The notes under the pieces are model-generated. The model saw nothing but the letters and a program-made list of their open reading frames with translations, searched no databases and had not been told where the DNA came from. Made by a program: the position numbers and the translations under genes. From contig JAYTXX010000097.1 of the NCBI GenBank assembly GCA_043742725.1, positions 1 to 60,846 of the forward strand: a DNA stretch of 60,846 bases. Reading direction: 5' to 3'. The DNA comes from Bacteroidota bacterium. GTDB lineage: Bacteria; Bacteroidota; Bacteroidia; 2-12-FULL-35-15. Position 1 is the stretch's first letter, and the number at the start of each line of letters is the position of its first letter. Positions 1 to 60,846 of the stretch are shown one piece after another.

Positions 1-362
1 GCTCCTGCAAATTTCAATTCAGGTAAAAATTCATCTTTAAAAGCGTAGCCAGGTCCGCCAGTGCCATTCCCTAAAGGGTCGCCACCTTGTATCATAAAAT
101 TTGGAATTACTCGGTGAAATTTTAAACTGTCGTAATAAGGCTTTCCTAAAGGCTTTGCGTTGTTTTTTATTTTTCCTTCGGCTAATCCCACAAAGTTGGC
201 AACTGTTAATGGAACTTTTTCAAATTCCAATTGAAGTAGTATAACTCCTTTGTTGGTAGTCATTTCGGCATATAAGCCTTTTTCTAATTTTGGTTTTTTG
301 TCTTTTGCAAATGTTGCAAATGCAATGAATAAAAAGAGTGTTGCAAAAAATATTTTTTTCAT
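1..362 (-). CDS. Peptidyl-prolyl cis-trans isomerase, cyclophilin type (3' end runs off the window)
   Basis: Own minus-strand translation from the ATG at 362-360: [23 protein letters not shown]...[33 protein letters not shown]. This gives a signal peptide plus the cyclophilin FHRVIxxFMxQGGD core. It is absent from the supplied ORF track because it is truncated by the window edge. Confidence 0.85.
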
Positions 363-380
363 ATCAATGGTAAATTTTTT

Positions 381-1058
381 TTAGTTTTTTGAATCAATTA
401 CTTTTCCATTTTCACATTTAATAGTGCGTGAAGGAAATTTATCAAACATCATAATATCGTGAGTAGCAATGAGCACAGCACGTCCGCTCTTTGAAATTTC
501 GAGCAACAAATTCATAATTCCTTCAGAAGTTTCCGGGTCGAGATTTCCTGTTGGCTCATCAGCCAAAATTACTTCGGGGTCGTTGAGTAAGGCTCTGGCA
601 ATGGCTACACGCTGTTGTTCTCCGCCCGAAAGTTCGTGTGGCATTTTAAATCCTTTGGTATTTAGATGCACTTTTTCCAACACATCTTGAATGCGTTTTT
701 GCATTTCATCTTTATTTTTCCAACCTGTTGCTTTTAGCACAAACAGTAGGTTTTCGTTTATTGTTCTATCTGTCAGCAATTGAAAATCTTGAAAAACAAT
801 TCCTAATTTTCTTCTCAAAAAAGGAACTTCTTTTGTTTTAATTTTTGCTAAATCAAATCCAGCAATGCTTGCAGCGCCTTCTACTAAATCCAAATCGGCA
901 TACAATGTTTTTAGCAAACTACTTTTTCCGCTTCCTGTTTTTCCAAGTAGATAAACAAATTCTCCTTTATCAATAGTCAATGAAACATTTGTAAGTACTA
1001 AATTATGTTTCTGAAAAATGGAAACATTATTTAATTGAATGATGGTATCTAATGGCAT
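381..1058 (-). CDS. ftsE: Cell division ABC ATPase FtsE
   Basis: 225 aa. Walker [13 protein letters not shown] signature [15 protein letters not shown], Walker [12 protein letters not shown]. Size and layout match FtsE. Confidence 0.8.
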
Positions 1059-1232
1059 ATTTTTTTTGTAAAAATCAATTTTAATTCTTCCGAAAATTAC
1101 TTTTTAATTTAAAAAACCATTTTGTTTGGTTCGCAATAGTTTCAACATATCTACGTTAATAACTTATCCAATCGGAAAATTCATCGGCTTTTATACTTAC
1201 TATTTTTACACCATTCATACTTTATTTGTGCA

Positions 1233-4200
1233 ATGAACAATCAACAGTCAATTAAATTATTAAGTACATTTTTATTCTCAATATTTGTAAGCACATTGGT
1301 TTTTTCGCAAAAAACTATGGTGTATGTTCACGATGATGCTGAATTTAAAACAGCGTTAGAATTATTTCAAAAAGAAAAATTTGGTGCGGCTCAAAAAAGT
1401 TTTTCTAAAATTATAGCCACACACAATAATCCGCAATCGCTTATTCGTATTGATGCAGAATATTACAATGCTATTTGTGCAATAGAATTGTTTAATAAAG
1501 ATGGCGAATTGTATTTAAAACAATTTGTGAAAGACCATCCAGAAAATTTGAAAGTAAAAACAGCATATTTTTATCTTGGAAAATACAACTATCGAAAAAA
1601 GAAATATCGCGAATCGCTTGATTGGTTTGAGAAAGTAGATATTTATGATTTAACAACAGAAGAGTTGTCGGAATTTTATTTCAAGCGTGGTTACAGTTAT
1701 TTTATGGAAAATAAAATGGCTGAAGCCAAAAAAGATTTTTACGAAATAAAAGATGTGGATAGTAAATATTCGGCTCCTGCCAAATATTATTTTGCACACA
1801 TTGCTTACAATGAAAAAAATTATGAAACAGCTTTGAAAGATTTTTTAAAGCTTCAACAAAACGAAACATTTGGTTCTGTTGTTCCTTATTACATTGCTCA
1901 ACTTTATTTTTTGGAAGCAAGATTTGATGATGTAATTGCGTATGCACCAACATTGTTGGATTCGGCATCTACAAAGCGTGCTCCAGAAATTGCACGTATC
2001 ATTGGCGAATCGTATTATAACTTAACAAAATACAAAGAAGCAATTCCATTTTTGAAAAAATATGAAAAAAGTTCGGGAGGATTGGCTCGCAAAGATTTGT
2101 ACGAATTAGGATTTGCTTTGTATCAAGTTAAAAATTATGATGATGCAAGTAATTATTTTATTAAAACAACCAATATTGATGATTCGTTGAGTCAAAATTC
2201 ATATTATCATTTGGGCGATTGCAATTTGAAAATGAATGATAAACAAAATGCACGTTATGCTTTTGGTCAAGCATCAAAATTAAGTTTTGATAAATTTGTG
2301 CAAGAAGATGCGCTTTATAGTTTTGCAAAATTGTGTTATGAATTGAGCTACAATCCTTACAATGAAGCAATAAAAGCACTTCAGCAGTACATCAAAAATT
2401 ATCCAAATTCATCACACATTGATGAAGCCTATACGTATTTGGTAAATGTTTTTACCACATCTAATAATTACAAAGATGCACTTGAAGCAATTGAAAACAT
2501 TAAGGTTTTAACACCTGAATTAAAACAAGCACATCAAAAAGTTGCATATTTCAGAGGAGTTGATTTGTTTAATAATATGCAATATGAAGAAGCTATTCGG
2601 TTGTTTGATAAATCATTGATTTATACATTTAATAAAGATATAAGAGCTTCGTCAATTTATTGGAAAGGCGAATCGTTTTACCGTATAAAAAAATATTCAG
2701 AAGCAATTGAAAATTATCAAGCATACATTGCAGAGCCTGGTTCTATTGGAAAATCGGAGTGGAGTGATGCAAATTACAATGTTGGTTATGCATATTTTAA
2801 ATTGAAAGATTATACAAATAGTAATTTGTGGTTTAGAAAATTTGTAACATTTAAACCACAAGCCGATGCAAAAAAAATAAACGATGCACTCAACAGAATT
2901 GGTGATGGATATTTTATGAATCGTGAGTTTGCTAATGCAGTTGATTATTACGCACAATCTTACAAAATGAAAACAGTTGATGCCGATTATGCTTTGTTTC
3001 AAAAGGCTTTGGCAAATGGTGTTCAAAAAAAATATTCTGAAAAAATTTCTGATTTACAAACATTCATTACTGTTTATCCAACATCAACATATATTCAAAA
3101 AGCAAAATTTGAATTGGCGCAAACATTTCTTTCCGACAATGAAAATGATTTAGCATTGAGTAATTACAAAAAGTTTATAAATGATTATCCAAACAGCATT
3201 TATGTAAATACTTGTTTGAGTAAAATAGCATTGATTTATTACAATAAAAAAGAAGACGATAACGCTTTGGCTTATTTTGATAAGTTGTTTAAGCGTGATA
3301 GAAAATCGGCAGAAGCAATGGAAGCAATTGCAGTTGTGAAAACAATTTACAAAACAAAAGGAGATGCCGAAGGTTTGGGAAATTATTTGAATTCTATTGG
3401 AGCTTCTATTCCGCAAGCGGCTTTAGATTCTATCTCTTACAGCATTGGCGATAATCATCGTAAGGAACAAGATTGCAAAAATGTGGTTATTGATTTTGAA
3501 AAATACATTCAAAAATTTGCAGATGGTATTTTTATTATTGATGCTAATTTTTACAAAGCCGAATGTGATTACAAATTAGGAAATACAGAAGCTGCATTGA
3601 CGGAATATTTATTTGTGATAGGAAAAAATAAAAATCAATACACCGAACAATCGTTGAGTAGAGCTTCGGAAATTGTAATTAAAAAACAAGATTTTACGCA
3701 AGCAATTAATTTGTACAAACAATTGGAACAAGTTGCCGAAACTCCTAAAAATAGTGCTTCTGCAAAGATTGGTTTGATGCGTTGCAATTATCAATTAAAA
3801 AATTATGCGGATGCAATTGCTTATTCAAACCAAACACTTGGAATAGATAAAGTGAGCAACGAATTAACTTATGAAGCGCATTACACAATTGCTCAATCGC
3901 TTTTGGCTACTGAAAAATATGATGAAGCAATGGCAGCGTTTCAAGCGGTTGCCAATACTGCTAAAAATGAATATGGTGCCGAATCGTATTACAATGTAGC
4001 ATACATTCAATATTTGAAAAATGAATACAAACAATCACAAAAAGTAATTTTTGATTTTATAAATAGCAATGGCGATTTTCCTTATTGGACTTCAAAAGCA
4101 TTGATTTTATTGGCAGATAATTATACAGCATTGAAAGATAATTTTCAGGCAAAAACAACTTTGAAATCAATTATTGCCGAAGCAGATATTCCAGAATTGA

Positions 4201-4376
4201 TAAAAATTGCACAAGCAAAATTGGATAAAATTACTGCTGATGAAGAAGCATTGAAACAAGCGCAAAAACAAGCAGAACCATTGAAGTTGGAATTTGAAAA
4301 TAATTCAACAGAACAAAAAAAATTGTTTACAGAGCCAGAAATTTTGCCAACACCAGAAATTAAAAACGAACAATAA
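1233..4376 (+). CDS. Large secreted tetratricopeptide-repeat protein
   Basis: 1047 aa with an N-terminal signal peptide (LLSTFLFSIFVSTLVFSQ). Many TPR-like A/Y/F-spaced helical repeats occur throughout. Specific function is not recognisable. Confidence 0.7.
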   Translation: MNNQQSIKLLSTFLFSIFVSTLVFSQKTMVYVHDDAEFKTALELFQKEKFGAAQKSFSKIIATHNNPQSLIRIDAEYYNAICAIELFNKDGELYLKQFVKDHPENLKVKTAYFYLGKYNYRKKKYRESLDWFEKVDIYDLTTEELSEFYFKRGYSYFMENKMAEAKKDFYEIKDVDSKYSAPAKYYFAHIAYNEKNYETALKDFLKLQQNETFGSVVPYYIAQLYFLEARFDDVIAYAPTLLDSASTKRAPEIARIIGESYYNLTKYKEAIPFLKKYEKSSGGLARKDLYELGFALYQVKNYDDASNYFIKTTNIDDSLSQNSYYHLGDCNLKMNDKQNARYAFGQASKLSFDKFVQEDALYSFAKLCYELSYNPYNEAIKALQQYIKNYPNSSHIDEAYTYLVNVFTTSNNYKDALEAIENIKVLTPELKQAHQKVAYFRGVDLFNNMQYEEAIRLFDKSLIYTFNKDIRASSIYWKGESFYRIKKYSEAIENYQAYIAEPGSIGKSEWSDANYNVGYAYFKLKDYTNSNLWFRKFVTFKPQADAKKINDALNRIGDGYFMNREFANAVDYYAQSYKMKTVDADYALFQKALANGVQKKYSEKISDLQTFITVYPTSTYIQKAKFELAQTFLSDNENDLALSNYKKFINDYPNSIYVNTCLSKIALIYYNKKEDDNALAYFDKLFKRDRKSAEAMEAIAVVKTIYKTKGDAEGLGNYLNSIGASIPQAALDSISYSIGDNHRKEQDCKNVVIDFEKYIQKFADGIFIIDANFYKAECDYKLGNTEAALTEYLFVIGKNKNQYTEQSLSRASEIVIKKQDFTQAINLYKQLEQVAETPKNSASAKIGLMRCNYQLKNYADAIAYSNQTLGIDKVSNELTYEAHYTIAQSLLATEKYDEAMAAFQAVANTAKNEYGAESYYNVAYIQYLKNEYKQSQKVIFDFINSNGDFPYWTSKALILLADNYTALKDNFQAKTTLKSIIAEADIPELIKIAQAKLDKITADEEALKQAQKQAEPLKLEFENNSTEQKKLFTEPEILPTPEIKNEQ

Positions 4377-4388
4377 TTTGTACTAAAA

Positions 4389-6080
4389 ATGAGTGCAAGA
4401 CCAAAAAATAATATTTATATCAAACAGATTTTTGTTTTTATCAGTTTGTTTGTAATGCCTGTTTTTTCAGCATTTTCGCAACAACGCACACTCGATTCGA
4501 TGTTGAGTGTAAACATTGGTTCTTATCAAGCATCAATTATGGATGCGACTAAAATTTCTGAAAACCCATCCATTGTGGATTCTACAAAAAAACTTTCGGT
4601 AACAGGTTATTCAATTTATTCAAAAAAAATAAATACAGGCTTTGAAGTAGATCCAATAAAACCAGCACAAATGGTGGGAGAGCCACTTACAAAACTTTAC
4701 AATGGTTTGATTAAAATTGGAATGGGAACTTATACCACACCGTATGGCGAAGTTTGGTACAACAATTTGCGTTCAAAAGAATATGCGTATGGATTGCGAA
4801 TGAAACATATATCATCTACATCAACGCTTGATAACTACGGAAACAGCAGTTTTAGCGATAATGAAATAAGTTTGTATGGAAAAAAGTTTTTGAAAGAACA
4901 CACCTTACTTGGCAATTTTGATTATGCAAGAAATGTAGTTCATTTTTATGGTTATGATATTGCTTTGCATTCATTGGATAAAGATGCAACTGTTCAACGA
5001 TTTAATTATTTTACTGGAAGTGCCGAATTGATGAGCCATTACACCAACTTGGAGCGCTACAATCACGATATAAAATTGAGCTATTATAATTTATCTGATT
5101 TGTACAAATCATCTGAAAATAATATAAAAGCAACAGGTTTTGTTCAAAAAGCAATCGGCAAAGAGTTATTAAAAGTAAATGCTTTGGTTGATTATTACAA
5201 TTACAAAACATTGAAAGATACGGTGAACAATACCATTGTTTCTTTAAATCCAAATTTTATTGCAAAGGGCGATAAATATTTTGCAAGTCTTGGAGTTACT
5301 GTGGCTGCTGATTTTGCCGACAAATCAAAATATTATTTTTATCCAAATATTGATTTGAGCTATAATATTTTTGAAGAAATTATAATTCCTTATGCAGGTG
5401 TTTCGGGAAGTTTGAAACGAAATAGTTTTAAATCATTGACCGATGCTAATCCATTTTTATTATCACATGTTACTACAAAAAATACAAATCAAAAATATGA
5501 TTTGTATGGTGGATTGAAAGGAACACTATCATCGAACATTGCATACAGCACCCGAGTTTCTTATTCGAACATTGCCGATATGGCAATGTATGTAAACGAT
5601 ACAAAAGAATTGTTGCAAAACCGATTTGATGTAATTTATGATGATGCAGAATTGCTAAATGTAAGCGGAGAAGTTTCGTATCAAAACAAAGAAAAATTGA
5701 GAATTAATTTGAAAGGAGAATATTTTAATTACAAAATGAAAACCGAGCAAAGAGCTTGGTACAAGCCACAAGTAATGATTACACTTTCTGGAAATTATAA
5801 TTTAGAAAATAAAATTGTGGTGAAACTTGATTTGTTTTACATAGATAATCAATTTGCTAAAACATACATTGCCGACAATACGGTGGCTTCTGGACAAAAA
5901 ATGGTTGCAAAAGAATTGCAAGGTGTGTTTGATGCAAATATTGGTTTGGAATATCGTTATACAAAAAAATTAGGATTCTTTTTAAACTTCAACAATATTG
6001 CTTCGCAACGCTACAACCGTTGGTACAACTATCCTACACAGAAGTTTAGTTTGATGGGTGGTTTGTCTTTTTCGTTCTAG
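4389..6080 (+). CDS. Outer-membrane beta-barrel protein (putative porin)
   Basis: 563 aa with a signal peptide. Alternating hydrophobic/polar beta-strand pattern rich in Y/G/N. Terminal aromatic residue (GGLSFSF) typical of OMPs. Lies 12 nt downstream of the TPR gene. Confidence 0.6.
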   Translation: MSARPKNNIYIKQIFVFISLFVMPVFSAFSQQRTLDSMLSVNIGSYQASIMDATKISENPSIVDSTKKLSVTGYSIYSKKINTGFEVDPIKPAQMVGEPLTKLYNGLIKIGMGTYTTPYGEVWYNNLRSKEYAYGLRMKHISSTSTLDNYGNSSFSDNEISLYGKKFLKEHTLLGNFDYARNVVHFYGYDIALHSLDKDATVQRFNYFTGSAELMSHYTNLERYNHDIKLSYYNLSDLYKSSENNIKATGFVQKAIGKELLKVNALVDYYNYKTLKDTVNNTIVSLNPNFIAKGDKYFASLGVTVAADFADKSKYYFYPNIDLSYNIFEEIIIPYAGVSGSLKRNSFKSLTDANPFLLSHVTTKNTNQKYDLYGGLKGTLSSNIAYSTRVSYSNIADMAMYVNDTKELLQNRFDVIYDDAELLNVSGEVSYQNKEKLRINLKGEYFNYKMKTEQRAWYKPQVMITLSGNYNLENKIVVKLDLFYIDNQFAKTYIADNTVASGQKMVAKELQGVFDANIGLEYRYTKKLGFFLNFNNIASQRYNRWYNYPTQKFSLMGGLSFSF

Positions 6081-6214
6081 GAAATAATAGGAAGTAAAAA
6101 ATATTTTAAAAATTTCTATTATATTCGTATGTATGAAAAAGGAGTTTTTTTTTAGTTTATAAAACTTTCTCTATATTTAAGTTGTAAACTAGCTGGTCTG
6201 ACAGCTTAAAAATG

Positions 6215-6296
6215 ACAAAATTTGAAAATTAAATTTTTTATAAACAAGACAATCGATATTTTTTAATTATAGGCACAAAATTCGAAGATTAAATTT
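6215..6296. repeat. Two 22-bp imperfect direct repeats, 60 bp apart, in the leader of the 6416 operon
   Basis: acaaaatttgaaaattaaattt at 6215-6236 and acaaaattcgaagattaaattt at 6275-6296 (2 mismatches). A 13-bp palindrome attgataatcaat (about 6318-6330) and a (TA)n run (about 6344-6355) follow. Confidence 0.6.
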
Positions 6297-6415
6297 AAAA
6301 CTGTTTAATTGTAATTCATTGATAATCAATTTAATATATATATATTAAATGCAAAGATTTTAGAATGACGAATATTAAAAGATATTTTACTAATTTTAAA
6401 TTCAAATAACTCTTT

Positions 6416-7111
6416 ATGGATCTAATTGTTCCTGTTCATCAACTTGAAATCAGGTATACCTTTTTGTTAAACTTTAATGCAATCATTAAAGAAATCGCAT
6501 CGCCATTTGTTCCATTGGCAACAAATTTTAATTTCGAACAGGAAAATAGCACAAAGCATACAAAATTGACATTAACTTTTGCTAACGATTATTATTCAAT
6601 ATTTGTCACATATGATAGAATTATATTTCGCTATGAAGGAAACCCGGAAGAACTAAAAGCAAATAATTCTTTTTTTGAAGAACCATTTTTAAATATTTTT
6701 AATAAGTTAAAAGAACACAAGGACTTTGGAAAAGTAACGAATTTTTTATTTTATACTTTATATGTTAAACCAAAAGAAGAAGATAAGGAAGTTATCCTGG
6801 GAAATTTTCTTAAAGAGAATTTAGTTTTAAATAAAACAAATCGAATTATGTCTTCTCCGACAGATGTTTCTGTTATTTTAAATAAAAATGTTAATAATCA
6901 GCAAGTTCAAATTCGATTTGGACCTTATGTTGGAATGACAGATTTAGCAAGCAGGCACGCTGTTCCAATTTTTAGACAATTTGAAGGTCTTGACAAATAC
7001 GGTGAAATGGCCGAAGTTAGTATTACAGAAAGCTCACTTTCAAACTTCCCATTTTCTAAGTATAAAGAAACTTTAGCAGCATCTAATGATTTAATTTCTA
7101 ATCTTTGGTAA
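6416..7111 (+). CDS. Hypothetical protein (first gene of a three-gene operon)
   Basis: 231-aa ORF with no signal peptide, no TM segment and no motif I recognise. Coding is supported by the 1-nt spacing to the next ORF and the absence of competing ORFs. Confidence 0.6.
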   Translation: MDLIVPVHQLEIRYTFLLNFNAIIKEIASPFVPLATNFNFEQENSTKHTKLTLTFANDYYSIFVTYDRIIFRYEGNPEELKANNSFFEEPFLNIFNKLKEHKDFGKVTNFLFYTLYVKPKEEDKEVILGNFLKENLVLNKTNRIMSSPTDVSVILNKNVNNQQVQIRFGPYVGMTDLASRHAVPIFRQFEGLDKYGEMAEVSITESSLSNFPFSKYKETLAASNDLISNLW

Positions 7112-7112
7112 A

Positions 7113-7616
7113 ATGAGCAAGATTTTAGAAGAGCAATTTATGCGACTTGGTGAAGATATTTCATTATCTCCAATTCCGACTTTAAAAAAGGAGAATGAAG
7201 GAATTTCGATTGTTGATCCATCTGTTATTTCAGAAAGTGTCATTTCTGAGTTTATAAGTAAATCTTTTTTTAATAAAGCTGGTTTTATAGCGCACGAAAA
7301 ATGGGATACAAATATTAATATTCAAAGTAAAGTAACTGATTTTAATGGTGAATATGTAGAATGCTTGTGTTTAATGGATAAGGAGAACCATTATTTTGAA
7401 TATCGAAGCTTTCCTCGAATTCTATTTGACAATATTGACAATTTAAAGAATAAGCCGTATTTAATTTTGAATATTAAATCAAAAGCGAGTTCTATAAGAA
7501 TTGATGTTTCTGAAGGCGATAAAAGAGTGGAAAAAAAACTATTTGAATTAGAAGAAGATTGGGGGAAACTTGATGACTCGGGTTTAGAAACGCCATATAC
7601 GGGAATTGATATATGA
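7113..7616 (+). CDS. Hypothetical protein (second gene of the operon)
   Basis: 167-aa ORF. It starts 1 nt after the upstream stop, and its stop overlaps the next start (ATGA at 7613-7616). No recognisable motif. Confidence 0.6.
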   Translation: MSKILEEQFMRLGEDISLSPIPTLKKENEGISIVDPSVISESVISEFISKSFFNKAGFIAHEKWDTNINIQSKVTDFNGEYVECLCLMDKENHYFEYRSFPRILFDNIDNLKNKPYLILNIKSKASSIRIDVSEGDKRVEKKLFELEEDWGKLDDSGLETPYTGIDI

Positions 7617-8635
7617 TTACACTCACCTTTAAAAATGTTGATCAAGGAGATTCAATACTTTTAGAGTGGCAAAAAGATGGAATAGATAAAATTGCCATTA
7701 TTGATTGTAATCAGGCATTTAATACAAATCCCGTCTTAGAGCATATTATAACTAAAGGATATAGTAGAATCGAATTTTTATTACTCTCTCATCCACATTC
7801 GGATCATTTTTCTGGATTTACTAAATTAATACGGCACTGTATTGACCATGGAATAAAAATTGGACATTTCTTATCTACCTCGCCAATAAATAAAAATTAT
7901 TGGGAAATGGCATTTGACAATGCTTTTGCTAAAAATGAAACGCAAAAACTTTTTAAACTTCTACGAGAAGCACGAACGGCAATAGGAATGAAAACATCTT
8001 TCGTGCAAGGAGAATCTTTAAATCCACCGATAAAAATAGGTAATAATTATTTTTTTGAATTACTTGGTCCAACTGCAGTTGAACTTGATAAATTTATCAC
8101 GACTAAAGTTGTTGGTATAAATAATGAGGAGGAGAAAGGGAATAATCCATCAGCTAATTGGTTGTCTTCATTAATTAAAATATATACTGATGATACATGG
8201 TATATACTTTTGACGGCAGATGTTAATCCGGAATTACTTTTGGTTTATGGTCATGACAAAGATAAAACTGGCATTTTTAAAGGTAATCTTGTCTTAGGAC
8301 AATCGCCCCACCATGGTAGTAAGTTAAATCACAAGAACAGTTTTTGGAAAAATTTAAAAAGAAAAAAGGATAGTAGCGTTCCAATCGTATTTTCAGTTGG
8401 AAAGAATAATTATGGACATCCGTCTAAAGAAGCCGTTGAATTTTTTCAACGGAATAAATTTAAAATTTATTCGACCAATCCAACAGGAATCTTATCCAAA
8501 AATGTTTCGCCTCTGGGAAAATCAAATATAGCTCATGCAAGTACTTTTGGGCTGAAAATTTCCAAAAAAAATAATGATTTTGAAGGTGACAAAATATTTG
8601 AAATTGATATTAGTGGAAATGTAAAAAAAATGTAA
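7613..8635 (+). CDS. Stand-alone ComEC/Rec2-type metallo-beta-lactamase-fold hydrolase
   Basis: 340 aa. FKNVDQGDSILLEW...IAIIDCN resembles the DVGQGD motif of ComEC MBL domains. HxHxDH motif LLLSHPHSDHFSGF lies at nt 7790-7807. Later SPHHGSKLNH and VGKNNYGHPSKEAV resemble the ComEC HHGS and N.yGHP motifs. No TM channel domain is present. Confidence 0.75.
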   Translation: MITLTFKNVDQGDSILLEWQKDGIDKIAIIDCNQAFNTNPVLEHIITKGYSRIEFLLLSHPHSDHFSGFTKLIRHCIDHGIKIGHFLSTSPINKNYWEMAFDNAFAKNETQKLFKLLREARTAIGMKTSFVQGESLNPPIKIGNNYFFELLGPTAVELDKFITTKVVGINNEEEKGNNPSANWLSSLIKIYTDDTWYILLTADVNPELLLVYGHDKDKTGIFKGNLVLGQSPHHGSKLNHKNSFWKNLKRKKDSSVPIVFSVGKNNYGHPSKEAVEFFQRNKFKIYSTNPTGILSKNVSPLGKSNIAHASTFGLKISKKNNDFEGDKIFEIDISGNVKKM

Positions 8636-8795
8636 AAACTCCTTAAGCGTGAATTTGAAACATGGCAATATGTGTTAGCGCTTTGTTATAAATGCAATTT
8701 GTAAGTTTTAGAAGGTTTTATTCTCAAAAATAAAATTCTTTTAAATTTCAATTCCAGTATAGAATTAACTAATTTAGTTGCTCCAAAATTTACAA

Positions 8796-9584
8796 ATGAA
8801 AAAGCTAATTCTACCAATTTTTTTAGTGCTGTTTTTTAGCAATGCAGTTGTTTCGCAAACTACTGCTACCGATTTTAATACATCAGATTGTGCCAGTGTT
8901 GTACATCATTTGTATGCCGATTTAGATTCGGGCAAAGTAGTGATATTGAATTTTGTGATGCCTTGCGGATTTTGTGTTAAACCAAGCCAATCGGCATATA
9001 ACATTGCCGAACAATTTAAAACAAATTATCCTGGAAGAATAAAATATTTTTTGAGCGATGGTTTTGGAAACAATATTTGTGGCGATTTATATACCTGGGC
9101 AGCAGCAAACAATATTGGTAGTGATGCAATTCTTATTTCTTCGCATTCAGTAACAATGAATGATTATGGAACAATAGGAATGCCCAAAGTTGTAATTATT
9201 GGAGGAACAAATCATCTTATTTATTTTAATGAAAATGATTCCTTGGCTGGCGATTCGCTTTCGCTCTATACAGCAATTGATAGTGCTTTGAAATCTACAA
9301 CCAATATTTCTGAAAAAAAGATTGATAATTTACAATTGCGTTTGTTTCCAAATCCATTGGTAAATCAAGCAAAAGTGAGCTATACACTTTTTGAACAATC
9401 GGAAATTGAAATGGAAATATATAATGCAATGAATGAAAAAATATACAGCGTAAAAAAACTAAATGAACAACAAGGAAAACATGAAGCGGAAATAAACTTT
9501 GAAAAATTTAGTAATGGAAATTATATATTAATGATTCGAACAAATAAATCAACATCTTCTATCAAGTTTACAATTGCTCGGTAA
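8796..9584 (+). CDS. Secreted thioredoxin-fold (TlpA-like) protein with T9SS C-terminal sorting domain
   Basis: Start moved to the ATG at 8796 (MKKLILPIFLVLFFSNAVVSQ signal peptide); the track start at 8778 is TTG. GKVVILNFVMPCGFCVKPS contains a CxxC redox motif in thioredoxin-fold context, with a cis-Pro-like GMPKVVII. C-terminus LRLFPNPLVNQAKVSYTL...GNYILMIRTNKSTSSIKFTIAR is a type A T9SS CTD. Confidence 0.7.
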   Translation: MKKLILPIFLVLFFSNAVVSQTTATDFNTSDCASVVHHLYADLDSGKVVILNFVMPCGFCVKPSQSAYNIAEQFKTNYPGRIKYFLSDGFGNNICGDLYTWAAANNIGSDAILISSHSVTMNDYGTIGMPKVVIIGGTNHLIYFNENDSLAGDSLSLYTAIDSALKSTTNISEKKIDNLQLRLFPNPLVNQAKVSYTLFEQSEIEMEIYNAMNEKIYSVKKLNEQQGKHEAEINFEKFSNGNYILMIRTNKSTSSIKFTIAR

Positions 9585-9607
9585 AAATGTTTTAAAAAAA
9601 ATATAAA

Positions 9608-10642
9608 ATGGAATTTTCAGCAGAACAAATAGCAGGATTGCTCAACGGAAAAATAGAGGGAAATGCTAATGTAAAAGTTAGTAAACTATCGAAAATAGAA
9701 GAAGGCGAAGTAGGTTCTATTTCGTTTTTGGCAAATCCTAAATACACACCTTATATTTATACAACCAAAGCTTCGTTGGTAATTATCAATAAGGATTTTG
9801 AATTAACAGCTCCTGTTGCTACAACGCTTATTAGAGTGGATAGTGCAGAGATTGCTTTTTCAAAATTATTGGAAATGTACAATCAAATAAAATTAAATAA
9901 AGTTGGAATTTCAAAACAATGTTTTATTTCAGATACAGCCAAAGTAGGTACTGATGCTTATGTTGGAGAGTTTGCAGTGATTGGCGATAATGCAAAAATT
10001 GGTAACAATGTAAAAATTTATCCGCAAGTTTTTATTGGCGATAATGCTGTGGTTGGCGATAATACTACTTTGTTTGCAGGAGTAAAAATTTATTCAGAAA
10101 CAGTGATTGGAAAAAATTGTATCATCCATTCGGGAACGGTGATTGGTAGCGATGGATTTAGATTTAATCCACAAAACGATAATCAAAAAATTCCGCAAAT
10201 TGGAAATGTAATTATTGAAGATGATGTTGAAATAGGCGCTAATTGTGCTATTGACAGAGCAACATTGGGTTCAACCATACTTCGAAAAGGAGTTAAGTTT
10301 GATAATTTAATTCACATTGCACACAATGTGGAAATAGGCGAAAACAGTTATTTAGCAGCCGGCAATGTAATTGCAGGTTCTACAAAAATTGGAAAAAATT
10401 GTATGTTCAGTGGACAAGTTGGAATTGTTGGTCATTTGGAAATAGCCGATAATACTATTGTTACAGCACAATCTGGAATTTCAAAAAGCATTACAAAAAA
10501 AGGAGAAATACAAATGGGCTCTCCAGCTTTTGATGCCAACAAATACAGAAAAGCATACATTCATTTCCGTAATTTAGATTCAATTGTTCAGCGAGTGAAT
10601 GAATTAGAAAAGCAAAATAAATTGAAAGAAAAGGAAGCATAA
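9608..10642 (+). CDS. lpxD: UDP-3-O-acylglucosamine N-acyltransferase
   Basis: 344 aa. N-terminal [17 protein letters not shown]...[12 protein letters not shown], followed by long hexapeptide (left-handed beta-helix) repeats. Confidence 0.85.
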
Positions 10643-10727
10643 AGCTTTCAATTTCCCACCAAACCTAACTTTCGTCATATTTGGAAAAAAAACTGAAAAA
10701 AATGTTTGTCAGTAACATTTCAATATG

Positions 10728-10735
10728 TACTTTTG
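10728..10735 (+). promoter_or_regulatory. Candidate Bacteroidota -7 promoter box (TAnnTTTG)
   Basis: tacttttg lies 35 nt upstream of the GTG start at 10770. This is a motif match only. Confidence 0.3.
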
Positions 10736-10769
10736 AGCATTATTTAAAATAATTCTAAATAATAAAATT

Positions 10770-11447
10770 GTGAAAAAGATAAAAATTGCCATAGCCGATA
10801 GTCATTTTTTAAGCCGCAAAGGTTTAGCAATGCTATTGACCGAAAATGTTGATTTTATTCTTGAAGCCGAATCTTTGAGTACTTCCGATTTGGTTAATCA
10901 ATCAAAATTTTATAAACCCGATTTAATTATTATTGATTATAGTTCTGCCAATTTTAGTTTGGAAGGTATTATTCAAATTGTAAAAAAATATCCAAAGGCA
11001 AAACTACTTGCTATTACCGAATTTAAAAATAATGAAACAATAGCAAAAGCATTGGAATTTGGTATTACAAGCCATTTGTTGAAAGATTGTGATAAGGATG
11101 AAATAGTTGAAGCTATTTATGAAACAGCTATTGGCAAACGATTTATGTGTGGTAAAATTGTAAACGCTGTTGTTGATAGTACTAATAAATTGGTTGCAAC
11201 AGTAACTTCCTATAACTGCGATGGAATGAATGTTTCGGAGCGAGAAATGGAAATCATAAAATTAATAGCCGAAGGTTTATCAAACAAAGAAGTTGCTGAT
11301 AAATTATTTTTGAGCACACATACAGTTACTACTCATCGCAAAAATATTATGGCAAAGTTGGGTGTGAACAACACAGCTGGATTGGTTTTGTTTGCTGTTC
11401 GCGAAAATTTAGTTAGCCCCAATCATTTCCTTTTTGCAAGCAATTAA
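10770..11447 (+). CDS. LuxR/NarL-family response regulator (receiver + HTH)
   Basis: 225 aa with a GTG start. The receiver has the phospho-acceptor context DLIIIDYS, plus AIT and HLLKD. C-terminal LuxR HTH: SEREMEIIKLIAEGLSNKEVADKLFLSTHTVTTHRKNIMAKLG. No adjacent histidine kinase. Confidence 0.75.
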   Translation: MKKIKIAIADSHFLSRKGLAMLLTENVDFILEAESLSTSDLVNQSKFYKPDLIIIDYSSANFSLEGIIQIVKKYPKAKLLAITEFKNNETIAKALEFGITSHLLKDCDKDEIVEAIYETAIGKRFMCGKIVNAVVDSTNKLVATVTSYNCDGMNVSEREMEIIKLIAEGLSNKEVADKLFLSTHTVTTHRKNIMAKLGVNNTAGLVLFAVRENLVSPNHFLFASN

Positions 11448-11581
11448 TGCGTTGTATTTCATTTATTAATTCAAACTAAATTTCTTCGTTTTTAAAAAAT
11501 ACCTTTTTTTAGGTATTGCCTACTCTTGTTATCAAATCTACTTTTGTCTCGTTATTTAAAATTATTCTAAATTGTTTTTTA

Positions 11582-12772
11582 ATGAAAAAGATAATCGTTT
11601 TATCATTGTTCGTTTTATCAGTATTTACTCTTAAAGCACAAATTTTAACCAAAGAAGATTCGTTAGCCGCTGGAATTATTGCACGAAACACAGCAACAGT
11701 TGTTTCGGGATATGGAAGTTTGAAATATAAATATGAGCAACGTACTGGTGTTGCACATGCTAATTTAGATAGAGCTATTTTATTTGTTGGACATAAATTC
11801 AATAATAAAATTTCATTTTTTTCGGAGTTGGAAATAGAAGATGCAAAAGTTGCAGGAGGAGAAGCTGGTGGTGAAGTAGCTTTAGAACAAGCTTTTTTGA
11901 AGTTTGATATAAACAGAAATAATTATATCACAGCAGGATTATTTATTCCACGCATTGGAATTATTAACGAAAATCATTTGCCAACAACTTTTAATGGCAA
12001 TGATAGAACATTTGTGGAAACGCTTATTATTCCTTCCACTTGGCGCGAAATAGGAATTGGTTTGTATGGAATTATTCCTAAAATCACTGGTTTAAATTAT
12101 TCTGTTGGATTGGTAAATGGATTAAATTCGGCAGGCTTTGAAAGCGGAACAGGCATACGCGATGGGCGTTTTGAAGGACGTGATGCAAATGCTTCAGCTA
12201 TTGCAGTTACAGGAGCATTGTTGTATTATGTTAATCATTTTAGAATTCAAGTTTCGGGATACTATGGCGGAAGTGCAGGATTGACAAAGGAAGAGAGCGA
12301 TACCTTAAAATTATCTCGTGGTTCGTTTGGAACTCCAGTTGCTTTGTGCGAAGCAGATGTGCAATATGCTCATAAAGGTTTTTCGGTAAAAGCATTATTT
12401 ACTACTGTTAGTATTCCCGATGCAAAAGCGATAAACAATGCGTATGCAAATAATACTCCCGAAACAATGATTGGTTATTATGGCGAAGTTGGTTACAACT
12501 TGTTTCAATTATTTAAGAAGCCAGAAAAAAACTTAACAGCTTTTGTGCGTTACGAAAATTTAGATATGAATAATAAACTGCCCGAAAATGCTACGTTTGA
12601 TGGAACATTAAATCAAACATATATAATTGGCGGATTGACTTATCAACCTATAAAAGGAGTAACAGTGAAAACAGATTATGTTTTTAAACAGATTGGAAAT
12701 TTTAATTCTTCAATTGCACCAGCAAATAGAACGGAAGGATTTTTTAGTTTAGGAGTTGGTTATAGTTTTTAG
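11582..12772 (+). CDS. Outer-membrane porin (beta-barrel)
   Basis: Start moved to the ATG at 11582 (MKKIIVLSLFVLSVFTLKAQ signal peptide). Beta-strand pattern with a C-terminal GVGYSF. Confidence 0.6.
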   Translation: MKKIIVLSLFVLSVFTLKAQILTKEDSLAAGIIARNTATVVSGYGSLKYKYEQRTGVAHANLDRAILFVGHKFNNKISFFSELEIEDAKVAGGEAGGEVALEQAFLKFDINRNNYITAGLFIPRIGIINENHLPTTFNGNDRTFVETLIIPSTWREIGIGLYGIIPKITGLNYSVGLVNGLNSAGFESGTGIRDGRFEGRDANASAIAVTGALLYYVNHFRIQVSGYYGGSAGLTKEESDTLKLSRGSFGTPVALCEADVQYAHKGFSVKALFTTVSIPDAKAINNAYANNTPETMIGYYGEVGYNLFQLFKKPEKNLTAFVRYENLDMNNKLPENATFDGTLNQTYIIGGLTYQPIKGVTVKTDYVFKQIGNFNSSIAPANRTEGFFSLGVGYSF

Positions 12773-12793
12773 GAGTATTACGAATTACGAATA

Positions 12794-13225
12794 ATGCAAC
12801 GAAGATATTTTATAAAACAATCGTGCGTGATGTGTGCGAGTATTGCAGGATTGGGTTTGCTTACTTCACAGTTGAGCGGATGCGCTCCTTTGCCAATATT
12901 TAAAGCCGATATGAGCAATGGATTAATTTCTGTTCCGTTCACTTCTTTTACCGAAAAAAACAAAATAGTGATTGTAAGAAACAGTCAATTGGAGTTTGAT
13001 ATTGTTTTAGTAAAAAATTCGGAAACAGATTTTTCGGCTTTGCAACTGAAATGTACACATCAAGATAATGCTTTAACGGCAACACAAACAGGATTTTTTT
13101 GTAGTTCGCATGGAAGTACATTTGATTTGAAAGGCAATGTAACTAAAGAGCCTGCATTAAATCCGTTGAAAAAATATAAAACAGAAATTAAAAGTTCGCT
13201 TGTGATAATTGATGCGAAATCGTGA
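12794..13225 (+). CDS. Small Tat-exported Rieske [2Fe-2S] domain protein
   Basis: 143 aa. Twin-arginine leader MQRRYFIK. Rieske ligand boxes CTH (LKCTHQDNAL) and CSSH (FFCSSHGSTFDLKGNV). Confidence 0.75.
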   Translation: MQRRYFIKQSCVMCASIAGLGLLTSQLSGCAPLPIFKADMSNGLISVPFTSFTEKNKIVIVRNSQLEFDIVLVKNSETDFSALQLKCTHQDNALTATQTGFFCSSHGSTFDLKGNVTKEPALNPLKKYKTEIKSSLVIIDAKS

Positions 13226-13236
13226 AACTATTTTTT

Positions 13237-14430
13237 TTATTTCTGAAAAGTTTCTTTCAATTTCAAAATAATCATCAACAAGGCAGCAATAAGTAAAGCC
13301 ATCATCAAATAAATAGCATTCATCCATTGCGTAGTTTCACTATTAATTAATGGCATTAAAATAATAACTACTACTGCTCCTGCATTGCCTGATAACATTA
13401 ATATTCCAGTTGCTGCTCCTGCTTTTTCTATTCCTGCAATTTCTTCGCACATAGAAAGTAAAAGTGCATAACCTGGAAGAAAAAAGAACCCCATTACACC
13501 TCCTAAAAAATAAATAGTGTTGATTGAACTTGATGTGCAAAGCGGAAACATTACTGCTAATGCTGCAATACAACAAAGTGCAAGAAATGGTTTTCGTACT
13601 TTAAATTTATCGGATAAAGTTGGAATGATGACTGAACCTACAATTCCTCCAACAATTAAAAATGCACCAACCAAACCTACTTGTTCTGCATTTATTCCAT
13701 TAGGTTTTAGAAGTGGTTCCAGCCATGTAGTTAATCCATTGAAAACGCCTAATGCTAAAAAGGTGATGATAAAAAGCATTACTAAATTTTTACTTTTTAT
13801 CAACGATTTTATTTCTTCCATTGCAGTTGTAGTTGCTGCTTGAACTTTTGAAAGATTATTTTCTTTTCCAAGAAAAATAAAAATACCAGTGAGCACAATA
13901 GAAATAATTGCAAACACCATCATTGTATTACTAAAGCCTAAACTTTCGTTGAGTGCAGGTGTAAGCCCCATTCCTAAAGCCATACCAATGAGCATACCTG
14001 CTGTGCCAATTCCTGTTGCCATTGCGGTTTGTTCTTTATCAAACCAATCGGAAACTAATTTTGAAATTCCATTGATGATGTATGGCTGACCAATAGCAAT
14101 ACCTGTTTGACCAATAACCAACAAATAAAAATTGCCATCGAAAATTCTAACACAAGCAAAAATGGAACTGATAACACTTCCTAAAATAATTACATAACGA
14201 TAGCCTTTTTTGTCAATCATTGTTCCCGAATGCATTGATAAAACTACATACAACAAAGGAAAAGAGAGTAGGAGAGAGCTTACCATCATTTCGCTTACTT
14301 GATATTTTGCTTGAATGAAAGATACCAATGGAGCCAAGTTTAGCCAAAGCATTTGACACATAGCTGCTACTCCGAAATAAGCCATTAACACAGCCCATCG
14401 GTAAGGTTTGTTGTAATTGGTTGTTGTCAT
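13237..14430 (-). CDS. MFS transporter
   Basis: 397 aa, about 12 hydrophobic segments, with a central loop between two six-helix halves. Substrate unknown. Confidence 0.7.
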   Translation of the reverse strand: MTTTNYNKPYRWAVLMAYFGVAAMCQMLWLNLAPLVSFIQAKYQVSEMMVSSLLLSFPLLYVVLSMHSGTMIDKKGYRYVIILGSVISSIFACVRIFDGNFYLLVIGQTGIAIGQPYIINGISKLVSDWFDKEQTAMATGIGTAGMLIGMALGMGLTPALNESLGFSNTMMVFAIISIVLTGIFIFLGKENNLSKVQAATTTAMEEIKSLIKSKNLVMLFIITFLALGVFNGLTTWLEPLLKPNGINAEQVGLVGAFLIVGGIVGSVIIPTLSDKFKVRKPFLALCCIAALAVMFPLCTSSSINTIYFLGGVMGFFFLPGYALLLSMCEEIAGIEKAGAATGILMLSGNAGAVVVIILMPLINSETTQWMNAIYLMMALLIAALLMIILKLKETFQK

Positions 14431-14511
14431 AAATTTACTTTTTTGTTACACTACAAACATAATAAAAAATTTTAGAGCATAGATGCCTCACCCGCTGTTG
14501 AGATGCTGGCT

Positions 14512-14559
14512 CAAATAGCTACAAGCTATTTGCCCTCCCCTCTCCAAAGGAGAGTGGGC
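14512..14559. repeat. Two adjacent short hairpin elements
   Basis: caaatagc / gctatttg (14512-14519 / 14525-14532, 5-nt loop), then ccctcccctctcc aaa ggagagtggg (about 14533-14559). Confidence 0.6.
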
Positions 14560-14606
14560 TATGTTTAAAAAATGTTTCGTCAGTTCGATTAGCGACCGCA
14601 GGGAGC

Positions 14607-14671
14607 GTATCGAGAACCATTTATAATTTATCACTCATAATTCATAATTTTTTTTCACTCGTTCTCGATAC
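14607..14671. repeat. 11-bp perfect inverted repeat with a 43-nt AT-rich spacer
   Basis: gtatcgagaac at 14607-14617 and its reverse complement gttctcgatac at 14661-14671. Confidence 0.65.
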
Positions 14672-14716
14672 ATTTTTCTGAAAAAGAAAAATACTCGAAC
14701 GGACTACACATAGCTC

Positions 14717-14796
14717 GTCATTACGAGCAAAGCGAAGTAATCTCCACACAAAGTATTTCCTATGGATTGCTTCACTCGTGCCTCGTTCGCAATGAC
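14717..14796. repeat. Inverted pair of a REP-like palindromic element (gtcattNcga...gaagNaatc)
   Basis: gtcattacgagcaaagcgaagtaatc (14717-14742) faces gattgcttcactcgtgcctcgttcgcaatgac (14765-14796). The termini are reverse complements. Resembles short palindromic intergenic repeats common in Bacteroidota genomes. Confidence 0.6.
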
Positions 14797-15012
14797 CAAC
14801 ACAAACCCAAAAATAAATTTGCTTTTTGTTTTATTCGGTTGTACACCAGTGGCAATTATGTTAAAACATTTTGCTTACCCACGACTAAAACTAACAAATG
14901 AAATAGTGAAAAAGTTGTGGGTGCTTTTGCGAAAAAGTATTAGGTTTATAAAAAAATTGGGGAAATGAAAAAGCCCGTTTGATAAATTGAACTTAAGTTT
15001 ACAAATAAAATA

Positions 15013-15077
15013 ATACGAAACAAAACCTTCGCAAAGCCAGCCAGTTTTGGGTAGCTTTACGAAGGTTTATTTCGTAT
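15013..15077. repeat. Long imperfect stem-loop (about 22 bp stem, 16-nt loop) just upstream of the 15109 CDS
   Basis: atacgaaacaaaaccttcgcaaagc (15013-15037) pairs with gctttacgaaggtttatttcgtat (15054-15077) with 2 mismatches and 1 bulge. No T-tract follows. Confidence 0.6.
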
Positions 15078-15108
15078 ATAGATAAGTTAGCTGCAACAAT
15101 ACAGACTG

Positions 15109-16827
15109 ATGAAAGCATACCATTTCATAAAATATAATGACAATACTTGTTTAGACAATTTAGTTGTTCAAACTGACAGCAAGATAACACTATGTTTTGA
15201 CTTTGAGGACAGCATTCAAGATTGTTTAAGTGAAACAAACACTCCTACCCTAAAGTCAACCTATAGAAATCATTTCAAAACTATCATAGCCAACTGTAAA
15301 CGTGACATTGAAAAAGTTAATATTGGGATAAGAATAAACACAAGCGATTCTCCAGAATATTTAGCCGACCTCCGTTTATTAACCGAAATTAAAAATATCA
15401 AAACTATTTTCCTCCCTAAAGTAAGCAGATCTAAACAAATTTTCGATTTACAAAATGACCTTCAAGAAAATGGAGTAACCTATCAAGAAATAATTCCAGT
15501 TATTGAAACAAAAAATGGGTTGAATAATTTAGAAGAAATTCTTAAAATTAATTTGAACAAAATAGGAGGTGTTGCTTTTGGTCATTGTGATTATAATTTA
15601 TGTAACTCAAATTATCCTTTTTTTCACCAAGACTCTAGAGAGTATTGGACTTGGATAACCAAACTGTATGAATCTTCTAAATCTTATAATTTACGAATTA
15701 TAAATTCACCATTTTTACAGCTTGATAATATTGAATATTTCGAAAAGGTGTTAAATGTATTATATTCGATTGGTGGTAACAATGTTGGTCAAATTACACT
15801 TACACAAGAGCAAACTGACATTTGCAATTCCTTCCTAAACAACCCCGAAAATGTTATCCTCCCAAAAATGCAAAACAGACTTGACTTAAGAGTTCCTGCA
15901 TTTTATGCTCAAAAATTTATTGAATCCTTCAAGAAAAACACTAATAATAAAGGTTTTGCAATAAACAATGATAGAACGATTTTATCTCCACAAGAATATA
16001 CTTCATCATTAAAATTTCAGCGCAGAATGGAACTCCCCGAAGTTAATTTTACATTTGTTGGTGGATGCTTTCCTGTTCAAGGAAATTTACCTTTTGAAAA
16101 TCTTTTCCATCAATTGCTCAAACATAAAGTTGAGGACATCAGAGAAACAAGATTTAATGTAAATATTATCCGCTATGAACGTTTTAAAAATTGTTCTAAC
16201 AAAATAGCATCATATAACGAAAATCAACCAATAGACATCCTTGTATTTTCAATTAGACCAGAACCATTTTTGCGTTTGGTGAAATTGTACTATAAGTTCT
16301 TAGATAACTCAAATGAAAAAATAAGATGGTCATTAAATCTTCCTACGTTTAATAAAGTTAATCCGGAAAAATTTGATTTACTTTCTTTAGATACAAGATT
16401 CAATCCGGCAGGAGTAAATGATAATTCAATACTTCGAAAAGCATTAATAAACCTGAATTATATTTTTGGTTCACTTTTAGGCAACGACAACTATTCTCTC
16501 ATTAAATACTTAGAACTAATTAATGAAGTAATAGAATTAAGCAGTAGGAATAACATTAAATTGTTTATCCTTGGGACACCAATAAAGACCAATACAATAG
16601 TAGAAAGACTGTTGTGTAAAAGACTTGACAGATTTATGCGAAAATCGCTGAGCATTTCGCAGGACAATTATGTCAGTGGTTCAGACCTTATTAATAATGG
16701 AGAAAGCTTGTTTAAAGGAAATGGAATTTATGCTAATGAAAAATATCACGAATTGATTTCAGAAAGAATATTGGAGAAAATATTACCGACAATTGACAAA
16801 ATTGCATCCCCGTACGAGCGAAGCTGA
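15109..16827 (+). CDS. Fusion protein: N-terminal HpcH/HpaI aldolase / citrate-lyase beta (CitE)-like domain plus an uncharacterised C-terminal domain (possibly SGNH-like)
   Basis: 572 aa. The N-terminal half carries the CitE-family motif series: LCFDFEDSIQD, IGIRIN, IFLPKV, IPVIETKNGLNNLEEI, VAFGHCDY. The C-terminal half (from about aa 300) has FTFVGGC..., LFILGTP and ANEKYHELI, loosely like SGNH blocks I, III and V. Confidence 0.5.
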   Translation: MKAYHFIKYNDNTCLDNLVVQTDSKITLCFDFEDSIQDCLSETNTPTLKSTYRNHFKTIIANCKRDIEKVNIGIRINTSDSPEYLADLRLLTEIKNIKTIFLPKVSRSKQIFDLQNDLQENGVTYQEIIPVIETKNGLNNLEEILKINLNKIGGVAFGHCDYNLCNSNYPFFHQDSREYWTWITKLYESSKSYNLRIINSPFLQLDNIEYFEKVLNVLYSIGGNNVGQITLTQEQTDICNSFLNNPENVILPKMQNRLDLRVPAFYAQKFIESFKKNTNNKGFAINNDRTILSPQEYTSSLKFQRRMELPEVNFTFVGGCFPVQGNLPFENLFHQLLKHKVEDIRETRFNVNIIRYERFKNCSNKIASYNENQPIDILVFSIRPEPFLRLVKLYYKFLDNSNEKIRWSLNLPTFNKVNPEKFDLLSLDTRFNPAGVNDNSILRKALINLNYIFGSLLGNDNYSLIKYLELINEVIELSSRNNIKLFILGTPIKTNTIVERLLCKRLDRFMRKSLSISQDNYVSGSDLINNGESLFKGNGIYANEKYHELISERILEKILPTIDKIASPYERS

Positions 16828-16892
16828 AGTGTAAGCAGGTGCTTAAGGCTTCGGTTGCAAAAGCAAAATGTAAGCTGTGCTTACAAAAACAA

Positions 16893-16932
16893 AAAACCGC
16901 CTTGTTCAAAATAGAGCAAGGCGGTTTTGTTT
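16893..16932. terminator. Bidirectional rho-independent terminator between convergent genes
   Basis: aaaaccgccttg (16893-16904), a 12-nt loop, then caaggcggtttt (16917-28) followed by gtttt. A/T tracts lie on both sides. Confidence 0.8.
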
Positions 16933-16945
16933 TAATAATTTCTTT

Positions 16946-18616
16946 TTATTGTATCACCAATTTTCCTCTGTTTATTAATTTTTTATCCTGTGTAATGGTG
17001 TAGAAATACAAACCATTTCTCAACTCATTTCTATCAATAGTAGTTTGTGTTTTGGTAATGGTTTCAGCCATCACTCTTTTTCCTAATACATCATATAATT
17101 CAAAAATCATTCCTTGCTTTACTTCCGTAACTTCAATAGTAGTAGAATAGCTAAACGGATTTGGGTACACTTTCACTTTCTCTGTTTGTGCAGTAGGCGA
17201 ATCAATGCCCAATGTTGTAACTGTTGTTGCTGCTGACATAGCCGCACAACCCGAACCATTAGTAACTTCAACTGTATAATTTCCATTCACAAGCATTGTG
17301 TATGTTTGGCTTGTAGCACCATTAATTATATTTCCATTCAAGTACCATTGATTTCCAGTTGTAGAACTTGATGTAAGTACTGCAAAATTTTGCGAAATAG
17401 TAGGAGTTGATGGCAATGAATTTACAGTTACAATTCCTTTTGCAGTATTTACACAACCAGCAATTGTTCCTGTAACGGTGTAGGTAGTAGTAGTTGAAGG
17501 GCTAACAGAAATGCTGTTCATAGTTGCTGTAGTTGACCAAATATAGGCTTGTCCGCCCAATGCAAATAAATCAACAGTTTGTCCATTACATATAGTAGCC
17601 GAATTTACAGTTACAGTTGGTGTTGCATTTACTGTTACTATTGCTATAGCTGTTCCTTCACAACCATTATCTGTTCCAGTTATAGTATAGGTTGTAGTTG
17701 TAGTAGGTGTTATGCTTATTGAATTAGCAGTTTCTCCTCCAGACCATGAATAAGTGAGAGCACCATCTGCTGTTAAGTTCGTAGCTACTCCAGTGCATAT
17801 TGTTGTTGAATTTACTGTTACAGTAGGAATATCATTAACAGTTACAATGCCTGCAGCTCTTGAACTAACACAACTACTAACAGAGCACGTTGCATAATAG
17901 TTTGTGGATGTTGAAACACTCGGACTCGTATAAGTACTTCCTGTTCCTAATGGTGTTCCTCCCGCAGCAGTAGCATACCAAGTAACCGTACCAGCACAAC
18001 CCGATGCTGTTAAAGTTCCAGTTCCTTTACCACAACGAGTAGCGCTGGCTATTGTTGGTGGTACTGGTATTGAACAAGTAGAAACTGTTGTATAAGAAAT
18101 ACAACATCCCGGATATTGACCATATGCTTCTATTCCATTAACTGTTATAGTGGTTGGAATACCGATAGTAATAAAAGTTACATTCCAAGAATATTGCACT
18201 ATTCCGCCATAAAGATTACAAGAATCTCCCGTTAGTGGAATATTATATATAGTAGTGGGTGAAAAATAATAAAGCACACCGTTCATAACTTTACCTGTAG
18301 AGTTAACACCGTTAAAACCACTTACAATAGTATTAGTAAATCCTGAATCAACTATACCAGTTGTGGTTCCACCAGAAACAGATATCGAGTAGTTTTGAGT
18401 GTCCCCATCTGCTCCTGTTGTACAAATACCTCCTACTACATCAGCTCCTGTTCCAGTACAAATCTGTATTGTGAATTGGTAATTTCCTCCACCAATGTCA
18501 ATAGGACCACTTATTACATTTAGGCAACCTAAATGATTGGCTTTTGCTTCGTTCTTAAAAATCATTAATGAAAACAGAATAGAGAGCGTAATTGTTTTTA
18601 GTACATCTTTTTTCAT
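16946..18616 (-). CDS. T9SS-secreted cell-surface protein with tandem Ig-like repeats
   Basis: 556 aa with a signal peptide. Two tandem repeats of about 68 aa (PTVTVNSxTICxG...YxWS...NSISxxPxTTTTYTxTGT..GC...IVTVN, aa 264-400). C-terminal KVYPNPFSYSTTIEV...GLYFYTITQDKKLINRGKLVIQ is a T9SS CTD. Confidence 0.75.
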   Translation of the reverse strand: MKKDVLKTITLSILFSLMIFKNEAKANHLGCLNVISGPIDIGGGNYQFTIQICTGTGADVVGGICTTGADGDTQNYSISVSGGTTTGIVDSGFTNTIVSGFNGVNSTGKVMNGVLYYFSPTTIYNIPLTGDSCNLYGGIVQYSWNVTFITIGIPTTITVNGIEAYGQYPGCCISYTTVSTCSIPVPPTIASATRCGKGTGTLTASGCAGTVTWYATAAGGTPLGTGSTYTSPSVSTSTNYYATCSVSSCVSSRAAGIVTVNDIPTVTVNSTTICTGVATNLTADGALTYSWSGGETANSISITPTTTTTYTITGTDNGCEGTAIAIVTVNATPTVTVNSATICNGQTVDLFALGGQAYIWSTTATMNSISVSPSTTTTYTVTGTIAGCVNTAKGIVTVNSLPSTPTISQNFAVLTSSSTTGNQWYLNGNIINGATSQTYTMLVNGNYTVEVTNGSGCAAMSAATTVTTLGIDSPTAQTEKVKVYPNPFSYSTTIEVTEVKQGMIFELYDVLGKRVMAETITKTQTTIDRNELRNGLYFYTITQDKKLINRGKLVIQ

Positions 18617-18754
18617 GGTAGTAGTGTATTTATTTTTTGTACTTAAACTTTTAACTTCTTTAATGATACATCAAATTTATAACATTTCAGTAAATAAGCA
18701 AATTGTTTTGATATTTGCGATTGCAATTGAAAAGCAAACAAAGGAACCGGTATT

Positions 18755-20101
18755 CTAAAACTCTTTTTCTGTAAACTTTACCCCAAATGTTTCTAATTCA
18801 TTTAAAACGGGTTCGTAAATTTCTTTCGTAGTTGGAATTATAACCCCACGCTGTTTTATTTTATTTTGAAGAATTAGTTTTGCAGTAATTGCTAATGGCA
18901 AACCAACTGTTTTTGCCATTGCTGTGTATGTTTGGTCTTCGCCTTTTACAATTAGTGATGAGGTAATTTTTTTTAATTCAAATTTAGTTTTGTCGCTCGA
19001 TAAAAAATGTTTGTATTCAAATTGATGTTGCATCACAATCATGTCTTTATCGTGTGCTTGAAGTTTCCATTTTTCTTCCAATAAATCTTGAAGTATTTGT
19101 GCTGGTGTAGCATCTTTCAATTTAATTTTTGTGTCTTCAAAAATACCCAACCATTCTATTTTGCTCATTGTTTCAGCATCTATTTCTGTTCCCATAAATG
19201 CAGAAAGTTTTTCTTTTACAGATTGTTTTCCTGCGGGTAAAAATGCTTCTAACAATTTATTATATGTTAATGTTTCGGATGCTTCAATTTTGTAAGAATC
19301 ATCTGTTAAACCCAATTTTACAAATACATTCCAAGCTTTGCAATAGCCCGTATTGCGGAGTGTTCCGCGAAGCATAGTAGGAATGTGTTCAATGTTATAA
19401 AGTTTTCTGTACGACAAAGAATCACGATTTGCGTAAGCATCAAATTTCCCGAAGCCTTCTATTTCAATAGTATCAATTTGAGTGTACAATCGGTTGTAAG
19501 GAATGTATTTATAGGTTCCATTTTCAATGTATTGTGCAGTTCCTTGTCCTGCCAATACTACATTTCGTGGGTTCCAAGAAAATTTATATCCCCACGGATT
19601 ATCATTGCTTTCGGGTGCTACCAATCCTCCACAAAACGATTTGAATGAAGTTAATTCTCCACCTTTTATATGAATTTCATCAATTACTTTCATTGCGGAA
19701 GCATGGTCTATACCTGGGTCTAAACCAATTTCATTCATCAAAATTATTCCTGCTTTTTTTGCATCATCATTTAGTGCAGCCATTTCTTTTGAAACATAAG
19801 AAGCTGTGGCTAAATGTTTTTTGAAACGCACACAATCTTTTGCAACTTCTATGTGCATAAATGCTGGAAGCATTGAAATTACAATATCTGCACGTTGTAT
19901 TTCTTCTGCACGTTGTGCATCATTATGAATATCAAGCGCAATGGCTTTTGCATTACTGTGGTTACCAATTTTTTGTTTTGCTAATTCTATGGAAACATCG
20001 GCTACAGTTACATTCCAATTTTCTTTTGCCGAATTATTTAATAAATATTGAATTAATGATGATGCTGAACGTCCTGCTCCTATAACTAAAATATTTTTCA
20101 T
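18755..20101 (-). CDS. Saccharopine dehydrogenase family protein (NADP-binding)
   Basis: 448 aa. N-terminal Rossmann motif NILVIGAGRSASSLIQYLL, and a length and layout typical of the saccharopine reductase-like family. Confidence 0.7.
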   Translation of the reverse strand: MKNILVIGAGRSASSLIQYLLNNSAKENWNVTVADVSIELAKQKIGNHSNAKAIALDIHNDAQRAEEIQRADIVISMLPAFMHIEVAKDCVRFKKHLATASYVSKEMAALNDDAKKAGIILMNEIGLDPGIDHASAMKVIDEIHIKGGELTSFKSFCGGLVAPESNDNPWGYKFSWNPRNVVLAGQGTAQYIENGTYKYIPYNRLYTQIDTIEIEGFGKFDAYANRDSLSYRKLYNIEHIPTMLRGTLRNTGYCKAWNVFVKLGLTDDSYKIEASETLTYNKLLEAFLPAGKQSVKEKLSAFMGTEIDAETMSKIEWLGIFEDTKIKLKDATPAQILQDLLEEKWKLQAHDKDMIVMQHQFEYKHFLSSDKTKFELKKITSSLIVKGEDQTYTAMAKTVGLPLAITAKLILQNKIKQRGVIIPTTKEIYEPVLNELETFGVKFTEKEF

Positions 20102-20238
20102 ACCAATTTGTTTGAGGTTTCAAAGTTAAATTTAATTATTAATATTTTATGTTTCTTGTTTTATATGCAACAGTTGAAAAAAGTTTAAACATATTTTTTA
20201 AAATTATGTTATACAAATAAAAATTAACAAATTAAAAA

Positions 20239-20700
20239 ATGCTACACGTTAAAAAAACAACACAATTCCTAAAAGCCGATATAGAAACCGTTTGGAACTT
20301 TATGAGTTCTCCAAAAAATTTAAGCACTATAACTCCAAGTTATATGGGTTTTCATATCATTACCAACGAAGAGGAACTCAATACAATGTATGCAGGTCAA
20401 ATTATTGAATATTATGTTACACCTGTTTTAGGAATTAAAATACATTGGGTTACAGAAATTACACAAGCTGTACATCAGCAGTATTTTATAGATGAACAAC
20501 GCTTTGGTCCTTATAGCTTTTGGCATCACAAACATTTTTTAAAACAAGTAGATGGTGGAGTAGAAATGACTGATATTATTCATTACAAAATTCCATTTGG
20601 TTTTTTAGGAAAAATTATGAATTCACTTTTTATTAAACACAAACTCAACGAAATTTTTGATTATCGTTATCAAAAATTAGAAGAACTTTTTAATAAGTAA
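20239..20700 (+). CDS. SRPBCC-fold (START/polyketide-cyclase-like) protein
   Basis: 153 aa. N-terminal pattern ...FLKADIETVWNFMSSPKNLSTITP... is typical of the SRPBCC ligand-binding family. Confidence 0.5.
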   Translation: MLHVKKTTQFLKADIETVWNFMSSPKNLSTITPSYMGFHIITNEEELNTMYAGQIIEYYVTPVLGIKIHWVTEITQAVHQQYFIDEQRFGPYSFWHHKHFLKQVDGGVEMTDIIHYKIPFGFLGKIMNSLFIKHKLNEIFDYRYQKLEELFNK

Positions 20701-20781
20701 ATACTTTCACCTCGGTTTTTAAACTTTTATATCTTTGGCATAAATTTGGGTAGCAAAGTTTTTATAACTAATAAAAATCTC

Positions 20782-21732
20782 ATGAAAAAAATTACATTCT
20801 CCTTCGCAATGTTGCTAATGATAAGTGTTGTATCGTTTGCGCAAAATAATAGTCTTGTTGTTTATTCGCAAGATGGTTTGAAATTCACATTAATTTTAAA
20901 TGGCATTCGCCAAAATGGGCAACCAGAAACAAATGTGAAAGTAAACGGATTAAATGCTCAAAATTATCAAGTGAAATTAATTTTTGAAAATAAAATGGCT
21001 GATGTTAATCAAAATGCATATTTGATGTATGGTGGTGAAGCAACACAAAACACAGAATACACGTATGGTTTAGAAAATAAAAACGGAACATATAAATTAA
21101 AATTTAAAAGTGCTGCTCCAATGGCACAAGTTGTAAATACAGTTCCTGAACAACGAGTAGTGATGTATTCTCCCGTTGATGTAGTTAGTACAACAACTAC
21201 TACAACAAATGTTGTAGGCACGAATACACAAATGAATACAGGAAATGTAAATATGAATGTGAACGGAATGGGAGTAGGTGTGAACGTGAATGTAAATGGA
21301 ATGGAACCAATGGGAACCAATGTTACAAATACTTCTACCACCACTTACAGTTCTACAACAACAACTACTAACGGAGGAGGAATGAATAATGGAGGAGGAA
21401 ATACATATGTATTGCAAGGTTATAATGGTGTTTATGGCTGTCCATATCCAATGAGTCAAAATGATTTTGAAGCGGCAAAACAATCTATTAAATCAAAAGG
21501 ATTTGATGATACACGATTAACAATTGCAAAACAAATTATTGGAAGCAATTGCTTGCTTTGTACTCAAATAAAAGAAATGATGTTGCTTATGAGTTTTGAA
21601 GAAACCCGTTTAGAACTTGCAAAATTTGCTTGGCATCATAATTTAGATAAAGGAAATTATTATAAACTCAACGATGCTTTTTCTTTTGAATCGTCAATTG
21701 ATGAATTAAATCAATACACTCAAAGCCATTAA
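20782..21732 (+). CDS. Secreted DUF4476-like protein with a T/N/G/V low-complexity linker
   Basis: Start moved to the ATG at 20782 (MKKITFSFAMLLMISVVSFAQ). The C-terminal about 100 aa (MSQNDFEAAKQSIKSKGFDDTRLTIAKQII...ETRLELAKFAWHHNLDKGNYYKLNDAF) resemble the DUF4476 repeat. The middle is NVNMNVNGMGVGVNVNVNG / STTTTT low complexity. Confidence 0.6.
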   Translation: MKKITFSFAMLLMISVVSFAQNNSLVVYSQDGLKFTLILNGIRQNGQPETNVKVNGLNAQNYQVKLIFENKMADVNQNAYLMYGGEATQNTEYTYGLENKNGTYKLKFKSAAPMAQVVNTVPEQRVVMYSPVDVVSTTTTTTNVVGTNTQMNTGNVNMNVNGMGVGVNVNVNGMEPMGTNVTNTSTTTYSSTTTTTNGGGMNNGGGNTYVLQGYNGVYGCPYPMSQNDFEAAKQSIKSKGFDDTRLTIAKQIIGSNCLLCTQIKEMMLLMSFEETRLELAKFAWHHNLDKGNYYKLNDAFSFESSIDELNQYTQSH

Positions 21733-21749
21733 TTAATAGTTGAAAATAA

Positions 21750-21787
21750 AAAAGGATAAGAAATTTTTTTTCTTATCCTTTTTTGTT
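21750..21787. terminator. Bidirectional rho-independent terminator
   Basis: aaggataaga (21752-21761), loop aattttttt, tcttatcctt (21771-21780), then a T-tract. Lies between convergent genes. Confidence 0.8.
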
Positions 21788-21801
21788 TCTTTAAATGTGT
21801 T

Positions 21802-23202
21802 TTAATTTACTTCAACTTTCTTTTCAATTTCTATGTATTCTGTATTGGCTGGAACACTTTCCAATTCACTAAAAAACTCTTCTCCATTTATTTGATAAGA
21901 AAGTTTGTAGTTGCTGTTTGGTGGAATTATGATTGTAAAACTTCCATCTTTCATAGGCTTATAAACTCCAGTAACAATGCCACTTTCATTATCAGATGCA
22001 ATAATATCAATAGTCGTAGGTAGTGTTTTTCCATTTTTCGCAACTAATAATCCTTTAATTAACAACAAGGGTTGTTTTTTTCTTTCAGGAAAATTTATTG
22101 CATAAATATCAGTTTCTCCAAAACCATCAGGGCGGTTTGTTGCATAGTATCCACGTTTTCCATCAGGCGAAGTAACAAAATCTAAATCATCACTAGTTGT
22201 GTTAATTGGATATCCAATATTCAAAGGAGTACTCCAACCATTTTCAGTTTTTTCTGAAAAAAATACATCATAACCTCCAATTGTTTTATGCCCTTTTGAA
22301 CTAAAAAAAAGTACATTTCCACTTGGATGCAAAAAAGGAGATTCTTCATCAAATGCTGTATTTATAGGTGCTCCAATGTTTTGTGCTTTTCCCCACTGTC
22401 CGTTTGGAAGTTTTTTGCAAAACCAAATATCTTTTCCGCCCAAACCACCTGGTGCATCGCTTGCAAAAAAAAGTGTATTGCCGTCAGCTGTAATGCCTGA
22501 ATTTGTTTTGTTCTCAATTTTCGAATCTAATTTTTGTGGTTTTGTCCAAGACAAATCATTGTTTTTATAACAGATAAAAGTTTCTTCTTTTTTTTCTTTT
22601 TTTGATTTAAACAAAAGTGTTTTTTCGTCAATTGAAATTAGTGGATTGTATTCCGAAAATGTTGTATTGATAGCATTTCCCAAATTTTTTATTTCAAAAT
22701 TTCTTGGAGCTGCTACCAATTCTTTTGCATTTATGCAAGTTTCAATTTGGTAATCTACATCAGCTATTTGTTCATTTTGGTTGGGCTGTAAATAGGTTTT
22801 ATATTTTTCGTAATTTTTAATTGCCCTATCGAAATTATAAAGTAAGTGCAGGGTTTGTGCATAGTAATAATAAGCATTTGACGGAGCTCCTTTTTCGGAG
22901 ATAGATTCAATAGTATAATTTTGAGAATTGATGTTTTTTAAAGCATTTTCAAAATGTGCTAATGCTTTTTGTTTTTCACTGTTTGAGTATAAAAAACAAA
23001 TTCCAATTTTATAATTCAAATTGGAATTTGTGGAATCGATTTTATATAATTGAGTAAATATTTTTACAGCTTCGTCATAATTTTTTTTCAAAAATGAATT
23101 ATTCGCTTCGGCAAAGTTATGCTGAAAAGTAGTGTTGTCTTGAGATTTTAAAAATCCACACAAAACGGTTAATGAAAAAAATAAAAGCAACTTTTTGTTC
23201 AT
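21802..23202 (-). CDS. TPR + PD40 (TolB-like beta-propeller repeat) protein, lacking an OmpA domain
   Basis: 466 aa with a signal peptide. The N-terminal TPR region (YKIDSTNSNLNYKIGICFLY) is paralogous to the next gene. PD40-like repeats include EESPFLHPSGNVLFFSSKGHKTIGGYDVFF. Confidence 0.7.
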   Translation of the reverse strand: MNKKLLLFFSLTVLCGFLKSQDNTTFQHNFAEANNSFLKKNYDEAVKIFTQLYKIDSTNSNLNYKIGICFLYSNSEKQKALAHFENALKNINSQNYTIESISEKGAPSNAYYYYAQTLHLLYNFDRAIKNYEKYKTYLQPNQNEQIADVDYQIETCINAKELVAAPRNFEIKNLGNAINTTFSEYNPLISIDEKTLLFKSKKEKKEETFICYKNNDLSWTKPQKLDSKIENKTNSGITADGNTLFFASDAPGGLGGKDIWFCKKLPNGQWGKAQNIGAPINTAFDEESPFLHPSGNVLFFSSKGHKTIGGYDVFFSEKTENGWSTPLNIGYPINTTSDDLDFVTSPDGKRGYYATNRPDGFGETDIYAINFPERKKQPLLLIKGLLVAKNGKTLPTTIDIIASDNESGIVTGVYKPMKDGSFTIIIPPNSNYKLSYQINGEEFFSELESVPANTEYIEIEKKVEVN

Positions 23203-23234
23203 CAGAAATTTTATCTCAAAATGTTATAACTATG

Positions 23235-25514
23235 TTATTCAATAATTTTTAATTCAACTCTTCTGTTTGTTTGCATTCCATTTGGATCTGGTTTCCCGTT
23301 AGCAAGTGTGTTCGACACTTTTGGCATACTTGCTCCAAATCCTTTTGATTGTAAACGATTTGTTGCAATTCCTTTTTTTACCAATGCATCCACAACTGCC
23401 TTTGAACGGGCTTGAGATAAAGCTAAATTTGCTACATCATTTCCTTTATTATCCGTATGTCCATCTACTTCAATATTTATCTCTTTGTATTCATTCATCA
23501 ATTTGAAAAGTTTTTCAATTTCAATATTCGATTCTTTTCTTAAAGTAGATTTATTAGAATCGAAGAATATATTGTTAAGTGTAATTTTTGCACCAATTTT
23601 TACTTTTTCTAAAACAATATCTTTTGTAATAGCCGAAAATTGTGGTTCTTTAGGCACATTCACATTTTCCGATTGAAATAAATAGTTTGGAGCTTCGTAT
23701 GACACATTGTAGTTTTGACCTCTATTCAAAACAAAATAATAAGAACCTGAATCGGACGAAACAAGAATAGTATTAATTAATTGTCCTGTTAAGTTATCTT
23801 CAATTACAATTTTTGCATCTGGAATAATTTTTCCTTCATTGTTTTTAATTGTTCCTTTTACGCTAATTGTACCCAATTTTTTACTTTCAAAATTAATAGG
23901 TTTTAGGAACAATTCTTTTTCAATTTCTTGATAGGTCGAATTTCCAGGAACATTAAATGTTTCATTAATCGGTTCAAATCCACTTGCTTCGTAGGTAATA
24001 ATATAATCTTTGCCTTCTTTTCCAGCATTCAATATTAAAATAAATTTTCCAGTTCTTGGATTTGGTTTTACACTTTGTACAAGTTCTCCACTTATTTTTT
24101 CAGAAACATTAATTTTTACATCATCAGGCATTTTTGTGGAGCCATCAAATGTTAATGAACCTTTTAGTAATGTTAACGGTTCTGCAATTGATTGTTCAAA
24201 GTTTATCATATAAATATCTTTTTCTCCAAAACCACTTTTTCTTGCCGATGAAAAATATCCCACTTTTCCGTTAGTAGATTGAATGTAAAAAATATCATCA
24301 TCAGTAGTGTTGATGGGATACTTGAGGTTTTCAGGTTCCGACCATTTGCCTTCCGAATCTTTTGTTGTTTTAAAAATATCAAAACCGCCCATATTTTTAT
24401 GACCTTGTGAGCTAAAAAAAAGCGTTACTCCATCAGGGTGAAGGAATGGTGCATCCTCATCATACGCAGTATTAACAGAAGGTCCAAGGTTTGTTGGCAA
24501 AGACCATTGTCCGTTTGGTAATTTTTTTGATTGCCAAATATCTCGTTTCCCAAAACCTCCCGGTCTGTCGCTTACAAAATAAAGTATATTTCCATCTGAG
24601 CTTAATGTTGCACTTGTTTCCCAATATTTAGTGTTTATATTTTCGTTCATACAAACAAGATATCCCCAACCATTTTCTTGTAATTGGCTGTAAAAAATAT
24701 CTCCGCCATCTTTCGATTCTCCATCATCTCTATAAACAAATAATTGTTGTCCATCTGATGTTAGAGAGAGAGCAGCTTCGCTTCCACTGGTATTTACATT
24801 CGTTCCAATTGATTTAGCAGAACCCCACTTTCCATCTTTTTGTTTTTGAGAAATATAAATATCTTCAAAAAATTGTCCATCGTCAGTTTTATCTCCTCCT
24901 GTGCTGCCTGGTCTGCGAGATGTGAAAGTTAGAGTTGAACCATCTGAAGAAACAATTGGTCCATAATCGGGATAAGGGGTATTAATGCTATCACCTAAAT
25001 TCAAAATTGAAACTTTCAATGTATCTTTCATAAAACTAACAGCATTACTATTGCCTTCCATTATTTTGTCTAAATCTTTTACAATATCTTTATTTCTGCT
25101 TCCAACCACATCTTTGAATTTTTGCAAGTAGGTATTTGATTCATTAAAGCGGTAATCTAATCTATAAGCATCACCAAGTAGTTGATATGCTTGGTCTGGA
25201 GCACTTTTTTCTCTTGGGTCTGTAGCATCGTAGTTATGGCTAACATTTTGTACTGCTTTTTCTAAAAAGGGTAGTGATTTTTTTTTGTCAGATACGGACA
25301 TCAAATAGCACAATCCTATTTTGTAATTGATATTTGAGTTTGACGAATCTATTTTATAAGCATCTAAAAAATAGGTAAGGGCTGTTGGATAATTTTCCTC
25401 CAACACCAAGTAATTTCCTTGTGTCATTTTTTCGCGATAATCGCCTTTGCCACCTTGCCCAAAAACATAATTGCTACTTATGTAAATGCATAGTATAATA
25501 ATTAATTTTTTCAT
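23235..25514 (-). CDS. OmpA-family protein with N-terminal TPR and PD40 repeats
   Basis: 759 aa. PD40 repeats (EDAPFLHPDGVTLFFSSQGHKNMGGFDIF). C-terminal OmpA/MotB peptidoglycan-binding domain (NNIFFDSNKSTL...EVDGHTDNKGNDVANLALSQARSKAV...NRRVELKI). Confidence 0.85.
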   Translation of the reverse strand: MKKLIIILCIYISSNYVFGQGGKGDYREKMTQGNYLVLEENYPTALTYFLDAYKIDSSNSNINYKIGLCYLMSVSDKKKSLPFLEKAVQNVSHNYDATDPREKSAPDQAYQLLGDAYRLDYRFNESNTYLQKFKDVVGSRNKDIVKDLDKIMEGNSNAVSFMKDTLKVSILNLGDSINTPYPDYGPIVSSDGSTLTFTSRRPGSTGGDKTDDGQFFEDIYISQKQKDGKWGSAKSIGTNVNTSGSEAALSLTSDGQQLFVYRDDGESKDGGDIFYSQLQENGWGYLVCMNENINTKYWETSATLSSDGNILYFVSDRPGGFGKRDIWQSKKLPNGQWSLPTNLGPSVNTAYDEDAPFLHPDGVTLFFSSQGHKNMGGFDIFKTTKDSEGKWSEPENLKYPINTTDDDIFYIQSTNGKVGYFSSARKSGFGEKDIYMINFEQSIAEPLTLLKGSLTFDGSTKMPDDVKINVSEKISGELVQSVKPNPRTGKFILILNAGKEGKDYIITYEASGFEPINETFNVPGNSTYQEIEKELFLKPINFESKKLGTISVKGTIKNNEGKIIPDAKIVIEDNLTGQLINTILVSSDSGSYYFVLNRGQNYNVSYEAPNYLFQSENVNVPKEPQFSAITKDIVLEKVKIGAKITLNNIFFDSNKSTLRKESNIEIEKLFKLMNEYKEINIEVDGHTDNKGNDVANLALSQARSKAVVDALVKKGIATNRLQSKGFGASMPKVSNTLANGKPDPNGMQTNRRVELKIIE

Positions 25515-25556
25515 AGAGTAAAATTATTCAAGTTAAAATCTAATTTTTTCTGTTGT

Positions 25557-26873
25557 TTAAAACTCACGATTTATATCAAATTGTTCCAAGTAATCGGCAA
25601 CACGTCTAACAAATTGTCCACCCAAAGAACCATCTACAACACGGTGGTCGTATGAATGTGATAAAAACATAAAATGACGAATGCCAATTAAATCTCCGTG
25701 TGGCGTTTCAATCACAGCAGGTTTCTTTTTTATTGCGCCCACAGCCATAATTGCTACTTGTGGTTGATTAATAATTGGTGTTCCCATTACATTTCCAAAT
25801 GAACCAACATTTGTAATGGTGTATGTTCCACCTTGAATTTCATCTGGAGCTAATTTTCCAGCACGTGCACGATTTGCCAAATCATTTACTTGTTTTGTAA
25901 TGCCAACCAAATTTAAAGTGTCAGCATTTTTTATAACTGGTACAATTAAATTACCTGTTGGTAATGCTGCTGCCATTCCAATATTTATATTTTTTCGTTT
26001 GATAATTTTTGTTCCATCCAACGAAATATTTATCATCGGAAAATCTTTAATTGCTTTTACTAAAGCTTCAATAAAAATTGGAGTATATGTTAATTTTTCT
26101 CCTTCACGTTTTTCAAAATCTTTTTTCACTTTCTCTCTCCAAAGTACAATGTTTGTAACATCGGCTTCCACAAAGGAAGTAACGTGTGGCGAAGTATGTT
26201 TGCTCATCACCATGTGGTCGGCAATGAGTTTACGCATTCTATCCATTTCAATAATTTCATCGCCTGCACCTACTGCTATTGCTGGTTTTGCATGTGATAC
26301 ACCATTGCTCGATGCACTTGCAATTTCTTTAATTACTTGAGCTGGAGCAACTACATTTACTTGTTTTCCTTTGTTTGGAATATATGCTAAAATATCATTT
26401 TTAGTAACTCTTCCATTTGCACCTGTTCCTGAAATGCTTTCTAATTCAGCTATCGAAACGCCTTCTGTCTTTGCAATATTGCGAACAAGCGGAGAGAAAA
26501 ATTTCCCTGAACTTGAATTTTTTTCAATAGAAACAACTTCTTTTACAGGAGAAGTAGCAACTTCTTTAACGCTGTTTGTGGTAGTTGCAGCTGGAGTTTT
26601 GCTAGCTGGAGTACTTTCCACAACTGCATTTACATCTGTTGAAATAATAGCAATTGCTTTTCCAACTTGCACCACATCGCCTTCATTAAACAATCGTTTA
26701 ATAAGTGTTCCTTCCGCTGTTGATGGTATTTCTGAATCTACTTTATCTGTTGCTATTTCAAGAACTGTTTCGTCTGCAGCTATTTTGTCGCCTTCTTTTT
26801 TTAACCATTTAATAATTGTTGCTTCTGCAACACTTTCGCCCATTTTAGGCATTATCAACTCTACTTGTGCCAT
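25557..26873 (-). CDS. 2-oxoacid dehydrogenase complex E2 component (dihydrolipoamide acyltransferase)
   Basis: 438 aa. Lipoyl domain (LEIATDKVDSEIPS), E3/E1-binding domain (SPLVRNIAKTEGVSIAEL) and catalytic domain ending LSHSYDHRVVDG. Confidence 0.85.
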   Translation of the reverse strand: MAQVELIMPKMGESVAEATIIKWLKKEGDKIAADETVLEIATDKVDSEIPSTAEGTLIKRLFNEGDVVQVGKAIAIISTDVNAVVESTPASKTPAATTTNSVKEVATSPVKEVVSIEKNSSSGKFFSPLVRNIAKTEGVSIAELESISGTGANGRVTKNDILAYIPNKGKQVNVVAPAQVIKEIASASSNGVSHAKPAIAVGAGDEIIEMDRMRKLIADHMVMSKHTSPHVTSFVEADVTNIVLWREKVKKDFEKREGEKLTYTPIFIEALVKAIKDFPMINISLDGTKIIKRKNINIGMAAALPTGNLIVPVIKNADTLNLVGITKQVNDLANRARAGKLAPDEIQGGTYTITNVGSFGNVMGTPIINQPQVAIMAVGAIKKKPAVIETPHGDLIGIRHFMFLSHSYDHRVVDGSLGGQFVRRVADYLEQFDINREF

Positions 26874-27134
26874 TTCTTTGTATGAAATTCTGATTAATGA
26901 ATAATGCTCTTTTTTTAGATGCTACAAAAATAAGATTTTATTTTACTTGGGCAATTCATTTCTCGGGTGGTTTTTGTCATATTTATTTTTTTGAAAATAA
27001 TTAGAAATTCAAATTTTTTCAACTCATCAACATCATTTCGTTGATAATTAAAAAATGTAAAAAATAATTAAGCAGTCTTTGAACTTAATTTTAGCACATT
27101 ATTTATTCTGCTTTTCAACAATTTTATTTTGCTG

Positions 27135-30062
27135 ATGAAAAAAATTAGATTCGTTTTATTCTTTTTAGTTGCAGTTGTTTTAGTAAGTTTTATTCCAAAA
27201 GAAAAAGGACAAAATCCTCCATTCTATACAAATGATACGCACTGGGCTGATTCGGTTTTTAAAACATTAACTCCTGACGAACGCATTGCGCAATTGTTTA
27301 TGGTAGCCGCTTATTCTAATAAAGATAAAGCGCACATGAAAGAAATAAAAAAATTAATTGATGATTACAAAATTGGTGGTTTAATATTTTTTCAAGGAGG
27401 ACCAATTCGACAAGCGTTACAAACAAACTGTTATCAGTGTTGTTCCAAAGTTCCTTTGTTTATTGCTATTGATGCTGAGTGGGGTTTGGCAATGCGATTG
27501 GATAGCACTACAAAATTTCCTCGTCAAATGACTTTGGGTGCTATTCAGAATGATAGTTTAATTTATCAAATGGGAGCTGAAATTGCCCGTCAATGCAAGC
27601 GATTGGGAATGCAAATAAATTTCGCACCTGTTGTAGATATCAATAACAATCCTTTAAATCCTGTCATTAGCAACCGTTCGTTTGGCGAAAACAAATACAA
27701 TGTTACTCGCAAAGCATTGATGTATATGAAAGGAATGCAAGACAATGGAGTGCTTGCCAATGCAAAACATTTTCCTGGACATGGCGATACGGATAGCGAT
27801 TCGCACAAAACATTGCCAACTGTAAAATCATCGCGCGAACGATTGGATACGCTTGAATTGTTTCCTTTCAAAGAATTAATTTCACAAGGTTTGGGAAGTA
27901 TGATGGTGGCGCATTTGAGTATTCCTGCTTTGGATACTACGCAAAATCAACCATCTACATTAACAAAAAAAATTGTAACAGGTTTACTAAAAGATACACT
28001 TGGTTTCAAAGGGCTTGTATTTACTGATGCTTTGAATATGAAAGGTGTTAGTAAATTTTACAAACCAGGTGAAGTTGATGCAAAAGCTTTAATTGCAGGA
28101 AATGATGTGTTGCTTTTTGCAGAAGATGTTCCAACGGGTATAAAAGAAATAAAAGCAGCAATTGAACGTGGTGAAATTTCGCAAGAAGAAATTGATAAAC
28201 GCTGTATGAAAATATTGTTGGCAAAGCAATGGGTTGGTTTAAATCACTATGAAAAAATTAAGTTGAAGAATTTAACTGCCGATTTGAATACGCCACAAGC
28301 AGAACTCATCAACAGAAAATTAACTGAAGCATCATTAACATTGTTGCAAAATAAAAACAAGATTATTCCACTTCAAAATTTAGAAAACCTAAAAATTGCT
28401 TCGCTTTCATTGGGCTACAAAGAATTGAATTTGTTTCAACAAACACTTTCTAATTATGCTCCTGTAAATCATTTTGGAATTGATAAAGAGGCAAAGCAAA
28501 TAGAGATAGATACTACACTAATGAAATTAAAAAATTACAATTTAGTAATTGTGCATTTGAATAATACCAATAATAAACCAGACAAAAATTTTGGTTTAAC
28601 AGTTCAACAAAAAACAATTTTAAATTCATTATTAAAACAAAACAAAGTAATTCTTAATATCTCTGCAAATCCTTATATACTTGCAAAAATAGATAGTTTG
28701 GATTTTGCAGATGCTGTTATCATGAGTTATGAGGATAATGATTATAGCCAAAGTTACGCAGCCCAATTGATTTTTGGAGGAGTAGCTGCAAGTGGTAAAT
28801 TACCTATCAATTCGGGTATTTATAAAATAGGAACAGGAATTAATACAAACACAATTCGTTTAAAATATACCATACCCGAAGAGCTTGGTGTGGATTCAAA
28901 AACATTTAATAAAATTGATAGCATAGCTTCAAAAGGCATTATTGACAAGGTTTATCCGGGTTGTCAAATTTTAATTGCAAAAAATGGAAAGGTGATTTAT
29001 CAAAAATCATTTGGTTATCACACTTATGATAAAAAAATAAAAGTAAAAAATGACGATTTGTATGACATTGCATCCATCACTAAAATAGCGGCTTCTACCA
29101 TTTCGTTGATGAAATTAGTAGATGAGAAAAAAATAAAGTTAGATGATACATTAGGTTATTATCTTCCGCAATTAAAAGAAAGCAACAAACAAAATATTGT
29201 GTTACGCGAGATGCTCACACATCAAGCTGGATTAAAGGACTGGATTCCTTTTTGGACAAAAACTGTAAATAAAGATGGAACATACAAAGAAGGAATTTAC
29301 AACACAACTCCAAATGAATTTTTTACAAAAAGAGTAGCCAATGATTTGTATATCAATAATAATTATGAAGACACAATTTACAAGCAAATAATTGAATCGC
29401 CAATTAAAGAAAAAGGAAAATATTTATACAGCGATTTGGGATATTATTTTTTGAAAAAAATTATTGAAAAGCAAACACAAGCGGCTTTAAACATTTATGT
29501 GCAAAATAAATTTTATACTCCGCTTGGCTTATCTACAATGGGTTACAAACCAATGGCTCGTTTTGATTTGGATAGAATTGTTCCTACAGAAATGGATAAA
29601 AAATTTAGAAAACAATTAATACATGGAGATGTACACGACCAAGGAGCGGCAATGCTGGGTGGTGTTGGCGGACATGCAGGCGTTTTTTCTGACGCTAATG
29701 ATTTGGCTGTTTTAATGCAACTTTTTCTAAATAAAGGAGAATATGGAGGTAAGCGTTATATTGATTCTGTAACTGTTTCGGAATTTACAAAATGCCAATA
29801 TTGCAAAGAAAATAGAAGAGCAATTGGTTTTGATAAACCGGAAACAAATCCGGATAAAGATAGTCCAGTGTGTAGTTGTGTTTCGTATATGAGCTTTGGG
29901 CATGCTGGTTTTACAGGTACTTTAGCTTGGGCTGACCCAGCAAATCAATTGGTGTATATATTTTTATCAAATCGCGTGAATCCTTCTGCTGATGAAAACA
30001 AACTTGCAAAATCTGGCATCAGAACAAAAATTCAAGAAATTATTTATGATGCGGTGAAGTAA
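27135..30062 (+). CDS. GH3 beta-N-acetylhexosaminidase (NagZ-like) fused to a class-C beta-lactamase-like serine hydrolase
   Basis: Start taken at the ATG at 27135. GH3 signature KHFPGHGDTDSDSHKTLP. C-terminal SxxK box (ASITKIAAS) and GHAGFTGT. Confidence 0.8.
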   Translation: MKKIRFVLFFLVAVVLVSFIPKEKGQNPPFYTNDTHWADSVFKTLTPDERIAQLFMVAAYSNKDKAHMKEIKKLIDDYKIGGLIFFQGGPIRQALQTNCYQCCSKVPLFIAIDAEWGLAMRLDSTTKFPRQMTLGAIQNDSLIYQMGAEIARQCKRLGMQINFAPVVDINNNPLNPVISNRSFGENKYNVTRKALMYMKGMQDNGVLANAKHFPGHGDTDSDSHKTLPTVKSSRERLDTLELFPFKELISQGLGSMMVAHLSIPALDTTQNQPSTLTKKIVTGLLKDTLGFKGLVFTDALNMKGVSKFYKPGEVDAKALIAGNDVLLFAEDVPTGIKEIKAAIERGEISQEEIDKRCMKILLAKQWVGLNHYEKIKLKNLTADLNTPQAELINRKLTEASLTLLQNKNKIIPLQNLENLKIASLSLGYKELNLFQQTLSNYAPVNHFGIDKEAKQIEIDTTLMKLKNYNLVIVHLNNTNNKPDKNFGLTVQQKTILNSLLKQNKVILNISANPYILAKIDSLDFADAVIMSYEDNDYSQSYAAQLIFGGVAASGKLPINSGIYKIGTGINTNTIRLKYTIPEELGVDSKTFNKIDSIASKGIIDKVYPGCQILIAKNGKVIYQKSFGYHTYDKKIKVKNDDLYDIASITKIAASTISLMKLVDEKKIKLDDTLGYYLPQLKESNKQNIVLREMLTHQAGLKDWIPFWTKTVNKDGTYKEGIYNTTPNEFFTKRVANDLYINNNYEDTIYKQIIESPIKEKGKYLYSDLGYYFLKKIIEKQTQAALNIYVQNKFYTPLGLSTMGYKPMARFDLDRIVPTEMDKKFRKQLIHGDVHDQGAAMLGGVGGHAGVFSDANDLAVLMQLFLNKGEYGGKRYIDSVTVSEFTKCQYCKENRRAIGFDKPETNPDKDSPVCSCVSYMSFGHAGFTGTLAWADPANQLVYIFLSNRVNPSADENKLAKSGIRTKIQEIIYDAVK

Positions 30063-30111
30063 TTTTCATCATTAGTTTATTCGTAAATTCGTAAAAAATT
30101 AATTCATAAAA

Positions 30112-31257
30112 ATGAAAATAGGAATAGTTTGTTATCCCACATTTGGTGGGAGTGGAGTAGTGGCAACAGAGCTTGGAAAAGCACTTGCCGAAAAAGGACA
30201 TCAAGTACATTTTATCACATATAGTCAGCCTGTTCGTTTAGATTTTTTTTCTGAAAATTTATTTTATCACGAAGTTGCTGTTTCCGATTATCCATTGTTT
30301 GAATACCAGCCTTATGAATTGGTGCTTTCGAGCAAATTAGTAGATGTGGTGAAATACGAAAAATTAGATTTGTTGCATGTGCATTATGCAATACCGCATG
30401 CATCGGCAGCCTACATGGCAAAACAAATTTTGGCATCACAAGGAATCAATATTCCTTTTATCACAACGCTGCACGGAACGGATATTACACTTGTTGGAAA
30501 AGACCCTTCGTTTGAACCGGTGATTACTTTTGCAATCAATCAAAGTGATGCGGTTACTGCTGTTTCTGAGAGTTTGAAAGCAGATACGTTTATAAATTTT
30601 CCACATGTAAAAAATGAAATTAAAGTAATTCCCAATTTTATTTGTTTAGATGAATTTGAGTTTGAAAATGTGAAGTGTCATAAAAAAATGTATGCGCCAA
30701 ACAACGAACGATTATTAATTCATGTTTCAAATTTTAGAAAAGTAAAACGTGTGGAAGATGTGTTGCGTGTGTTTGATAAAGTGAGAAAAGAAATGCCAGC
30801 AAAATTAATTTTAGTTGGCGATGGTCCCGAAAGAGCCAATATTGAAAAGCTTTGCAGAGAATTGAATACTTGCGATGATATAAAATCAGTAGGTAAAATT
30901 GTAAACCCAGAACAAATATTATCTATTGCCGATTTATTTTTATTGACCTCTGAAACTGAAAGTTTTGGTTTAGCAGCATTAGAAGCAATGGCAGCTAAAG
31001 TTCCAGTAATTTCAACTAATTCGGGAGGTTTGCCTGAAGTAGTAAAACATGGATTTAGTGGTTATATGAGCAATGTTGGCGATGTGGATGATATGGCAAA
31101 AAATGCAATTCAAATATTAAAAGATGATACCACTCTAAATACCTTTAAGAATAATGCTTATGAGCAAGCAAAAAAATTTGATATTGCTAAAATATTACCG
31201 ATGTATGAAAATTTATACAGAGAAGTGTTAGAGAAAAACAAAGTACTAGTAAAATAA
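30112..31257 (+). CDS. bshA: N-acetyl-alpha-D-glucosaminyl L-malate synthase (bacillithiol biosynthesis GT4)
   Basis: 381 aa. N-terminus MKIGIVCYPTFGGSGVVATELGKALAEKGHQVHFITY is characteristic of BshA. C-terminal GT4 E(x7)E region (ESFGLAALEAMA). Confidence 0.7.
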   Translation: MKIGIVCYPTFGGSGVVATELGKALAEKGHQVHFITYSQPVRLDFFSENLFYHEVAVSDYPLFEYQPYELVLSSKLVDVVKYEKLDLLHVHYAIPHASAAYMAKQILASQGINIPFITTLHGTDITLVGKDPSFEPVITFAINQSDAVTAVSESLKADTFINFPHVKNEIKVIPNFICLDEFEFENVKCHKKMYAPNNERLLIHVSNFRKVKRVEDVLRVFDKVRKEMPAKLILVGDGPERANIEKLCRELNTCDDIKSVGKIVNPEQILSIADLFLLTSETESFGLAALEAMAAKVPVISTNSGGLPEVVKHGFSGYMSNVGDVDDMAKNAIQILKDDTTLNTFKNNAYEQAKKFDIAKILPMYENLYREVLEKNKVLVK

Positions 31258-31271
31258 TTTATGGAATTTTT

Positions 31272-31610
31272 TTATCCTCCAGCTTTTTTTGCTTTATAAT
31301 TAGCGTCAATAAGTAGTTTTATAACTTTATCACGATGGTCGCCTTGCAAAAGAATTTCATCATTTTTTACGCTTCCTCCAACACCGCATTTTTGTTTCAA
31401 TGTTTTTCCTAAAGTTTGCAAATCATTATCGTTACCAATAAAACCATTGATGCGTGTAACTAATTTTCCTCCACCAATTCTATCCAAAAATAGTTTTAAA
31501 TTTTGTTGTTGAGGTGGAAGCGAAGTAGTTTGTTTTTCGCTATTATTTTCAAATTGAAAATTTTTGTTTGTTGAAAATACAAATCCTCCTGAATTATTTT
31601 TTTTAGACAT
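31272..31610 (-). CDS. SUI1/YciH-family translation initiation factor
   Basis: 112 aa. ...GGGKLVTRINGF...LKQKCGVGGSVKNDEILLQGDHRDKVIKLL matches the SUI1 fold pattern. Confidence 0.8.
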   Translation of the reverse strand: MSKKNNSGGFVFSTNKNFQFENNSEKQTTSLPPQQQNLKLFLDRIGGGKLVTRINGFIGNDNDLQTLGKTLKQKCGVGGSVKNDEILLQGDHRDKVIKLLIDANYKAKKAGG

Positions 31611-31625
31611 ATTTTGAAAAATAGT

Positions 31626-34088
31626 TTATGCTTCAATTATTTTTTTCTTTCTGCTTCTCCATATTAAAAAACCATAAATGGCAAGTGCAACAAGAGAAAC
31701 TATTAATCCTTTTTTCATATAACGTGGAGCAAATTCTAATTCAATTTTATGTTTTCCTTTATCCAAAATTAGTCCCGACATTCCTGCATCAATTATTTTT
31801 ATTTCCTGTTCTACATCATCCACTTTTGCTTTCCAGCCTTTGTCGAAAGGGATAGAGAGAAATAATAATTTTTTCTTTTTGAGTTCAATTGTTGCTTTAA
31901 AAAAAGTTTGCCCTCTATCTTCAATCGTTAATGTATCTACTTTTAACTGATTTAATTGATTTTTATATTCGTCCCAAGTGTAGGATGCCAAAGGAATTGT
32001 GTCGCTCACACCAAGTTTATTTATTCCAGTAAAATCATTTTTATTTTCATCTTCCACAAAACACATTTTTAGCATTGTAAATTGTCGTTGCCCCATTGAA
32101 AGTTTTTCAAATTCGGAATGTGTAAAATAATTTTCATACGTGAATCCAAACGGCAAATAATATTTACTTTGATACATTACTACATCTCCCACAGTTCCTA
32201 TTGAATCGTGCGATATTTTTAATCCTGGATTATTTTCCGATTTTTTATTGATATAATATTTTACATTTCCAATACTTTCTAAAATTGGTTTTCCATTTAG
32301 TCCTTGTGCCCAACGGGAATCTGTTTCTACTTCTTTACGAACGATTCCAAACGCTTGTAAAAAATAAATAAAATGCTCTTGATTAAAAGGGTTGTAGGAT
32401 GTTGTGCCATAATAATCTTGCGCCAAACCATCATTTTTACTGGCGTGTATCGCTGGTCCCGATGAATAACTTTTATCTATTCTGAAAAAACTCTTGTCCC
32501 GTTTTTTCAAAAAATCTGCAGCTTCATTTGTGTAATCGTTGTAACCAACTTTTTCGTTTAACTCTCTTGTACTCACTATAGAACGCCTATTAACAGTGAA
32601 ATTTGACATATATGCAAGTTCTATACAAACGGCAAGTAGCAAAAATAGTTGAGCGAACCCTTTTATTTTTTTTACACTCAAAGCATAAATAAGTAAGCTA
32701 TAAACTATGATGATGATTTTTATAAATCCCAAAATTCCTTTATCCAAAGGGCTTACGTGCGCAGGAAAATATGGATATAATATTAAAACGTATAAAACAA
32801 TAGTTGTTCCAATAAGAACGGGCAAATTTATTTTATTGAAATTTTCAATACTACTCAATGCTTTTACGGTTAGTAAAATAAAGGTGAGCGAAATGAAAAA
32901 AGAAAATGTTCTGTAATAATCTCCTGTAAAAAGCCAAAATGCATATCTGAAATAAGGAAAGATTACTGGCAAAATCCACACGGCAATAAATAAGCTGTAA
33001 ACAATTTTTTGGCGTTTCGTAAAAAATGGAAATGCTTGTGGAAGTACTACCAAACAAAGGATTCCGCAATAAATAATTGGAGATTCTAAGTAATTGTGCC
33101 ATCCTTGATAATTAATTCCACTTCCAAGAATATCATCCGAAAACATTCTAAAAACAAAACTAATGTTGTGAAAATAATCACTAATGGCAAACATTGGTGC
33201 TGATGAAAACTGGTTTACGAGCGAGTTTCCACCACTTCCTCTTGGACTTTCTATTAATTGCAATACATTTTCAAACAGGAAAAATGAGGAGATTGCAACT
33301 CCAATTAATCCATACAAAATCATTTTTCCGAACAAGCCCAAAAACTCTTTTAACTCAAATTTTTTATCTGTTTCAAAAAATCGTAAGCAAGCATAAACGC
33401 AAAGAAACAATCCATAAACATATAAATTGAAAGGCATTGACAAGCCAATGGCAGCAATAGCAAGCGGAAATAAATACCAAGAATTTTGTTTGTACAATTT
33501 TTCAAAAGCTAATAAAAGTAATGCCGCCATTACTGCTTCGGATGAAAAAATATACCATCCTCCGCCTAATATCATAAAGCCTGTGAATGAATATAGAAGT
33601 GCACCAACAATGCAAGAGAATTTTTTTATTTCAAGTGTGCGTAAGTAAAAGAAAAAAATAATTCCGCCTAAAATAACTTTCAAAAATTCAACATAACCAA
33701 TTCCGTAAGCAACATTTGCTTTGCCAATTATGTAAAGAATTAAATCGAATGGATCGCGAAGAAAAAACGGAAACATATTTTGTCCCATTCCATAATTGAA
33801 TGACCAAGATGGAATTCCAACTGCTCTTATATAATCTGCAAGATGCACTATTGGTGGATAAGAAGCGTTTACCGAATCACTTCCTATATCTTTATACATC
33901 ATTGCTTTTTTGAATAATAGAAAATCTCTGAAAACAAAAAATGCAACTGCCGATATTAGTAAAAGTGCAATATAAAATTCCTTTCCTTTCAAAAAATCAA
34001 ACAAATTATTTTCTTCTTTTGGAAGTGTTTTTGAAACAGGAATTTCTTCAATTTCTCTGTTTTTATTTTTTTGTTTTTTTCTGCTCAT
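31626..34088 (-). CDS. YfhO-like polytopic membrane protein (putative GT-C type extracytoplasmic glycosyltransferase)
   Basis: 820 aa with more than 12 TM segments, then a soluble domain of about 270 aa and a final TM. The N-terminal region (DIGSDSVNASYPPIVHLADYIRAVGIPSWSFNYGMGQNMFP) resembles the YfhO family. Confidence 0.55.
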   Translation of the reverse strand: MSRKKQKNKNREIEEIPVSKTLPKEENNLFDFLKGKEFYIALLLISAVAFFVFRDFLLFKKAMMYKDIGSDSVNASYPPIVHLADYIRAVGIPSWSFNYGMGQNMFPFFLRDPFDLILYIIGKANVAYGIGYVEFLKVILGGIIFFFYLRTLEIKKFSCIVGALLYSFTGFMILGGGWYIFSSEAVMAALLLLAFEKLYKQNSWYLFPLAIAAIGLSMPFNLYVYGLFLCVYACLRFFETDKKFELKEFLGLFGKMILYGLIGVAISSFFLFENVLQLIESPRGSGGNSLVNQFSSAPMFAISDYFHNISFVFRMFSDDILGSGINYQGWHNYLESPIIYCGILCLVVLPQAFPFFTKRQKIVYSLFIAVWILPVIFPYFRYAFWLFTGDYYRTFSFFISLTFILLTVKALSSIENFNKINLPVLIGTTIVLYVLILYPYFPAHVSPLDKGILGFIKIIIIVYSLLIYALSVKKIKGFAQLFLLLAVCIELAYMSNFTVNRRSIVSTRELNEKVGYNDYTNEAADFLKKRDKSFFRIDKSYSSGPAIHASKNDGLAQDYYGTTSYNPFNQEHFIYFLQAFGIVRKEVETDSRWAQGLNGKPILESIGNVKYYINKKSENNPGLKISHDSIGTVGDVVMYQSKYYLPFGFTYENYFTHSEFEKLSMGQRQFTMLKMCFVEDENKNDFTGINKLGVSDTIPLASYTWDEYKNQLNQLKVDTLTIEDRGQTFFKATIELKKKKLLFLSIPFDKGWKAKVDDVEQEIKIIDAGMSGLILDKGKHKIELEFAPRYMKKGLIVSLVALAIYGFLIWRSRKKKIIEA

Positions 34089-34103
34089 ATTCTTTTTAAA
34101 TGA

Positions 34104-35045
34104 TTAATCTTTAAAATTAATTCTTTCCTTTTCCGTTACCAATGGGCGTTTTAAAACTTGTGTATGTATTGAACCAATATATTCCCCAATGATTCCAATA
34201 AAAAATAATTGAATGGAAGCAAAGAAAAACAAGCCAATAACCAATGGTGCAAGTCCAACGGTAAACTCATTCCAAAAAACAAGTTTGTAAATAAAATAAA
34301 TAAGTGCAACTAAAAAACTAATGATTGCCATTAAAAAACCAATCATAGTTGCAAGACGCAATGGAACCTTTGAATGATTTGTAATTCCAAGTATTGCAAT
34401 ATCATAAAGTGTGTAAAAATTATTTTTTGTAATGCCTCTTTTTCGTGCTGGTTGTGTGTAAGATATTCTATAAATATCAAATCCAATATCGCAAATTAAT
34501 CCTCTGAAATAAGGATATGGGTCATCAATTTTTTTCAAAATATCAATTACTATTTTATCGTATAACCCAAATCCAGTATAGTTTTTAATCAATTCTGTTT
34601 CCGAAAGCTTATTGATAATGTTATAATAAATTTTTCTAACTCTAAACATCACAGCCGATTCTTCGCTTTGATTCTTCACACCAATCACAATCTTAAATCC
34701 TTCTTCCCATTTTGCAATAAAATCTTTAATCAACATTGGTGGATCTTGTAAATCTGCAACAATCAAAATTGTTGCATCTCCACTTGACTGGAGTAAAGCA
34801 TGATAGGGAGACCGAATGTGACCAAAGTTTCTTGCATTCACAATTATTTTCACGTTCGTATCTTTTTCTGCAATCATTTTTAATAATTCAACAGTTTTAT
34901 CCGTTGAATGATTGTCAATAAAAATATGTTCGTAATCATAGTTTTGCAATTCATCAAAAACATTTTTTACTTGTGTGTAAATAGCTTCAATGTTCAACTC
35001 TTCGTTGTAACAAGGGGTAACAATACTTATTAATTTTTTTGTCAT
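34104..35045 (-). CDS. GT2 polyprenyl-phosphate glycosyltransferase (GtrB/CsbB/ArnC-like)
   Basis: 313 aa. SIVTPCYNEE, IFIDNHSTD and VADLQDPP motifs, plus two C-terminal TM helices, as in GtrB/ArnC-type enzymes. Confidence 0.8.
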   Translation of the reverse strand: MTKKLISIVTPCYNEELNIEAIYTQVKNVFDELQNYDYEHIFIDNHSTDKTVELLKMIAEKDTNVKIIVNARNFGHIRSPYHALLQSSGDATILIVADLQDPPMLIKDFIAKWEEGFKIVIGVKNQSEESAVMFRVRKIYYNIINKLSETELIKNYTGFGLYDKIVIDILKKIDDPYPYFRGLICDIGFDIYRISYTQPARKRGITKNNFYTLYDIAILGITNHSKVPLRLATMIGFLMAIISFLVALIYFIYKLVFWNEFTVGLAPLVIGLFFFASIQLFFIGIIGEYIGSIHTQVLKRPLVTEKERINFKD

Positions 35046-35061
35046 CTCTTTATTTTTAAAA

Positions 35062-36780
35062 TTAAGTTCCTTCCATATCCAAAGGTTTAAATAATGGCTC
35101 CATCTCTGTTAATGGTTTTCCAAAAGCTATTTTAGGATAAGCATTTGCATAGGAATCAATCATTACTTGTAATAAATAGGGTTCATCATTTTCCCACATT
35201 TTTTTTAATTCTGTTTCAATATCTTTTTCTTCAACAAGTGTACTTGCCTTTATTCCATAGGCATTTGCCACTTTTTCAAAATCGGGTGGAGAGTAACCCC
35301 AGAATGTTGATTGATAACGTGAGTTGAAATAACTGTCTTGAAATTGACGAATCATTCCAAGATTTTTATTGTTCAACACCACCATTTTTATTGGAAGTTT
35401 ATTTCTTACAATCGTTTGTAACTCTTGTATATTTAACTGAAAGCCACCATCGCCAGCAATTACAACATTTGGTTGTTCATTTGCAAAACAGGCGCCAATT
35501 GCGGCAGGAAGCGCATAGCCCATTGCACCCATTCCACCCGAAGTAAGAAACAATTGTTTTTCGTTAAGTTCTAATGATTGTGCCGCCCACATTTGATGGC
35601 TTCCAACATCTGCAATAAATGCAGAAGATTTTTGTGAGTGTTGCGAAAGCTTATGAATAAAGACATTTGGATTAATACCTTTAACATCATTCAACTCTTT
35701 CAAATCACTATTTTCATTTTTTAATTTTTTAATTTCATCTAACCAATTTTGTTTTAATTCATATTTTGTGTTGCGAAATTTTTCTAAAAACGAATTGAAA
35801 AATAAATTCAAATCGGCATTTACACCAATTGTATTTTTTAAACGATTATTAATTTCTGCATCCTCACAATCAACTTGAACGATTGTTCTATTTGCTTCAA
35901 AAAATGCAACATCTGCGCCTGTTTGGCGAATATCTAATCTGCTTCCTAAAACAATAATTAAATCCGATTGACCAATTGCAATGTTTGTCCAACGATTTCC
36001 ATAACTTCCCAAAAACCCTACTCTCAAAGGGTTTTTATAATCAATACAATCTAAACCCAATAGTGAAGTTGCCACCGGAATTTTGGTTAATTCAAAAAAT
36101 TCTTTAAATAAATGAAATGTGTTCGATGCTCTAATTCCTCTTCCAGCAATAATAAGTGGCTTCTTTGAATTTAAAATTTTGCTTGAAATAGTTTCTAATA
36201 AATCTGAAAAAATAAAATCATTTGAAGCAGATTTTGTTTCAATTATTTTTTTAGAAATTTTAATATCATCTCTTTGAATATTCATTGGAATATCTATCAA
36301 CACTGGACCAGGGCGACCACTCGTTGCAATTTTATATGCTTCTTCCAGAATAGCAGGAAGGTCTTGTGCGTTTTTTACATCGTAACAAATTTTTGTAACA
36401 GGTTTCGCCATTGAAACAATATCTGTTTCCTGAAAGCCAAGTTGTCTGATTTTTCTATCACCTTTTTGTTCATGAATATTTACTTGTCCTGTAATAAAAA
36501 TAGCAGGAACGGAATCAAAATAACAAGAACCAATTCCTGTCAATAAGTTAGTTGCACCTGGACCGCTTGTTGCTAAAGCTACGCCTGGTTTGTTTTTCAC
36601 ACGTGCAAATCCATCTGCAGCAAATGATGCACCTTGTTCGTGATGCATAGTTACAATGTTTATTCCTTTTATTTCGTATAGTGAATCAAGAATGTGTGTT
36701 ATCATTCCACCTGAAAGCTCAAATACACAATCAATTCCCTTGTCTTTTAAAAATTTAGCGATGTAATCACTTGCTTTCAT
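35062..36780 (-). CDS. Thiamine-diphosphate-dependent enzyme, acetolactate-synthase-large-subunit-like (YerE-like candidate)
   Basis: Start moved to M17 (36780; MKASDYIAKFLKDKGIDCVFELSGG), giving a 14-nt overlap with the upstream gene. TPP-binding motif GDGGFQLNIQELQT...VVLNN. Confidence 0.8.
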   Translation of the reverse strand: MKASDYIAKFLKDKGIDCVFELSGGMITHILDSLYEIKGINIVTMHHEQGASFAADGFARVKNKPGVALATSGPGATNLLTGIGSCYFDSVPAIFITGQVNIHEQKGDRKIRQLGFQETDIVSMAKPVTKICYDVKNAQDLPAILEEAYKIATSGRPGPVLIDIPMNIQRDDIKISKKIIETKSASNDFIFSDLLETISSKILNSKKPLIIAGRGIRASNTFHLFKEFFELTKIPVATSLLGLDCIDYKNPLRVGFLGSYGNRWTNIAIGQSDLIIVLGSRLDIRQTGADVAFFEANRTIVQVDCEDAEINNRLKNTIGVNADLNLFFNSFLEKFRNTKYELKQNWLDEIKKLKNENSDLKELNDVKGINPNVFIHKLSQHSQKSSAFIADVGSHQMWAAQSLELNEKQLFLTSGGMGAMGYALPAAIGACFANEQPNVVIAGDGGFQLNIQELQTIVRNKLPIKMVVLNNKNLGMIRQFQDSYFNSRYQSTFWGYSPPDFEKVANAYGIKASTLVEEKDIETELKKMWENDEPYLLQVMIDSYANAYPKIAFGKPLTEMEPLFKPLDMEGT

Positions 36781-37810
36781 TTTTGTAATAATTAAATGTT
36801 TTTTGCAATGCTTCTTTTTGAGAAACAAATTGTTGTAATCCCAACTCCTTTACTGCTCTTTGATTTGAAGACACATATCTTTCAGCAGAAATATTTTTTT
36901 TCTTTTGAGCAATCTTAATTTTCATTTTTTTATTTGTAAAAGATGAAATTATTTTTGCTACACTTTCAATGTTAATAGCCTCTTCCGAACCAACATTATA
37001 TGGTCTGCAAGCTGTTGCTTTAAATAAAATTGTCCACAACCAAATGCACAAATCCGAAGTGTACATATAGGAACGATAGGTTGTTCCATCTCCTTGAATT
37101 TTTATTGTATTTGTTTCCAAACAATTTTTTATAAAATTTCCAATGGCAAAATGACCATCTAAAGGCAAATACGGGCCAGTAAAAGCAAAGCATCTAGCAA
37201 TTTTTGATTGCACGTTGTATTGGTTTAAATAAAAATTACACAGCATTTCCGCAACACGTTTTCCTTCGCCATAAGCTGCATTTTTAGAATAAATATCTGG
37301 GCAACCAGCAAATTCTTCTTTGATATGCGAAAGCTCCGAAGGTTGCTTTCCATATACTGCTCCAGAGCTTGTATGTAAAATTGCTTTTACATTTTTTTTG
37401 CGTGAAAATTCTAATATTTTTTTTGTTCCTTCTACAATTGTATCATACATTAAAATAGGTTCTTCCACATTTAATTTTACACTTGATTCATTTGCAGCGT
37501 GAATGATAAAATCAATTTTTTCTTTTGGAAAAATAAATGTTCGAATGTCTCCTTTTAAAAATCTAACAGATGTATTTTTAAATTGTGGATATTCTTTCAA
37601 AAACCTATCAGGATTGCGACTCAACACAATTATTTTTCCATCAAGTTTCATTTTTTCGTTGATGTAAATAAATGTTTCGAGTAACCATTTTCCGAAAAAT
37701 CCAGTTCCTCCTGTAATAAAAATTGTTGAGCCTTTCGGAAAATATTCTTTCCACAAATTGCTCGTGTGCTTATATACGTGTTCTAAATCTTCTGTTGAAA
37801 TCGGCTTCAA
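36767..37810 (-). CDS. NAD(P)-dependent epimerase/dehydratase-family SDR (sugar-nucleotide reductase/epimerase)
   Basis: 347 aa. Rossmann motif ITGGTGFFGKWL and catalytic YxxxK (AYGEGKRVAE). Confidence 0.8.
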   Translation of the reverse strand: MKPISTEDLEHVYKHTSNLWKEYFPKGSTIFITGGTGFFGKWLLETFIYINEKMKLDGKIIVLSRNPDRFLKEYPQFKNTSVRFLKGDIRTFIFPKEKIDFIIHAANESSVKLNVEEPILMYDTIVEGTKKILEFSRKKNVKAILHTSSGAVYGKQPSELSHIKEEFAGCPDIYSKNAAYGEGKRVAEMLCNFYLNQYNVQSKIARCFAFTGPYLPLDGHFAIGNFIKNCLETNTIKIQGDGTTYRSYMYTSDLCIWLWTILFKATACRPYNVGSEEAINIESVAKIISSFTNKKMKIKIAQKKKNISAERYVSSNQRAVKELGLQQFVSQKEALQKTFNYYKNESK

Positions 37811-37812
37811 TT

Positions 37813-39123
37813 TTATGCTAAAATTTTGTAAAATGTTTCAATCATATAATCAATCATTTCATCATTAATCATTGGTGTTACACCAATCCAAAAAGTTTGA
37901 TGAAGTATAATTTCGGTGTTGGGCAATTCGCCAACTACACGATACGGATAATTTTTAAAATAAGGTTGTTTGCGTATATCTGCTGCAAATAACAAACGTG
38001 TTGCAATTTTATTTTTTGTGAGTTCTGCTATCAAGTGATTTCTTGTTATACCTGCATCTGGTTTTATTGTAATTAAAAATCCAAACCACGAAGGATTAGC
38101 ATTTGCAGTAGCTTCGGGCAATATTAATTTATGTTGCAAATCTTTTAATCCATTTTTCAATCTATCAAAATTATGCCTTCTGATGCGAACGAATTCATCC
38201 AACTTTTCTAATTGTGCTAAACCTAAAGCAGCTTGCATATCAGTAATTTTTAAATTAAATCCAAGTCGAGAATAAATATATTTATGGTCGTAGCCAAAAG
38301 GTAAGCTTCCTAATTGCCATTCAAAACGCTTTGCGCAGGTATTGTCTTTTCCTGGTTCGCACCAACAGTCTCTTCCCCAATCACGAAAGGATTCCATAAT
38401 TTTTTTCAATTTAGAATTGCTTGTAAACACTGCTCCTCCTTCGCCCATTGTGATGTGATGCGCTGGATAAAAACTCAATGTAGCAATATCTCCAAAAGTG
38501 CCAACATGTTTGTTATTATAAGTTGCACCAAGTGCATCGCAACAATCTTCAATCAACCATAGATTATATTTTTTTGCAATGCGCGAAATTTCTTCCACTT
38601 GAAAAACATTGCCTAAAGTGTGTGCAATTACAATTGCTTTTGTTTTAGGACCAATTGCTTCTTCCAAACGTGTGATGTCAATTTCATAAGTAGGAATTTC
38701 TACATCTAAAAAAACAGGAATTAAGCCGTAAGTTAATAATGGATTTATGGTAGTTGGAAATGAAACGGCAACAGTTATAAATTCATCTCCAGCTTTCAAT
38801 GCACGTTCTCCAAGCTCTTCAGCAGTAAGTGTTGCAGCTGCAATCAAATTTGCTGATGAACCAGAATTTACAGTGATTAGATTTTTTATTCCAATATATT
38901 TTGCAAGCTTTTTTTCAAATTCGGTATTAAATCTTCCTGTTGTGAAAACGCCATCCAATGCGGCTTCTGTCATTAATTGCAATTCTTTTTCATCAAATAC
39001 TTTTCCACTCACTGGAACATTTGATTCGCCTGCAACAAATTTTTTATTTGCAAACACTTCATCGTGATATTGTTTGATGAGTGAAAAAATTTCTTTTTTT
39101 ATATGTTCTGCTTTTGAGTGCAT
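37813..39123 (-). CDS. rfbH: CDP-6-deoxy-L-threo-D-glycero-4-hexulose-3-dehydrase (E1; RfbH/DdhC)
   Basis: 436 aa DegT-fold protein. His replaces the PLP lysine (SFYPAHHITMGEGG). It carries the E1 iron-sulfur motif C-x57-C-x1-C-x7-C (C195...C253-W-C255-EPGKDNT-C263; nt 38335-38367 for the CxCx7C part). Confidence 0.85.
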   Translation of the reverse strand: MHSKAEHIKKEIFSLIKQYHDEVFANKKFVAGESNVPVSGKVFDEKELQLMTEAALDGVFTTGRFNTEFEKKLAKYIGIKNLITVNSGSSANLIAAATLTAEELGERALKAGDEFITVAVSFPTTINPLLTYGLIPVFLDVEIPTYEIDITRLEEAIGPKTKAIVIAHTLGNVFQVEEISRIAKKYNLWLIEDCCDALGATYNNKHVGTFGDIATLSFYPAHHITMGEGGAVFTSNSKLKKIMESFRDWGRDCWCEPGKDNTCAKRFEWQLGSLPFGYDHKYIYSRLGFNLKITDMQAALGLAQLEKLDEFVRIRRHNFDRLKNGLKDLQHKLILPEATANANPSWFGFLITIKPDAGITRNHLIAELTKNKIATRLLFAADIRKQPYFKNYPYRVVGELPNTEIILHQTFWIGVTPMINDEMIDYMIETFYKILA

Positions 39124-39128
39124 AAAAT

Positions 39129-40190
39129 TTAAAACTTTGATGTGTAATTTTTTATTTGATTTATTCTTTCTTGATAAAGATTTGCTGATGTTTTTTCTGC
39201 AATGTATCCTTCAATTGTATATTTAATGGTTTCGTCAAAAGTTAGTAATGGTCGCCAATTGAGTTGTGTTAATGCTTTTGAAATATCCAATTTTAATAAT
39301 GTTGCTTCGTGTGGTTTATTTAAACTTTCATCAGGTTTATATTTTAAATTTGGAATTGTATTTTGAATATGATTAACCACATCTCCAACACTATAATCCT
39401 TTTCAGAAATGGGTCCAAAATTCCAACCTCCAGAAAATGATTTTCCTTTTTGAGCCAATGTTTCAGCAAGTTTTAAATAACCAAAAAGTGGCTCTAACAC
39501 AAATTGCCAAGGTCGTGTGGCATTTGGATTTCTAATAACTACATCATTGTTAGAAAAATATGCTCTAAAAATATCAGGAATAATGCGGTTTTCAGCCCAA
39601 TCGCCACCACCAATCACATTTCCTGCTCTGCCAGATGCAACAACACATTCGCTTGTTTGAAAAAATGATTTTATATATGATTGTGTAATTAATTCGGAAC
39701 AACCTTTTGATGCGCTGTAAGGGTCATTTCCACCCATTGCATCTTCTTCTTTATAACCACGAGCCCATTCATTGTTTTGATAACATTTATCACTTGTAAT
39801 GTTCAGTGCAATTTTCACGGAAGATGTTTGACGAACAGCTTCAAAAAAATTTACTGTTCCCATAATATTCGTTTCAAAAGTTTCAGCGGGATTGCTGTAC
39901 GACTCTAAAACCAAAGGTTGTGCGGCAAGATGAAAAGCAATATCGGGTTGTACTTTTTGAAAATATTTTTTTAATGTTTCAGCATCTCTCACATCAGCGT
40001 CAATGTGTTTACTTTTTTTTGCAAGATTGGTTTTTACAAAATTATCTTCATTGGTTTTTGGAGGCAGAGCATATCCATATACATCTGCACCAAGCTCTGT
40101 GAGCCATATACAAAGCCACGAGCCTTTAAATCCAGTATCGCCAGTTACCAGAATTTTTTTCCCTTTATAAAATTGATTGAATAAATCCAT
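39129..40190 (-). CDS. rfbG: CDP-glucose 4,6-dehydratase
   Basis: KILVTGDTGFKGSWL Rossmann motif and PYSASKGCSE (YxxxK). Start chosen at M16 (40190), 9 nt after the rfbF stop. The longer ORF reaches 40235, so the start is uncertain. Confidence 0.85.
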   Translation of the reverse strand: MDLFNQFYKGKKILVTGDTGFKGSWLCIWLTELGADVYGYALPPKTNEDNFVKTNLAKKSKHIDADVRDAETLKKYFQKVQPDIAFHLAAQPLVLESYSNPAETFETNIMGTVNFFEAVRQTSSVKIALNITSDKCYQNNEWARGYKEEDAMGGNDPYSASKGCSELITQSYIKSFFQTSECVVASGRAGNVIGGGDWAENRIIPDIFRAYFSNNDVVIRNPNATRPWQFVLEPLFGYLKLAETLAQKGKSFSGGWNFGPISEKDYSVGDVVNHIQNTIPNLKYKPDESLNKPHEATLLKLDISKALTQLNWRPLLTFDETIKYTIEGYIAEKTSANLYQERINQIKNYTSKF

Positions 40191-40198
40191 ACTGTTTT

Positions 40199-40969
40199 TT
40201 ACCAAACTTTCCATTCTGCTTTTCCTGCGTTCCAAAGCTCATTCAAGTCCATTTTATCTTTTAATGTATCCATTGGTTTCCAAAAACCTTCGTGCTTAAA
40301 TGCAACAAGTTGTCCTTCAGCAGCAATTTTTTCTAATGGTGTTCGTTCCCAAATGGTATCATCTCCTTCAATGTAATCAAACACTTTAGGCTCACACACA
40401 AAGAATCCACCGTTTATCCAATTGCCATCTCCTTTCGGTTTTTCTTTAAAATGTTCTACTTGCATAGTGTCGTTAATTTGTAAAGCACCAAATTTTCCTG
40501 TGGTTTGAATTGCAGTAACCGTAAGCATTTTCTTATTTGCATTATGAAAATCCAATAGCGCTTTGATATTTACATTTGAAACACCATCGCCATAAGTAAG
40601 AAAAAATTTTTCATTGTTTACATATTTTTTTATGCGTTTGATTCGCCCACCAGTCAATGTATCGGTGCCTGTATCAACCAATGTAATTTTCCAATTTTCT
40701 GCAGCAGTATTATGTATTTCTAATTTATTATTTTTCAAATCAATGGTTACATCGGATTGGTGTAAAAAATAATTTGCAAAATATTCTTTCACCAAATAGC
40801 CTTTGTAACCTAGACAAATCACAAATTCATTAAATCCATAATGCGCATAAATATTCATAATATGCCACAGAATTGGTTTTCCACCAATTTCAACCATTGG
40901 TTTTGGACGAATATCAGTTTCTTCGGATAAACGTGTTCCTAAACCACCAGCAAGAATTACTACTTTCAT
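40199..40969 (-). CDS. rfbF: Glucose-1-phosphate cytidylyltransferase
   Basis: 256 aa. MKVVILAGGLGTRLSEETDIRPKPMVEIGGKPILWHIM is the hallmark N-terminus of RfbF/DdhA. Confidence 0.9.
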   Translation of the reverse strand: MKVVILAGGLGTRLSEETDIRPKPMVEIGGKPILWHIMNIYAHYGFNEFVICLGYKGYLVKEYFANYFLHQSDVTIDLKNNKLEIHNTAAENWKITLVDTGTDTLTGGRIKRIKKYVNNEKFFLTYGDGVSNVNIKALLDFHNANKKMLTVTAIQTTGKFGALQINDTMQVEHFKEKPKGDGNWINGGFFVCEPKVFDYIEGDDTIWERTPLEKIAAEGQLVAFKHEGFWKPMDTLKDKMDLNELWNAGKAEWKVW

Positions 40970-41089
40970 AGATAAATAATTTTAAATTTTTTTGATGCAA
41001 TTATTACTTAATTACAGAGCCAACGAATTTATAAAATAGTTTTGAATAAAGTGGGTTTGAATGAAGAAAAGCGCATCTCTTATTTTTAT

Positions 41090-41097
41090 TAACTTTG
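41090..41097 (+). promoter_or_regulatory. Candidate -7 promoter box (TAnnTTTG)
   Basis: taactttg lies 27 nt upstream of the ATG at 41124. It falls inside the longer ORF version that starts at 41061, which argues for the downstream start. Confidence 0.3.
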
Positions 41098-41123
41098 CTC
41101 GAAACAAATCAATTTATTTATTG

Positions 41124-42929
41124 ATGGTCGCAAAAAATAAAAAAACAAATTCAAAAGCAACTACATTGCAATCGTCAAACGCTTTTTACAAGCCATTGTT
41201 GGCGGTTTTAATTATTACACTTTTAGTTTTTGCAAATTCGTTTGCACCCAATTTTGTTCAGCTGGACGACCCAGCTTACATCACCGATAATCCTTTTATA
41301 AAATCACTTTCATTGCATAGTATTGCAACTATTTTTACATCGTTTTATAATGCAAATTATCATCCACTAACAACGCTTTCTTATGCCATAGAATTTAAAC
41401 TTTTTGGATTGAAAGCAACAGGTTATCATTTTACAAATATTCTTATTCATCTTATTAATACGTCATTGGTTTTTTTATTGATTTTTAAAATATCAAAACG
41501 TAAAGAAATTGCAATTATTTGTGCTCTGTTTTTTGGAATTCATCCAATGCATGTAGAGTCAGTAGCTTGGATTTCGGAGCGAAAAGATTTGTTGTACGGA
41601 ATGTTTTATCTCGCAGCATTGTATTATTATTACGAATATATTCAAAATGAAACAAGAAAAAATTTCTTATTTGTTCTTTTATTTTTCACACTTTCTCTTT
41701 TATCAAAATCGGCTGCTATTACTTTGCCATTAGTACTTTGTGCTTTCGATTTTTATTTTAAAAGAGGATTAAACAAAAAAATAATTCTCGAAAAAATTCC
41801 ATTTTTTGCATTGTCATTATTGTTTAGTATAATTACAATTATGTCTCAAAAGTCAGCAGGAGCAATAAATGCAGACTTGATGCCTAAATATTCTTTGATT
41901 GAACGATTTTTTGTTGCAAGTTATGCTGGAAGTTATTATTTGTGGAAATTATTTTTGCCAACATCTTTATCAGCATTGCATTATGCACCAAAATATATTC
42001 CAAGCTATTATTATGCAATGCCTTTATTGTTGGGTTCAATTGCTTTGTTTGTATGGAAAGCAAAAGTATTACAAAGAGAAATTATTTTTGGAATTTTATT
42101 TTACTTTTTTGCAATTTGTCTTACAATTCAAATTATCCCTGTTGGTTATGCAATTGTTTCGGAGCGTTATTCTTATATACCTTACATCGGTTTATTTTTT
42201 ATTCTTGGACATTTTTATGTGGCTGTTGTGGAAGGAAAAATTGCGTGGGCAAAAAATTTAAAACCTTATATAAATTACGTTTTTGTTGCATTTGCAATTT
42301 ATTTTTTCGCAACTACTTTTATGAGAAATAAAATTTGGAAAGACAGCATAACATTGTTTTCCGACATTACTCAAAAATATCCAGAAGTAGCAAACGCACA
42401 TTTTTCTGTAGGTAAAAATTTGTTTGACGCGAGAGATATTAATGGAGCATTAACCTCTTTTAATAAAGCATTAGAACTGGATTCAACATATACTGATGTT
42501 TATTTCTATAGAGGCAATTTGTATTTTGACCAAAAAAATTATGAAGCAGCAGCAAACGATTATAAAACTGCAATTGCTCTAAAACCAAAGTATCCAGAAG
42601 CAATTTATAATTTGGGCGTTGCTTATATGTCGTTAGGAAATAATCAAGAATCGGTAAATACAATTACAAAATGTATTGAGATGAGTCCTAATGAATTTAT
42701 GTATCAATCGCGAGCAACAGCAAATTTTAATTTAAAAAAATATAAAGAAGCAATTGATGATTACACGTTTGCATTAAAACTAAATCCGAAATTAGCCGAA
42801 TCATTTTTTAATAGAGGTGTTTGCTATTTTTACCTCACGCAACAAAGCAATGCTTGTAATGATTGGAAACAAGCATCAATACTTGGATTTGCAAAAGCAA
42901 ATGAATTGATTGGGGCGTATTGTAAATAA
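41124..42929 (+). CDS. TMTC-like GT-C membrane glycosyltransferase with C-terminal TPR repeats
   Basis: About 10 TM segments. DUF1736-like motif FFGIHPMHVESVAWISERKDLLY. The C-terminal 200 aa are TPR repeats. An alternative start lies at 41061. Confidence 0.55.
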   Translation: MVAKNKKTNSKATTLQSSNAFYKPLLAVLIITLLVFANSFAPNFVQLDDPAYITDNPFIKSLSLHSIATIFTSFYNANYHPLTTLSYAIEFKLFGLKATGYHFTNILIHLINTSLVFLLIFKISKRKEIAIICALFFGIHPMHVESVAWISERKDLLYGMFYLAALYYYYEYIQNETRKNFLFVLLFFTLSLLSKSAAITLPLVLCAFDFYFKRGLNKKIILEKIPFFALSLLFSIITIMSQKSAGAINADLMPKYSLIERFFVASYAGSYYLWKLFLPTSLSALHYAPKYIPSYYYAMPLLLGSIALFVWKAKVLQREIIFGILFYFFAICLTIQIIPVGYAIVSERYSYIPYIGLFFILGHFYVAVVEGKIAWAKNLKPYINYVFVAFAIYFFATTFMRNKIWKDSITLFSDITQKYPEVANAHFSVGKNLFDARDINGALTSFNKALELDSTYTDVYFYRGNLYFDQKNYEAAANDYKTAIALKPKYPEAIYNLGVAYMSLGNNQESVNTITKCIEMSPNEFMYQSRATANFNLKKYKEAIDDYTFALKLNPKLAESFFNRGVCYFYLTQQSNACNDWKQASILGFAKANELIGAYCK

Positions 42930-42998
42930 AATAATACTATTTTCAATTTTCTTTTCAAACCGAATTCTGTCAAATCGTCTTCATTCCATTATTAGTAT

Positions 42999-43006
42999 TA
43001 TTTTTG
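42999..43006 (+). promoter_or_regulatory. Candidate -7 promoter box (TAnnTTTG) for mutL
   Basis: tatttttg lies 17 nt upstream of the ATG at 43023. This is a motif match only. Confidence 0.25.
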
Positions 43007-43022
43007 CAAGGAGAAAATTGTT

Positions 43023-44867
43023 ATGTCAGATATAATTCAACTTTTACCCGATTCTGTTGCCAATCAAATTGCCGCAGGTGAAGTAGTTCAACGTCCTGCT
43101 TCTGCTGTAAAAGAGTTGATGGAAAATGCATTGGATGCGGGTGCTACTTCCATAAAGTTGATTGTGAAAGATGCTGGAAAAACCTTGATTCAAATAATTG
43201 ACAATGGTTGCGGAATGAGCGAAACCGATGCTCGTATGAGTTTTGAACGACACGCAACTTCTAAAATTCGCAAAGCCGAAGATTTGTTTGCAATACGCAC
43301 AATGGGTTTTAGAGGTGAAGCACTTGCATCTATTGCTGCTATTGCTCAAGTGGAGTTAAAAACAAAACGTATTGGCGATGAAATTGGAGTAGTAATTGAA
43401 ATAGAAGGAAGTGAATTAAAATTACAAGAAGCTTGTAATTCGCCAGAAGGAACAAGCATTTCGGTAAAAAATTTATTTTACAATGTTCCTGCTCGTAGAA
43501 ATTTTTTAAAAACCGATTCTGTTGAATTGCGCCATATCATTGATGAATTTCAACGAGTAGCAATTCCAAATCCTCATATTGCATTTACATTGCATCACAA
43601 TTCTACCGAAATTTTTAATCTTCCAATCGGTAATTTAAAACAGCGATTGATGGCAGTTTTTGGAAGTTCATACAACACACGTTTGGTTCCTGTGGAAGAA
43701 AATACAGACATTGTTAAAATTAAAGGATTTGTTATAAAGCCCGAATTTGCTAAAAAAACACGTGGTGAACAATTTTTCTTTTTGAATAATCGTTTTATCA
43801 AAAATGCGTATTTGCATCACGCAGTTCAATCAGCATTTGAACAATTATTGCCTCACGATAGTTTTGCTTCCTACTTTTTATTATTGGATGTAAATCCTAA
43901 AACCATTGATATTAATATACATCCAACAAAAACGGAAGTGAAATTTGAAGACGAAAAAGCCATTTATGCTTTTTTGCGTTCAACCGTAAAAAAATCGTTG
44001 GGACAATTCAACATTGCTCCCAGCTTGGATTTTGACCAAGAGGCGCACCTTTACAATATGCCTTTGAAACCAGTTGATGGAATTTATAAACAACCAACTA
44101 TAAAAGTTGATCCAAATTTTAATCCATTTAAAACAGATAGTGTTTCAAGTGTAAAAACTTCAGAAAGAGAATTATCCAATCGTGCAAATTGGGAAAAGAT
44201 GTATAGCCGCCATGCAGATAATCAAATGGAGTTTGAAATAAAAAAAGAAGATACGCAACACTCCGTAAGTGCTGATTGGGACAATGAATTACACGAAAGC
44301 AATAAAAAAAATACATATCAATTACATAACACGTATATTTTGTCGCACATCAAAACTGGTTTTATGGTAATTGACCAACAAGGTGCACACGAACGTATTT
44401 TGTACGAACGCATTTTGGAAAGTTTTGAAAAAAATAAATCGGCAACACAGCAAGAATTATTTCCTAAAACAATTGAACTAAATTCCAGCGATTTTGCTTT
44501 GGTAAAAGAATTGGAAAACGAAATAAAAATAATGGGATTTGATATCAGTGAATTTGGTAAAAATACATTTGTTATTCACGGAGTTCCTGCCGATACTGTA
44601 GATTGTGATTCTTCAAAACTTTTGGAAGGTTTAATTGAAAATTACAAACAAAACTTATTGGAATTAAAGTCGAATAAAAGAGAAAATCTTGCTCGTTCAA
44701 TGGCAAAAAATATGGCAATAAAATCTGGAAAAATATTGAATCAAGAAGAAATGAATTTAATTATTGACGAATTGTTTGCTTGCAAAATGCCTTACAACAC
44801 ACCAAGTGGAAAGCCAACAATAACAACATTTTCAATAGATGATTTGAATAGAAGATTTAAGAAATAG
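43023..44867 (+). CDS. mutL: DNA mismatch repair protein MutL
   Basis: 614 aa. N-terminus IQLLPDSVANQIAAGEVVQRPASAVKELMENALDAGAT is the GHKL ATPase signature of MutL. Confidence 0.95.
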   Translation: MSDIIQLLPDSVANQIAAGEVVQRPASAVKELMENALDAGATSIKLIVKDAGKTLIQIIDNGCGMSETDARMSFERHATSKIRKAEDLFAIRTMGFRGEALASIAAIAQVELKTKRIGDEIGVVIEIEGSELKLQEACNSPEGTSISVKNLFYNVPARRNFLKTDSVELRHIIDEFQRVAIPNPHIAFTLHHNSTEIFNLPIGNLKQRLMAVFGSSYNTRLVPVEENTDIVKIKGFVIKPEFAKKTRGEQFFFLNNRFIKNAYLHHAVQSAFEQLLPHDSFASYFLLLDVNPKTIDINIHPTKTEVKFEDEKAIYAFLRSTVKKSLGQFNIAPSLDFDQEAHLYNMPLKPVDGIYKQPTIKVDPNFNPFKTDSVSSVKTSERELSNRANWEKMYSRHADNQMEFEIKKEDTQHSVSADWDNELHESNKKNTYQLHNTYILSHIKTGFMVIDQQGAHERILYERILESFEKNKSATQQELFPKTIELNSSDFALVKELENEIKIMGFDISEFGKNTFVIHGVPADTVDCDSSKLLEGLIENYKQNLLELKSNKRENLARSMAKNMAIKSGKILNQEEMNLIIDELFACKMPYNTPSGKPTITTFSIDDLNRRFKK

Positions 44868-44896
44868 AGAATTTCAGAATTGTAAAAAAATAAAAT

Positions 44897-45649
44897 ATGT
44901 CTTACGAACAATATCGCCCAAATAGTTTTAGTGTATTACCACTCGTTGTAAAAAATTTATTGATAATAAATGTGTTATTTTATTTAGCAACAGTAGTTTT
45001 TGAAACGCAATACAATATTGATTTATCAGATAGATTTGGACTTCATTATCCTTCATCCGATTCATTTATTCCATATCAAATTATCACTTACATGTTTATG
45101 CATGGAAGTTTTATGCACTTGTTCTTCAATATGTTTGCCTTATGGATGTTTGGAGGGCGATTAGAAAATTTATGGGGAAGTAAACGGTTTTTAATTTATT
45201 ACATGATTACTGGAATTGGTGCTGGGCTGGTGCAATTAGCCGTAGCCTATTTTAGATTAATGCCACTTTACGACCAAATTTCTCCTGAAGATTTGAATAT
45301 GGTAATGACAAGAGGTTCTGAAATTTTAAGAGAAGGGAAAAATTTTATTGACCCAGTTGCTGGCGGAATTAATGAATTGTTAAACAGCACAACCATTGGT
45401 GCATCAGGAGCTGTGTTTGGAATATTATTAGCGAGAGGCGTGTTGTACCCAAATGAAATACGTTATTTATATTTTGCAATTCCGATAAAAACAAAATGGT
45501 TGGTAATATCTTACGGCATTATAGAACTTTATGACGGCATTGCAAATAGTGCATCTGATAATGTAGCACATTTTGCACATCTTGGTGGAATGTTATTTGG
45601 TTTTATTTTAATTAAAATTTGGCAAAAAAGAAGCAGTAATTTTTATTAA
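44897..45649 (+). CDS. Rhomboid-family intramembrane serine protease
   Basis: 250 aa, polytopic. Has the HGSFMHLFFNM motif, the GASGAVFG catalytic serine box and a downstream AHLGG histidine. Confidence 0.85.
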   Translation: MSYEQYRPNSFSVLPLVVKNLLIINVLFYLATVVFETQYNIDLSDRFGLHYPSSDSFIPYQIITYMFMHGSFMHLFFNMFALWMFGGRLENLWGSKRFLIYYMITGIGAGLVQLAVAYFRLMPLYDQISPEDLNMVMTRGSEILREGKNFIDPVAGGINELLNSTTIGASGAVFGILLARGVLYPNEIRYLYFAIPIKTKWLVISYGIIELYDGIANSASDNVAHFAHLGGMLFGFILIKIWQKRSSNFY

Positions 45650-45651
45650 AA

Positions 45652-46545
45652 ATGGCGAATCAACTAATTGAAGACGTAAAATATAAATTTAAAAGTAGTA
45701 ATCCTGTTACACGTTTAATAGCAATTAATACTGCTATTTTTTTAATCATTAGTATTCTTCGAATTCTCGCTTTTGTTTTTCAAAACACTTTTATTTTAAG
45801 TTCAGTTATGGAAAATATTATGTTTCCATTGAGCTTGTATGGTTTAATTTATAAGCCTTGGACGCTTGTTACTTATATGTTTGCACACGAAGAATTGTTG
45901 CACCTATTTTGGAATATGATTTCACTTTATTGGTTCGGACAATTACTAATTGAATATACTTCGGCAAAAAAAATAATTCCACTTTACATTCTAGGAGGTA
46001 TTGCTGGCGCAATTTTTACGTTGTTATTATTTTTATTAATTCCAAGTTTACATTCCTATGTTGGAAGCCAATTAATTGGAGCATCGGCTGGAGTTACTGC
46101 TATTATTGTTGCTTCAGCAACTTTAATTCCCGAATACAAAATGAATTTTATGTTTATTGGTCCAGTAAAACTTTTGTATGTTGCTATTTTTGTTGTGTTC
46201 ATTGATGTGTTGAGCATAGCATCTTATTCCAATGTTGGTGGTAATCTTGCACATCTTGGTGGTGCATTGATGGGATATTTTTTTATTGTACAATACAAGA
46301 AAGGAAATGATTGGGCAAAGCCTATCAATATGTTTTTCGATTGGATTAATCGTATTTTTAAATTTTCGCATAAACCAAAAATGACAGTGGCATACAAACG
46401 AAAAATTTCGGACGAAGAATATAATTACAACAAAAAAGTGGAACAAAAAACAATAGATGAAATATTGGATAAAATTTCAAAATCGGGATACGAAAGTTTG
46501 AGTAAAGCAGAAAAAGAAATTTTATTTAAAGCAAGTAAAAAATAA
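45652..46545 (+). CDS. Rhomboid-family protein (second paralog, with a soluble C-terminal tail)
   Basis: 297 aa with HLFWNM, GASAGVTA and AHLGG motifs. Lies 2 nt after the previous stop. Confidence 0.8.
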   Translation: MANQLIEDVKYKFKSSNPVTRLIAINTAIFLIISILRILAFVFQNTFILSSVMENIMFPLSLYGLIYKPWTLVTYMFAHEELLHLFWNMISLYWFGQLLIEYTSAKKIIPLYILGGIAGAIFTLLLFLLIPSLHSYVGSQLIGASAGVTAIIVASATLIPEYKMNFMFIGPVKLLYVAIFVVFIDVLSIASYSNVGGNLAHLGGALMGYFFIVQYKKGNDWAKPINMFFDWINRIFKFSHKPKMTVAYKRKISDEEYNYNKKVEQKTIDEILDKISKSGYESLSKAEKEILFKASKK

Positions 46546-46548
46546 AGT

Positions 46549-47691
46549 TTGGAGAACGAACAAAAAATAAAACAAGAAGAAAAAAAAATACGCAAAGGCA
46601 AACAATATTTTGCAAATCGTGTTGCAATGCTTTGCAATCATTTTGCTGTAGCTACTTTGCTAATTTCATATCTTGCTCCACAAGTAAGTCCCGAAAATTT
46701 TTGGTTTATTGCATTCTTCGGATTGGCTTATCCATTGCTTGTTATAATCAATATTGCTTTTGTAGTTTATTGGACAATTCAATTCAAAAAAAAAGCATTC
46801 TATTCGCTTATCGTTATTCTTTGTGGCTGGAGTTTAGTACACAGATATGTTCAATTGAATGATGAGCAAGACCTTGAGAAATCAAAAAAATTAATTAAAA
46901 TAATGTCTTACAATGTTAAGGTTTTTGATTTATACAATTGGTCGCACAATATAGAAACACGAGCAAAAATATTTGATTTAATTTCGGATGAAAGCTCCGA
47001 TATTATGTGTTTTCAAGAATTTTTTTCAAGAGATAGTAGTCGTTATAATAATTTAGATACGTTACTAAAATTTCAAAAAGCAAAAAATGTTCATGTGGAA
47101 TATACTTCACATGCTCGTTTGTTACAACATTTTGGCATTGCAACTTTTACTTCCTATCCAATAATTTCAAAAGGCAAAGTTGATTTTGGATATAGAAGCA
47201 ACAACATTTGTATTTATACCGATATAAAAATAGATGATGATACAATTCGTGTTTATAATATGCACTTGCAGTCCATTGCATTTAGTAGAGATGATTATAA
47301 ATACGCTGAAGAATTGCAAAAAGATATTGAAGCAGAAGACATAGAGCGCTCAAAAAATATTTTGAAACGATTAAAACTTGCATTTGAAAAACGTGCCGCA
47401 CAAGCTGATTTGATTGAACAAAGCATTGCTTCATCGCCTTATCCAGTAATTGTTTGTGGCGATTTTAATGATACTCCTGCATCTTATACCTACAATACTA
47501 TTTCAAAAAATTTAATAGATAGTTTTATTGAAAGTGGAAATGGTTTTGGAAAAAGCTATGTTGGTGCATTTCCTTCGTTTCGTATAGATTACATACTTCA
47601 CAGCAATAAATTTCAATCGTATAATTTCCAAACAATCCGAAAAGAATTATCGGATCATTTTCCTGTGATTACCAATTTGGAAATGAAATAA
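46549..47691 (+). CDS. Membrane-anchored endonuclease/exonuclease/phosphatase (EEP) family protein
   Basis: 380 aa. N-terminal TM helices, then the EEP motifs MSYNVKVF, CFQEF, VCGDFND and SDHFPV. The track start is TTG at 46549; an internal ATG (M27) is an alternative. Confidence 0.75.
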   Translation: MENEQKIKQEEKKIRKGKQYFANRVAMLCNHFAVATLLISYLAPQVSPENFWFIAFFGLAYPLLVIINIAFVVYWTIQFKKKAFYSLIVILCGWSLVHRYVQLNDEQDLEKSKKLIKIMSYNVKVFDLYNWSHNIETRAKIFDLISDESSDIMCFQEFFSRDSSRYNNLDTLLKFQKAKNVHVEYTSHARLLQHFGIATFTSYPIISKGKVDFGYRSNNICIYTDIKIDDDTIRVYNMHLQSIAFSRDDYKYAEELQKDIEAEDIERSKNILKRLKLAFEKRAAQADLIEQSIASSPYPVIVCGDFNDTPASYTYNTISKNLIDSFIESGNGFGKSYVGAFPSFRIDYILHSNKFQSYNFQTIRKELSDHFPVITNLEMK

Positions 47692-47694
47692 ATT

Positions 47695-49329
47695 TTATTG
47701 ATTTACTTTTTTTGTTCGTTTCAACGAAAGTAAATTCATACAATTTGGATTGAAATTTTGAATATTATTTTGTACCAAACGAACAACTTCATCGTAATAC
47801 AAAGGCACAATTGGCGCATCTTCCATCAGTATTCTATCCATTTGCTGATATTCTTCCTTGCGAATAGAATCGTTCAATTCCAATTGTGATTTTTCAAATA
47901 AAATATCAAATTGTGGATTTGAATAATGTGTGTAATTAAATGCTTGTGGACTAAAATTTTTGCTGTAAAAAAGTGAAAGAAAATTTTCTTCATCAGCATA
48001 ATCGCCAACCCACGATTTTCTAAAAAATGGAACTTTTGCATTGGCAATAGATTCAATCAATACAGATGGTTTTTGAATATCAATTTTTATTTTTATTCCC
48101 AGCTCTCCAAGTTGTGATTGAATGTATTCGGCTAATTCCAAATATTGTTCAGTACTTGCAAGTGTAATTTCTGGTAAGCCTTTTCCATCAGCAAATCCAG
48201 CCAAGAATAAAAGTTCTTTTGCTTTTTCAGGATTATAGTCATAACCTTTTACTTTTGTTTTATCAAACGATGGTAAACCTGGCGGAATAAAACCTGCGGT
48301 TGCAGGAGTTCCTAAATTTTTGCGCAAGTATTTTACCATTTTTACTCTATCAAAACCGTAGCCAATAGCTTGTCGCAAAGCTTTTATTTTGAATGGAGAA
48401 TTTTTTACTGAAGCCATATTTTCATCAATCAAAAAACCTAAATAATCTGTTTTTAAAAAAGGTGTTGCTTGTAAATAAAATTCATTTTTGAATTTATCTT
48501 TTAATAATCCATCTTCAGTTAATACTTCATCAGTGTTTATGGCATCAATTCCAGAAACCATATCAACATTGCCTTTCATAAATTCTAAAAAAGAAGTTTC
48601 TCTATCTTTAATAAACGAAATTGAAACTGCATCTAAATAGGGCAATTGTTTTTCTCCTTCATATTCAAAGTAGTTTTGATTTTTTACAAAAATTAATTTA
48701 TTGCCGTCATCCCACCTTTTAAATTGAAATGGACCAGTACCAACGGGATGTCTGCCAAAATCTTCACCGTAATGTTCAACACATTCTTTGGGAACAACCG
48801 AAAAATATTTCATTGTTAAAATTCCTATAAATGGCGAAAAAGATTTGTTCAAATGAATAATAAATGTGCTATCATTCGGTGCTTCAAAACCTTGTTGATG
48901 TTCAGTGTTTACATAATTTAAAAGTGAAATAGCAGATGAAACTTTTGAATCCAACAAACGATTGAAGCTATAAACAAAATCATTGGCAACTACTTTTCGT
49001 CCTTTGTTTTCGGGAAAAAATTCATTGTCGTGAAAAACAACATTTGTTTTTAAATTAAAAGTATACGTTAATCCGTCAGTTGAAATTGCCCACGATTTAG
49101 CAATAGAAGGCTGAACTTTGAGCGAATCATCCATTTCTACTAATCCATTGAACAATTGATTTACAGCCCAAATATTTTCTGTGTTTCGCGCAGCAGCAGG
49201 GTCGAGTGAGGTGATAGCACCCATTTCATTGTATTTAAAAACGGTGCGTGTATTGTTGTTTTTTTCATTGTTTGTTGAACAAGAAATTACAAACAATGCA
49301 AGGAATAAAAAAGTAATTAAATTCTTCAT
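47695..49329 (-). CDS. ABC-transporter substrate-binding lipoprotein, family 5 (peptide/nickel type)
   Basis: Start moved to the ATG at 49329 (MKNLITFLFLALFVISCSTNN, with a lipobox Cys). The long track version would overlap mtaB. Family-5 SBP-like sequence throughout. Confidence 0.75.
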   Translation of the reverse strand: MKNLITFLFLALFVISCSTNNEKNNNTRTVFKYNEMGAITSLDPAAARNTENIWAVNQLFNGLVEMDDSLKVQPSIAKSWAISTDGLTYTFNLKTNVVFHDNEFFPENKGRKVVANDFVYSFNRLLDSKVSSAISLLNYVNTEHQQGFEAPNDSTFIIHLNKSFSPFIGILTMKYFSVVPKECVEHYGEDFGRHPVGTGPFQFKRWDDGNKLIFVKNQNYFEYEGEKQLPYLDAVSISFIKDRETSFLEFMKGNVDMVSGIDAINTDEVLTEDGLLKDKFKNEFYLQATPFLKTDYLGFLIDENMASVKNSPFKIKALRQAIGYGFDRVKMVKYLRKNLGTPATAGFIPPGLPSFDKTKVKGYDYNPEKAKELLFLAGFADGKGLPEITLASTEQYLELAEYIQSQLGELGIKIKIDIQKPSVLIESIANAKVPFFRKSWVGDYADEENFLSLFYSKNFSPQAFNYTHYSNPQFDILFEKSQLELNDSIRKEEYQQMDRILMEDAPIVPLYYDEVVRLVQNNIQNFNPNCMNLLSLKRTKKVNQ

Positions 49330-49451
49330 AAACAATTTTACACATTCCTTTGCTATTAAATTATTCAAGTCAATTTCAATTATCAACAGTTTTTTGAACA
49401 ACAAATTTTTAAGTATGGAATAATGGTTTATTCCGTAAATTCGCAATCCGA

Positions 49452-50786
49452 ATGAAAAAAGTAGCATTTCATACATTAGGTTGTAAACTCAATTTTTCTG
49501 AAACAAGCACCATTGCACGTTTGTTTGAGGAGAATGGTTATCAAAAGGTTGATTTTTCGCAACCTTCGGATGTGTATGTAATTAATACTTGTTCTGTAAC
49601 AGCCAATGCTGATAAGGAATGTAAGCAAATTGTAAAATCGGCTTTGTCTGTTTCGCCCGAAGCTTATGTTGTTGTTGTTGGTTGTTATGCTCAACTAAAA
49701 CCCGAAGAAATTGCAAATATTGATGGTGTAGATTTGGTGTTGGGTGCTTCCGAAAAATTTAAGTTATTGAATTACCTAAACGATTTACAAAAAAAATCGA
49801 AAGCAGAAATTTACAGTTGTGAAATTGAAGAAGCCAATTTTTTTGTAGATGCTTATTCTTTTGGCGACAGAACTCGTGTGTTTTTAAAAGTTCAAGATGG
49901 TTGCGATTACAATTGTTCTTTTTGCACAATTCCTTTAGCACGTGGCAGTAGCCGTAGCGATAGCATTGAAAATGCTGTAAAGAATGCGAATGAAATTGCG
50001 AAACAAGATGTAAAAGAAATTGTTCTTACTGGTGTAAACCTTGGCGATTTTGGAAATAATTCAAGTAAAGAAGGAAACAAAAAACAACAAACATTTTTTG
50101 ATTTAGTTCAGGAATTAGAGAAAGTACAAGGCATTGAGCGTTTTCGTATTTCATCCATCGAACCAAATTTATTGAAAGATGAAATTGTAAAATTTGTTTC
50201 CACATCCAAACGATTTGTTCCACATTTTCATATTCCATTACAATCGGGAAGCAACAAAATTTTGAAAGCAATGCGCAGACGCTATTTACGCGAATTATAT
50301 AGCGATAGAGTTGCAAACATAAAATCATTGATGCCACATTGTTGCATTGGAGTAGATGTGATAGTTGGTTTTCCGGGCGAAACGGATGAAGATTTTTTGG
50401 ATACTTATAATTTTTTAAATCAATTGGATATTTCTTATTTGCATGTGTTCACTTATTCTGAACGTGATAATACAGATGCAATAACGCTCGAAAATGTTGT
50501 TCCTATTGCAACACGTAAAAAGCGAAATAAAATGTTACGAATACTTTCTGCAAAAAAACTTCGTCATTTTTATGAACAACATATAGGCGAAACACGCAGT
50601 GTACTTTTTGAAGCCGACAACAAAGATGGATTTATGCATGGCTTTACCGATAACTATATAAAAGTTAAAACTCCCTACAATCCTTTATTGGTAAATCAAT
50701 TAAAGCAAGTTAGATTGAAAGAATTAGATGTTGATGGAAATGTTTTGATTGCAGATGTTACAGAAACTATTTCTGCATTTGCATAA
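49452..50786 (+). CDS. mtaB: tRNA t6A37 methylthiotransferase MtaB (radical SAM)
   Basis: 444 aa. N-terminal MKKVAFHTLGCKLNFSE...INTCSVT, a radical-SAM CDYNCSFCTIP box and a C-terminal TRAM-like region. Confidence 0.85.
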   Translation: MKKVAFHTLGCKLNFSETSTIARLFEENGYQKVDFSQPSDVYVINTCSVTANADKECKQIVKSALSVSPEAYVVVVGCYAQLKPEEIANIDGVDLVLGASEKFKLLNYLNDLQKKSKAEIYSCEIEEANFFVDAYSFGDRTRVFLKVQDGCDYNCSFCTIPLARGSSRSDSIENAVKNANEIAKQDVKEIVLTGVNLGDFGNNSSKEGNKKQQTFFDLVQELEKVQGIERFRISSIEPNLLKDEIVKFVSTSKRFVPHFHIPLQSGSNKILKAMRRRYLRELYSDRVANIKSLMPHCCIGVDVIVGFPGETDEDFLDTYNFLNQLDISYLHVFTYSERDNTDAITLENVVPIATRKKRNKMLRILSAKKLRHFYEQHIGETRSVLFEADNKDGFMHGFTDNYIKVKTPYNPLLVNQLKQVRLKELDVDGNVLIADVTETISAFA

Positions 50787-50957
50787 AAAAAGAACAAAAA
50801 ATATTCAATAATATAACAAAAAATAGCTGGAAATTAAGTGCTAATAAAAACTATTTAAAACTTTAATTTTTTCAACAAAAATTTTCGCAATTGCAATAAA
50901 ATCAAGCTGTTGTTATTAACACTCCAAACTGCATAATAATAGCACAAAGCATTGAAG

Positions 50958-50965
50958 TATATTTG
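50958..50965 (+). promoter_or_regulatory. Candidate -7 promoter box (TAnnTTTG) for the SMC-like operon
   Basis: tatatttg lies 32 nt upstream of the ATG at 50997, within a 210-bp AT-rich gene-free leader. Confidence 0.3.
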
Positions 50966-50996
50966 AATATCAAACAAAATTTGAAACAGATATACA

Positions 50997-53678
50997 ATGC
51001 TTACAAGAATCTCTTTAATAAATTCTAAAGGTTACGGCAAAGCCGAACTAAAATTAGATAATTGCGACTCATTGCAATTGGTTGGTCCAAATAACATTGG
51101 AAAAAGTACATTGATTTATGCACTTAACTTTTTATTTGTTGTTGATGGACAAAAAATGTCGTTTAGCGGACAACGAAAGGGCGACAAAGAAACCATTCAC
51201 CATTATTTTCCTACACATAACAAAAGTTTTTTGGTTTTTGAAATCAATAAAATGGGATACTATTGTATTCTTGTAAAACGTAATACTGATGGGGAGTTGG
51301 AGTATTACAAAATAGATAGCGAATATAATGAAGAATACTTTTTTGAAAACGAAGGAACGCATCAGCGTTTGAGAAATTTTGATGAAACACTTGCTTTGTT
51401 TATTGAGAAAGGAATTGGGCATAGCAAGTTTGCAACAAAAACAGATGTGTTCAATCATGTTTATCATCGCGGAGTAAAAAATAATGCAGTTGTATGGTTG
51501 GAAGATACCGTGAAAGCTGATGGTTTGAGTAATAATTTTTCTAAAGTCTATCGTTATTTAATCAACTCAAAATTGATTACAAACAAAACACTAAAAGAAT
51601 CATTGATTATTGCTGATAACAGAGAAAATGAGGGACTAAATTTTTCGCAAAAAAATAAAAAAGACATTATTGATTTGTTGCGAATTAATGAAGAAATAAA
51701 AAGTGTAAAATCTGTACGTACCGATTTTCTTGAGTTTAGAGAGTTAGTGAAAATGTACAATTCAAAAACAAAAATTGTTGGTGAATTAATTTCTGCATTT
51801 AATACTTCATACACAGCAGCTATTCCAGAATTGGAAATTTCATCGGTAGAAAGAGGAAGACACATTGCTGCAGTTCATAATGAAATTAATGAAATACTGA
51901 AACCAAAAGAATTAAATTTCGCATCATACATAGGTGAAAAAAATGCAGAAATAAAGAACAAGACCAATTTACTTGGTGAGAAACAACACGAGCTAAATGA
52001 AATTAATAAATACGAATCAATTGATTTTTTGAAAGAATCGTTGCGCAATTTGGATAAGGAACGTAAAGAAATTGAAACGCGCATTACTACGATTGAAACT
52101 CAAAAATTATCGAGCAAACATTTGGAATTTCGTTTGGAAAAATTGAACGATAAAATTGCAGCAGTTGAAAATCAAATTGAAAATTACAACAACCTTTTGA
52201 TTCATAAAATTTCGGATAACGAAAAAACAAAACAGCTTTTAAATGCAATACTTTCGGAGCAAGTAATGAGTTTGCCAAGCAAGCAAATTAAAAAACCAAT
52301 CAAAAAATTATCGGACAAATTGTTGAATATTTTTGATGGTGAAATTGATATTTCAAAAGGTTTGGAATTAACAGAATTTCGTTCGGTTAAAGAATTGAAA
52401 GATGAATTGAAAACATTACAAGCGGAGAAAAAACAAACGGAAGAACTTTTGAAAACAGTTGTTGATAAAGAAAAAATCGATTTTAAATTGAAAAGTATTC
52501 TTGGCGAAATTGAAGTTATCAAAGAAAAAATAAAAGGTATTGAAACAAAACCTCAATTGGAAAGGGCAATTAAGGGCATTGTTGAAGAAATAAAAAATTT
52601 CACGGAAGATAAAAAAGAGTTGGAATTACATTTGAACGAATTGGTGAAGGAAATTTCGGGCAAACAAATTATGCTTGATAAATTGAATGAAGAAAAACGC
52701 AATTTTGAAACGCGCATTAGAGAATTAAAAGAACGTAAATTTGAAATTGAATCCATTGATGTAGAACCTTCGGAATATGAAACGAATGATAATTTGGATT
52801 ATATCTATTCAAAAATTCAAATTCATCAAAAAGATAGAATAGAGCTGAAAGCCAAGAAAGACGCTACTTTTGATAATTTGAAATATCGTTTGAGAAATAG
52901 TAGTGCAGATGAAGAACAATTTATTTTGTTTGTAGAAGAAGAAATTGCTTGCTTGTCTGACAAAGAAAGAAGTATTGATGGTTTGTTGCAAAGTATCTCT
53001 ACTCAATTTGCAAATCCTGCATACACATTACTCAAACGCTACGAAGAGTTCAAACAATTTGTATATAACAAGTTCAACGAAAAACTTTCAAAGACTCGTA
53101 TTTCAAATATTGAATCAATGAAAATTGAATTGCTAGATAACGAACGAATTATTGGCGAATTGAAAAAAATCGCTTCTATTCAGGAGTTCAACGGACAAAT
53201 GAGTTTTGAATTTGACCAATCCGAAAATTTAAAAATATTAAATACCTATTTGGATACAGGGAAAAAAGTAAGTTTTGATGAATTATTTAACATCGAATTA
53301 TTACTTCACATTCAAGGAACTGATAAGCGTGTGGACTTGGCAAATCAAGTAGAATCGGATGGTACCGACCGAATGATTCGTTTGGTAATGATTATGTCAA
53401 TCATCAACCGATTGGCAGTAACCGATGCGCAAAATAAAATTGCATTGTTCATTGATGAGGTTGCAACCATTGATAAACAAAACCGTCCAGAGCTTGTGAA
53501 GTTTTGTAAAGAACATAATTTCATTCCAATTTTTGCGGCACCCGATGCAGTTGAAGGATTTAATAAATACTATTTTATTTATCCATCAAAAGGAAAAATA
53601 AATATCAACGAAAAACAAAATGCTGTAATTGTTGAACGAAACGGAGTGGTGGAAAAACCTATTGCTAAAAAGAATTAG
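50997..53678 (+). CDS. SMC/MukB/JetC-like coiled-coil ATPase
   Basis: 893 aa. Walker A GPNNIGKST (aa 30-38, nt 51084-51110). About 400-450 aa of K/E/L/I heptad-rich sequence with a short central break. Signature-like ESDGTDRM (nt 53352-53375), Walker B ALFIDE (nt 53439-53459) and D-loop ATID. Confidence 0.75.
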   Translation: MLTRISLINSKGYGKAELKLDNCDSLQLVGPNNIGKSTLIYALNFLFVVDGQKMSFSGQRKGDKETIHHYFPTHNKSFLVFEINKMGYYCILVKRNTDGELEYYKIDSEYNEEYFFENEGTHQRLRNFDETLALFIEKGIGHSKFATKTDVFNHVYHRGVKNNAVVWLEDTVKADGLSNNFSKVYRYLINSKLITNKTLKESLIIADNRENEGLNFSQKNKKDIIDLLRINEEIKSVKSVRTDFLEFRELVKMYNSKTKIVGELISAFNTSYTAAIPELEISSVERGRHIAAVHNEINEILKPKELNFASYIGEKNAEIKNKTNLLGEKQHELNEINKYESIDFLKESLRNLDKERKEIETRITTIETQKLSSKHLEFRLEKLNDKIAAVENQIENYNNLLIHKISDNEKTKQLLNAILSEQVMSLPSKQIKKPIKKLSDKLLNIFDGEIDISKGLELTEFRSVKELKDELKTLQAEKKQTEELLKTVVDKEKIDFKLKSILGEIEVIKEKIKGIETKPQLERAIKGIVEEIKNFTEDKKELELHLNELVKEISGKQIMLDKLNEEKRNFETRIRELKERKFEIESIDVEPSEYETNDNLDYIYSKIQIHQKDRIELKAKKDATFDNLKYRLRNSSADEEQFILFVEEEIACLSDKERSIDGLLQSISTQFANPAYTLLKRYEEFKQFVYNKFNEKLSKTRISNIESMKIELLDNERIIGELKKIASIQEFNGQMSFEFDQSENLKILNTYLDTGKKVSFDELFNIELLLHIQGTDKRVDLANQVESDGTDRMIRLVMIMSIINRLAVTDAQNKIALFIDEVATIDKQNRPELVKFCKEHNFIPIFAAPDAVEGFNKYYFIYPSKGKININEKQNAVIVERNGVVEKPIAKKN

Positions 53679-53686
53679 AGTAATTT

Positions 53687-54880
53687 ATGAAAGCAGAACC
53701 AAGAACCATACTGCGCTTTTTGCTTGAGTATTTTGATGTAGTAAATGATTTGTACGAAATTCAACTTACACAAGGCGTAATTGCGTACGAATCGTTAAAT
53801 CAAGTTACCACAAAGCATAATAGCGATATCAAATCACAATTGATTGACTATAAAATTATTGTGAGTGTGAATGATAATTTTGAAATTCGAACGGTTTATT
53901 TCAACTTAATTGAATTTATATTAAGTGAATTTAAACCAATGTTGCCCGAAACGATTGAGAAATATCACGTTTCGATTGCAGAATTGTTTCGTAAAATCAA
54001 AGAAAATATTAAAGGCGATAAAGTAATTTTAAACCAACGATTGAGTGATTTGGCAAATGAAATTCGCACGTTTTACGAAATGGTTGAAAAAAATACCATT
54101 AGTTTATTGAACGAAACACGAGAATTAAAAGCCAATGTAAAGAAAATTGATTACCGCGAAAAAATTGTTCGAGCATCGCGTTGGATTGACGAATACATTA
54201 TTCCATTGAATAAAATTTTGGACATCAATCATAGCACATCTATTGCAAATAAATTGTACGATATTTCGGAATATTCAAATAAATTTCGTTTGAATTTTGA
54301 TGAAGAATCATCGCGTGTGTTGTTTGAAAAGCTTTATTTTCAATTGATTCAGGTGAATGATAATTTATTGCGTCAATCAAAAATTTTGACAAATGAGTTG
54401 CTTCCATTGATTGAACGCATAAGAACGGAATCAATTATTTTAACAGGTTGGATTACTTTCTTAAAAAATCCATACAAGCGCAAAGTGCCAAAATTATTGA
54501 AGCGCAAAGAAGTTTCGATTTATTCGCCAAGCACATTTTTTAATGCTGCAGAAATGTTTGAGCAATTTAAAAATGATACCGATATTTATTTTGAAGAAGA
54601 AGAAGTGGATTCGGAAAAATGGATTTTTGATAAAGAACATTACTCCAAAAAATTAAAAGAAAGTTTACCTGTAGATAATTTTTTTAAATGGTGTAGCAAA
54701 ACATTAAAAGAAGATTACAAAAAAACAGAAATTGAAAAATTCTTTGCACTTACAAGTTTGGCTTTTGATGAAGAAATTCAGTTGGAATATGCTACCAAAG
54801 CCGAGTTTGACAAAATTAAAATTAACGATTTAACATTAACAGTTCCTAAAATAAAAATGAATCAACATGGAATTTCCTAA
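53687..54880 (+). CDS. Helical protein of unknown function in the kleisin (MksF/JetA) position
   Basis: 397 aa, 8 nt after the ATPase stop, with no TM segment and no catalytic motif recognised. The kleisin assignment rests on context and size only. Confidence 0.35.
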   Translation: MKAEPRTILRFLLEYFDVVNDLYEIQLTQGVIAYESLNQVTTKHNSDIKSQLIDYKIIVSVNDNFEIRTVYFNLIEFILSEFKPMLPETIEKYHVSIAELFRKIKENIKGDKVILNQRLSDLANEIRTFYEMVEKNTISLLNETRELKANVKKIDYREKIVRASRWIDEYIIPLNKILDINHSTSIANKLYDISEYSNKFRLNFDEESSRVLFEKLYFQLIQVNDNLLRQSKILTNELLPLIERIRTESIILTGWITFLKNPYKRKVPKLLKRKEVSIYSPSTFFNAAEMFEQFKNDTDIYFEEEEVDSEKWIFDKEHYSKKLKESLPVDNFFKWCSKTLKEDYKKTEIEKFFALTSLAFDEEIQLEYATKAEFDKIKINDLTLTVPKIKMNQHGIS

Positions 54881-55394
54881 TCATCACCGACAAATTGTAG
54901 AAGATTTATTAAGTGGAAAATTTATTTTACCACAAGAACGAACGTATCAAGTATTGAAAGAAAACGAACCTTCATATTCTTATTTTTTCAAAGCATCATT
55001 CAATTATGAATTGCGACTCACGCAAGATTACGCTTATGTAGTTTCAGACGAATCAAACGAAATGCTCTCTCGCGATGTGTGTATTTTTATTGCATTGTTG
55101 AGCTATGAATTGGATAGAGATGGAAAAAATTTCTTGGAAAGAATTCAGTTTAGTGAATTTGAAATGGAAGAAATTGAAAATTATTTTACCAATTCATCTT
55201 ACATTGATTTGATTTTATCAAACAAACAATTGAAAGATGCAGATGCTCGTAAAAACTTTATCAATACGCTAAACCGCAGAAATATTATTGAAAAAACTGG
55301 AGATAATCGTTTTGTATTTACTTCGGCACATAAATTTTTTATGGATTTTGCAAGTGATATTGTGAAGTACGAAAATGCCGAAAAGGAAAATTAA
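54867..55394 (+). CDS. MksE/JetB (DUF4194)-like small subunit
   Basis: 175 aa, overlapping the upstream gene by 14 nt. IVEDLLSGKFILPQE..TYQVL......YFFKASFNYELRLTQDYAYVVS parallels the LLKGVVY...GLELxLDExEGYAFL pattern of MksE/JetB. Recognised by eye only. Confidence 0.5.
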   Translation: MEFPNHHRQIVEDLLSGKFILPQERTYQVLKENEPSYSYFFKASFNYELRLTQDYAYVVSDESNEMLSRDVCIFIALLSYELDRDGKNFLERIQFSEFEMEEIENYFTNSSYIDLILSNKQLKDADARKNFINTLNRRNIIEKTGDNRFVFTSAHKFFMDFASDIVKYENAEKEN

Positions 55395-55417
55395 TTTTTT
55401 ATTTGAATAAAATTAAC

Positions 55418-55439
55418 AAGGGACGAAAGTCCCTTTTTT
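55418..55439 (+). terminator. Rho-independent terminator closing the triad operon
   Basis: aagggac gaaa gtccctt followed by tttt (GAAA tetraloop hairpin), 24 nt after the stop at 55394. Confidence 0.8.
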
Positions 55440-55521
55440 ATTATTGAATAAGCAAATCGAGTATTTGTTTTTGTAACTTCGCCTCAATTTATTTTTCATT
55501 CATACATTTTAATTTCCTTTC

Positions 55522-56685
55522 ATGTACCCATCAATATATTATGCAGTAAAAGATTTGTTTGGCTTGAATTTGCCATTTCTTAAAATGATTCAAAGTTTTG
55601 GTTTTTTTGTTGCTATTTCTTTTTTATTAGCTTCTTATTTATTTTCAAAAGAATTGAAACGCAAAGTAGAACAAGGATTGTTGAGTACTTCCAGTACAAA
55701 AATTTTGAAAGGCGCAAAAGCAACTACAGCAGAGCTTGTAGTGGCAGGTATTATTGGATTTTTATTAGGATTTAAAATAGTATTCATTGCTTTTAATTTT
55801 TCGGAATTTACCGAAAACACACAAGGTTTTTTACTTTCCACAAATGGAAGTTTGTTTGGCGGAATAGCAGGAGCAGCAATTTCAGCGTATTTAAAATACC
55901 GTGAGAAAGAAAAAACAAAATTGGAAAAACCAATTTGGGTAGAAGAAGTGATGCACCCCTATCAGCATGTTGGGAATATGACTTTGATTGCAGCATTTGC
56001 AGGATTGTTAGGAGCAAAAATATTTCACAACCTCGAAAATTGGGATGATTTTATTGCCGATCCAAAAGCTGCATTGCTTTCATTTAGCGGATTAACAATG
56101 TATGGTGGGCTAATATTAGGTTCGGCTTCCGTTATTTTTTATGCGCACAAAAATAATATTACCATTACTCATTTAATTGATGCTTGTGCCCCAGCGCTAA
56201 TGCTCGCGTATGGTACAGGACGTATTGGGTGTCACGTTGCAGGTGATGGCGATTGGGGAGTAGCTAATCTTGCACCAAAACCAAATTGGCTAAACTGGCT
56301 TCCCGATTGGACTTGGAGCTATGATTATGCACACAATGTGAATGGTGTTGGCGAACCAATTGCAAATTGTTTAAATGATAAATATTGTTATCATTTGGTT
56401 CCTTCTGTTTATCCAACGGCTTTTTACGAAGTACTAATGTGTATCAGTTTGTTTTTTTTGTTGTGGTATTTGCGCAAAAAAATTTCAACACCAGGAATGT
56501 TATTTTCTGTGTACCTTATTTTCAACGGTATTGAGCGATTTTTTATTGAAAAAATTAGAGTAAATACACTGTATCATTTTGGCAATTTTGCATTTACACA
56601 AGCTGAACTAATTTCAACTATTTTGTTTTTTATAGGAATTATTGGTGTTTGGTATTTTAAGAAGTTGGAGAAGAAAAAAATATAA
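55522..56685 (+). CDS. lgt: Prolipoprotein diacylglyceryl transferase
   Basis: 387 aa, polytopic. N-terminal FGLNLPFLKMIQSFGFFVAISFL and a central GRIGCHVAGDG, like the Lgt GR(I/L)GN box, with a long Bacteroidota-type insertion. Confidence 0.65.
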   Translation: MYPSIYYAVKDLFGLNLPFLKMIQSFGFFVAISFLLASYLFSKELKRKVEQGLLSTSSTKILKGAKATTAELVVAGIIGFLLGFKIVFIAFNFSEFTENTQGFLLSTNGSLFGGIAGAAISAYLKYREKEKTKLEKPIWVEEVMHPYQHVGNMTLIAAFAGLLGAKIFHNLENWDDFIADPKAALLSFSGLTMYGGLILGSASVIFYAHKNNITITHLIDACAPALMLAYGTGRIGCHVAGDGDWGVANLAPKPNWLNWLPDWTWSYDYAHNVNGVGEPIANCLNDKYCYHLVPSVYPTAFYEVLMCISLFFLLWYLRKKISTPGMLFSVYLIFNGIERFFIEKIRVNTLYHFGNFAFTQAELISTILFFIGIIGVWYFKKLEKKKI

Positions 56686-56690
56686 TTTAT

Positions 56691-57650
56691 CTATTCCGTT
56701 TCTTTTTCAAAAGTGCCTTCAGTAATATTTTTTCCGTCTTTATAAAAATAAATTCCTCCCCACGAATATTCTTCTTTTTTATAAATATATGCTGTGCCAT
56801 CAATGGTAACAGTTACTATGGTTAGTTTTCTTCTGTCTTCTTGTATAATTTTTTCCTCAATATTTTTGTTTGTTGGCTTTTTAGCAACAACAGGTTCTAT
56901 CACTTTTGGTTTTGGTTTTTCCACAATAGGAGGAGGTTCTACTGGTTTTGGTTTTGGTTTTTCAGCAACAGGAGGAGTTTCCACTGGCTTTTCTTTCGGT
57001 TTTTCTGGCTCCGATTTATATTCAGGTTGTTTCACCACAATAGGAATAGGATTGCTTGGTGCTTGTGTAGCCAATGTTGGTGGAGGTGTTACAGGTCTTG
57101 GATTTGGTTCAGGTGGTTTTGGTTTAGGAATAGGAGTTGCTTCTGCTTTTTTTTGCATTTCCAATGCAGTAGCGGTGTAATCTTTATCAAATCCAAAATC
57201 TCCCGATTCAAGTTCATATTTAATTCTTCCAACAGGTTGCGAATAGGTAACAACAGATTCTTCTGGTTGTTTGGTAAGTTCTACTTCAGCAGTAAATTTT
57301 GCAAAATCTTCCTTTTCTCTATCCGTAGGAATGTGCGTATCAACTGTTATAGCTTTGCTAATAAAACCCATTTTTGTACAAGAAAAAACGTATTCAGCAT
57401 TTAAATCCAAATCAACATTGTATTTTCCTCCACTTGGGTCAATCACTCTGTATGGCATCCCATTTTTGGTAATAGTAACCAATGCATGTTTTAAATCACC
57501 ATCTTTTACAGTAAGTTTAAATTTGAGGGTAAATTTTGGTGCATCTAAATCCTGTGCCATTGCGCCATTGCCAAGTGTGGCAAGCATAAACACGAGTGCA
57601 ACCAAAAATTTGCGATAAAAAAAGTAAAATTTATTTTTATAATGCATCAT
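56691..57650 (-). CDS. Secreted protein with a Pro/Lys/Glu-rich repeat linker
   Basis: 319 aa with a signal peptide (ATLGNGAMAQ) and an N-terminal beta-rich domain. The linker PKPKPPEPNPRPVTPPP...EKPVETPPVAEKPKPKPVEPPPIVEKPKPK precedes a small C-terminal domain. Confidence 0.6.
   Translation of the reverse strand: MMHYKNKFYFFYRKFLVALVFMLATLGNGAMAQDLDAPKFTLKFKLTVKDGDLKHALVTITKNGMPYRVIDPSGGKYNVDLDLNAEYVFSCTKMGFISKAITVDTHIPTDREKEDFAKFTAEVELTKQPEESVVTYSQPVGRIKYELESGDFGFDKDYTATALEMQKKAEATPIPKPKPPEPNPRPVTPPPTLATQAPSNPIPIVVKQPEYKSEPEKPKEKPVETPPVAEKPKPKPVEPPPIVEKPKPKVIEPVVAKKPTNKNIEEKIIQEDRRKLTIVTVTIDGTAYIYKKEEYSWGGIYFYKDGKNITEGTFEKETE
56904..56987. repeat. Tandem imperfect repeat of about 42 bp inside the Pro-rich coding region
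   Basis: tttggttttggtttttccacaataggaggaggttctactgg is followed directly by ttttggttttggtttttcagcaacaggaggagtttccactgg. On the minus strand these encode PVEPPPIVEKPKPK / PVETPPVAEKPKPK. Confidence 0.7.
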
Positions 57651-57741
57651 ACAATACGTTCAAAAGTACAGAAATATTTGTAAAAAAATATGAAATTGAT
57701 GATAGTGTTTTAATCATAACTTTGTGAATAAATATTTTCAG

Positions 57742-58539
57742 ATGGACGTTGATTTACAAATGCTTTGCCAAGAAGTTTGTTTGCTCTCAAAACAAGTTGG
57801 AGCATTTATTAAAAACGAGCGTATAAAATTTTCTACTGACAAAATTGAAATAAAAGGCAAGAACGATTTTGTTTCGTATGTAGATAAAACTTCCGAAAAA
57901 TTATTGGTAGAATCTTTAACAAAGCTTTTGCCTGAAGCTGGTTATATAGCCGAAGAAGGAACATCTTCAAAAAAAGGCGAAGCATACAACTGGATAATTG
58001 ACCCGCTTGATGGAACTACTAATTTTATTCACGGTATTCCTTGTTTTGCCATTAGCATTGCATTAATGCGTCAGGAAACATTGGTGCTTGGAGTTGTGTA
58101 TGAAATAAATTTTGATGAATGTTTTTATGCTTGGGAAAAGAGCAAAGCCTATTTGAATGGCAATGAAATAAGTGTTTCTAAAGCATCTAAATTATCCGAT
58201 TCGCTAATAGCAACAGGCTTTCCATATTACGATTACAATCGCTTAAATGAATATATGGAACTTTTCAAATATTTCATGCAACACACACATGGCTTGCGCA
58301 GATTGGGTTCTGCGGCTACTGATTTAGCGTATGTAGCTTGTGGACGATTTGAAGGTTTTTATGAATATAGTCTTCAACCTTGGGATGTAGCCGCTGGTGC
58401 ATTTATTGTAAAACAAGCAGGGGGAAAGGTTTCGGATTTTAGTGGTGAAACAAATTTTATTTTTGGAAAAGAAATAGTGGCAGGAAATTCAAATTGTTTT
58501 GATGAATTTTTAAGTGCTGTAAAAGCACATTTTAATTAA
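57742..58539 (+). CDS. Inositol monophosphatase family protein (SuhB-like)
   Basis: WIIDPLDGTTNFIHG and WDVAAG signatures. Start taken at the ATG at 57742; the track start at 57724 is GTG. Confidence 0.85.
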   Translation: MDVDLQMLCQEVCLLSKQVGAFIKNERIKFSTDKIEIKGKNDFVSYVDKTSEKLLVESLTKLLPEAGYIAEEGTSSKKGEAYNWIIDPLDGTTNFIHGIPCFAISIALMRQETLVLGVVYEINFDECFYAWEKSKAYLNGNEISVSKASKLSDSLIATGFPYYDYNRLNEYMELFKYFMQHTHGLRRLGSAATDLAYVACGRFEGFYEYSLQPWDVAAGAFIVKQAGGKVSDFSGETNFIFGKEIVAGNSNCFDEFLSAVKAHFN

Positions 58540-58540
58540 T

Positions 58541-58660
58541 ATGGAACAAAAACAAAAACCTAAAAATGCTTGGGAATATGTGAAAATTTATTTCCCAGAT
58601 GTGTGGCAATATGTTATCATTATTGTGATTATGATAATTGCCGCTATTTTTATTTTATAA
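58541..58660 (+). CDS. Possible 39-aa single-pass membrane peptide
   Basis: Own translation: MEQKQKPKNAWEYVKIYFPDVWQYVIIIVIMIIAAIFIL. The ATG lies 1 nt after the IMPase stop, and the stop lies 3 nt before the next start. It is below the ORF-track size cut-off. Confidence 0.35.
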   Translation: MEQKQKPKNAWEYVKIYFPDVWQYVIIIVIMIIAAIFIL

Positions 58661-58663
58661 AAA

Positions 58664-59404
58664 ATGTTTAGACATAAAGGTCAAAATCGCACATTCAAAC
58701 ACAATTTAAGATTAGCAATTTTGCTTTCTTCCACAGCAGGAATTGTGAATGTTGCAGGTTTTATTTCTTTCTCCATTTTTACAACAAATGTAACTGGACA
58801 CGTTGCTCAATTTTCGGAACAACTCTCACTTGGAAATTTTTCATTCGCCAAAATTATTGTGTTATGGATGTTGATGTTTTTGTTTGGTGCTTTTTTTTCA
58901 AGCTTTTTAATCAACATTATGAATAAACGCGCACCTCGTTTTTCGCACTCTTTACCTTTATTAATTGAAATATTTATTTTGTTGTACGTTGGCTATTTAG
59001 GTCAAAATTACAACAGTGATTCTTCACAAAATCATTTTCTTGCAGGTAGTTTATTGTTTGCTATGGGAATGCAAAATGCAATGGTAACAATGGTTTCAGG
59101 GTTTGTAGTACGCACCACACATCTTACTGGTTTGTTTACTGATTTGGGAATAGAAATTTCAAAATTGTTTTATTTAAAAGATATTTCTGAAATTGAAAAA
59201 AAGGATTTGAAAAGAAAATTATTGCTTCACAGTTCAATTGTAATCATGTTTATTGTGGGAGGTGTTGTTGGAAGTTTTATGTATAAATATATTTTCTATA
59301 AAACTTTTATTGTAGCGGCACTAATACTTCTTTTTGCCTTGTTCTACGATGGAACAAGAATTCGATTTTATCTTTTTGTTAGAAAATATTTTCGTAGCAA
59401 ATAA
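58664..59404 (+). CDS. DUF1275 (YoaK-like) membrane protein
   Basis: 246 aa with 6 TM segments. Motifs NVAGFISFSIFTTNVTGHV, GMQNAMVT and RTTHLTGLFTDLG. Confidence 0.7.
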   Translation: MFRHKGQNRTFKHNLRLAILLSSTAGIVNVAGFISFSIFTTNVTGHVAQFSEQLSLGNFSFAKIIVLWMLMFLFGAFFSSFLINIMNKRAPRFSHSLPLLIEIFILLYVGYLGQNYNSDSSQNHFLAGSLLFAMGMQNAMVTMVSGFVVRTTHLTGLFTDLGIEISKLFYLKDISEIEKKDLKRKLLLHSSIVIMFIVGGVVGSFMYKYIFYKTFIVAALILLFALFYDGTRIRFYLFVRKYFRSK

Positions 59405-59413
59405 AAAATAAAA

Positions 59414-60846
59414 TTAATTTTTATTTTTTAATGAAATTGCCAAAAGCCCAATAAAAGTAAGCAATCCATTGAGTATAATCATTTCAAATCCAAATTTATA
59501 TCCATTGAATAATTCGACTGAAAAATCATTTATAACAATACAAATAATTGGAGATAAAATGCAAATGAATGGAACTAATTTATCTTTCACTTGTTTTTTT
59601 GTGAATAGACCAAATGCGTACAAACCGAGCAATGGTCCATACGTGTACCCAGCCCATGTAAATAAATTATTTATTACTGCATCGTTGTTTACTAATTTGA
59701 AAATAACAATTACCAAAAATAAAATACTTGCAAAAGCAATGTGTACGCGATGACGCACTTTTGTTTTTTCAATTTCTGTTTTTGTTGTATCATTTTTTAA
59801 TCCCAAAAAATCTAAACAGAACACACTTGTTAAAGCTGTGAGTGCACCATCGGCACTTGGATACGCAGCTGAAATTAGTCCAAGAATAAAAAATATGGCA
59901 GACAACATTCCAAAATTGTGTAGTGCAATGTTTGGGAATACATTATCTGAAATTATTTTACCGCTTGCATCTGCCTGAAGTGGAATGCTTGCTTGATTTG
60001 CATAAATATAAAGTAACGCACCTAAAACTAAAAACAAAATATTTACAATCAATAAAATTCCACTGAACGTAAGTACATTTTTTTGCGCATCGCCCAGTGT
60101 TTTACAGCTAATATTTTTTTGCATCATTTCTTGGTCAAGCCCTGTCATTGCAATAGCTATAAACATACCTCCGAAAAATTGTTTTGGAAAAAAGGATTTC
60201 AATTTCCAATCACTAAAAAATAATTGTGAGTATTCGCTTTCAGAAAGTTTATGAAAAACATCGCTCATATTCAAATTCATTTGCTTCATTATAAATATAA
60301 TTGACAACACCACAGAAAGCAGCATAAATGTAGTTTGTAGCGTATCTGTGTAAACAATCGTTTTCACTCCACCTTGATAAGTATATACTAAAATAAGCGC
60401 AATAAAAATAGCAACGGTTACAAAAAATGGAACTCCCATTGCATCAAAAACAAAAACTTGCAATACATTAATTACAATATACATACGGAATGCAGCTCCT
60501 ACAACTCTTGAAATGATAAAAAAGAAAGCACCAGTTTTATAAGATGAATTTCCAAAACGCTGTTCGAGATAACTATAAATTGAAGTTAGATTTAATCTGT
60601 AATACAATGGCAACAATACATACGCAATAACAATATATCCAATTAAATATCCCAACACTACTTGTAAATAACCAAAATGAGCTGTACCTACTGCTCCTGG
60701 AACGGATATAAATGTTACACCAGAAAGTGAAGCACCAATCATTCCGTATGCAACCAAGTACCATTTCGAAGAACGATTTCCTACATAATAACTTTCATTG
60801 TTTGCACCACGAGATGTCCACCAAGTAACTGCAAACAAAAGCAATG
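59414..60846 (-). CDS. Sodium:solute symporter family transporter (5' end outside the window)
   Basis: More than 476 aa, polytopic. The ORF is open to the window edge; the first codon in the track is TTG, not a real start. GNRSSKWYLVAYGMIGASLSGVTFISVPG is typical of the SSS family. Confidence 0.75.
   Translation of the reverse strand, partial: LLLFAVTWWTSRGANNESYYVGNRSSKWYLVAYGMIGASLSGVTFISVPGAVGTAHFGYLQVVLGYLIGYIVIAYVLLPLYYRLNLTSIYSYLEQRFGNSSYKTGAFFFIISRVVGAAFRMYIVINVLQVFVFDAMGVPFFVTVAIFIALILVYTYQGGVKTIVYTDTLQTTFMLLSVVLSIIFIMKQMNLNMSDVFHKLSESEYSQLFFSDWKLKSFFPKQFFGGMFIAIAMTGLDQEMMQKNISCKTLGDAQKNVLTFSGILLIVNILFLVLGALLYIYANQASIPLQADASGKIISDNVFPNIALHNFGMLSAIFFILGLISAAYPSADGALTALTSVFCLDFLGLKNDTTKTEIEKTKVRHRVHIAFASILFLVIVIFKLVNNDAVINNLFTWAGYTYGPLLGLYAFGLFTKKQVKDKLVPFICILSPIICIVINDFSVELFNGYKFGFEMIILNGLLTFIGLLAISLKNKN

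Follow-up and report, generated by a model that had tools for sequence, protein, structure and literature searches.

The window, by which we mean the whole 60,846-nt stretch of DNA analysed here, carries on its forward strand three intact genes, referred to below as A, B and C, that are packed head to tail. A single nucleotide (base 7112) separates A from B, and an ATGA shared by B and C creates a 4-nt overlap (7613-7616). A sequence-only reading had called a three-gene operon from these junctions, and both the reading frames and the junctions proved to be exact. The features discussed in this work are the following.

6081..6415, + strand: leader upstream of A, 335 bp, AT-rich, ~24% GC
6215..6236, + strand: direct repeat, copy 1, 22 nt
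6275..6296, + strand: direct repeat, copy 2, matching copy 1 at 20/22 bases, with 60-nt spacing
6416..7111, + strand: gene A, 231 aa, acidic, pI 5.7; two-lobed alpha/beta saddle
7113..7616, + strand: gene B, 167 aa, acidic, pI 4.8; OB-fold
7539..7613, + strand: B residues 143-167, amphipathic C-terminal helix and tail, conserved; predicted contact with C
7613..8635, + strand: gene C, 340 aa, soluble ComEC-type metallo-beta-lactamase (MBL) fold, basic, pI 9.2
7790..7807, + strand: MBL motif 2 (HxHxDH) metal site, H60-P-H62-S-D64-H65, invariant in 45/45 family members
7862..8041, + strand: C residues 84-143, part of a family-specific insertion (profile ~74-170); predicted docking surface for the B tail
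7874..7876, + strand: Ser88 codon TCT; His (F-x-H-T motif) in 42/45 family members

The leader (6081-6415) is presumably the promoter and regulatory region of the cassette, and its 22-nt repeat could be an operator. Its length and AT-richness agree with the sequence-only reading, which had also described it as repeat-bearing, although the repeat amounts to one direct pair. An Rfam search of the leader gave 0 matches, so no structured RNA was found there, and sigma-70-like sites were fewer than expected (10 seen versus 15.8) in a scan not made for Bacteroidota promoters. No transmembrane (TM) segment or signal peptide is apparent in any of the three proteins, whose maximal 19-residue hydropathy is 0.86-1.19 (0.86 in C) as compared with 1.9 in both secreted neighbours of the cassette. 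No convincing flanking repeats or target-site duplications were found around the cassette, which is set in the window among housekeeping genes and not in a recognisable defence island.

Distribution of the cassette and its sister loci

The genes keep a strict A-B-C order at 17 independent loci, which occupy unrelated chromosomal positions and in which the genes overlap or nearly do, and in a B-anchored sample A was found upstream and C downstream in 5/5 cases. Recurrence of the same-order triplet at 17 independent loci is therefore far beyond chance, and the predicted operon is a co-inherited unit that occurs well outside the genome of the window. C was found in 0/24 genomes of the same genus and 0/16 other genomes of the same class, and B in 0/400 other genomes of the phylum; the absence from the 24 congeners and 400 phylum genomes marks the cassette as a rare accessory module. 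This patchy distribution, together with a segment between the flanking genes that is variable in relatives, bears out the earlier suspicion of an island-like context. The cassette is chromosomal in Bacteroidota and Balneolota, and a metagenome scan with the B profile returned a single locus. Phage or plasmid origin was considered and rejected, as no close relatives were found among 2.9 million viral contigs (IMG/VR), 50,697 phage records (INPHARED) or 72,556 plasmids (PLSDB). Most A-type loci have housekeeping genes for neighbours and no recognisable defence island around them; the Psychroserpens copy sits within an island with an integrase and Type ISP restriction-modification, and the L002 copy adjoins a ParE toxin-antitoxin pair.

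In other Bacteroidota, the B-C pair is preceded by different first genes, encoding GHKL/dual-HATPase or histidine-kinase proteins, some with EcoRII-N or GAF domains, or a patatin. No A-like domain was found in the kinase-type first genes, even with filters off. A receiver domain is fused to B at L023 (Pfam, 39.5 bits) and in P0273 (27.4 bits, below the cut-off), while the receiver call in the long B proteins of L018-type loci comes from motifs only, a comparison (HH) of these proteins with the window's own response regulator being uninformative. The variant B-C loci adjoin AIPR, C5 (Dcm) DNA methylase and integrase genes, and the partner type of B-C follows the C tree. Thus, we show here that A is replaced by kinase/receiver modules in sister loci within defence islands.

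The three proteins and a predicted B-C contact

Searched against solved structures, the C profile scores best with MBL domains of ComEC (9ic4, 4e-19, followed by 30bt and 9vcb). The proposal that C is a stand-alone ComEC-type MBL protein therefore stands, with no TM segment present and with homology to defence-associated MBL nucleases. The earlier reading had credited C with the full ComEC motif set. All four of the motifs that it quoted are indeed present (N8-D13; H60-H65, HPHSDH; S231-S236; N266-P270) and occupy columns that are invariant, or nearly so, across the 45 aligned family members, but the near-invariant His at position 88 is replaced by Ser. Leu is found at this position in 2/45 family members. 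Given that the family His is the sole conserved His between motifs 2 and 4, it is a candidate motif-3 metal ligand, and as TCT is two base changes away from a His codon, the replacement is not a single sequencing slip. The metal-site residues H60, H62, D64, H65, D203, H233, H234 and H269 are all kept.

C shares with the ComEC/Rec2 MBL domain (9ic4, 30bt, 9vcb) the fold, HxHxDH, the motif-4 Asp, HHG and G-H-P. In contrast to ComEC/Rec2, it lacks both the membrane channel (no PF03772 match, no TM segment) and an N-terminal OB domain; it carries an insertion of roughly 95 residues after motif 2, across which ComEC alignments skip profile positions 74-170, as well as a C-terminal extension, and its distribution is accessory. 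NCBIfam models of ComEC match C solely through their C-terminal MBL part and score 18-21 bits (cut-offs 190-969), and in a tree a very long branch parts the C family from other ComEC-like MBLs. Defence models match C in part: PADLOC gave partial matches only (PDC-M48B at 48 bits, LmuA at 41 bits and RT-associated MBL at 31 bits) and none for A or B, and NCBIfam gave Avs1a at 16.5 bits (cut-off 420) and 6A-MBL at 15.3 bits (cut-off 220). Members of the C family align over their full length to the PADLOC LmuA-MBL, PDC-M48B, RT-associated MBL and Avs1a models at 1e-13 to 1e-17. In the Hachiman, Avs and canu systems, stand-alone ComEC-like MBLs act as DNases that depend on Zn (PMC12799240; 10.1101/2025.11.14.688446). 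We predict that C is a metal-dependent DNase effector, its nuclease activity being inferred from these relatives.

The sequence-only reading had found nothing recognisable in A and B. They do lack signal peptides and TM segments, and neither gave any meaningful match in Pfam, NCBIfam, PHROGs or PADLOC, or any match to PDB sequence profiles; their predicted structures, however, are far from featureless. The AlphaFold2 model of A is a confident two-lobed alpha/beta saddle (pLDDT 87.4, pTM 0.85), with the McsB/arginine-kinase catalytic domain (Z 7.8) and TBP (Z 7.5) as nearest folds; giant-virus TBPs also match it in Foldseek, and in the Atlas it matches unnamed clusters at TM 0.78. The A family contains at least 21 proteins with 26 invariant columns, and P0224 is a natural A-B fusion in one protein. 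A role as a TBP-type DNA binder was considered, the fold being similar, but was not adopted because A is acidic (pI 5.7). A guanidino-kinase-like enzyme, suggested by the top VIA match (McsB), may be taken as a lead beside the TBP-like saddle. Membership of A in TIGR04255, a family of sporadically distributed proteins, was also rejected, as this NCBIfam model had no match at E<=1 for A or seven further A-family members, and none for DS-42 protein 1 (see below), whose Atlas feature-space neighbour provides the single link to TIGR04255. We propose that A is a sensor or input subunit.

In its model (pLDDT 85 overall, >95 in the barrel), B begins with a disordered arm and a helix, continues into an OB-fold barrel (residues 66-134) and ends in an amphipathic helix plus tail. 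Its OB matches include EF-P/eIF5A (Z 6.5), cold-shock domains, PriB and RPA, and its profile collects 332 cluster representatives at E<=1e-3. Given that the barrel is uncharged, with no net positive charge, and that B as a whole is acidic, the OB fold may not bind nucleic acid; no DNA-binding domain was recognised in A or B with Pfam, NCBIfam, PHROGs or PADLOC. The tail is well conserved, with F144 invariant and W150, L153, L158 and P161 conserved. In a complex prediction, B 143-167 meets C 84-143, within the insertion absent from ComEC, with an ipSAE of 0.48 versus 0.02 for the best control, which the tool classes as weak support; the ipSAE mark is passed by 58/80 solved complexes and 2/110 mismatched pairs, and scores <=0.60 among those passing come from just 7/80 solved complexes plus both passing mismatches. 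No confident A-B interface appeared in the same prediction. The conserved C-terminal helix of B may thus dock on the C insertion, and we propose that B is an adaptor or gatekeeper of the nuclease.

Likeness to DS-42 and other defence systems

The sequence-only reading could not match the operon to any named system. In fact, the same three-gene layout with a homologous MBL has been described as DS-42 (working id PRO1), a three-gene E. coli prophage system from the DefensePredictor study (DeWeirdt et al., Science 2026, PMC13092281). Its genes encode, in order, an unknown protein of 238 aa, an unknown protein of 190 aa and a ComA/ComEC-like MBL hydrolase of 363 aa (PMC13092281). It was counted as validated on the basis of a ~1.1 log lower EOP (~10-fold) and small plaques with phage Bas1, and it protects only weakly, and against 1/24 phages (PMC13092281). 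Both cassettes consist of three co-directional, tightly packed genes with the MBL last, at 231/167/340 aa here versus 238/190/363 in DS-42 and 238/190-202/361-383 aa across the DS-42-type loci L123-L136, and neither contains a protease, ATPase or other known defence domain. The C profile finds the L123 MBL (of the WP_001198055.1 type, as in DS-42) with HMMER at 1.7e-25 and 83 bits, and hhalign aligns C to the DS-42 MBL with a probability of 98.3% and an E of 1.3e-14 over 285 columns, a remote relationship at 19% identity. The alignment runs through the insertion that ComEC lacks, and the DS-42 MBL has Asn aligned to Ser88 of C.

The partner proteins offer no such link. A has no HMMER match to DS-42 protein 1 and an hhalign probability of 0.2% (single sequence) or 0.3% (profile to profile); B reaches 0.7-0.8% against protein 2; and jackhmmer over 6,860 local ORFs gave no sequence bridging A or B to the DS-42 partners. 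In the Atlas, the neighbours of A and those of DS-42 protein 1 are alike unnamed clusters of ~220-245 aa from Pseudomonadota and phages, with one odd DUF3422 cluster appearing in both lists. DS-42 is prophage-borne in Enterobacteria whereas A-B-C is chromosomal in Bacteroidota/Balneolota, and the middle protein of DS-42 is basic in its central stretch and stops at its last predicted strand, without the acidic C-terminal helix of B. In the C tree a very long branch leads to the DS-42 MBL, whose placement is unsettled, and single-sequence phmmer with the DS-42 MBL scores the C family at 37-39 bits versus 45 bits for a Clostridium MBL. A-B-C looks like a distant Bacteroidota version of DS-42; given that A and B have no detectable sequence similarity to the DS-42 partners, common descent may be suggested but not asserted for the entire cassette.

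C also resembles the protease-MBL modules (HamM of Hachiman, Avs1/2/4-associated MBL, Lamassu LmuA-MBL, DRT-associated MBL and canu CanC) in being a putative latent DNase encoded beside its controller, with insertions relative to ComEC close to the active site. However, the MBL gene comes first in those modules and last in A-B-C, and the scores (41-61 bits) are far below the family-member level of their models. Moreover, no protease family of the trypsin-, caspase- or subtilisin-like types that define these modules was found in A or B (Pfam, NCBIfam, PHROGs, PADLOC), in the flanking genes (Pfam) or in the neighbourhoods of the other A-B-C loci. With no protease in or beside A-B-C, the control of C would need to be non-proteolytic, via B. 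PADLOC PDC-M48 requires both PDC-M48A and PDC-M48B; A and B had no match at E<=1, leaving the weak partial PDC-M48B match on C. Ambrosia combines a methylase, a HATPase sensor kinase, a REC-wHTH protein and an HNH nuclease (10.1101/2025.09.30.679545). It is the sister loci (L018-L026, L023, L029) that recall this system, with a GHKL/histidine-kinase followed by a receiver-like protein and then a nuclease, and L022 even opens with a DNA methylase. In contrast, kinase, receiver and methylase are all missing from the window's cassette; the sister loci, for their part, join the receiver to B (OB) where Ambrosia has a wHTH, and their nuclease is an MBL where Ambrosia has an HNH.

Possible function and competing explanations

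On balance, we regard A-B-C as a conflict cassette that is complete in itself and moves horizontally, most likely directed against phages and of the same kind as DS-42; it is a probable defence cassette, and a new variant of a kind that has only just been described. The earlier suggestion of a defence or toxin-antitoxin-like module remains the best reading of the evidence, and A and B matched no metabolic or competence pathway. In the mechanism that we envisage, C would act as the effector, a ComEC-like metal-dependent DNase, and B as an acidic OB-fold adaptor, whose C-terminal helix would lie on the C-specific insertion beside the active site, either gating the nuclease or coupling it to the input. 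A would be the exchangeable input (sensor) subunit and would work through B. Upon infection, A would change state by binding a ligand, protein or nucleotide, the B-C contact would be remodelled, and C would degrade phage DNA or the cell's own DNA (abortive infection). Sensing by A, like the anti-phage role of the window's copy, is presumed here.

More tentatively, B and C may constitute a portable unit, an OB-fold adaptor with a gated ComEC-like DNase and a non-proteolytic switch, that serves at least three unrelated input devices, possibly A, a phosphorelay from a GHKL/histidine-kinase to a B-fused receiver, and a patatin. If true, there would be a second, non-proteolytic licensing of MBL death nucleases, parallel to the protease-MBL modules. 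The fold of A would then represent a new kind of sensor, one that might bind a nucleotide, as its likeness to the catalytic domains of guanidino-kinases hints. Only recently have ComEC-like MBL nucleases been seen to serve widely as death effectors in bacterial immunity. The MBL-nuclease mechanisms solved so far all need a partner protease, and DS-42-type cassettes have neither a protease nor an established mechanism. The Bacteroidota lineage adds testable structure in the form of a constant B-C core, a first gene interchangeable with kinase/receiver modules and a B helix predicted on the insertion; if these points hold, they offer a direct route to how such nucleases stay silent and are then released. 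The window's locus itself is one more rare accessory cassette.

Other explanations share part of this evidence. An independent invention, in which Bacteroidota recruited a ComEC-like MBL separately, with unrelated A and B, so that the effector alone is common to DS-42, strikes us as somewhat doubtful. It would account for the lack of sequence or profile similarity between the partner proteins, for the basic central stretch and missing acidic helix of the DS-42 middle protein and for the phmmer result, in which other stand-alone MBLs are at least as near to the DS-42 MBL as the C family is, and repeated recruitment of MBL effectors is known (PMC12799240). Yet gene number, order, sizes and tight spacing agree between the two cassettes, the two MBLs align across an insertion missing in ComEC, and A and DS-42 protein 1 land in similar Atlas clusters with the DUF3422 cluster common to both. 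An addiction module of the toxin-antitoxin kind seems unlikely, though it overlaps with the defence reading in that many toxin-antitoxin systems are also defence systems. In this view the toxin would be C, acting as a DNase, and B would be its labile, acidic antitoxin, blocking the active-site region with its C-terminal helix; A would be a third component, for example a regulator or chaperone, and the cassette would persist through post-segregational killing or a stress response. The small, acidic B with its disordered arm and predicted contact next to the active site of a basic C (pI 9.2 in the window) would suit such a pair, as would the gene overlap, reminiscent of toxin-antitoxin operons, the putative operator in the leader, the solitary position among housekeeping genes at many sites and the ParE pair beside L002. 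However, A is conserved as strictly as B and C and is fused to B in one relative, which is unusual for an accessory regulator, and A and B are both acidic and without a recognisable DNA-binding domain. The replacement of A by sensor kinases and receiver domains in sister loci favours regulated signalling over simple neutralisation, and DS-42 was scored as phage-protective.

A housekeeping or competence role, in which C would take part in DNA uptake or repair as a ComEC nuclease domain that has become detached, with B as its DNA-binding OB partner, appears highly improbable. The closest solved relatives of C are ComEC MBL domains, the OB fold of B is like that of single-strand-binding proteins, and the ComEC channel domain (PF03772) was not found in the host genome, which is 91.6% complete. 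Against such a role, searches of 24 congeners and 400 phylum genomes did not find the cassette, which occupies a different chromosomal site in every genome; the C family is parted from other ComEC-like MBLs by a very long branch, sister loci are set in defence islands, and the barrel of B has no net positive charge. It is likewise improbable, if less so, that the window's copy is a decaying or inactive relic whose nuclease is impaired by His88Ser, a change that removes the candidate motif-3 metal ligand kept in 42/45 family members. The three ORFs are intact with coupled junctions, every other metal-site residue is kept, and other residues at position 88 are seen elsewhere, Leu within the family and Asn in DS-42, which is protective.

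Three coupled genes and their co-inheritance

The three-gene finding is real. The sequence-only reading had proposed a tightly coupled operon, and its positions for the three ORFs prove exact. The cassette and its leader are laid out as follows:

6215-6236 and 6275-6296: one pair of 22-nt direct repeats in the leader
6416-7111, + strand: gene A, ORF of 231 aa
7113-7616, + strand: gene B, ORF of 167 aa
7613-8635, + strand: gene C, ORF of 340 aa

One base intervenes at the A/B junction, and B and C overlap at ATGA. The leader upstream of A measures 335 bp at about 24% GC and has no match in Rfam.

The C family comprises 309 matches, which are stand-alone proteins of about 330 aa found mostly in Bacteroidota. 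By word-index search A appeared orphan-like. Inspection of the neighbourhoods of C homologues revealed the same three-gene layout, and alignments showed homology of A and of B between loci, with identities of 37-43% and many columns invariant. Profile searches returned 21 proteins for the A family and, for B, 332 cluster representatives. When every fetched locus was scanned with the HMMs, A, B and C stood in that order at 17 independent places (the window and loci L001, L002, L004, L016, L017, L025, L028, L096-L100 and L119-L122). Loci anchored on divergent B proteins carry A upstream and C downstream in five of five cases, and P0224 is a natural A-B fusion in a single protein. One A-B-C copy (L025) lies in Fodinibius halophilus of the Balneolota, and the cassette is therefore not confined to Bacteroidota; the A protein there is longer, at 277 aa, and the A profile matches it only from residue 60 on.

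Protein features and a predicted B-C contact

Protein C was called ComEC-type from sequence, which holds, as the top match of its family profile among solved structures is the ComEC MBL nuclease domain 9ic4 (4e-19), with full-length ComEC structures as the next matches. The four motif stretches ascribed to it (NVDQGD, HPHSDH, SPHHGS and NYGHP) were all found, in columns that are invariant or near-invariant in a 45-sequence family alignment. The claim that the motif set is full stands only in part, however: the metal-site residues are all kept save at the His88 position, where C has Ser88 and 42 of 45 relatives keep a His. This substitution need not be inactivating, because the MBL of the E. 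coli prophage system DS-42 has Asn there. After motif 2, C has an insertion of roughly 95 residues without counterpart in ComEC. As the sequence-only reading held, C has no hydrophobic segment, and A and B have neither signal peptide nor TM helix. A search for the ComEC channel domain PF03772 gave no match in the genome that holds the window (91.6% complete); the search was positive in 10 of 14 control genomes, Bacteroides thetaiotaomicron among them. The missing match may stem from an incomplete assembly or from a real loss.

The two upstream proteins, in which the sequence-only reading recognised no signal peptide, TM segment or motif, are not featureless by structure prediction. In its model (pLDDT 85), protein B has an acidic N-terminal arm that is disordered, then a helix, a barrel of five strands and, towards the C-terminus, an amphipathic helix. 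This barrel has an OB fold and matches EF-P/eIF5A (Z 6.5, rmsd 2.3 A) as well as cold-shock domains, PriB, RPA and Pf3 SSB; it bears no net charge, while whole B has a pI of 4.8. Conserved positions are W150, L153, L158 and P161, together with F144, which does not vary. Among the long B-family representatives, P0285 (518 aa) and P0266 (347 aa) carry the B domain C-terminally; the N-terminal part of the former looks phosphofructokinase-like by eye and may reflect a chimeric gene call, and that of the latter is an unannotated region of 240 aa.

Protein A is confidently predicted (pLDDT 87.4, pTM 0.85) as a two-lobed alpha/beta saddle. Among solved structures it comes nearest in shape to the McsB/arginine-kinase catalytic domain (Z 7.8), to TBP (Z 7.5), and to RepDE and AdoMetDC; it is much closer to unnamed Atlas clusters (TM 0.78), of which one comes from phages and one is fused to P-loop kinase domains. 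We considered a TBP-like DNA binder, which is unlikely since A is acidic. The many invariant polar residues in the family alignment suggest that A may hold a ligand or catalytic site.

A joint prediction of A, C and B, in which B was the partner under test, reached an ipSAE of 0.48 against 0.02 for the best control, for which the tool's verdict is 'weak support'; in calibration its mark is passed by 58 of 80 solved complexes and 2 of 110 mismatched pairs, and passes at or below 0.60 include just 7 of the 80 solved complexes, yet both passing mismatches. The confident predicted contacts join B 143-167 to C 84-143, inside the insertion that ComEC lacks. No confident A-B interface appeared in the joint prediction, and thus the support for an A-B link comes from the fusion protein and from co-inheritance.

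An apparently exchangeable first gene and comparison with known systems

Of the 14 close C loci that come from named genomes, 4 are of the A type and 10 are not. In six of these ten the first gene encodes a protein of 740-910 aa that has a MORC-like HATPase_c_3 domain at its N-terminus and a HATPase_c domain of histidine-kinase type at its C-terminus, with an EcoRII-N domain added in two; the other four have a GAF-GAF-kinase protein, a shorter kinase, a patatin, or B and C only (one each). B is longer in kinase-type and patatin loci. At L023 the B domain follows a receiver domain (39.5 bits), as it does in P0273, where the receiver hit of 27.4 bits falls below the cut-off. B extensions of the L018 type show receiver-like motifs with an invariant Asp; a profile comparison of these extensions with one receiver sequence gave no informative signal. 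Partner type clusters along the C tree. From these sister architectures, B-C looks like the unchanging core, with the first gene as an input that can be swapped.

Variant loci adjoin AIPR abortive-infection genes, a C5 DNA methylase and an integrase. Large AIPR/AIPR_N proteins lie beside the kinase-type B-C loci of Hymenobacter and Longitalea (L018:7962-10301, - strand; L024:477-2498, + strand), and a phage-type integrase lies at 1524-2525 in L018. Four genes stand in a row at L022:1841-6972 (Flavobacterium sp. ACN2), encoding in turn a C5 cytosine DNA methylase, a dual-HATPase protein, a B-domain protein with receiver-like character and a ComEC-type MBL; the methylase and dual-HATPase genes overlap. 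This order of methylase, HATPase, receiver and nuclease resembles Ambrosia (10.1101/2025.09.30.679545). However, the Ambrosia receiver is a wHTH transcription factor and its nuclease is an HNH, where L022 has an MBL.

PADLOC gave only weak partial matches for C, to PDC-M48B, LmuA-MBL and an RT-associated MBL, and some C relatives align full length with PADLOC MBL models (1e-13 to 1e-17). ComEC-like MBLs of this sort have been described in three 2025 papers (including PMC12799240 and 10.1101/2025.11.14.688446) as latent DNases: two insertions gate them, and a partner protease resembling trypsin, caspase or subtilisin activates them. In contrast, the A-B-C cassette has no protease. DS-42 (PRO1) is an E. 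coli unit of 238-, 190- and 363-aa proteins, the last a ComA/ComEC-like MBL; it lowers the EOP of phage Bas1 by about 1.1 log with small plaques, the validation criterion being a ten-fold EOP drop or smaller plaques (PMC13092281 and its supplement). DS-42-type loci, recovered from viral contigs by a short degenerate motif and by protein search, all keep a 238/190-202/361-383 layout. The DS-42 MBL matches the C profile at 2e-25, and hhalign aligns the two with a probability of 98.3% over 285 columns, insertion included; on the tree its branch is long and without placement. Neither HMMER nor hhalign (single-sequence or profile-to-profile) nor local jackhmmer detected similarity of A or B to the DS-42 partners. 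DS-42 protein 1 neighbours a 'TIGR04255' Atlas cluster, but the NCBIfam model matches neither it nor any A-family member.

The earlier statement that the cassette could not be matched to a named system therefore needs qualifying, since DS-42 shares its layout and has a homologous MBL. On architecture and effector, membership of a single DS-42 family is plausible, even though the partners show no detectable similarity. The best reading is that of a DS-42-like cassette for defence, rare and mobile, in which C would be a ComEC-type DNase effector, B an OB-fold adaptor and A an exchangeable input protein. The cassette may also be toxin-antitoxin-like, a reading that overlaps with defence. A housekeeping competence role, to which the ComEC-type domain of C might point, is very unlikely for a cassette that is rare, patchy and mobile. 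The DS-42 kind is recently described and its mechanism unexplained; new here are the B-C core, the swapping of A with kinase/receiver inputs, and the specific predicted contact of the B helix with the C insertion.

Distribution and genomic setting

C gave no match in the 24 same-genus and 16 other same-class genomes searched, and the B profile has no match in 400 other genomes of the phylum. Neighbours differ at every locus (ribonucleotide reductase, gyrA, MutS, ribosomal proteins, Der GTPase and others). In the window an outer-membrane barrel gene flanks one side and a gene for a T9SS-sorted protein, then lpxD, the other; in the one congener with both flanking genes, unrelated small ORFs fill the cassette space. 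This variable spot spans 6081-8777 in the window and L011:1675-2959 in the congener, whose two ORFs encode 81 and 129 aa; downstream synteny is missing altogether in four other congeners. The cassette shows no GC deviation in the window, no flanking repeats marking its insertion, and no close relatives in viral contigs, phage records or plasmids.

The Psychroserpens A-type copy lies inside an island with an integrase and Type ISP restriction-modification. Immediately 3' of the cassette's closest relative, three ORF6N-domain genes stand in a row (L001:7410-8937), followed by an unannotated 1173-aa protein, which suggests a mobile-element or prophage remnant. Near the A-B-C genes of a JGI contig (L099, 3497-6864 and 11124-14545) are an HSDR_N_2 protein, an EVE-domain protein and a PIF1-family helicase, the last paired with an unannotated 239-aa protein.

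What the first reader, a model, noticed from the sequence alone, without database searches (positions are those of the whole stretch)
50997..55394. Reordered, nuclease-less SMC / kleisin-sized / MksE-like three-gene module (miniature Wadjet-MksBEF relative) inserted between mtaB and lgt
Three + strand genes are translationally coupled (an 8-nt gap, then a 14-nt overlap). They sit between two housekeeping genes, bounded by a 210-bp gene-free AT-rich leader with a TAnnTTTG box and by a clean GAAA-loop terminator.

Gene 1 (893 aa) is an SMC/Rad50/MukB-type split ATPase head: Walker A GPNNIGKST, then signature-like ESDGTDRM, Walker B ALFIDE and D-loop ATID, interrupted by a long coiled coil.

Gene 3 (175 aa) reads like MksE/JetB (DUF4194): LLSGKFILPQE...FFKASFNYELRLTQDYAYVVS, compared with the LLKGVVY...GLELxLDExEGYAFL pattern.

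Gene 2 (397 aa, helical, no catalytic motif visible) occupies the kleisin slot.

Three things are unusual:
- The order is ATPase-kleisin-KITE rather than the canonical mksF-E-B / jetA-B-C.
- All three proteins are clearly shorter than typical JetC/JetA/JetB.
- No JetD/MksG Toprim nuclease gene exists anywhere in this 60 kb.

It could be a compact condensin-like complex, or a DNA-sensing defence module. In the second case the effector would be absent, encoded elsewhere, or hidden in the 397-aa protein.
Basis: partly seen in the sequence, partly recalled or inferred. Interest (0 to 1): 0.8.

Follow-up and report, generated by a model that had tools for sequence, protein, structure and literature searches.

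The report
Compact Wadjet-type SMC operon lacking nuclease
This is a three-gene operon for a small MukBEF/Wadjet-type DNA-handling (SMC) complex whose ancestors carried a DNA-cutting nuclease gene between the first two genes; the nuclease was deleted, repeatedly in different lineages, while the other three genes stayed under very strong selection, so a plasmid-defence machine was probably turned into a nuclease-free chromosome-handling complex.

Summary
Three coupled + strand genes (893, 397 and 175 aa) lie between mtaB and lgt. They have their own position-conserved TAnnTTTG promoter box and a GAAA-loop terminator.

All three subunit assignments hold:
- g1 folds like MukB/JetC.
- g2 folds like the kleisins MukF/JetA.
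- g3 is a full-length member of Pfam MksE (PF21980), which genuine E. coli MukE also matches.

The gene order now has an explanation. More distant relatives of the same three families are four-gene operons, B-G-F-E, where G is a ~260-300 aa JetD-type Toprim nuclease between ATPase and kleisin. The most distant branch is canonical F-E-B-G inside a defence island. Deleting G from B-G-F-E gives this window's B-F-E. One relative (L076) keeps G intact, a close sister (L074) has a ~610-nt internal deletion of it, and others keep only its leader. A tree implies at least 4-5 independent losses.

The nuclease-less triad is intact wherever contigs allow in 80 species-level Bacteroidota loci. It is under stronger purifying selection (omega about 0.02) than mtaB, sits among housekeeping genes, and is absent from the plasmid and phage collections.

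Most likely function (inferred): a nuclease-free, condensin-like loop-extruding complex. Verdict: new variant of a known kind.

The parts
50787..50996 (+). 210-bp AT-rich (22% GC) leader between mtaB and g1
   Evidence: In some relatives this interval holds an extra DUF7793 gene.
50958..50965 (+). TATATTTG, a Bacteroidota-type TAnnTTTG (-7) promoter box 39 nt upstream of the g1 ATG
   Evidence: the same motif lies at -27 to -39 in 48 of 61 orthologous loci, against 0.04 expected by chance. That it acts as a promoter is inferred from general knowledge of Bacteroidota sigma-A promoters.
50997..53678 (+). g1, a MukB/JetC-type SMC-like ATPase of 893 aa ('B'). Layout: N-head 1-155, coiled coil 218-395, small Cys-free apex about 396-473, returning coiled coil 474-697, C-head 705-870.
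   Evidence: AF2 model with mean pLDDT 71. Foldseek top five hits are MukB, E 2e-17 to 2e-11, followed by Rad50 and JetC. hhalign to the E. coli MukB N-head gives E 2e-4 and to the C-head gives 4e-5.
51084..51110 (+). Walker A / P-loop, GPNNIGKST (residues 30-38)
   Evidence: G30 P31 N32 N33 G35 K36 S37 T38 are invariant in 37 sequences.
52182..52415 (+). Apex or mini-hinge region of g1 (residues 396-473). It contains the invariant FDG (446-448) and has no cysteine, so no zinc hook.
   Evidence: pLDDT is only 52-64 and there is no MukB_hinge Pfam hit, so its role as a dimerising hinge is inferred.
53352..53474 (+). C-head catalytic motifs: signature-like ESDGTDRM (786-793), Walker B ALFIDE (816-821) and D-loop ATID (823-826)
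   Evidence: E786 S787 D788 G789 T790 D791, D820 E821 and T824 I825 D826 are invariant. The Walker B to IFAAPD stretch aligns with MukB LLFLDEA...IIAAPE.
53679..53686 (+). 8-nt g1-g2 spacer. This is the position where relatives carry the JetD-like Toprim gene 'G', so it is the scar of the deleted nuclease gene.
   Evidence: B-G-F-E order in L167, L168/169, L170 and L076. L074 has a relic and L067/069/073 keep only the leader. 54 of 80 loci have a spacer of 40 nt or less.
53687..54880 (+). g2, a MukF/JetA-type kleisin of 397 aa ('F'). Layout: N-terminal winged-helix-like domain 5-81, helical bundle 86-260, disordered linker 267-310, C-terminal helix + beta domain 316-393.
   Evidence: AF2 model with mean pLDDT 69.5. 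Foldseek hits: MukF 9gm7_C 5.8e-5, JetA 8q72_E 3.2e-4, MukF 7nz2_C1 4.6e-4, JetA 9qxt_E 2.2e-3. There is no sequence-level link to any Pfam kleisin family. Relatives carry the newer PF28010.
54867..55394 (+). g3, a MukE/MksE-type KITE subunit of 175 aa ('E'). Its start overlaps the end of g2 by 14 nt.
   Evidence: Pfam PF21980 MksE at 3.2e-22, covering 2-161 of 163 profile positions. E. coli MukE hits the same model at 6.8e-51.
55418..55443 (+). Intrinsic terminator: 7-bp stem AAGGGAC/GTCCCTT, GAAA loop, then a T-run

Best explanation
SHOWN: The locus is a self-contained operon with its own conserved promoter box and terminator. It encodes the three core subunits of a compact MukBEF/Wadjet-group SMC complex:
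- g1, a MukB-like ATPase with short (~180-residue) coiled-coil arms.
- g2, a MukF/JetA-like kleisin.
- g3, a MukE/MksE KITE protein.

SHOWN: The same three protein families occur in more distant relatives as four-gene operons. Those operons carry a JetD-type Toprim nuclease gene (G) either between B and F (B-G-F-E) or, in the most distant branch, after B (F-E-B-G), and they sit next to defence genes. In the window's lineage G is gone and only 8 nt separate g1 and g2. Related lineages show the intact gene, an internally deleted relic and leader-only remnants, and the phylogeny requires several independent losses. After the loss, B, F and E stay intact, keep every catalytic ATPase residue, and evolve under very strong purifying selection among housekeeping genes.

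INFERRED:
- By analogy with MukBEF and JetABC structures, a g1 dimer is bridged at its heads by g2, and g2 binds g3 dimers.
- ATP binding and hydrolysis drive DNA entrapment and loop extrusion.
- With no nuclease to fire, the complex acts on DNA topologically (compaction, organisation or segregation of the chromosome) rather than by cutting it.
- It is therefore a domesticated, condensin-like derivative of a plasmid-defence Wadjet, parallel to MukBEF and the nuclease-less MksBEF of Pseudomonas and mycobacteria.

My confidence in the identity and evolutionary origin is about 0.9. My confidence in the condensin-like function is about 0.5.
For: Anatomy.

Subunit identities:
- g1: Foldseek top hits are MukB at E 2e-17. 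hhalign to both MukB head halves is positive. Catalytic residues are invariant.
- g2: kleisin domain layout with MukF/JetA as the top four PDB hits.
- g3: PF21980 at 3.2e-22, the family that E. coli MukE also hits at 6.8e-51.

Ancestral nuclease:
- L167 is B(880)-G(269)-F(398)-E(176), next to a helicase and Cas9-Cas1-Cas2.
- L168/169 are B-G(267)-F-E, and this G passes the Pfam JetD_C cutoff.
- L170 is G-F-E.
- L165 is F-E-B(934)-G(298). Its G hits PADLOC JetD1 at 8.3e-11, its E hits JetB1, and ZacC lies upstream.
- The G proteins are mutually homologous, and the ATPases are full-length g1 homologs at 6e-63 and 4.5e-32.
- The Toprim E and DxD residues are invariant in G.

Loss caught in progress:
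- L076 has an intact G.
- L074 has a 54-codon relic, and its flanks are 96% and 88% identical to L076 at the DNA level.
- L067/069/073 keep only the leader.
- The tree places L076 inside 100%- and 99%-supported clades of G-less lineages.
- No G homolog exists elsewhere in the window or in any flank.

Retention and constraint:
- The triad is intact and in the same order wherever contigs allow in 80 species-level loci, drawn from 242 species that encode a g3 relative.
- No fourth gene is conserved next to it.
- Omega is 0.015-0.021 for g1-g3 against 0.048 for mtaB in unsaturated pairs, and 0.016-0.029 in lineages that lost G recently.
- dN is equal to or lower than that of the housekeeping neighbours.

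Context:
- The ten nearest neighbours hit no defence model.
- The window is ordinary chromosome.
- GC is 30.1% in the triad and 31.5% in the window.
- There are no plasmid or phage homologs.

Precedent: nuclease-less members of the Wadjet group with chromosomal roles are known (PMC7617805; PMC11329512 and bioRxiv 10.1101/2020.05.18.101659).
Against: - No experiment or complex prediction was possible, so assembly of g1, g2 and g3 and loop extrusion are inferred from homologous structures.
- Both AF2 models are of moderate confidence (mean pLDDT about 70). The Foldseek TM-scores are low (0.24-0.34), as expected for elongated multi-domain chains but still a caveat. The apex or hinge of g1 is poorly modelled and matches no hinge family.
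- I could not test whether these genomes also carry Smc-ScpAB or a JetD-like gene elsewhere. A nuclease acting in trans is therefore not excluded beyond the 60.8-kb window and the +/-10 kb flanks.
- The triad is not universal. Two contigs with MtaB 83% identical (L087, L089) lack it at this site. More distant relatives have an empty mtaB-lgt junction. Flanks differ in the 50-65% identity clade. A patchy, relocating distribution is also typical of accessory systems.
- Recurrent loss of G could in principle reflect selection against autoimmunity, with B-F-E keeping a non-cleaving defensive role.
Confidence: 0.6

Rival explanations
1. It is still a defence module. The B-F-E complex senses small circular or foreign DNA by loop extrusion, as JetABC does. 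It then either recruits a nuclease encoded elsewhere in the genome or restricts plasmids without cutting them, for example by compaction, silencing or blocking segregation, in the manner of Smc5/6.
For: - The family's deeper branches are genuine Wadjet-like systems with JetD, located in defence islands.
- Distribution is clade-restricted and the triad has relocated: there are empty sites and different flanks.
- One lineage (L076) still has G in an otherwise near-identical operon.
- Presence of a nuclease elsewhere in the genome could not be tested.
Against: - No JetD-like gene lies in the window or within +/-10 kb of 78 of the 80 loci.
- No defence genes are among the nearest neighbours.
- In characterised Wadjet/MksBEFG systems the nuclease is the executing part (PMC10123090, listed).
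- Omega of about 0.02, lower than for mtaB, and near-constant protein lengths over saturated dS are unusual for arms-race genes.
- There are no plasmid or phage copies.
Confidence: 0.25
2. It is a DNA-repair SMC-like complex of the Rad50/SbcC or RecN type, tethering or processing DNA ends, with g2 and g3 as novel accessory factors.
For: Rad50 (7zr1) is the sixth-best structural hit for g1 at E 5e-11. Some database sources label homologs 'SbcCD ATPase subunit'.
Against: - MukB outranks Rad50 by six orders of magnitude.
- There is no zinc hook, since the apex has no cysteine.
- No Mre11/SbcD-type nuclease gene is adjacent.
- The partners are a MukF/JetA-fold kleisin and a MukE-family KITE protein, which define the Muk/Wadjet group and not Rad50 or RecN.
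Confidence: 0.03
3. It is a Lamassu-type abortive-infection system (LmuB SMC + LmuC + LmuA effector).
For: g1 has a weak structural match to LmuB (9uxh_F, E 5.6e-3). One unlocated ORF elsewhere in the window hits a PADLOC LmuA model at 2.9e-11.
Against: - The LmuB hit ranks 38th, far behind MukB and JetC.
- g2 and g3 hit no LmuA or LmuC model.
- g2 has a MukF/JetA fold.
- The LmuA-like ORF is more than 6 kb away and not among the ten nearest neighbours. It is not conserved next to the triad.
Confidence: 0.02
4. It is a decaying remnant of a Wadjet system that lost its nuclease and no longer has a function.
For: Loss of G is recurrent. A few loci show split g1 ORFs or an insertion between g1 and g2 (L056, L060, L036).
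Against: - All three ORFs are intact in nearly every locus, with invariant catalytic residues.
- Omega is about 0.02 in G-less lineages, including those that lost G recently.
- A conserved promoter box is maintained.
Confidence: 0.02

Closest known systems
Wadjet / JetABCD (= MksBEFG, EptABCD), types I-III
   Same: - It has the same three core components: SMC-like JetC/MksB, kleisin JetA/MksF and KITE JetB/MksE.
- g1 and g2 match JetC and JetA structures.
- Deeper branches of the very same protein families carry a JetD-type Toprim gene and sit in defence islands.
   Different: - There is no JetD/MksG here or in 78 of the 80 related loci.
- The order is B-F-E (from B-G-F-E) rather than A-B-C-D / F-E-B-G. 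No BFE or BGFE order is listed in the Burmann et al. operon catalogue as held.
- Proteins are about 20% shorter (893/397/175 aa against about 1080-1130/440-490/190-240 aa).
- PADLOC Jet models do not recognise g2 or g3, and touch g1 only at the P-loop.
- The context is housekeeping and purifying selection is very strong.
MukBEF (E. coli and relatives)
   Same: - It is a nuclease-less member of the same group with a chromosomal role (PMC7617805).
- MukB is g1's best structural match, and both head halves align by profile.
- MukF is g2's best structural match.
- MukE and g3 both belong to PF21980.
   Different: - MukB is 1486 aa with a PF16330 hinge and long arms. g1 is 893 aa with a ~75-residue apex that matches no hinge family.
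- None of the Muk-specific Pfam models (MukB N-terminal, MukF KicB/M/C, MukE PF04288) hits g1-g3.
- The order is mukF-E-B.
- MukBEF partners such as MatP, AcpP and Topo IV were not examined here.
Nuclease-less MksBEF condensins (Pseudomonas aeruginosa MksBEF; mycobacterial MksB)
   Same: These are three-gene Mks systems without MksG that act in chromosome organisation alongside Smc-ScpAB (bioRxiv 10.1101/2020.05.18.101659 and PMC11329512, abstracts). They are the closest functional analogy for a conserved, nuclease-free triad.
   Different: - They are different sequence families: those MksE/MksF proteins are the DUF4194/DUF3375 type, whereas g3 gives no DUF4194 hit and g2 gives no Pfam hit.
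- Gene order and size differ.
- Here the nuclease-containing ancestor, and intermediates of its loss, can be seen directly.
Lamassu (LmuACB) and Rad50/SbcCD
   Same: Both have an SMC-like ABC ATPase with coiled-coil arms, and g1 gives weak structural hits to both.
   Different: The partner proteins are of the kleisin and KITE type, not LmuA/LmuC or Mre11/SbcD. There is no zinc hook. The hits rank well below MukB and JetC.

Membership tests
MukBEF-like (Mks / Wadjet) group of SMC complexes | SMC-type ATPase with a MukB/JetC-type split head joined by an antiparallel coiled coil | tested here: met
   The AF2 model has the right topology. The Foldseek top five hits are MukB (2e-17 to 2e-11), and JetC appears from rank 8. 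hhalign to the MukB N-head gives 2e-4 and to the C-head 4e-5.
MukBEF-like (Mks / Wadjet) group of SMC complexes | Intact Walker A, signature, Walker B and D-loop motifs | tested here: met
   The motifs are at residues 30-38, 786-793, 816-821 and 823-826. Their key residues are invariant across 37 sequences down to 55% identity.
MukBEF-like (Mks / Wadjet) group of SMC complexes | Dimerising hinge at the apex of the arms | tested here: inconclusive
   A ~75-residue globular apex (396-473) with an invariant FDG exists. However, its pLDDT is 52-64 and it gives no PF16330 hit. Dimerisation cannot be tested here.
MukBEF-like (Mks / Wadjet) group of SMC complexes | MukF/JetA-type kleisin: N-terminal winged helix, helical middle domain, flexible linker, C-terminal winged helix | tested here: met
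   The top four PDB hits are MukF and JetA, aligned over the full length, E 5.8e-5 to 2.2e-3. The evidence is structural only, because no sequence-level match to kleisin families exists.
MukBEF-like (Mks / Wadjet) group of SMC complexes | MukE/MksE/JetB-type KITE subunit | tested here: met
   PF21980 at 3.2e-22 and 80 bits against a cutoff of 27, over the full length. E. coli MukE hits the same model at 6.8e-51.
MukBEF-like (Mks / Wadjet) group of SMC complexes | The three genes form one co-directional operon | tested here: met
   The genes are separated by an 8-nt gap and a 14-nt overlap. The unit is conserved in all 80 loci wherever contigs allow.
MukBEF-like (Mks / Wadjet) group of SMC complexes | Physical assembly of B2-F2-E4 and ATP-dependent DNA entrapment or loop extrusion | not testable with these tools
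   No multimer prediction or experiment was available.
Wadjet defence system sensu stricto (JetABCD / MksBEFG) | JetD/MksG Toprim nuclease encoded in the operon | tested here: not met
   JetD is absent from the window and from 78 of the 80 loci. It is present in the relatives L076, L165, L167, L168/169 and L170.
Wadjet defence system sensu stricto (JetABCD / MksBEFG) | Recognised by curated JetA/JetB/JetC models | tested here: not met
   In PADLOC, g2 and g3 give no Jet hit. g1 gives only a JetC1 P-loop hit at 4.8e-4.
Wadjet defence system sensu stricto (JetABCD / MksBEFG) | Location in a defence island or on a mobile element | tested here: not met
   The ten nearest neighbours hit no defence model. 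The flanks are housekeeping genes. There are no flanking repeats and no plasmid or phage copies.
Wadjet defence system sensu stricto (JetABCD / MksBEFG) | Restriction of circular plasmids | not testable with these tools
   This needs transformation or conjugation assays.
MukBEF sensu stricto | Matches to the Muk-specific families: MukB N-terminal PF04310, hinge PF16330, MukF PF03882/PF17192/PF17193 and MukE PF04288 | tested here: not met
   None of these appears for g1-g3 at E up to 1. All of them appear for E. coli MukF, MukE and MukB.
Lamassu (LmuACB) | LmuB SMC with an adjacent LmuC and LmuA effector | tested here: not met
   g2 and g3 give no LmuA or LmuC hit. The structural hit to LmuB ranks only 38th. 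No effector gene is adjacent.
Housekeeping condensin (functional class) | Clade-wide vertical conservation under purifying selection in a non-defence context | tested here: met
   Caveats: two fairly close contigs lack the triad at this site, and the site is empty in more distant relatives.
Housekeeping condensin (functional class) | Effect on nucleoid organisation or segregation, and relationship to Smc-ScpAB in the same genome | not testable with these tools

The most novel reading that the evidence does not exclude
This Bacteroidota triad may be an independent domestication of a plasmid-cutting Wadjet system into a nuclease-free chromosome-organising condensin, and one that can be observed in progress. 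The complete series is still present in nature: defence-island F-E-B-G, then permuted B-G-F-E, then an internally deleted nuclease relic, then leader-only remnants, then a clean 8-nt junction. The nuclease was lost at least 4-5 times while B, F and E stayed under omega of about 0.02. If so, it offers a natural, minimal system (893/397/175 aa) for asking what distinguishes an SMC immunity complex from an SMC chromosome organiser, which is the transition proposed for MukBEF.
Probability: 0.4. Interest if true: 0.8.

Novelty: new variant of a known kind. Interest (0 to 1): 0.62.

Why it matters
SMC complexes of the MukBEF/Wadjet group either organise chromosomes (MukBEF, some MksBEF) or destroy plasmids (JetABCD). 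How one becomes the other is an open question.

This locus belongs to a compact subfamily that I could not find described in the searchable literature. It is unrecognised by PADLOC's Jet models. It also falls at or below the size filters of the largest published operon survey, which required MksF of at least 400 aa and MksB above 890 aa.

Within one small family, both states and the intermediates between them can be seen, and the core complex is retained under very strong constraint after each nuclease loss. That makes three things directly testable:
- Whether the core JetABC-like motor has a nuclease-independent cellular function.
- Which residues or surfaces change after the nuclease is lost.
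- Whether a complex with arms only about 27 nm long (inferred from the model) can still extrude loops.

On the practical side, these genes are mostly annotated 'hypothetical'. In addition, the short names shown for the newer Pfam families (PF28010 'MksB' for the kleisin-like protein, PF28007 'MksF' for the ATPase) appear swapped relative to the structures.

Tried and rejected
Approaches that gave nothing:
- Sequence searches of g1, g2 and g3, and of their profiles, against PDB sequences gave only coiled-coil or chance hits.
- NCBIfam gave nothing useful.
- hhalign of the g3 and g2 profiles against single E. coli MukE and MukF sequences was uninformative, with probability below 1%. The MukE link came instead from both proteins hitting PF21980.
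- The Pfam scan of the most distant members of the g2 family found no link to DUF3375/MksF.
- Literature searches for MksE/MksF/MksBEF with Bacteroidetes or Flavobacterium, for the Pfam accessions, and for Wadjet + Bacteroidetes + JetD found no description of this system.
- The sigma-70 promoter scan was at chance level, 29 sites against 26.5 expected, so I ignored it.
- The repeat search at the junctions found no insertion scars.
- The first dN/dS estimate was compromised by saturated dS. I repeated it with closely related pairs.

I solved this by pruning rows.

Hypotheses considered and rejected:
- Lamassu. The LmuA-like ORF in the window is not adjacent, and g2 and g3 are not LmuA or LmuC.
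- Rad50/SbcC. There is no zinc hook and no Mre11-type partner.
- An effector hidden inside g2. Its fold is entirely kleisin-like and has no extra domain.
- A mobile-element insertion. There are no repeats, integrase or GC shift.

Full report
**1. Observation**

The g1 stop is followed by 8 nt before the g2 ATG, and g2 and g3 overlap by 14 nt.

The upstream gene has UPF0004 + Radical_SAM domains, so it is an MtaB/MiaB-type methylthiotransferase. The downstream gene is LGT. The 210-bp leader has 22% GC and carries TATATTTG at 50958-50965. The terminator AAGGGAC-GAAA-GTCCCTT plus T-run lies at 55418-55443.

The promoter box is not a chance match. A TAnnTTTG motif lies 27-39 nt upstream of the g1 ATG in 48 of 61 orthologous loci, including loci only 55-60% identical in protein, against 0.04 expected per window. 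The sigma-70 consensus scan was at background level and tells us nothing for this phylum.

**2. What the three proteins are**

g3 is the easiest. It matches Pfam PF21980 'MksE' over the full length (3.2e-22, 80 bits). To calibrate that family I scanned the genuine E. coli MukE, which hits PF21980 at 6.8e-51 in addition to its own PF04288. g3 is therefore a sequence-level member of the MukE/MksE family. It gives no hit to DUF4194 (JetB) or to PADLOC JetB models.

g1 matches only P-loop families by HMMER. A few homologs carry precomputed PF12128/DUF3584 (the JetC/MksB type) and the newer PF28007. An AlphaFold2 model built on 37 homologs (mean pLDDT 71) has these parts:
- N-terminal head half, residues 1-155.
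- Outgoing coiled coil, 218-395.
- Small cysteine-free apex, about 396-473.
- Returning coiled coil, 474-697, with two breaks.
- C-terminal head half, 705-870.

Foldseek against the PDB returns MukB as the five best hits (2.3e-17 to 2.1e-11), followed by Rad50, JetC and eukaryotic SMCs. Independently, the g1 profile aligns with the whole N-terminal head of E. coli MukB (residues 2-251 against 7-263, E 2e-4). It also aligns with the Walker B to 'IIAAPE' segment of the C-terminal head (E 4e-5).

g2 has no sequence-level relative in Pfam, PADLOC, NCBIfam or the PDB. An exhaustive profile search of 1.84 billion representatives finds only 126 clusters, and all full-length members are 390-427 aa. 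Its AF2 model (mean pLDDT 69.5) has the kleisin layout:
- N-terminal winged-helix-like domain, 5-81.
- Helical bundle, 86-260.
- Disordered linker, 267-310.
- C-terminal helix + beta domain, 316-393.

Its four best PDB matches are MukF (9gm7_C, 5.8e-5; 7nz2_C1, 4.6e-4) and JetA (8q72_E, 3.2e-4; 9qxt_E, 2.2e-3), aligned over the full length. TM-scores are low (about 0.25), as expected for flexible multi-domain chains. The assignment therefore rests on Foldseek probability, on the ranking and on the domain order.

**3. Distribution, synteny and selection**

A scan of one genome per GTDB species with a g3 alignment found relatives in 242 species. The 80 loci fetched are all Bacteroidota MAGs.

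In every locus the contig allows, g1-g2-g3 are present in the same order. Lengths are nearly constant, at 880-895, 394-406 and 173-191 aa. Clustering all flanking ORFs showed no fourth gene family conserved beside the triad.

In the close clade (57 loci), mtaB usually precedes the triad and lgt follows at variable distance. In the 50-65% identity clade the flanks are unrelated.

For an unbiased presence/absence test I anchored on MtaB in metagenome contigs:
- The triad follows mtaB in five contigs with MtaB at least 80% identical.
- It probably follows in a sixth, L082, after a 3-kb insertion.
- It is missing at this site in two, L087 and L089.
- In more distant relatives (L092, L140), mtaB, lgt and the IMPase gene are directly adjacent.

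So the triad was indeed inserted between mtaB and lgt in an ancestor of this clade. It is clade-restricted rather than universal. No repeats or GC shift mark the junctions.

Selection is very strong. Against the close clade, dN is 0.094 for g1, 0.128 for g2 and 0.076 for g3. The comparison values are 0.106 for mtaB, 0.230 for lgt and 0.160 for the IMPase gene (dS is saturated). In unsaturated pairs (dS below 1), median omega is 0.016, 0.015 and 0.021 for g1, g2 and g3, against 0.048 for mtaB.

Other context points the same way:
- The family is absent from the plasmid and phage collections.
- The ten nearest neighbours hit no defence model.
- The window is ordinary chromosome, with MutL, a TPP enzyme, YfhO, T9SS cargo and similar genes.

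**4. The missing nuclease and the odd gene order**

The decisive evidence came from the neighbourhoods of progressively more distant members of the g2 family.

*Most distant branch.* The order there is the canonical F-E-B (L162, L164, L166). In L165 it is F(419)-E(207)-B(934), followed by a translationally coupled 298-aa gene. That gene hits PADLOC JetD1 at 8.3e-11. The L165 E subunit hits JetB1, and the upstream gene is ZacC (1.5e-134), so this system sits in a defence island.

*Intermediate branches.* A ~260-270 aa gene sits between the ATPase and the kleisin:
- L167 is B(880)-G(269)-F(398)-E(176), next to an AAA_11/12 helicase and Cas9-Cas1-Cas2.
- L168/169 are B-G(267)-F-E, and this G passes the Pfam JetD_C threshold (26.5 bits against a cutoff of 22).
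- L170 is G-F-E.

*Homology of the parts.* The four G proteins are homologous to each other: L076 against L168 gives 6e-38, L167 against L168 gives 1.5e-23, and L167 against L165 gives 5e-13. They share an invariant Glu in '(F/I)VEN' and a DxD in 'GDxDxxGL', which is the Toprim signature. The best PDB sequence hits are small Toprim proteins. The ATPases of L167 and L165 are full-length g1 homologs (6e-63 and 4.5e-32).

*Consequence for gene order.* B-G-F-E is a circular permutation of F-E-B-G. Removing G from it gives exactly the B-F-E order of this window.

*The loss can be seen directly:*
- L076, one of the 80 genome loci and 57-59% identical to the window's proteins, has an intact 260-aa G gene between g1 and g2.
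- Its close sister L074 has a 434-nt spacer. The 3' 163 nt are 96% identical to the end of L076's G plus the junction to g2. An upstream 122 nt are 88% identical to L076's leader plus the first ~30 nt of G. L074 is therefore L076 with a ~610-nt internal deletion, leaving a 54-codon relic (tblastn 1.6e-19).
- L067, L069 and L073 keep only repeated copies of the leader.
- 54 of the 80 loci, including the window, have a spacer of 40 nt or less.
- A profile of G finds no other copy in 2.4 Mb of window plus loci, searched on both strands.

*Number of losses.* I built a neighbour-joining tree of concatenated g1+g2+g3 (1452 columns, 100 bootstraps), rooted on L167. It nests L076 inside a 100%-supported subclade of G-less lineages. 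That subclade lies inside a 99%-supported G-less clade, and the window's clade is on the other main branch. If G is ancestral, it was lost at least four or five times. Lineages that lost it recently still have omega of 0.016-0.029 for B, F and E.

**5. How it most likely works**

*Shown:*
- The subunit folds.
- The intact catalytic motifs.
- The operon structure.
- Descent from a JetD-containing operon.
- Recurrent nuclease loss.
- Strong constraint on the remaining three genes.
- The housekeeping context.

*Inferred by analogy with MukBEF and JetABC structures* (PMC7617805 and the PDB entries):
- g1 dimerises at its apex.
- g2 bridges the g1 heads (C-terminal winged helix on the cap, middle domain on the neck) and probably dimerises through its N-terminal domain.
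- g3 dimers bind the g2 linker.
- ATP turnover drives DNA entrapment and loop extrusion.

With no nuclease, the output is topological. The most economical reading is a condensin-like role on the chromosome. This parallels MukBEF and the nuclease-less MksBEF/MksB systems of Pseudomonas and mycobacteria.

The main rival is that B-F-E keeps a defensive role, either with a nuclease encoded elsewhere or without cutting DNA. The patchy, relocating distribution also fits it. Against it stand several points:
- No JetD lies within 10 kb in 78 of the 80 loci.
- The context is non-defence.
- Omega is lower than for a housekeeping neighbour.
- In characterised systems the nuclease is the executing part (PMC10123090).

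The Rad50/SbcC, Lamassu and 'decaying remnant' readings are rejected.

**6. Comparison with what is known, and novelty**

Nuclease-less members of the Wadjet group are recognised (PMC7617805), so the kind is known. This subfamily differs in several respects:
- Sequence families. PADLOC Jet models miss it, and only newer Pfam entries cover it.
- Size. It is about 20% smaller than conventional Bacteroidota Wadjet operons.
- Gene order. B-G-F-E and B-F-E are absent from the Burmann et al. catalogue as held, which lists FEB, FEBG, GFEB, BEF and BEFG.

That survey required MksF of at least 400 aa and MksB above 890 aa. This triad sits at or below those limits.

Public records call g1 and g2 'hypothetical'. 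Only recent PGAP annotations name g3 'condensin complex protein MksE'. I found no paper describing the system.

I rate it a new variant of a known kind. The added value is a visible series of nuclease loss with retention of the motor.

**7. Limits**

- Both structure models are of moderate confidence, and the apex (hinge) of g1 is unresolved.
- No complex prediction or experiment was possible.
- Co-occurrence with Smc-ScpAB, and the presence of jetD elsewhere in the genomes, were not testable.
- The tree is a distance tree on a limited sample.
- L076 is a 3.8-kb contig, so its wider context is unknown.

Noticed in passing
L162, L164, L165, L166 (relatives); applies to g1 50997-53678 and g2 53687-54880: The tool's newer Pfam labels print PF28010 as 'MksB' on the ~400-aa kleisin-fold protein (the g2 family) and PF28007 as 'MksF' on the ~900-aa ATPase (the g1 family). 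By the usual nomenclature (MksB = SMC ATPase, MksF = kleisin) and by the structures found here, these short names look swapped. If so, that could propagate into annotation.
   Followed up: partly
window 1-44900 (exact ORF not located): One ORF of at least 180 aa, lying more than 6 kb from the triad, hits a PADLOC LmuA (Lamassu effector) model at 2.9e-11. Other ORFs give single generic hits (PDC-M48B, RTasMBL, CARF3, ZorB through an OmpA/MotB domain). None of them is among the ten genes nearest the triad.
   Followed up: partly
g1 residues 158-212 = window 51468-51632: This segment (RGVKNNAVVWLEDTVKADGLSNNFSKVYRYLINSKLITNKTLKESLIIADNRENE) is among the most conserved parts of g1, with many invariant residues. 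It aligns with MukB 'SKFYRLIEASL...'. Yet AlphaFold gives it a pLDDT of only 32-39, so it may be a partner- or DNA-induced fold.
   Followed up: no
L036:4300-8818: A 4.5-kb insertion carrying two large ORFs (318 and 1149 aa) with signal-peptide-like N-termini separates g1 from g2 in this relative. The tight g1-g2 coupling is therefore not obligatory.
   Followed up: partly
L056:190-2804 and L060:6005-8666: g1 is split into two or more ORFs in these two MAG loci, and g3 is truncated in L056. This could be pseudogenisation or an assembly or frameshift error.
   Followed up: no
L001:5081-5482, L084:11435-12185, L082:12173-12577, L087:11427-11825: A small DUF7793 gene (about 130 aa; two tandem copies in L084) lies between mtaB and g1 in 17 relatives. 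It is absent from the window's 210-bp leader. In L087 it follows mtaB even though the triad is missing there.
   Followed up: no
L067:8573-8818, L069:8683-8818, L073:8399-8818, versus L076:1104-1245: The g1-g2 spacers of these G-less loci consist of one to four repeated copies of the ~90-nt leader that precedes the JetD-like gene in L076. Tandem duplication of the leader therefore accompanies the nuclease loss.
   Followed up: partly
L167:11853-20171; L165:1-1191; L162:1110-2624: The nuclease-containing relatives sit beside defence genes:
- L167 is beside an AAA_11/AAA_12 helicase and Cas9-Cas1-Cas2.
- L165 is beside ZacC.
- L162 is beside a ThiF/JAB protein.
This contrasts with the housekeeping context of the window's triad.
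   Followed up: partly
window 56691-57650 (- strand): A 319-aa protein with a long Pro/Lys/Glu-rich repeat region and no Pfam hit lies between lgt and the IMPase gene. It is conserved at 45-55% identity in relatives, but is absent from the empty-site contigs L092 and L140, where lgt and the IMPase gene are adjacent.
   Followed up: no
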